This document shows, piece by piece, positions 1 through 20,000 of a stretch of 20,000 nucleotides of DNA. The translations under genes and the position numbers were made by a program. The DNA lies in IMG/VR virus record IMGVR_UViG_2889023381_000003, positions 54,662-74,661 of that record. One strand, written 5' to 3'. The notes beneath the pieces are model-generated. The model made no database searches, was not told the DNA's origin, and saw only the letters and a list, made by a program, of their open reading frames with translations. Each line of letters starts with the position of its first letter. The first letter of the stretch is position 1. Origin of the DNA: an uncultured virus (IMG/VR IMGVR_UViG_2889023381_000003). Taxonomy: Duplodnaviria > Heunggongvirae > Uroviricota > Caudoviricetes.

Positions 1-866
1 ATCAGCGAGGCGTGCGGCGAGACGCGCTGATTCAGGAAAAGGTTGCGAACCTTCGGCTCCTCGGCGGGCATTCTGATCGCCTTGCGGATCGATGTCGCAA
101 GGTCCTCATAGTCGCGGAATTTGGCGAGTGCCGGATTCGCCTTGTGCCATTGCTTCTCGTCGCCCAGCTCGCACTCCTCATCGGCGGCGTAGAGATGGCA
201 GACGATGGCCGGATCGACGCCCGAGATTCCATCGTCGATCAACTTCGACATGATGTGCTCGGGATCGTTGCTCTGCGTCGAGATCACGATGAACAGCGGC
301 TCATCGCGAGCGCCGAAGGAAGTATCGAGCACGTCATAGAGGTCGCGGTTCTTCGCCTGGGCCAGCTCGTCATAGATCACGAGGCTCGGCAGATAGCCGT
401 GCTTGGTGCCAGCCTCGGCAGAGATCGCGCGATAGACCGAGCCGGTGCGCCGCGCGATCATGGTCTTGGTCGAGGGCACCAGCTCGATCATCTGGCCCAG
501 CTCGGGATCGAGATCGACCATCTGGCGCGCAAATTTGTAGACGATGGCGGCCTGATCCCGATCATTCGCGGCGGAATAAATTTCGCCGTGGACGATAGCC
601 TCGGGGCCGACCAGATGCGCGAGCACGATGGCCGCGATCAGCGCGGTCTTGCCATTCTTGCGCGCCATCGAGAGGATCGCGCGCCGCACTACGCGCCGCA
701 GCTTCAGCTGGGGTTCATAGACGGCGCGGATGAACAGCTTCTGGAACGGCTCCAGCTTGAAGGGCTCGCCTTGGCCCTTGCCCGAGGGCACGGTAAGTTT
801 CTCGATAAACTTGATGACCGCCGTTGCGCGAGCCCTGTCGCGCTTAGCCTGCGATGAGTCCTGCAA
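1..866 (-). CDS. terL: Phage terminase large subunit (Terminase_1/HK97-like), 5' part; runs off the window start
   Basis: Not in the ORF track; translated by hand from a probable TTG at 866: ...FKLEPFQK...SMARKNGKT (Walker A)...IYSAANDRDQA...LVIYDELAQ (Walker B)...VISTQS...WHKANPAL...LFLNQRV. Overlaps the end of terS. Confidence 0.95.
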   Translation of the reverse strand, partial: MQDSSQAKRDRARATAVIKFIEKLTVPSGKGQGEPFKLEPFQKLFIRAVYEPQLKLRRVVRRAILSMARKNGKTALIAAIVLAHLVGPEAIVHGEIYSAANDRDQAAIVYKFARQMVDLDPELGQMIELVPSTKTMIARRTGSVYRAISAEAGTKHGYLPSLVIYDELAQAKNRDLYDVLDTSFGARDEPLFIVISTQSNDPEHIMSKLIDDGISGVDPAIVCHLYAADEECELGDEKQWHKANPALAKFRDYEDLATSIRKAIRMPAEEPKVRNLFLNQRVSPHASL

Positions 867-1335
867 ATTTGCTCTGCGAATTGGTAGCCTGCGAGCCCGC
901 GCTGATGCGGCTGCGCGCCGCTGGCGTCAGGCCGAACTCGGCGGCGAAGCGCACCACATCGCCCGCATGCTTGCGCACGATGGAGACCAGCGGATTGACG
1001 GCGGCATCGCCGTACTTGGTCTTGATGATCATGCCGTTCATCAGCGGATCATTGCTCTGCATCCGCGCCAGCGATTCCGAGGCCATCCGCCATTGCCCGA
1101 AAGCGTGGCAGTAGCAGGCGAGCGCGGGGACATCGACTTTCGTCAGCAGGCCGAGCCGATGCAGCTCGGTCGCGGTGATCCACCACTCATCGGCGGCATA
1201 GCCGGTGATGAAGGTCGGCGGCTCGGGGACATCCGGCAGCTGCTCGGGCTGCGGCTCATCGTGCAGCTTGCGCTGGCCTGGATTCCCGCGCAGCAGCTTC
1301 AGATGCGTCGGTAGCGGTCGCTTGCCGGGTTTCAT
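844..1335 (-). CDS. terS: Phage terminase small subunit, P27 family
   Basis: MKPGKRPLPTHLKLLRGNPGQRKL...LACYC...NPLV...AAEFGLTPAARSRI are typical P27-family motifs. ATG at 1335 follows a purine-rich RBS; directly upstream of terL. Confidence 0.93.
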   Translation of the reverse strand: MKPGKRPLPTHLKLLRGNPGQRKLHDEPQPEQLPDVPEPPTFITGYAADEWWITATELHRLGLLTKVDVPALACYCHAFGQWRMASESLARMQSNDPLMNGMIIKTKYGDAAVNPLVSIVRKHAGDVVRFAAEFGLTPAARSRISAGSQATNSQSKFAGLIAG

Positions 1336-2083
1336 TTTCCATTCCTCTCTGTCGCTGGAGCGTGGGGATCGGTGCTGCGCCGTCGCTGTGCCGGTTGGAG
1401 CCAGCCATCGCCTGCTTCCCACGCACGCCGCGATACATGGTTGCGCCGCGCGCCTCGATTGCGCTGTAGGGCAGCGGCTCGCCGACGAGGCGAGCGCGAG
1501 CTGCCGGATTGAGAAAATAGATGTAGCGCAGCGTGTGGCCTTCGAGCGTCGGGCCGGTGCCGCGCCATCGCCCGCCCGTCGCCGCCAGATGCTGCAGCTT
1601 ATTGCGCCCGGTGATCTGGCTCATCTTGTGAATGATGCTGCCGTCCTCGGCGATGTGCAGGTCCTTGTTGATCTTGATCGCGGTGAGCAGGAAGCCCGCC
1701 GCGCGATAGATCGTGCCGTCGCCGCATTGGCAGGCATCGGCGAAGCTGATGATCCATTCGATATGCGGGTAGTTCTTCCTGATCATGCGCAGCGCGATGC
1801 CGAGCGCGCGGCTTTCCGAATTGCGCGGCAGCGCATCGGTGAAGGCGAGCCGGTTCAATTCGAGGAAGCCGTTCCAGCCGGTATCGCGGACCAGATGCAC
1901 GATGTTCGACTTCTGCAGGCTGGGCCCGAATTGCATCGCGCCCTCCAGCATGCCGTGCAGGAAGACGCCGAGCGACAGCTTCGAATTGCGAACGACCTTG
2001 CAGCTGTAATGGACGCGCCGGATCAGCGCGTCAGCATCGCGCTTGGCGATGGGGCGGACCTCGATCTCTTTCGCGCTGGTCAT
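1256..2083 (-). CDS. mom: Mom-family DNA adenine-modification (methylcarbamoylase-like, GNAT fold) protein
   Basis: Motifs HYS, LELNRL, LPRNSESRAL, IISFAD...GTIYRAAGF and YIYFL resemble phage Mu Mom-like proteins. Confidence 0.8.
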   Translation of the reverse strand: MTSAKEIEVRPIAKRDADALIRRVHYSCKVVRNSKLSLGVFLHGMLEGAMQFGPSLQKSNIVHLVRDTGWNGFLELNRLAFTDALPRNSESRALGIALRMIRKNYPHIEWIISFADACQCGDGTIYRAAGFLLTAIKINKDLHIAEDGSIIHKMSQITGRNKLQHLAATGGRWRGTGPTLEGHTLRYIYFLNPAARARLVGEPLPYSAIEARGATMYRGVRGKQAMAGSNRHSDGAAPIPTLQRQRGMENETRQATATDASEAAARESRPAQAAR

Positions 2084-2277
2084 TCGCGCCGCAGCACTTC
2101 AAGGGTCATGCCCGCGCCGAGCACGATGAGGCCGACGCTCTCGGGGATCAGCTTGCGGAAGTGATCCTCGATCCATCTGGCCTGCTCGCGGCTCAGCACC
2201 TGATCGCATTTCACGACCAGTCGGTCGCCCTCGCGCAGCTCCAGCTTTGCAATTTCAAATCTGGTGGTTTCGGTCAT
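2080..2277 (-). CDS. Small hypothetical protein (65 aa, MTETTRFEIAKLELREGDRLVVK...)
   Basis: ATG at 2277 overlaps the ParB-like gene's stop (ATGA), and its own stop overlaps the mom start (ATGA). Corresponds to the C-terminal part of track ORF 2080..2598. Confidence 0.7.
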   Translation of the reverse strand: MTETTRFEIAKLELREGDRLVVKCDQVLSREQARWIEDHFRKLIPESVGLIVLGAGMTLEVLRRE

Positions 2278-2987
2278 CGGTCGTCCTGGTACGCGCGGCA
2301 AATTTCCGCCAGCGCGTTGCCGTTCTGGTTTTTGTTTTCCGAGGCCTCGCTCGGCGGTCCGAGGATCGCCGACGCGCGCTCTATCGCCTTCGCGACCAGC
2401 TCGGCCTGCGTCTCGTGCAGGATGAAGGTCATCTGCTGGAAGGGCGAGCGCTCGCCGTCGCTGATAATCGGCATGCCGCCAAGGCCTTCGACGCCTATGC
2501 CCATCTCGCGCAGCTCGGTCTCGCTGAAGCCAGTCAGATCGGCGAGGCCGAGCGAGGCGAGGTCGTTCAATTCGACGCGCAGCAGCGCATCGTCCCACTT
2601 GCCGTTCTCGGTCAGCTTGTTGTCGGCGATCAGATAGGCCCGCTTCTGCGCATCTGACCAGCCGTGAGCTACCATCGTCGGCACCTGATCGATGCCCAAC
2701 TGCTCCGCAGCCAGCACTCTCCCGTGGCCAGCGATGATCGTCCCGGCTTCATCGATCAGCACCGGGATGGTCCAGCCCCACTCGCTGATCGAGGCCGCGA
2801 TCTGCTCGATCTGCTCCTCGGAATGCAGTCGCGCGTTGCGGGCATTGGGCACCAGCTCGCGGATCGGGCGGCGCGATACCTGATCCGCAGGCCAGTTCCG
2901 GGCTATTTCGGACGCTCCGAAATGGCTGTTTTTGTCGGGAAAAACGCCCTTTTTGCTCGACTGCTGCATTCCGGCTCCCATGGTCAA
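2274..2987 (-). CDS. ParB/Srx N-terminal-domain protein, with no fused methyltransferase
   Basis: LVPNARNARLHSEEQIEQIAASISEWGWTIPVLID...IIAGHGRVLAA...RAYLIADNKL is a ParBc signature. Start uncertain (2987, 2981 or 2969). Confidence 0.88.
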   Translation of the reverse strand: MTMGAGMQQSSKKGVFPDKNSHFGASEIARNWPADQVSRRPIRELVPNARNARLHSEEQIEQIAASISEWGWTIPVLIDEAGTIIAGHGRVLAAEQLGIDQVPTMVAHGWSDAQKRAYLIADNKLTENGKWDDALLRVELNDLASLGLADLTGFSETELREMGIGVEGLGGMPIISDGERSPFQQMTFILHETQAELVAKAIERASAILGPPSEASENKNQNGNALAEICRAYQDDR

Positions 2988-3189
2988 GCCCCTGAAAATG
3001 CTGCGGTTTTGGCGTTAAGAAGGATCTTCCACCCGGCAACGGGGTACCGATGAAAAGGGCCGTTTTGATCAATAAGTTAGCCTGGACCGCTTCCGCCTAA
3101 CTGCGTCAGGTTCGGAGCGGTATTTTCGGAACAACCCCATGATCGTATTGCCGAATTTGCAGGCGGAGAACTTTCGTCCTTGAGCGTTT

Positions 3190-3270
3190 TCTGAATGTGC
3201 AGGCGCTAATTTTGGAGCGCCGCCAGCGCTCGGACCCGTCTCGCCAACGGTTAGCGATCCTCCCCCCCGG
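3190..3270 (-). other. Candidate cos/packaging-initiation region
   Basis: Non-coding gap upstream of the ParB-mom-terS-terL operon. Contains a G-run (GGGGGGGAGG on the minus strand, 3259-3268) and short inverted repeats GAGCGC-N5-GCGCTC (3215-3231) and GCGCT-N8-AGCGC (3203-3220). The call is positional inference. Confidence 0.35.
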
Positions 3271-3497
3271 CCCGTGGCATATTATTCCCCCATGGTTTCA
3301 ATTGGTTAGATCGCATTCGGGGCACGAACGATGCGAATGCATGGTCAAATTCGGACTACCGGAAGGCCCCGACCGGGCCGAAACGGCCTGATCTGGCTCT
3401 CCTTGCGCCCCGTTCACTCGCAATAGAACTAACTTCCACGCAAATAGCGTCGCTGTATCAATGGCGTGTGGCGCCCTTAGCGGCACCCGATGGGGCT

Positions 3498-3737
3498 TCA
3501 GCGCGGGGCCGCCAGCTTGCTGCGGACCTCCTCGCAGCTCTCTGACACGCTGACGAACTTGCCATCGGTAAGGCCGATCATGCAGCGGACTTCGCTGGTG
3601 AAGAACTTGCTCTGCTGATCGCCTTCGCGAGCGCCGCGCAGGCTGGTCACCTGATCCGGGTTGATCTCGACCGGATACCCATCAGGGCCATGGAACGAGA
3701 CGAGGCGCAGCGCGGCAACGACAACAAGCTGGATCAT
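3498..3737 (-). CDS. Small protein resembling the FlbD-like family
   Basis: Pattern V-x-INPDQVTSL...C-x-I-x-LTDGKFVSVSESCEEVRSKL; co-oriented with the late genes. Confidence 0.6.
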   Translation of the reverse strand: MIQLVVVAALRLVSFHGPDGYPVEINPDQVTSLRGAREGDQQSKFFTSEVRCMIGLTDGKFVSVSESCEEVRSKLAAPR

Positions 3738-3813
3738 CTCGGTTCAGCAGCCCTTGCAAATGTCCGGTGGTGGCGGCTCAGCTGGCGGCAGCGCATCGAA
3801 CCGCGACTGCTTC

Positions 3814-4047
3814 CTATCGGTAGGCCCAAAAGTGCGGCAGGCAACCGCCCAGGCCCAGCACGCCAGCGAGCCACGTCACGATGGCGATGATGCACAGCAG
3901 GCCAACGATGATCTGCGCCCATTTGTAGACCATCGGATCGATGCTCCAGCCGAGGAAGCCGGTGATCAGCCAGCGCATCGCATAGGCGACCACGAAGATG
4001 ATCGCGAGATAGAGCAGCAGGCCCAGAAACGAGATCAGGATCGACAT
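3814..4047 (-). CDS. Small two-TM membrane protein, possible holin
   Basis: 77 aa (MSILISFLGLLLYLAIIFVVAYAMRW...) with two hydrophobic segments; GGAGG RBS upstream of ATG 4047; first gene after a terminator. Confidence 0.7.
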   Translation of the reverse strand: MSILISFLGLLLYLAIIFVVAYAMRWLITGFLGWSIDPMVYKWAQIIVGLLCIIAIVTWLAGVLGLGGCLPHFWAYR

Positions 4048-4060
4048 GCCGCGCCTCCAC

Positions 4061-4089
4061 AAAAAAACCGGCCTCAGTGTGAAGCCGGT
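4061..4089 (-). terminator. Intrinsic terminator upstream of the late operon
   Basis: Minus strand reads ACCGGCTTCA-CAC-TGAGGCCGGT followed by TTTTTT. Confidence 0.8.
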
Positions 4090-4162
4090 GAAAGCAATGT
4101 TGTGTAGCGTCTGGACACAGGGGCGAGTCACACTTCGAGCCGCACCTGCGCGCGTGAAGAGA

Positions 4163-4768
4163 TCACTCTGGAACTGGAAAATCAATTCCCGGCAGCGGCG
4201 GGAAGATGTGATGTGGACCTGTCTGGACCTCATTGGTCAAAATCTGTCGAAAAATATTTTGTCGCAGGCGGGCTCGAGCCTCGGCATAGGACATGCCGCG
4301 CCCTTGCTGCTTGGCTTCCAGCCGCCACGCGCGATAGGCCGAATTGAACCACGCCAGCTCGCCTGCGGCTTGCGCCTGCGCGATCCGCTGCTCGATGTAT
4401 GCGACCGCCGTGCGCGCCCGCGCGAGCACGGTGTCGTGCTCGGTAAGCGCAATGCCCATATGCGCGGCGACGTTCTCGACCTTGCGCTGCGCGGTCCTGG
4501 CGGTGGCTACCAGCAGGCCATCGTCGCCTCGCGAAAGGCTGGCGTTGACCTCGCGGCAGATCAGCCTCGCGTCGGTTTTATCCTTCACCCAGTACGCGCA
4601 GGTGATCTGCAATGCGGGCCATCTGCGGCGCAAGGCCAGCAGGCTGTGCAGCAGATCGCGCGAGCATGAGACGAAAGCACCTGCAGGCAGCGCGGCAACA
4701 TAGATCGCGACCACACCGTAGATCGCCAGATATTCCCGCACAGCTCCTCTCGGCAGCATCAGTGCCAT
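4163..4768 (-). CDS. Hypothetical phage protein (201 aa)
   Basis: Clean ORF with a GAGG RBS, co-oriented with the operon; family not recognised. Confidence 0.65.
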   Translation of the reverse strand: MALMLPRGAVREYLAIYGVVAIYVAALPAGAFVSCSRDLLHSLLALRRRWPALQITCAYWVKDKTDARLICREVNASLSRGDDGLLVATARTAQRKVENVAAHMGIALTEHDTVLARARTAVAYIEQRIAQAQAAGELAWFNSAYRAWRLEAKQQGRGMSYAEARARLRQNIFRQILTNEVQTGPHHIFPPLPGIDFPVPE

Positions 4769-4917
4769 CGGGTGCCTCGATCTTATGCGGTTTGTGACAG
4801 AACAGCGCAGATCAAAAATATTTCATCGGGAAAAAACGGCAATGTGCACAATGTGACACCGATCACGTTCACGCATCTGAGAAATCGCCCCAATCCGCTC
4901 ATCTAAGAAATTCTGCG

Positions 4918-5913
4918 ATGACGACGCTTGAGTTCGGGGTGGAATTGTTGAGTTCGGGTGGAATTGTCAGGGTTCAGCAGCAACTTGAGTTTGCCGACTT
5001 CGAAGTGCTGCGCAACGCCGTGCAAGATGCGCCAACACCAATGGACATCGTGCAGCTTGGGCAAGGCGAGATGGCCGGGACGCTGGCTCACCTGTCGGTT
5101 GGCTCGGTCGGCATCTCGACTGGCTCCTTCACGCGCGGCGTGCGTCAGCGCGGCGTTCTCAGCACGAACCGATGGACTTTCGGCATGCTGCTCGGCAGCT
5201 CGGCCTTGCTGCAGCATTTCGAGGCGACACCGGGCGATCTCATTGTGATCGCGCCCGACCAGGAACTCTATTCGCGCTTCATCAACGGCAACCATTATGC
5301 AACGACGCTCGTCGCGCCGGACGAGCTGTTCGCGTTTCTCGCCACCCAACCCGGTGCGCAGGATGTCGCGGCGTGGCACCAGCCGACTACGATGCTGGCC
5401 AGTGATCGGGCGACGACTGCTGCCAACGTCAAACAGATGTCGATGATATTGGCTGCGCTCACTGAACATGGGCCGAAGCTGTCGGTTGACGCCGCCGATT
5501 TTTTCAAGCGCAACATTCTGGAGCTGGTGACCGCGCCCGTGCGCGACACCGTCCGCTATAGGGGTGCGCGGGTGCTCGCGGCAGCAAAGCTGGTGCGGGA
5601 GGTGGACCGCTACATGATTGATGCAGGCTCCAGACCCATCCACATTTCCGAACTTTGCGCGCACTTCAGCGTGGGCCGTCGAACGCTGCATCGAGCTTTC
5701 AACGAGGTGGTTGGCATCTCGCCGATTGCTTTCATGCGCCGCAAGCGGCTCGGTGACGTGCACACTGTGCTGCTGACGGGCGGGCCTGACGCGACGATCA
5801 AGGATGTTGCAATCGAGCATGGCTTTATCGAACTCGGCAGATTTGCTGGCGCTTATCGACGGTTGTTCGGCGAGTTGCCATCGCAGACCTTGCGGCGTGC
5901 TCAACATCGCTGA
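4918..5913 (+). CDS. AraC/XylS-family transcriptional regulator (EutR-like architecture), moron-like
   Basis: C-terminal double HTH: ISELCAHFSVGRRTLHRAF...GISPIAFMRRKRL...IKDVAIEHGFIELGRFAGAYRRLFGELPSQTL. Oriented opposite to its neighbours, with an AT-rich upstream region. Start could be the TTG at 4948. Confidence 0.93.
   Translation: MTTLEFGVELLSSGGIVRVQQQLEFADFEVLRNAVQDAPTPMDIVQLGQGEMAGTLAHLSVGSVGISTGSFTRGVRQRGVLSTNRWTFGMLLGSSALLQHFEATPGDLIVIAPDQELYSRFINGNHYATTLVAPDELFAFLATQPGAQDVAAWHQPTTMLASDRATTAANVKQMSMILAALTEHGPKLSVDAADFFKRNILELVTAPVRDTVRYRGARVLAAAKLVREVDRYMIDAGSRPIHISELCAHFSVGRRTLHRAFNEVVGISPIAFMRRKRLGDVHTVLLTGGPDATIKDVAIEHGFIELGRFAGAYRRLFGELPSQTLRRAQHR
4928..4966 (+). repeat. Tandem imperfect duplication (20 bp + 19 bp)
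   Basis: TTGAGTTCGGGGTGGAATTG then TTGAGTTCGGGTGGAATTG; the copies differ by one G. Confidence 0.9.
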
Positions 5914-6116
5914 TACGCCCCCTTCATTTCGTAGACGACCGACACCCGCCAGCCCTTGAGCTGGCAATGCTCGCGGACCCTGCTGCGCGTCCACCTGCCG
6001 CGCTTCATGAAGTGCAGGATCGGCGCAGCCTCGACCACGATGTCATCCCAGAGCACGAGGCCAGCGACGAACTGCCTCGGCTTCGGTGCTCTGATCTGGG
6101 CGAGGACTTCGACCAT
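5901..6116 (-). CDS. Small hypothetical phage protein (71 aa)
   Basis: MVEVLAQIRAP...FVAGLVL...VEAAPIL...; follows the DUF6362-like gene after a GAGGGGG RBS; overlaps the AraC 3' end by 13 nt. Confidence 0.65.
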   Translation of the reverse strand: MVEVLAQIRAPKPRQFVAGLVLWDDIVVEAAPILHFMKRGRWTRSRVREHCQLKGWRVSVVYEMKGAYQRC

Positions 6117-6128
6117 GCGCGGGCCCCC

Positions 6129-6629
6129 TCAGAACACCGACACGCGGCAACTGCGCAGGCCTCGCGCGATGATGTCGCAGCCCTGATCGTGGCGCTCGCG
6201 CCATGTGTCGGCATAGCCGCCGCGCTTGGCTGCGATCCATCCGCTGTCGCGGTCCAGCGAGTGCGCCAGCGCCACCGCGTTGACAGCGCGCAGGAGATGC
6301 GCCAGCGGCGCGAGGTACTCGGCGGGCCAGCAGATCGCGGCTTCCATGCGCTGCACCTCGCGGCTTGAAGGCAGCAGCCGGATTCGGTTCTGCAGCGCCT
6401 GCGTCCGCTCCAGCTCGCCCTGCGCCTGCTGCGCCAGCAGGTCGTCCCACTCGTAGCAGTAGGCTGGCCACGCCGCCGATCCGCCGCCGCCCATCGGCAG
6501 CATCGCCAAGGTCCGCATCGCGTCGCACAGTCGGCGGCCGACATGCGGGCCGTTCCATCGCGGCGGAACCTCGTCCAGCAGCTCGGGCTGGAACTCTTCT
6601 TCGTTGATCCTGATCGCTGCTTGCTGCAT
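6129..6629 (-). CDS. DUF6362-like phage protein (possible late regulator)
   Basis: Pattern W...V..RL.DAMRTL..LP...WP...PS.REVQRMEAAI.W; strong GAGGAGG RBS; downstream of the helicase gene. Confidence 0.65.
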   Translation of the reverse strand: MQQAAIRINEEEFQPELLDEVPPRWNGPHVGRRLCDAMRTLAMLPMGGGGSAAWPAYCYEWDDLLAQQAQGELERTQALQNRIRLLPSSREVQRMEAAICWPAEYLAPLAHLLRAVNAVALAHSLDRDSGWIAAKRGGYADTWRERHDQGCDIIARGLRSCRVSVF

Positions 6630-6651
6630 CTCGTCCTCCTCGGTTCCATCC

Positions 6652-6801
6652 GCTCCAGTCGCCGGGGCGCACTTGGGGCTCCACTGCTCCAGTCGCGTAG
6701 CTAGTCAGCTCACCCCTTTAGGGGTGAGTGACTGGAGCACTGGAGCAAGTGCGCTGCTCCAGTGGTTGCTCCAGTCGTGCTCCAGTCGCATTGACTGGAG
6801 C
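6652..6801. repeat. Iteron cluster plus palindrome, probable phage replication origin
   Basis: GCTCCAGT forward at 6652, 6686, 6756, 6768 and 6779, inverted (ACTGGAGC) at 6731, 6739 and 6794. Palindrome CTCACCCCT-TT-AGGGGTGAG at 6709-6728. Lies just downstream of the helicase gene. Confidence 0.75.
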
Positions 6802-6805
6802 AAAG

Positions 6806-8065
6806 TCACGGTTCCACATCAGAAACCTCCACGAATTTTCGGCTGCGCCGCTGCTCGTCCAGGCGCTCGACTACCGTCAGGGAACCGGACGAAACCCACA
6901 CCTTGAGCAGGCCGATGATCTTGGCGCGGTCGGTCTTGTCGGCGGTGCTGAGATCGAGCGCCTTTGCGACAGCGACGCCGACCCAATCGGTCGAGCGCGG
7001 GTTCTCGCGCCACGTCCCGCCACGGATCACGATGGCGACCTGATCGAAGTCGCTGCCGGTCACGCCGGTGAGCGGATCGGGCCATTCCCAATGCGTGACG
7101 ACGCCGACGCTGTCGCCGCCCGCGGGGCCGTTCTCCAGCCAGACGCTTGCGAGCCGGAACCAGTCCGAAGCGACCACGGGCGGCGCAAGATTCGCCTTGT
7201 CGTTGAAAGCGCGGAAGAACAGCCGATGATTCTCGACACCAGCCTTCGCGCCGTCCTCCTCGCTCATCTGGTTGAGCGCCCTCGCCACGCGCGCCGCATC
7301 GGTGAGCGCCTTGGCTCCCCGGCTCGAATCGGTCGTCACCTCGGTGCCCGCTGGAGCCTTGCGGGTATGATGCACGAGATGGATGGCGCAGTTGGCCAGC
7401 TCGGCGACCCGGCTCCATTCCTTCGCGATCATGTCGATGGCTGAATTGTCGTTCTCGGAAACCTCATGGCAGCTGACGAACGGATCGACCTCCAGCACAT
7501 CGATGCCGTGCTCCCTGAGCTGCTGCACGAGGTTCTCGATCACGGGCCGCAGGATGATCGTGCCGCCGCGAATCTCCTTGGCGATCACCAGCGCATGATC
7601 GCGGCCCGAATTGACGAACAGCCGGTCGCTGATGTCATCCACCGTCAGGTGATAATGCTTCGCCGCCGCCTGTATCTTGCGCGTGGTCTCCTCCTGCGGG
7701 TCTTCGAGATTCCACAGCCAGACCTTGAGCCTGCGCACCGGCAGCACGCCGAGCAGATCGCGGCCAGAGACCATCGCCAAGGCTTCTGCAGCGATCAGGG
7801 ATGACTTGCCGATGCCGCCTGGCGCAATGGTCACGGTGAGAAATCGCCGCACCAGCAGCCTTCCGTAGAGCCATTCGCGCAGCGGGATGTTCGCAGGATC
7901 GGTCCAGATGTACGGCGCCGCAATGATGACGACGCGCTGCTGCTCGCCTTCCTCGGCGCGACCGCGCTTGCGGCGCGCATCATCGAACGGCACGATGATG
8001 TCCGCTGGCGAGAGCGTCTTGTGATCCTCATCCTCAAAGTCTGGCACAGCGAGCGCTCCAGACAT
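6806..8065 (-). CDS. AAA_25/RepA-like replicative helicase
   Basis: Walker A APGGIGKSS, NLED, Walker B LEVDPF, LVHHTRK, SRGAKALTDAAR and DKANLAP. Confidence 0.9.
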   Translation of the reverse strand: MSGALAVPDFEDEDHKTLSPADIIVPFDDARRKRGRAEEGEQQRVVIIAAPYIWTDPANIPLREWLYGRLLVRRFLTVTIAPGGIGKSSLIAAEALAMVSGRDLLGVLPVRRLKVWLWNLEDPQEETTRKIQAAAKHYHLTVDDISDRLFVNSGRDHALVIAKEIRGGTIILRPVIENLVQQLREHGIDVLEVDPFVSCHEVSENDNSAIDMIAKEWSRVAELANCAIHLVHHTRKAPAGTEVTTDSSRGAKALTDAARVARALNQMSEEDGAKAGVENHRLFFRAFNDKANLAPPVVASDWFRLASVWLENGPAGGDSVGVVTHWEWPDPLTGVTGSDFDQVAIVIRGGTWRENPRSTDWVGVAVAKALDLSTADKTDRAKIIGLLKVWVSSGSLTVVERLDEQRRSRKFVEVSDVEP

Positions 8066-8936
8066 CGGCTTCGTCCCAGCCCTCTCGCTTCGGTGTTTCG
8101 ACTTCGACTTGCTTTCCGGCTTTCAGCCAGCGATCCATGCAAACGCCAGCGGCCTTGTGTCCGGGCCTGCACCAGATGCCGCCGATCTTCTGCAGCGGAT
8201 CATGATCGGCCCAGATCACCAGCCGGTCGATGTCGCCGATCACCGGGAAGGTCTGGATCAGCGATGTCGAGCCAAGCGCCCATGTCGGCGCGTGATCCAT
8301 CGCGATGCAGGCAAGCGCGGTCTCCGGCCCTTCGGCGATATGCAGCGTGCTGCCGATCTTCGGCTGCAGCTGCATCGCAGCGCCGCTGCAGGTGCCGAGC
8401 ATCATGCCCTTGCCGATCTTGCGGCCTTGGCGATCCAGAAACAGCCGCTGAACTGCGGTGACCGCGCGGCTTGAGATCGAGCGCATCGCGATCACCACCG
8501 CAGGATGCTCGCCACTTTCGCGCGGGCAAGCCGGATGAAACCGAATGTCCTCGATCTCCATCGCCACTGACCAGAGATCGCGGCTCTCGAAATAGCTTTG
8601 TGCGAGCGTGCCCCTGATCGGCTGCGCATCATCGAAAGCGCAGCGCGCCAGCATGCGCATGCGATGCTCGCGCTGATCGCTAAGCGTTTCACGTGAAACT
8701 GGTTTTTGTTCTCGATGAGGTTCAGACATATCCGATGAAGACCAAAGCCCGCGCGAGCGAAGCACAACAATTATGTCTACGGGTTCGCAGCCCGCCAAGC
8801 ATCGGACCTGCACGCTCTCGTGGCCATCGAAGATGATCATGCTCGGGTTGCGATCCTCATGCGCGACGCAGCGGCACTTCCATTGCCTGCCGGATCGCAC
8901 GGCCCCGAGCGCCTGGGCGAGCTGTTCAGCTGTCAT
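8034..8936 (-). CDS. Primase-like protein (Zn-binding domain plus Toprim domain)
   Basis: CRCVAHEDRNPS...CLAGC zinc motif; IAEGPETALA and IWADHD Toprim motifs; coupled to the upstream MTase by ATGA. Confidence 0.88.
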   Translation of the reverse strand: MTAEQLAQALGAVRSGRQWKCRCVAHEDRNPSMIIFDGHESVQVRCLAGCEPVDIIVVLRSRGLWSSSDMSEPHREQKPVSRETLSDQREHRMRMLARCAFDDAQPIRGTLAQSYFESRDLWSVAMEIEDIRFHPACPRESGEHPAVVIAMRSISSRAVTAVQRLFLDRQGRKIGKGMMLGTCSGAAMQLQPKIGSTLHIAEGPETALACIAMDHAPTWALGSTSLIQTFPVIGDIDRLVIWADHDPLQKIGGIWCRPGHKAAGVCMDRWLKAGKQVEVETPKREGWDEADVWSARCARL

Positions 8937-9702
8937 GGCTCACCCCCAATTGCTTGCATGGCAGCGCGGATGAAAGCGCTCGCTGGTCGGTGATCAATGG
9001 CGTTACCGAGGGCGCGCAGCTTATCCACGCGGGCGGGAATCCCATCAGCCACGAGACGAAGTCCGGATTTAACGCGCCGCACTTTCCCGTCGATGCGACA
9101 GTGCGCGAGATCGAACTGATCACTCCCGAATTGAACACTTGCCGGGGCAATTGATCGAGCCGCTTGCGATTCCGCTCGCGCTTGATCGACATGCCCGGTG
9201 TATCCTTCCAGTCTCTGTTCGATGCCGTTGACCAGAAGGCCCACGAACCAGTATCGGTCGCGCAGCTGCTCCGCACCCGCGCATGCGGCCTCGACAGGGA
9301 GCGCCCCCACGGCGTAACCCAGCGCTTCCAGATCACCTCGCACAAGTCGGAGCCAGCGAGGAGCGGTCGCAAGTTGTTCGCCAAAGACCGTTGCAGGTCG
9401 TCGCTCGCCGATGAGCCGAGCCCAAGTCGGCCAAAGGTGCCGTGGGTCTGCCTATCCAGCCTGCTTGCCGATGAGCGAGAACGGCTGGCAGGGGCAACTT
9501 CCTGTCCAAACAGGTCGAGCGTCAGGCCATCGCGCTCCTCGCAGGGCGAGCGACCATCCGCCGATGCCTGCGAAGAAATGGCATGGGTCGAATCCGGCAA
9601 GGTCGGCAGGTCGAACATCGACAATTGATCGTGTATCGACTTCGCCGTCGGCGATGAGCCGTTCGTTGATGAGATTGCGCAGCCATCCTGCGGCATAGGC
9701 AT
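8926..9702 (-). CDS. Overlapping alternative-frame ORF, candidate MTase beta polypeptide (motif IX)
   Basis: 258 open codons almost entirely nested in the MTase gene, in a shifted frame; carries LNPDFVSWLMGFPPAW, resembling motif IX, which is not evident in the alpha frame. Confidence 0.6.
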   Translation of the reverse strand: MPMPQDGCAISSTNGSSPTAKSIHDQLSMFDLPTLPDSTHAISSQASADGRSPCEERDGLTLDLFGQEVAPASRSRSSASRLDRQTHGTFGRLGLGSSASDDLQRSLANNLRPLLAGSDLCEVIWKRWVTPWGRSLSRPHARVRSSCATDTGSWAFWSTASNRDWKDTPGMSIKRERNRKRLDQLPRQVFNSGVISSISRTVASTGKCGALNPDFVSWLMGFPPAWISCAPSVTPLITDQRALSSALPCKQLGVSHDS

Positions 9703-9727
9703 CGATCTCGTTGTAGTAAGCAGTCAC
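8933..9727 (-). pseudogene. DNA cytosine-5 methyltransferase (alpha frame) with an in-frame TAG at 9452-9454
   Basis: From GTG 9727: AYYNEID...FFAGIGGW (motif I)...TGSCPCQPFS (IV)...GKQAG*ADPRHLWP...FGEQL (VI)...QLRDRYWFVG (VIII)...LRALGNAI (X). Track ORFs 9452..10021 and 8933..9343 are in the same frame. Confidence 0.88.
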
Positions 9728-9906
9728 ACCAGCCGTTCCTGCGCGACCTGCTTGCGATAGTCCTCGGCAATGGCGTCCATCAGCTCCAGCTCGCGATTCG
9801 CCAGCGCTTGCGCGATCTTGCCGCGCTCGACCAGCCGCAGATAAATTCGGCGGCGATATTTCAGCTCGCGTTCGGCGCATTGCAGCTTGTCGTGGGCAGT
9901 GATCAT
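9724..9906 (-). CDS. Small hypothetical phage protein (60 aa)
   Basis: MITAHDKLQCAERELKYRRRIY...; ATGA and GTGA overlaps with both neighbours. Confidence 0.8.
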   Translation of the reverse strand: MITAHDKLQCAERELKYRRRIYLRLVERGKIAQALANRELELMDAIAEDYRKQVAQERLV

Positions 9907-10214
9907 GCGTCGCCCTCCAGCTGATCGACGACCGCGCCGACGACCGATGTCGACGCGCCTTGCTATCGCGCGTGATCGCGCTCCTGATGTTGGCCAGCTC
10001 GGCCCCGTACTGCAGTGCCAAGGCTGAGCAGCACAGCGCCGTCGCGCGCTATCGCTTCGACTTGCTCGCCGGATTTGCCGCCGTTGATGAAGACCTCACC
10101 AAGCGCGCCGTCATCGTAGAAGCCGAGCGTGATGGTGTGGCTCTTGGCGAGACCGCCGAAGCTGATCTCGAAAGTCTCGCAGCTACGGCGCTGCGGCAGG
10201 ATGCGGCGCTGCAT
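9903..10214 (-). pseudogene. Stand-alone TSCPD-like (class II RNR C-terminal-like) gene with two opposing frameshifts
   Basis: MQRRILPQRRSCETF...GFYDDGALGEVFI...ARDGAVLLS, then a shift near 10020 to LALQYGAEL...ITRD, then a shift near 9964 to QGASTSVVGAVVDQLEGDA*; ends in an ATGA overlap at 9903-9906. Confidence 0.7.
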
Positions 10215-10677
10215 GCGGCCCTCCCTTCTTGCGGACCACGCGACCGTATCGCTCCAGTGCATCGGCATGGGCCAGCTTGGCCAATGCCTCGCTGCGAAGG
10301 CGGGAGACATTGAAGGCGATATCGGCAGCAGACAGCTCTTCGAGCCTCACATAGACAGGCTCTTCATTTTTTCCCGCGGTACGCACTTTCGGGTAACGCC
10401 ACTGCAGGTCTGGAAACAGCGCATGCTGACGTGATCCCTCATCGTCGTCGTCGTTCGCCTTGCCGCCGTCCTCGAAAAGATCGCGCAACACTGAGCGGGC
10501 AATCTGGCGCAGCTCCAGATGGCAACCCAGCTGCACAAGCATCGGCGCTACTTTCTTCGGATCAAGTTCAAGCATCGCCTCGGTCGCAACCCAGCTCGGG
10601 CTGATGCTAGTCTCGCTGCGGCGTTGGTCGATGATGCGGACGATAATGTTGATCAGTACTTGCGCCTCAGGTGCCAT
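10183..10677 (-). CDS. Hypothetical phage protein (164 aa)
   Basis: AGGAG RBS; tightly packed in the operon. Confidence 0.7.
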   Translation of the reverse strand: MAPEAQVLINIIVRIIDQRRSETSISPSWVATEAMLELDPKKVAPMLVQLGCHLELRQIARSVLRDLFEDGGKANDDDDEGSRQHALFPDLQWRYPKVRTAGKNEEPVYVRLEELSAADIAFNVSRLRSEALAKLAHADALERYGRVVRKKGGPHAAPHPAAAP

Positions 10678-11269
10678 CGGTTGCTCCTATTCGTTTGAGC
10701 CACGCAGCGACGCGCGGCGCGAGGGTGTGAACATCGTCCAGCATGTCGGGCGTCATGGTTTCGAGAATGTCTTCCGGATGGCGGTGCAGCAGCCCATCGT
10801 CGCGGGCGAAATCCATCAGCCGACCCCATAACCACAGCGCTTCCTTGGCGACTGGCGTGATCTTCGGCGGCTCGGTGGCGCGGATGATGCCGTTGGTGGT
10901 CGGCATCTGCGTCTGATCGGTCAGCGCAGCCTCGAATTGCTTCTCGGGAATCGCCGCCAGCTTTTGCCAGTTGGCGGACTGCTTGTGGGTGATGCCGTTG
11001 GCTTTCAAAGAACTGCTGCCCTCGGGGTAGCGGTTCTTTTTGCTGGGCTGGCCGCCCTTCGCCTTCGGCAGCTTGCGCAGCAACTCGCCAGCTTTGCGCT
11101 CGGCGCGCAGGCGTATCTCGCAGGCCTGTCGCTCAGCCTCGGTGTTGTGCGCCTGGCGCGAATAGTGCTCTAGCGCCACCGCCCTGTCGCGGATCGCTTT
11201 GACTTCATCGACCTTGTAAGCGGCACCGATTGCGCGGCACATCGCATCGTATTTCGCCAACTGCGTCAT
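10667..11269 (-). CDS. Hypothetical phage protein; N-terminus resembles a domain often fused to phage MTases
   Basis: MTQLAKYDAMCRAI...VDEVKAIRD...EIRLRAERKAGELL...GIT.KQSA.WQKLA; ATGA overlap with the upstream gene. Confidence 0.75.
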   Translation of the reverse strand: MTQLAKYDAMCRAIGAAYKVDEVKAIRDRAVALEHYSRQAHNTEAERQACEIRLRAERKAGELLRKLPKAKGGQPSKKNRYPEGSSSLKANGITHKQSANWQKLAAIPEKQFEAALTDQTQMPTTNGIIRATEPPKITPVAKEALWLWGRLMDFARDDGLLHRHPEDILETMTPDMLDDVHTLAPRVAAWLKRIGATDGT

Positions 11270-11847
11270 GCTCGCCCCTCCCACGAAATGCGCGAGAGCA
11301 GCGTCGGCCCTCGATGGCGGCGATCCCAGACGATCCAGCAGAAGGCCATCGCGCTCACGGCGCGGCGGCCCTTCCAGCCAGCCCGATGCATCATCGGCAG
11401 GCGCTGGCGGAAGACGTAGACTCGCGCGGGCGGCTGCTCATCGAGACAGAACATCCGTGCTCGGCCAGCTGCGTGGCAGGGATGGCCAGCCTCAAGGAAG
11501 CCGAGCCGCATCAGCATAGCGACGTAAGGGCTCAGCTCGATGGCATGCGCGGCGAAGCGCGCTGCGATCTGGAATGGCGGATTCGTCACGATGCCGCGCG
11601 TCAGCTTCGGCATGCGCTCGCTGATCAGGAAGTCGCGGCCTCGCGCGATGTCGCTGGTCGCTACGCGATGGCCAGCTCGGCGCAGCACGCGGCTGATCGC
11701 ACCGTTGCCGTCTGCGGGCTCCCAGATGCGGCGCGGCAATTTCTCGACGCTCAGCAGGGCATAAACGGCAACCGATGGGGTCTCATAGAGATCGCGCCCG
11801 CGCACAGCGCGCGGATGCGCCTTCGATTGCGTCGAGAGCGCCACCAT
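11266..11847 (-). CDS. SAM-dependent DNA amino-methyltransferase (probably N6-adenine)
   Basis: DLYETP, IWEPADGNGAI (motif I-like), DFL and IVTNPPF (catalytic motif IV). Confidence 0.85.
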   Translation of the reverse strand: MVALSTQSKAHPRAVRGRDLYETPSVAVYALLSVEKLPRRIWEPADGNGAISRVLRRAGHRVATSDIARGRDFLISERMPKLTRGIVTNPPFQIAARFAAHAIELSPYVAMLMRLGFLEAGHPCHAAGRARMFCLDEQPPARVYVFRQRLPMMHRAGWKGRRAVSAMAFCWIVWDRRHRGPTLLSRISWEGRA

Positions 11848-12296
11848 CAGTGCACCTCGAACCTCGAGCGCAAGATTCCGGCTTGCTTCAGGGTGGCGAC
11901 GGCATCATCGAGCGAGCTGGTGACGAGCACCGCGAAGCCACAGGCGACGAGATGCGCCAGCACTTCACTCTGATCTTCCGACACGCGCCCCGTCTTGAAG
12001 CGCTTCAGCTCCAGCCAGAACACGTGCGCGTTGGGGCCGACGAAAATAAAATCCGGCCAGCCTGGCATCGCGCCCATGCGCTGCAGTCGCTGACCGCTCA
12101 GCGAGTATCGCCTGCCGGTGCGTGGATCAACGCGATGCTCGCGCGCTTCGCCGATCGGCAAGTGCGTGAACTTCCAATGCGGGTTAATCCAGCGCTTGCA
12201 GATGTCAGCGAGCGTAGCGTGCGTTGCGAACTCCAGCGGCGGCGGCGGCGCGATGCCTCGTTGCCTCTTGCCCTTGAACAGCGATAGTTGGCGCAT
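11847..12296 (-). CDS. VRR-NUC (PD-(D/E)xK) nuclease / Holliday-junction resolvase-like
   Basis: GAMPGWPDFIF...WLELKR..GRVSEDQ. Confidence 0.85.
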   Translation of the reverse strand: MRQLSLFKGKRQRGIAPPPPLEFATHATLADICKRWINPHWKFTHLPIGEAREHRVDPRTGRRYSLSGQRLQRMGAMPGWPDFIFVGPNAHVFWLELKRFKTGRVSEDQSEVLAHLVACGFAVLVTSSLDDAVATLKQAGILRSRFEVH

Positions 12297-12317
12297 GGCG
12301 GCTCCCTCCGCGCTTCA

Positions 12318-12569
12318 TCAAGCGGCCTGTTCGTTGTTGTTTTCCGTTGTGCCGTAGAAGCCCCAGAGCGAGATCGGCGCAAAGTAGCCTTCGTCCGCGA
12401 GCGCGGCGCGCATACAAAAATAATATTTGCTCGGGAAGAGTCCGCGATACCTGCGCCAATTGCAGACAGCGGCGCACGTCTGGCCGGTGATGCGACCGAC
12501 AGCCACAGGGCCGCCGAGCGCATCGACAACATCGTTGAATGACCAGAGTGGTTGTAGAGGCCGCGTCAT
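12318..12569 (-). CDS. Cro-like HTH regulator
   Basis: DVVDALGGPVAVGRITGQTCAAVCNWRR..FP; first gene of the minus-strand operon. Confidence 0.85.
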   Translation of the reverse strand: MTRPLQPLWSFNDVVDALGGPVAVGRITGQTCAAVCNWRRYRGLFPSKYYFCMRAALADEGYFAPISLWGFYGTTENNNEQAA

Positions 12570-12578
12570 GATGGCGGC

Positions 12579-12608
12579 ATGCTGGGCTTCAAATTATATT
12601 TCAGTCAA
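12579..12608 (-). promoter_or_regulatory. Putative sigma70 promoter for the cro-replication operon (near-leaderless)
   Basis: TTGACT (12608-12603), 18 nt, CAGCAT (12584-12579); ATG about 10 nt downstream. Imperfect inverted repeat TCAAAT-TAT-ATTTCA overlaps the spacer (possible operator). Confidence 0.55.
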
Positions 12609-12759
12609 ATGCGCGAGCCGGTCTTCATTGGCCGCACGCGAGCGCAAGGCTGAGGCCAGATAAGTTCAGCTAGGTCCACATCAGCTCAGGTCGCCGCAAA
12701 CTATTTTTTTGTATGCGAAAAGTGACAGCGCCGCGCTCGAAAAGAATCGCGGCTGCCTC

Positions 12760-12788
12760 TTGACGCAACAAATTTTTCTGCGCGAAAT
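12760..12788 (+). promoter_or_regulatory. Putative sigma70 promoter for the recombination/early operon
   Basis: TTGACG-N17-CGAAAT with AT-rich tracts upstream. Confidence 0.5.
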
Positions 12789-12817
12789 CACAATGCGCTG
12801 AACCTCGCTGCACGTAG

Positions 12818-12950
12818 ATACGGGACGCCGCAGCAGGTGGGAGGACAAAAACTATAATCCAATCGCAGAGCAACAGCCTGCGGCGCACAACACGGAAGCC
12901 ATCCGGCTTATAGCGTACCTCAACCTGCACTTGCGGGGAGGCGTCCCTAT
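12818..12950 (+). ncRNA. Candidate structured 5' leader RNA (long imperfect stem with two apical hairpins)
   Basis: Nested complementary blocks GGGACGCC/GGCGTCCC, GCAGGT/ACCTGC, GAGG/CCTC and CTATAA/TTATAG, with inner hairpins CGCAG/CTGCG and CGGA/TCCG. Confidence 0.6.
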
Positions 12951-13734
12951 GTCTGAGTTCGACTACCAGATCGGCCGCTTCACTGGCACCAGCGCCAATG
13001 TGGTGATGCATGGCAGCGAAGCCGACTGGATCAAGCATTATCGCATGAGGGCCGCGCTCGATTCGCCTGATCCGCCGAACTGGGCGATGCGAGCTGGCGC
13101 TCATATGGAAGCCCTCGTGCTTGACTGGCTCGAAGAACATAGCAGCCCGATCACGCGGCGCGGCGAAGTGGTTTACCATCCCGAGATCGCGGACGTATGC
13201 GCCAAGCTGGACGGCTATCGCGCCGCCGATGACGCCATCATCGAGGTGAAGTTTCTGTCGCCGCAGCGGCACAGGGACGAGTATCTCCCCGCATACTATC
13301 CGCAGACCATGCTGCAGCGGCTCTGCACCGGGGCCAGCAAAGTCGTGCTGGTTGTCGCACAGGGCACCAACGAGCCTATCGACTTCGAGATGGCACATGA
13401 CGCCGATTACGCCGTCGAGCTGATGCGGCGCGCGGGCATCTTCCTGAACTGCTTACGCACCCTGACGCCGCCTTATCCGATCCCGCCAGCGCCGCCGCCG
13501 CCCGAGCGCTGGCGCACGCTCGATATCATCGCCGAGCCGACCAACTGGAGCAGCGAGCTGCTGCTCTAACTTGCCGAATATGACAGCACGGCCGCCGCCG
13601 CCAAGCTGCACGATGAGATGGGCAAGGCCGCCCGCGATCTCGTCCCCGATGATGTCGGCAAGGTCTTCGCTGGCGACTTCCAGATCACCCGCAGCCGCAA
13701 AGGCGTGCTGTCGATCACGAGGAGAGCCGCATGA
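12949..13734 (+). pseudogene. YqaJ/lambda-exonuclease-family nuclease with an in-frame TAA at 13567-13569
   Basis: AMRAGAHME...CAKLDG...IIEVKF...YYPQ motifs. The frame continues past TAA as LAEYD...DLVPDDVGKV...ITRSRKGVLSI to a TGA overlapping the ERF ATG. Confidence 0.82.
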
Positions 13735-14567
13735 ACAATCAGCTGCAAGCCACGAGGGACTATCACAGCGTGATCGAACGCGCCGCGATGGACCCGAATT
13801 TCGACGTGGACAAGCTGGAGCGCTTGGTCGCGATGCAGGAGGCCAGCCAGCAGCGAAGTGCCGATCAGCTGTTCAACGAGGCGCTGTCGAAGGCCGAAGC
13901 CGAGATGAGCGTGATCTCGACCAACGCCAACAATCAGCAAACCAAGTCGCGCTATGCCACCTTCGCGCGGCTCGATGGCGAAATTCGTCCGATCTATACC
14001 GGCCACGGCTTTGGCATCCAGTTCAACACCGAGCCGATGGGCGAGCCGAACGTGATCCGGGTCGTCGGGATGCTGTCGAACGGGATGGCCCAGCGCCGCT
14101 TCCAGGTAGACATGCCCATCGTCACGCAGGGCATTCGCGGGCAGGACATGATGACCCGCACGCACGCGACGATGTCCGCGATCTCCTACGGCAAGCGTGC
14201 ACTGGAGATCATGATGTTCAATCTTGCCATCGGCGATGACGACGACGGCAACCGCGCTGGCGGCTCTTATCGCCCGCCAGCGCCAGCGCCAGCGCCGCGC
14301 TCGATGGATGAGCTGACCGATCCGCACACTGGCGAGGTCGTGGACCACGTCGATCCCTTCAGGCTGGAAATGCACGAGGGCCAGACGTGGGCCGCCTTCA
14401 TCGAGCCGCTGCAGCGCTATCTCAAACACTGCAGGAGCATCGCCGAGTGGGACGAGTGGCGGCTGCTGAATCAGGACTTGCTGCTGAAGCTGAAGGAGAC
14501 GAAGCCGCAGCTATTCCGCCTGTTCGAAAAGAACATCGAAGCCAAGCATGAGGAGCTGACAAAATGA
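13731..14567 (+). CDS. erf: ERF-family single-strand annealing protein
   Basis: N...KSRYAT...SAISYGKR.L...FNLAIGDDDDGN ERF signature; paired with the exonuclease. Confidence 0.88.
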   Translation: MNNQLQATRDYHSVIERAAMDPNFDVDKLERLVAMQEASQQRSADQLFNEALSKAEAEMSVISTNANNQQTKSRYATFARLDGEIRPIYTGHGFGIQFNTEPMGEPNVIRVVGMLSNGMAQRRFQVDMPIVTQGIRGQDMMTRTHATMSAISYGKRALEIMMFNLAIGDDDDGNRAGGSYRPPAPAPAPRSMDELTDPHTGEVVDHVDPFRLEMHEGQTWAAFIEPLQRYLKHCRSIAEWDEWRLLNQDLLLKLKETKPQLFRLFEKNIEAKHEELTK

Positions 14568-14998
14568 GGTGGGTGCTGACGCCTGTTGGCCTTGAACCGT
14601 TCGACGCCGCAGCGCGGGAGTTTCATCGAAGCCAGACCAGCGGCGAGCCGATCACCACGCAGGTGATCGAGATCGAGGCTCTCCATGACCGGGACATGAT
14701 CGAGCACCGCCGCATCATGGCCACCATCAACGATCTGGCCAAGGCGCTGCGCACCACACCAGAGCGAGTGCGCGCCGAGCTGCTGGTCGCGACCGGCAAT
14801 TTCCAACTGCTCGGCGAGCTGCTGGGCCGCGAGGTGGTCGCCATCAATTCGATGTCGCGCAGGAACATGAAGGATCACGAACTGCACGAGTTCTGGGATG
14901 AGGCGAAGGAAGTGATCAACACGAAACTGCTCGCACGAATTGCCGACCCTGCCGAGAAGGATCGCTTGGCGGCAATGCTATCGCTGCAGCCTGCGTGA
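14564..14998 (+). CDS. Hypothetical recombination-associated protein (possibly NinB/DUF1367-like)
   Basis: ATGA-coupled to erf; INSMSRRNMKDHELHEFWD segment. The family call is weak. Confidence 0.7.
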   Translation: MRWVLTPVGLEPFDAAAREFHRSQTSGEPITTQVIEIEALHDRDMIEHRRIMATINDLAKALRTTPERVRAELLVATGNFQLLGELLGREVVAINSMSRRNMKDHELHEFWDEAKEVINTKLLARIADPAEKDRLAAMLSLQPA

Positions 14999-15017
14999 CC
15001 GTATCACGCGCGGCTGC

Positions 15018-15092
15018 GGTTGGTCCGAAGGCTCGCCGTCCTAACACTGCGCCCCAGCCCTGAGAGGGCGGCGGGCCGAAGGATCGAAAACC
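15018..15092 (+). ncRNA. Candidate intergenic RNA hairpin with GAA internal loops
   Basis: GGTT-GGTCC-GAA-GGCTCGCCGTCCT...AGGGCGGCGGGCC-GAA-GGATC-GAA-AACC, with G:U pairs. Confidence 0.5.
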
Positions 15093-15115
15093 AAAACCCA
15101 ACGGAGGAGACCTCG

Positions 15116-15517
15116 ATGACGGAGATGAATGGCGTCCAGCATGATCCCAGCGAAGAGACCGCCGAGCTGATGCTGCGCGACCTGGAGCGGCTGGCGGCAC
15201 GCGCCGATGAGCCGTCGATCCGCGTGCAGGAGCTGGTCAAGGCAAAGATACAGCCCTTCGATCAGCAATCGCACGATCAGATGATCAAGTCCGTCGATCA
15301 GCTGGCCACCGATTGGGTCAGCCAGCTTGAACATTCCCGGCAAAACAACAAGGCGGTCGAACAGCTCGTGCTCGAACGCGCGGCCAAACTCAGGCATGAC
15401 ATCACCGTCCTGCATGTGCTCGGCGCTGCGGCGCGGGCTGAAGCTGCGCGCGGCGACGAGGTCAATTCCAAATTGGCGCAAGAGATCGACAAGCTGGGCG
15501 AGGATCGCGCGGCATGA
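15116..15517 (+). CDS. Hypothetical coiled-coil protein (133 aa)
   Basis: GGAGGAG RBS before ATG 15116. Confidence 0.75.
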   Translation: MTEMNGVQHDPSEETAELMLRDLERLAARADEPSIRVQELVKAKIQPFDQQSHDQMIKSVDQLATDWVSQLEHSRQNNKAVEQLVLERAAKLRHDITVLHVLGAAARAEAARGDEVNSKLAQEIDKLGEDRAA

Positions 15518-15726
15518 GGCGCGGCAGCACGATCAAGAAGAAGATGAGCGTCTGGCACTGCCTTGAGCGGCTGGCCGCCGAAAGGAATCCGCGCCTGATC
15601 GCGCTGATCGAGATCAAGGACGCGCAGCAGCTACTGAAGCTGCGCGCAGCCCTGCAGGCCTTGGCGGCCGGCAAGGCCAGCAAAGCGCAAATCGCCAACG
15701 CCAAACGGCTGCTGGCGCAACCATGA
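15514..15726 (+). CDS. Hypothetical protein (70 aa)
   Basis: ATGA overlap with the upstream gene. Confidence 0.65.
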   Translation: MRRGSTIKKKMSVWHCLERLAAERNPRLIALIEIKDAQQLLKLRAALQALAAGKASKAQIANAKRLLAQP

Positions 15727-15738
15727 GAGGTCGAGTCC

Positions 15739-15900
15739 ATGAGGCGGAAGATTGTCGCCGCGCTCGATGACCACGACTATGAGCAGCTGGAGCTGCTCGC
15801 GACGCTGAGCAGGATCAAGCGGCCCGAGCTGCTGCGCCGGATCATCAGGGCGTATCTCGACAAGGGCAACGCCAACCTCGCCACGGAGCGGGCCAAATGA
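15739..15900 (+). CDS. Ribbon-helix-helix (CopG/Arc-like) protein, 53 aa
   Basis: Below the ORF-track cutoff: MRRKIVAALDDHDYEQLELLATLSRIKRPELLRRIIRAYLDKGNANLATERAK. GAGG RBS; ATGA overlap downstream. Confidence 0.75.
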   Translation: MRRKIVAALDDHDYEQLELLATLSRIKRPELLRRIIRAYLDKGNANLATERAK

Positions 15901-16487
15901 CCGAAGAGCCGCGCAAGCTGAGCCGCCACGAGACCCACGACCTCTCGATGATCATCAAGGACCGCACCAAGGTGCTGCGGGCGCATGCCGAGGAGCAGGC
16001 GGCGGCCTGCATGGCCGATTTCGAGCGGCAGATGGCGACGGTCTACACCTTCGATCAGGACGAAGTCTGGCAAAAGGCGACGCAGGAAGCGCAGCGCGTG
16101 GTGCAGGAATCGCAGGCCACCATCGCCAAGCGATGCAAGGCGCTCGGCATCCCGCCGACATTCGCGCCGTCGATCAGCGCGAGCTGGCAGGGGCGCGGCG
16201 AGAATATGCTGTCAAGCCGTCGCGCCGAGCTGCGCCGCGTGGCCAAGTCATCCATCGACGCGATGACCAAGGCGGCGATCACCAAGATTGAGAAGCAAGC
16301 GCTCGATCTGCGCACGCAGGTGATCGGCATGGGCCTGCTGTCGGCCGATGCGAAGATGTTCTTGGAGAGCCTTGCGCCCATCGAGGAATCGATGCGGCAG
16401 CTCGACTTCGGCGAGATCGAAAAGAAGCTGGAAAACGAGCAGCAGCTGCGCCTGGCGGATCGCAGACGGCTCTATGGCGGTGAGTGA
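15897..16487 (+). CDS. Hypothetical helical phage protein (196 aa)
   Basis: ATGA-coupled ORF with GC3-rich codons. Confidence 0.8.
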   Translation: MTEEPRKLSRHETHDLSMIIKDRTKVLRAHAEEQAAACMADFERQMATVYTFDQDEVWQKATQEAQRVVQESQATIAKRCKALGIPPTFAPSISASWQGRGENMLSSRRAELRRVAKSSIDAMTKAAITKIEKQALDLRTQVIGMGLLSADAKMFLESLAPIEESMRQLDFGEIEKKLENEQQLRLADRRRLYGGE

Positions 16488-16526
16488 AATCAGGGCTGGG
16501 ACATAACCAAGGAAGGGAGAACCAGA

Positions 16527-16928
16527 ATGACTGGAGATATTGCTAAACTCCACTCAACCCTGCCGACGACTGCTGCAGGTTGGGTCGCCCGCGCGAAGCA
16601 GCAGGCGCAACCAAAGCTGTACCATCAGCTCCTGCCGGTTTTCAGGAAGCTGGCGCTGGAGAACGAAAAGTTTCTTGCGCTGATCTCAGCAGGCGATGAT
16701 GAGGACTCGGTCGAAGGCCGCTGCAAGTTTGACGACTTCGAGGCATCTCGCCTGTTGCGAGATGCTGTCGCAGACCAGCCCGAGATCGCATCGCGGAACA
16801 TGGAGGAATATCTCAAGGCGTTCCGCAAGCTGCAGCGTGATCATCACTGCACTCGAAACGAATTGAGCGAAGAGCGCCGCCGCCTCCGCGACGAGCGGGA
16901 TCAGGTACGGGCCCAAGCCGCCGAGTGA
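16527..16928 (+). CDS. Hypothetical protein (133 aa)
   Basis: Purine-rich RBS; charged coiled-coil C-terminus. Confidence 0.7.
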   Translation: MTGDIAKLHSTLPTTAAGWVARAKQQAQPKLYHQLLPVFRKLALENEKFLALISAGDDEDSVEGRCKFDDFEASRLLRDAVADQPEIASRNMEEYLKAFRKLQRDHHCTRNELSEERRRLRDERDQVRAQAAE

Positions 16929-16932
16929 CAGC

Positions 16933-16963
16933 AAAAGGGGCCGGGGTGATCTATACCCCGGCC
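16933..16963. terminator. Intergenic hairpin; possible minus-strand terminator or processing site
   Basis: GGCCGGGGT-N7-ACCCCGGCC (16939-16963) preceded by AAAA, which gives a U-tail on the minus strand only. Confidence 0.55.
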
Positions 16964-16980
16964 AACCTTCCAGAGGGCAA

Positions 16981-17814
16981 ATGAGCAATTCCGAGAGAGT
17001 AGTCCCGCTGCCGATCCGCGCCAAACTGATCTGCTCTGCATGTGGTGCTCCCGGCGAAGGCAGCTGCCGATGCGGGGCACCTTACGTATCGCCGGGAGAC
17101 CGAGCAGAGGAAGCGGTCAAGGCTCACCCGGAAAAATCCGACCGCGCCATCGCCGCTGATCTCGGCGTCGGCACCATGACGGTCAGCAGAGCGCGTAAGA
17201 GAGCAACTGTACCAGATGGGACAGTTGGAAAGCGCACCGGCAAGGACGGCAAGGCGCGCAAAACGCCGACGAGTAAGCGGTATCACGCGCCGAAGCGGCA
17301 CTATGCCGAGCCGGTCGTAATCGCGCTCGCCGATCAAGACAAGACCAGCGCCGAGATCGCCAAGCAAACCGGGATCGGCAAGCGGCAGGTGCGTCATATC
17401 ATTGAGCGCGAGCAGGTGCGCCGCGAGGCGAAGGCCGAAGCGGCTGATCCCAGCGCGCTGGCAGAGCAGAAAAGGCTTGCCAGTCTCTCGCGCCAGCTGG
17501 AGGCAGACTTTGAGTGCCGCGTCACGGAGCGGTATCAGCAGCTGCTCGAAAATATCTGGCCGCGCCTGAAGGAGCGCGAGGCACTGGCTGATCGCGTCAT
17601 CGTTTCTCGCAAGGGTCTGATGGATCGCCGCACCTACGTCAAGATTCTTGCGCGGCTGCATCCCGACATGGGCGGCAATGCCGAGCTGTTCGATATGTTC
17701 AAGCGCCTCGAAACGCTGCTGCTCAATGAGCAGGAGTGCCCCACCGAGCGAGTCGGGTTGCCGCGCACGGCTGCAGAGTGGGAAGAGCGCATGCGCAGCA
17801 AGATGCAGCCGTGA
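16981..17814 (+). CDS. Multi-domain protein: Cys cluster, two HTH-like motifs and a C-terminal HPD (J-domain-like) segment
   Basis: CSACG...CRCG; SDRAIAADLGVGTMTVSRAR; TSAEIAKQTGIGKRQVRHI; YVKILARLHPDMGGNAELF. Confidence 0.8.
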   Translation: MSNSERVVPLPIRAKLICSACGAPGEGSCRCGAPYVSPGDRAEEAVKAHPEKSDRAIAADLGVGTMTVSRARKRATVPDGTVGKRTGKDGKARKTPTSKRYHAPKRHYAEPVVIALADQDKTSAEIAKQTGIGKRQVRHIIEREQVRREAKAEAADPSALAEQKRLASLSRQLEADFECRVTERYQQLLENIWPRLKEREALADRVIVSRKGLMDRRTYVKILARLHPDMGGNAELFDMFKRLETLLLNEQECPTERVGLPRTAAEWEERMRSKMQP

Positions 17815-17852
17815 CCGGCAACCATATGTGGATCACTGAAATGGAGGAAACC

Positions 17853-18140
17853 ATGAGCGAGCAGAGCACCACCGCCACGCCATTGTCGGCACTCGCTGAG
17901 CGCGCCACCGCCAGCGGTGCATGGTGGAAGGAAGAAGCACTGGAGCAGCGCAACGAGCTGGAGCTGCCGACCCGCGTGCTGCACGTGCTCGATAACGCTG
18001 GCATCACGACCATCGAGCAGCTGAAGGCGGTGGGGCCGCACCGGCTGCGCAAGCTGGATGGCATCGGCAAGCTGGGATTTGAGCAGATCATCACGCTGTT
18101 GCGAGCGCTCGACCGGCAGAGCAATGGCGGTGAGCGATGA
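17853..18140 (+). CDS. Stand-alone RNA polymerase alpha-CTD-like (HhH) protein
   Basis: ELELPTRVLHVLDNAGITTIEQL...LRKLDGIGKLGFEQIITLL parallels the alpha-CTD pattern (LEL..R..N.L....I..I.DL...L.K..N.G.K...EI...L); GGAGG RBS. Confidence 0.78.
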   Translation: MSEQSTTATPLSALAERATASGAWWKEEALEQRNELELPTRVLHVLDNAGITTIEQLKAVGPHRLRKLDGIGKLGFEQIITLLRALDRQSNGGER

Positions 18141-18787
18141 GGCGCGAGCTGAACCAGCGCATCCGGCATCTTGAGCTGCCGGATCGGATGCGGCATTTGC
18201 CGGTCAACGATCAGGGATTCCCGGTGCCGTACTTCGTGCCCTACGTCAACGGCGAGCCCGAGTTTCGCGGCTTCGATGGCGAGAAGATGGTGATCTGCGT
18301 GTGGCACAAGCGCTGCTGGCTTTGCGGCGAGCCGCTCGGCAAGTTCATGTGCTTCGTGATCGGCCCGATGTGCGCCGTCAATCGCGTCAGCGCCGAGCCG
18401 CCGAGCCATCGGGGCTGCGCGCTCTACGCGGTGCGGGCCTGTCCATTCCTGACGCAGCCGAAGATGCGCCGCAACGAGAAGGACGTGCCCGAGCATCTTG
18501 AACCTGCTGGCCTGATGCTGCGCAGGAATCCGGGCGTGACGCTGATCTGGACGACGCTGCGCTACACGATCTGCAGGGATGGCCACGGTGGCGCGCTGTT
18601 CAATGTCGGCGATCCCGAGCGCGTCGAGTTCGTCGCCGAGGGCCGCGCCGCGACCCGCGCCGAGGTGATCGCCAGCATCGATAGCGGCCTGCCGGTCCTG
18701 CGCGAGATGGCCGAGCGCGACGGGCCTGATGCCGTCGCCGAGCTGCAGACGATGTACGACAAGGCAATGGAGCTGGTGCCTGCATAA
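18137..18787 (+). CDS. Cys/His-rich hypothetical phage protein (216 aa)
   Basis: GFPVPYFV...CWLCGEPL...EPPSHRGCALYAVRACPFL; ATGA-coupled. Confidence 0.8.
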   Translation: MRRELNQRIRHLELPDRMRHLPVNDQGFPVPYFVPYVNGEPEFRGFDGEKMVICVWHKRCWLCGEPLGKFMCFVIGPMCAVNRVSAEPPSHRGCALYAVRACPFLTQPKMRRNEKDVPEHLEPAGLMLRRNPGVTLIWTTLRYTICRDGHGGALFNVGDPERVEFVAEGRAATRAEVIASIDSGLPVLREMAERDGPDAVAELQTMYDKAMELVPA

Positions 18788-18874
18788 GCTGATGAGTCTT
18801 TTGCAGTGAAGGAGGAAAGCAGTCGCCTGGGGCACGTAGAGAGCGCAGAGGGAAAGGAGCGCGAGGTGCTGGAA

Positions 18875-19120
18875 ATGGACGACGTAAAGAAGGGAGCGCG
18901 GCGGATGCTCACGATGGATCAGGTGCTGGAGCTGGTGCCGGTCGGCAAGTCAACGCTGAAGCGCATGGTCAAGAACGAGGAGTTTCCAAGTGCGCATTAC
19001 ATCAGCCCGAAAAAACTGGTCTGGTATGAAGATGAGATCGAGCTATGGCAGGGAAGCCTGCCAGCCGAGAGCCGCCGCAAGCGGGCCGAGCGGAGGGCCA
19101 AAGCTGGCCAGGGGGGCTAA
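18875..19120 (+). CDS. AlpA-family excisionase / regulator
   Basis: MLTMDQVLELVPVGKSTLKRMVKNEEFPSAHYISPKKLVWYEDEIELW; last gene of the early operon. Start could be 18806. Confidence 0.88.
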   Translation: MDDVKKGARRMLTMDQVLELVPVGKSTLKRMVKNEEFPSAHYISPKKLVWYEDEIELWQGSLPAESRRKRAERRAKAGQGG

Positions 19121-20000
19121 CTAGTACCCACTTTTCTTGGAACGTGAGTCGCGATTCAAGATATGGATGATCCCCGAAGCAAGAGAAGTCCACCTTTCGC
19201 GGAGAGACCGCAAGGTTCTTGAGGCGTGCTGTCGCTCGCCGGTGACGCTGCAGCGCGATTTGAAGCGGGCGCGGATAGTTCTGTTGGCGGCGGACGGGCG
19301 CAGCACCCGCTCGATCGCCAAAGAAGTCGGAGTCCAGCCGCGGATTGTCAGCCTTTGGCGACACCGCTATGCCGATCATGGCCTTGAAGGACTGCACGAC
19401 AAGCCGCGGCCCGGCAAGCAGCCGATCTATACGAAGGCCACCGACAAGCGGATTCTGAAGCTGCTGCATAAGCCGCCACCGCAGGGGTTTGCGCGCTGGA
19501 CTGGCCCGCTGCTGGCCGAGGCGCTGGGCGATGTTGATGTCCAATATGTCTGGCGGTTCCTGCGTAGCCACAAGATTGACCTTGCGGCTCGCAAGTCCTG
19601 GTGCAAGAGCAACGACCCGAACTTTACGGCCAAAGCCGCCGATGTTGTTGGCCTCTACGTCGCCCCGCCCGCGAAGGCCATTGTGCTATGCGTGGACGAG
19701 AAGCCCTCGATCCAAGCTTTAGAGCGAGCGCAGGGTTATCTGAAGTTGCCCAATGGCCGCGCCTTGACCGGCCAGAGCCACGATTACAAGCGGCATGGCA
19801 CTACGACATTGTTTGCGGCGCTCGAAGTCGCCACCGGAAAGATCATCGCGGCTCATTCAAAACGCAGCTTCAGGAACACATCGATGCCTACGTCAACGCG
19901 GACAACGACAAAGCCGAGCCCTTCGTCTGGACCAAGAAAAAGGTTCGTCAACGCCCCTTCAAAGGCCGCCGTATCACTCAGCTCTGATTCCGGCTACTAG
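19121..20000 (+). mobile_element. IS630-family element (ISRj1/RS-alpha-like), internally deleted
   Basis: CTAG at both ends (19121-19124 and 19997-20000); short terminal inverted repeats GTACCC and GGCTAC (one mismatch); encloses an IS630 transposase. Confidence 0.9.
19167..19987 (+). pseudogene. IS630 transposase with a deletion/frameshift near 19865
   Basis: MIPEAREV...RARIVLL...VLCVDEKPSIQALER...YKRHGTTTLFAAL...HSKR joins out of frame to QLQEHIDAYVNADNDKAEPFVWTK. The second Asp and the Glu of the DDE triad are missing. Confidence 0.88.

Follow-up and report, generated by a model that had tools for sequence, protein, structure and literature searches.

The divergent region between a Cro-like gene and a YqaJ-type exonuclease gene (exo) in the window, the whole stretch of 20,000 nt analysed in this study, is a switch that belongs to a group of alphaproteobacterial temperate phages. 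It may well be an intact cI-free switch in which a translation-damping leader is combined with a displaced protein repressor, a reading to which we give about an even chance. The absence of cI, the conserved pairing in the leader, the repeat arrays, the regulator sites and the presence of the distal genes were determined by comparison; the transcription starts, the direction of every regulatory effect and which protein binds what are what we infer.

The window is the final 20 kb of a 74.7-kb virus record classed as a provirus, and its named protein relatives come from Bradyrhizobium. An annotated phage collection searched with exo and cro gave no matches. The gene order is lambda-like, with the Cro-like gene (12318-12569) heading an arm of methylases, primase, helicase and terminase, and with the YqaJ exonuclease, ERF and, at the end, the AlpA excisionase in the opposite arm. 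The main genes are the following.

12318..12569, minus strand: Cro-like gene, 83 aa, first gene of the replication/late arm (PHROG 8008 DNA-binding protein, E 5.5e-5)
12949..13734, plus strand: YqaJ-type exonuclease, first gene behind the leader (Pfam YqaJ and PHROG 434)
18806..19120, plus strand: AlpA-family excisionase/regulator, last gene of the arm before the prophage end (PHROG 66, Pfam Phage_AlpA)
4918..5913, plus strand: AraC-family regulator (Pfam HTH_18)

The Atlas clusters nearest to the Cro-like gene that carry names have P22_Cro and YdaS families in 25-100% of their members. P4 Vis is an AlpA-family regulator and in this respect like the AlpA-family excisionase here. The exo ATG lies at 12949-12951. 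The exonuclease of the window copy has an internal stop at 13567-13569 and is uninterrupted (261 aa) in L001 and L002, and an IS630-type transposase lies directly 3' of alpA (19137-20000); judging from the stop and the transposase, the prophage copy in the window is probably defective. A gene for a free RNA polymerase alpha-CTD-like domain (17805-18140) is kept in all close relatives examined. A Mom-like DNA modification gene and a ParB-domain gene (1256-2083 and 2274-2987) both adjoin terS. The integrase and a few genes occupy the far end of the prophage and are encoded on the strand of the exo-alpA arm (G000:C1:532-4402; also G051, G001, G002, G004 and G142), and from this layout integration seems to split the exo-alpA arm between excisionase and integrase. 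The G051 prophage is flanked by genes that we take to be ubiA-like and pmbA-like.

The preliminary description had reported that the cro-exo gap contains no repressor ORF, and this was confirmed: neither an ORF nor a remnant is present. Relatives of cro and exo were gathered from virus, genome and metagenome collections, yielding 51 distinct cro loci, 23 of which have a divergent exo within 700 bp (cro-yqaJ loci); their exo identity to the window is 38-99%, and several of the 23 are near-identical. With stop codons read as X, a cI-like HTH or its remnant was found within 600 nt upstream in 0/23 cro-yqaJ loci, so the relatives lack cI in the gap as well, versus a cI-like HTH beside 21/28 other cro homologues (9 of these 21 loci had served to build the cI profile). 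Of the remaining seven of the 28, three are second cro copies and one is a tandem copy, and the other three lie on truncated contigs. Because cI is missing in 23/23 cro-yqaJ loci, its absence is not a private deletion of the window copy, and a simple cI deletion was rejected; given 0/23 against 21/28, the cI-free gap is, as far as these sequences tell, an old trait of the whole group. A 22-nt inverted repeat (cro coding region / 12696-12717) was rejected both as a cI remnant and as a long RNA pairing, because the cro promoter lies below the repeat and no HTH remnant was found. A repressor with an S24 self-cleavage domain was found in 0/15 virus records, a result of little weight, since the cI-like proteins of related prophages are also short. 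The gap of L030 is longer (654 nt printed) and, by eye, has a small excisionase-like HTH ORF directly before exo. L016, L019 and L022 carry a second cro-like gene ~7 kb from the first on the opposite strand.

Two promoters were placed in the gap.

12579..12608, minus strand: inferred cro promoter, TTGACT, 18 nt, CAGCAT (TTG(A/C)C/T ~35 nt above the ATG in relatives)
12760..12765, plus strand: -35 element TTGACG of the inferred promoter of the recombination arm (CTTGACG invariant in 7-8 relatives)

The -35-like TTG(A/C)C/T at ~35 nt above the cro ATG occurs in the close group and in L004, L012, L018, L021 and L032; a consensus promoter scan of the window did not detect the cro promoter. From promoter spacing, the recombination-arm transcript would start near 12795, and the cro spacing implies that the cro mRNA would be almost leaderless, as many phage repressor mRNAs are. 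Together with an AT-rich imperfect palindrome that overlaps the cro promoter, and with the presence of the gene in every locus (true by definition of the set), the short mRNA speaks for the Cro-like protein as the main repressor of its own and the divergent promoter, the leader merely fine-tuning exo. We regard this as very doubtful: cro heads an operon with primase and helicase downstream, 22 bp from the next gene and without a terminator between, and its distant homologues adjoin divergent cI-like genes, as the Cro partner of a real cI.

The leader itself, with limits set by inference from the conserved TTGAC-like box, has the following parts.

12802..12838, plus strand: 5' hairpin P1 with a 9-nt loop at 12816-12824 (pair probability and covariation)
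12842..12861, plus strand: A-rich single-stranded linker after P1 (unpaired in folds)
12864..12882, plus strand: inner hairpin P2 (probability 0.95-0.99)
12918..12941, plus strand: local hairpin with the Shine-Dalgarno sequence in its 3' arm (local folds)
12940..12955, plus strand: target of the long-range helix, Shine-Dalgarno sequence to first codons (paired with 12815-12829)

Each stem of the nested fold initially proposed for this region is an exact reverse complement at its coordinates, and the window leader does fold better than shuffled controls: RNAfold of 12810-12960 gave -58.5 kcal/mol with a z of -3.52 (1/200 shuffles as good), the fold taken from 12790 has a z of -2.25, and the 151-nt segment from 12801 has the lowest z among 50 segments sampled across the 20 kb. 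In pair probabilities computed on the full leader (12795-12960), the outer nested stems (GGGACGCC 0.95, GCAGGT 0.91, GCA 0.88, GAGG 0.84) and the enclosed hairpins (CGCAG 0.99, CGGA 0.64) were retained; the CTATAA/TTATAG inner stem (0.10) and ATA/TAT in the register first proposed (0.00) were lost. An alternative pairing of 12826-33 with 12878-85, thought to free the start region, has a probability of 0.00 for a transcript starting near 12795 and reaches 0.87-0.89 only in transcripts that start at 12812 or later and end at 12900; by these probabilities both the inner CTATAA stem and the alternative pairing were rejected. P1, which the preliminary description did not contain, has a probability of 0.82-1.0 until the transcript end reaches ~12925, after which the long helix replaces it, and the exo start-codon region is complementary to the loop and 3' arm of P1. 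At the place of the linker, 9-14 of 20 nt are A in 6/7 close relatives, and an entry for Hfq or RNase is possible there. The P2 position has a hairpin of differing sequence in several relatives, and the local Shine-Dalgarno hairpin has a mean z of only -0.75 over 19 leaders. No Rfam family matches the leader at the gathering score, and two matches to human lncRNA, at E 3-6, are at chance level. The window leader has no intrinsic terminator that would give a short form (its longest U run is 2) and no upstream ORF; unrelated short ORFs occur in 4/19 leaders, none of them conserved.

Comparison among relatives, which are related sequences and no independent samples, separated the parts of the leader that are shared from those that are not. 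The nested fold is not conserved as a whole: RNAalifold on 7 close leaders gave a consensus of -3.3 kcal/mol and no useful whole-leader fold, and whole-leader folding is weak in relatives, with z < -2 in 3/21 and near zero in most. The comparison did support a cis-acting pairing of the leader with the start region. Among 19 leaders (21 minus two near-duplicates; L002, L039 and L030 were left out), the duplex of the 5' 60 nt, a length chosen after inspection of the sequences, with the start region beats shuffles in 9/19, compared with 6/60 controls, two of these six positive control entries being, by coordinates, exo leaders themselves. Own 5'-start pairs also beat permuted pairs (p 0.00065). 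The significant duplexes fall into about seven lineages, between which their sequences differ, and 10/19 leaders have no significant duplex. Covariation is seen in the P1 stem (12802-12838) of close relatives (score 0.244 vs 0.150; 2/500 shuffles; 8 related sequences). In 5/5 prophages the exo start is the best target of the P1 loop and first 3'-arm bases among 121-154 starts; the scan of start-codon regions gave one conserved target, and there is one copy of P1 only. A search with model R1 retrieved only its own training loci and near-identical copies, and a pattern scan matched 0/33 loci to the model, the scan gap being too short even for L001/L002. The 9-mer GTGCGACGG occurs in both the cro leader and the exo leader in the gaps of L003, L019, L022 and L023.

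The P1 loop is more conserved than the P1 stem, which, with the near-zero whole-leader z in most relatives, would suit a leader that is mainly a protein-binding or antitermination signal (a nut-like hairpin), its start-codon pairing being secondary or, in a 62% GC genome, partly chance. The long arm would gain from antitermination, and a tandem winged-helix protein conserved in the group has a weak likeness to the RNA-binding part of SelB (TM 0.23). We consider this reading improbable, since two-sided changes preserve the loop-start pairing of L010 and L011, and the leaders of L003, L019, L032, L035 and L036, though unrelated in sequence, each pair with their own start.

The mean cost of opening the ribosome site is 15.1 kcal/mol in the 19 leaders vs 11.1 kcal/mol in 91 controls (p 9e-5). 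Locking the 5' part of the leader cuts this cost by 1.8 kcal/mol on average and by 2.8 in the window, a small release because the local hairpin also covers the Shine-Dalgarno sequence. The two folds (P1 vs long helix) are within 3 kcal/mol of each other in 4/6 close leaders, pseudoknots left aside, with an energy gap of 8.1 in the window and of 6.6 the opposite way in L009. As the opening cost falls by only 1.8 kcal/mol, the two leader folds are no clean on/off pair; the leader looks like a damper in these calculations, and sharp on/off behaviour is unsupported.

Two arrays of 10-bp repeats were identified in the window.

12657..12696, plus strand: four degenerate direct repeats of 10 bp, with CA recurring at each 10-bp step (lag analysis and alignment)
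4206..4235, minus strand: second 10-bp array, within the 3' end of ORF 4163-4768 (leave-one-out matrix)

The first array is centred between the two early promoters. The best lag is 10 in 15/19 loci vs 6/106 control regions, and an alignment of 7 relatives shows all four CA steps unchanged. When the matrix was built without the tested phage, the second array ranked 1-4 of 119,942 positions in 6/6 prophages; it always lies directly above the lysis/packaging operon and keeps its CA step while the codon changes between Pro and Ser. Array-like sites beside the alpA 3' end have modest scores (rank 5-294 in six prophages; rank 567 in G000, where the IS630 element follows alpA), and such sites lie inside the far prophage end in 4/4 examined. 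L015 and L020 each have a further copy of their own repeat behind alpA or behind the integrase. An att core was sought in the prophages and not located. Excisionases such as 186 Apl bind to repeats spaced by one helical turn, which lie at att and in the stretch between the early promoters (PMC7498355, in part). As Apl-type repeats occupy these two kinds of place, AlpA would be the likely binder of the arrays, and 12657..12696 is by analogy a probable candidate for an excisionase (AlpA) binding array. On the minus strand at ~4040-4200, between ORF 4163-4768 and the first lysis-type gene, lies a highly conserved non-coding block with a terminator hairpin, which may be something like a late promoter with an attenuator. 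ORF 4163-4768 resembles T5orf172/GIY-YIG clusters.

The gap holds a further site, which recurs elsewhere in the window.

12712..12727, plus strand: 16-bp site TATGCR-N4-GTGACA, 33 bp above the -35 element (match counts, araC co-occurrence)
4784..4858, plus strand: two further copies of the 16-bp site, directly above araC (match scan)

The window has 3 matches of the 16-bp site vs 0.11 expected, and host genomes have it almost only in the prophage, which contains 3/3 exact matches of the 11.7-Mb genome G001. Further copies lie above araC, at the late terminator and behind the integrase, with similar sites above araC or a divergent ORF in G001, G004 and G051. It stands in or beside the gap together with araC in G000, G142, G306, G001, G004 and G051, araC being broken in G142 and G306, and in G305, a record that is 74% complete and contains no araC. 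The site is missing in G002, in G003 and in 12 further virus records, all without araC. In G003 this slot is filled by a different palindrome, with matching sites next to a winged-helix gene that G002 also carries. The AraC-family regulator (4918..5913) is, from this co-occurrence, the candidate binder of the 16-bp site.

The supposition that a protein repressor is absent held for the switch and was not supported for the rest of the prophage, where HTH genes occur, one of them in 6/6 records at least 90% complete; this goes part of the way towards a result that the preliminary description had named as refuting it. These genes lie in a distal operon behind the tail genes and a terminator, with its own promoter-like conserved block. 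The operon begins with the tandem winged-helix protein, followed by the protein of most interest here.

G000:C1:29620-29985: 121-aa XRE-fold protein (fold and profile matches to XRE regulators)

The XRE-fold gene and its winged-helix neighbour are both present in 18/22 records, including 6/6 near-complete ones; the four misses are three records 50-81% complete and one genome whose contig ends early. The structural model of the XRE-fold protein is weak (pLDDT 62, best Foldseek E 0.057), and at 121 aa it is within the size range of the cI-like proteins of related prophages (101-144 aa). The distal operon extends over many further small genes and is possibly an early one. A search of six prophages for an operator shared by the switch and the distal promoter yielded nothing beyond the AraC-linked site. 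A 134-aa canonical XRE protein follows the XRE-fold gene in only some records and, being missing in G001, G002, G003 and G307, is unlikely as the general repressor.

A second structured leader lies above the distal operon (G000:C1 ~30640-30850, minus strand; L065:2735-2950), in which, across 6 relatives, a hairpin shows two-sided changes and a long-range helix hardly varies; the consensus is -27 kcal/mol, with 7/27 pairs compensated. A word similar to GTGCGACGG is conserved in this distal leader in the close group. Regulation of the exo leader by the distal leader in trans was rejected, since 5 prophages gave no duplex in common between the two. In G308 a second cro-like gene heads an operon containing both conserved HTH genes. 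G142:C1 carries a second copy of the distal operon and of 16-bp sites across the chromosome record start, from which the G142 genome is taken to contain two related prophages.

The conservation of the distal HTH genes also weighs against RNA immunity, a reading in which the P1 part would come free as a stable small RNA and target the exo start in trans, by P4 CI-like shut-off or IsrK-like activation. The AlpA-ending arm would then be silent and a protein repressor unneeded, with the replication and late promoters off until AlpA or the alpha-CTD-like protein served as activator. In full, no protein repressor would act at the early promoters, a leader-derived RNA would silence the excisionase arm, the array-bound excisionase would activate replication and late genes, and a swappable ligand-sensing regulator would set the threshold. 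Several observations are in keeping with it: cI is missing from the switch in all 23 loci; P1 exposes a conserved loop on a covarying stem, followed by the A-rich linker; its best target is the first start codon; the 5' and target sequences differ between lineages, as immunity types would; the 10-bp array is shared with the late promoter; and the alpha-CTD-like gene is in the same arm as alpA in 6/6 close prophages with alpA, plus G000. An excisionase also activates replication in Pf4 (PMC7379572, in part). Counting against it are the lack of an intrinsic terminator for a short form, the single target and single copy of P1, and the cro promoter, which has a near-consensus -35 and no leader, so that an RNA cannot control it directly. 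RNA immunity is an unlikely reading, in our estimate, both in its parts and as a whole.

In the reading preferred here, that of a damping leader and a displaced protein repressor, back-to-back promoters would drive two arms, one with cro and the replication genes, the other with exo, erf and alpA. P1 would form first in the 155-nt leader; once the start region is transcribed, it would be captured by the P1 loop and 3' arm, and exonuclease translation would then be brief or weak. The leader would in this way be a cis-acting translational damper, limiting leaky expression of the excisionase-ending arm. The 10-bp array would serve AlpA as a feedback site, shared with the late promoter and the prophage ends, and a further slot in the gap would take an accessory regulator, AraC here. 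Lysogeny would most likely be held by a repressor moved to the separately promoted operon behind the tail genes, namely the 121-aa XRE-fold protein (G000:C1:29620-29985), perhaps with its winged-helix neighbour.

P1/P7 C4 RNA is an RNA immunity system comparable to P4 CI; the leader described here differs from both in having no Rfam match. The Gifsy-1 IsrK leader, isrK-orf45-anrP (PMC4825925, in part), is similarly a prophage leader of ~160-180 nt whose 5' part pairs downstream and whose output is first-gene translation, as it would be here; its two folds have nearly equal energy, a trait seen here in some of the close leaders. It differs in having an intrinsic terminator (for the short form) and an upstream ORF, neither of which was found here, and Gifsy-1 keeps a protein repressor; the present leader also has no Rfam match. 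P4 likewise has no repressor gene at its control region and a leader RNA element complementary to the first-gene start; its CI is a processed trans-acting RNA with two targets (PMC4825925, in part), in contrast to one target among the start-codon regions scanned, and candidate protein repressors, here. By analogy, the closest counterpart of the leader in its way of working is Gifsy-1 IsrK, and its logic is also that of P4 CI; it is a member of neither, because terminator, upstream ORF and family match fail.

The array resembles those of 186 Apl/P2 Cox (PMC7498355, in part) and ICE RdfS (PMC11963761, in part) in its degenerate direct repeats one helix turn apart, placed between early promoters and perhaps, in array-like form, near the attachment ends. 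The layout differs. In 186 and P2 the promoters are face-to-face, CI/C lies next to them and the lytic operon opens with the excisionase gene (PMC7498355, in part); the present promoters point away from each other, AlpA is encoded last in the recombination arm, and the late operon has another array above it. Lambdoid cI/Cro switches, among them those of cI-bearing prophages in the same genus (L042-L060), likewise have cro, replication and late genes running one way and exo, erf and xis the other; unlike there, cI is absent here without a remnant and the integrase of the close group is at the far prophage end. In the literature searched, of which coverage was incomplete, no description of a switch of this kind was found.

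In summary, the cro-exo region represents a real and conserved form of temperate-phage switch, a variant that is apparently undescribed. The usual assumption for lambda-like prophages is that a cI next to cro holds them; here a whole group does without that layout. The group is integrated in several Bradyrhizobium genomes and also appears in soil-type metagenome records. Soybean bradyrhizobia release temperate phages spontaneously at high rates by a mechanism that is open (PMC11599138, whose part seen does not cover the present phage group), and a different switch logic would bear on this question. The sequence gives precise, testable parts for it: the loop-start pairing of the leader, an early/late array of excisionase type, a phage-specific regulator site and a candidate displaced repressor.
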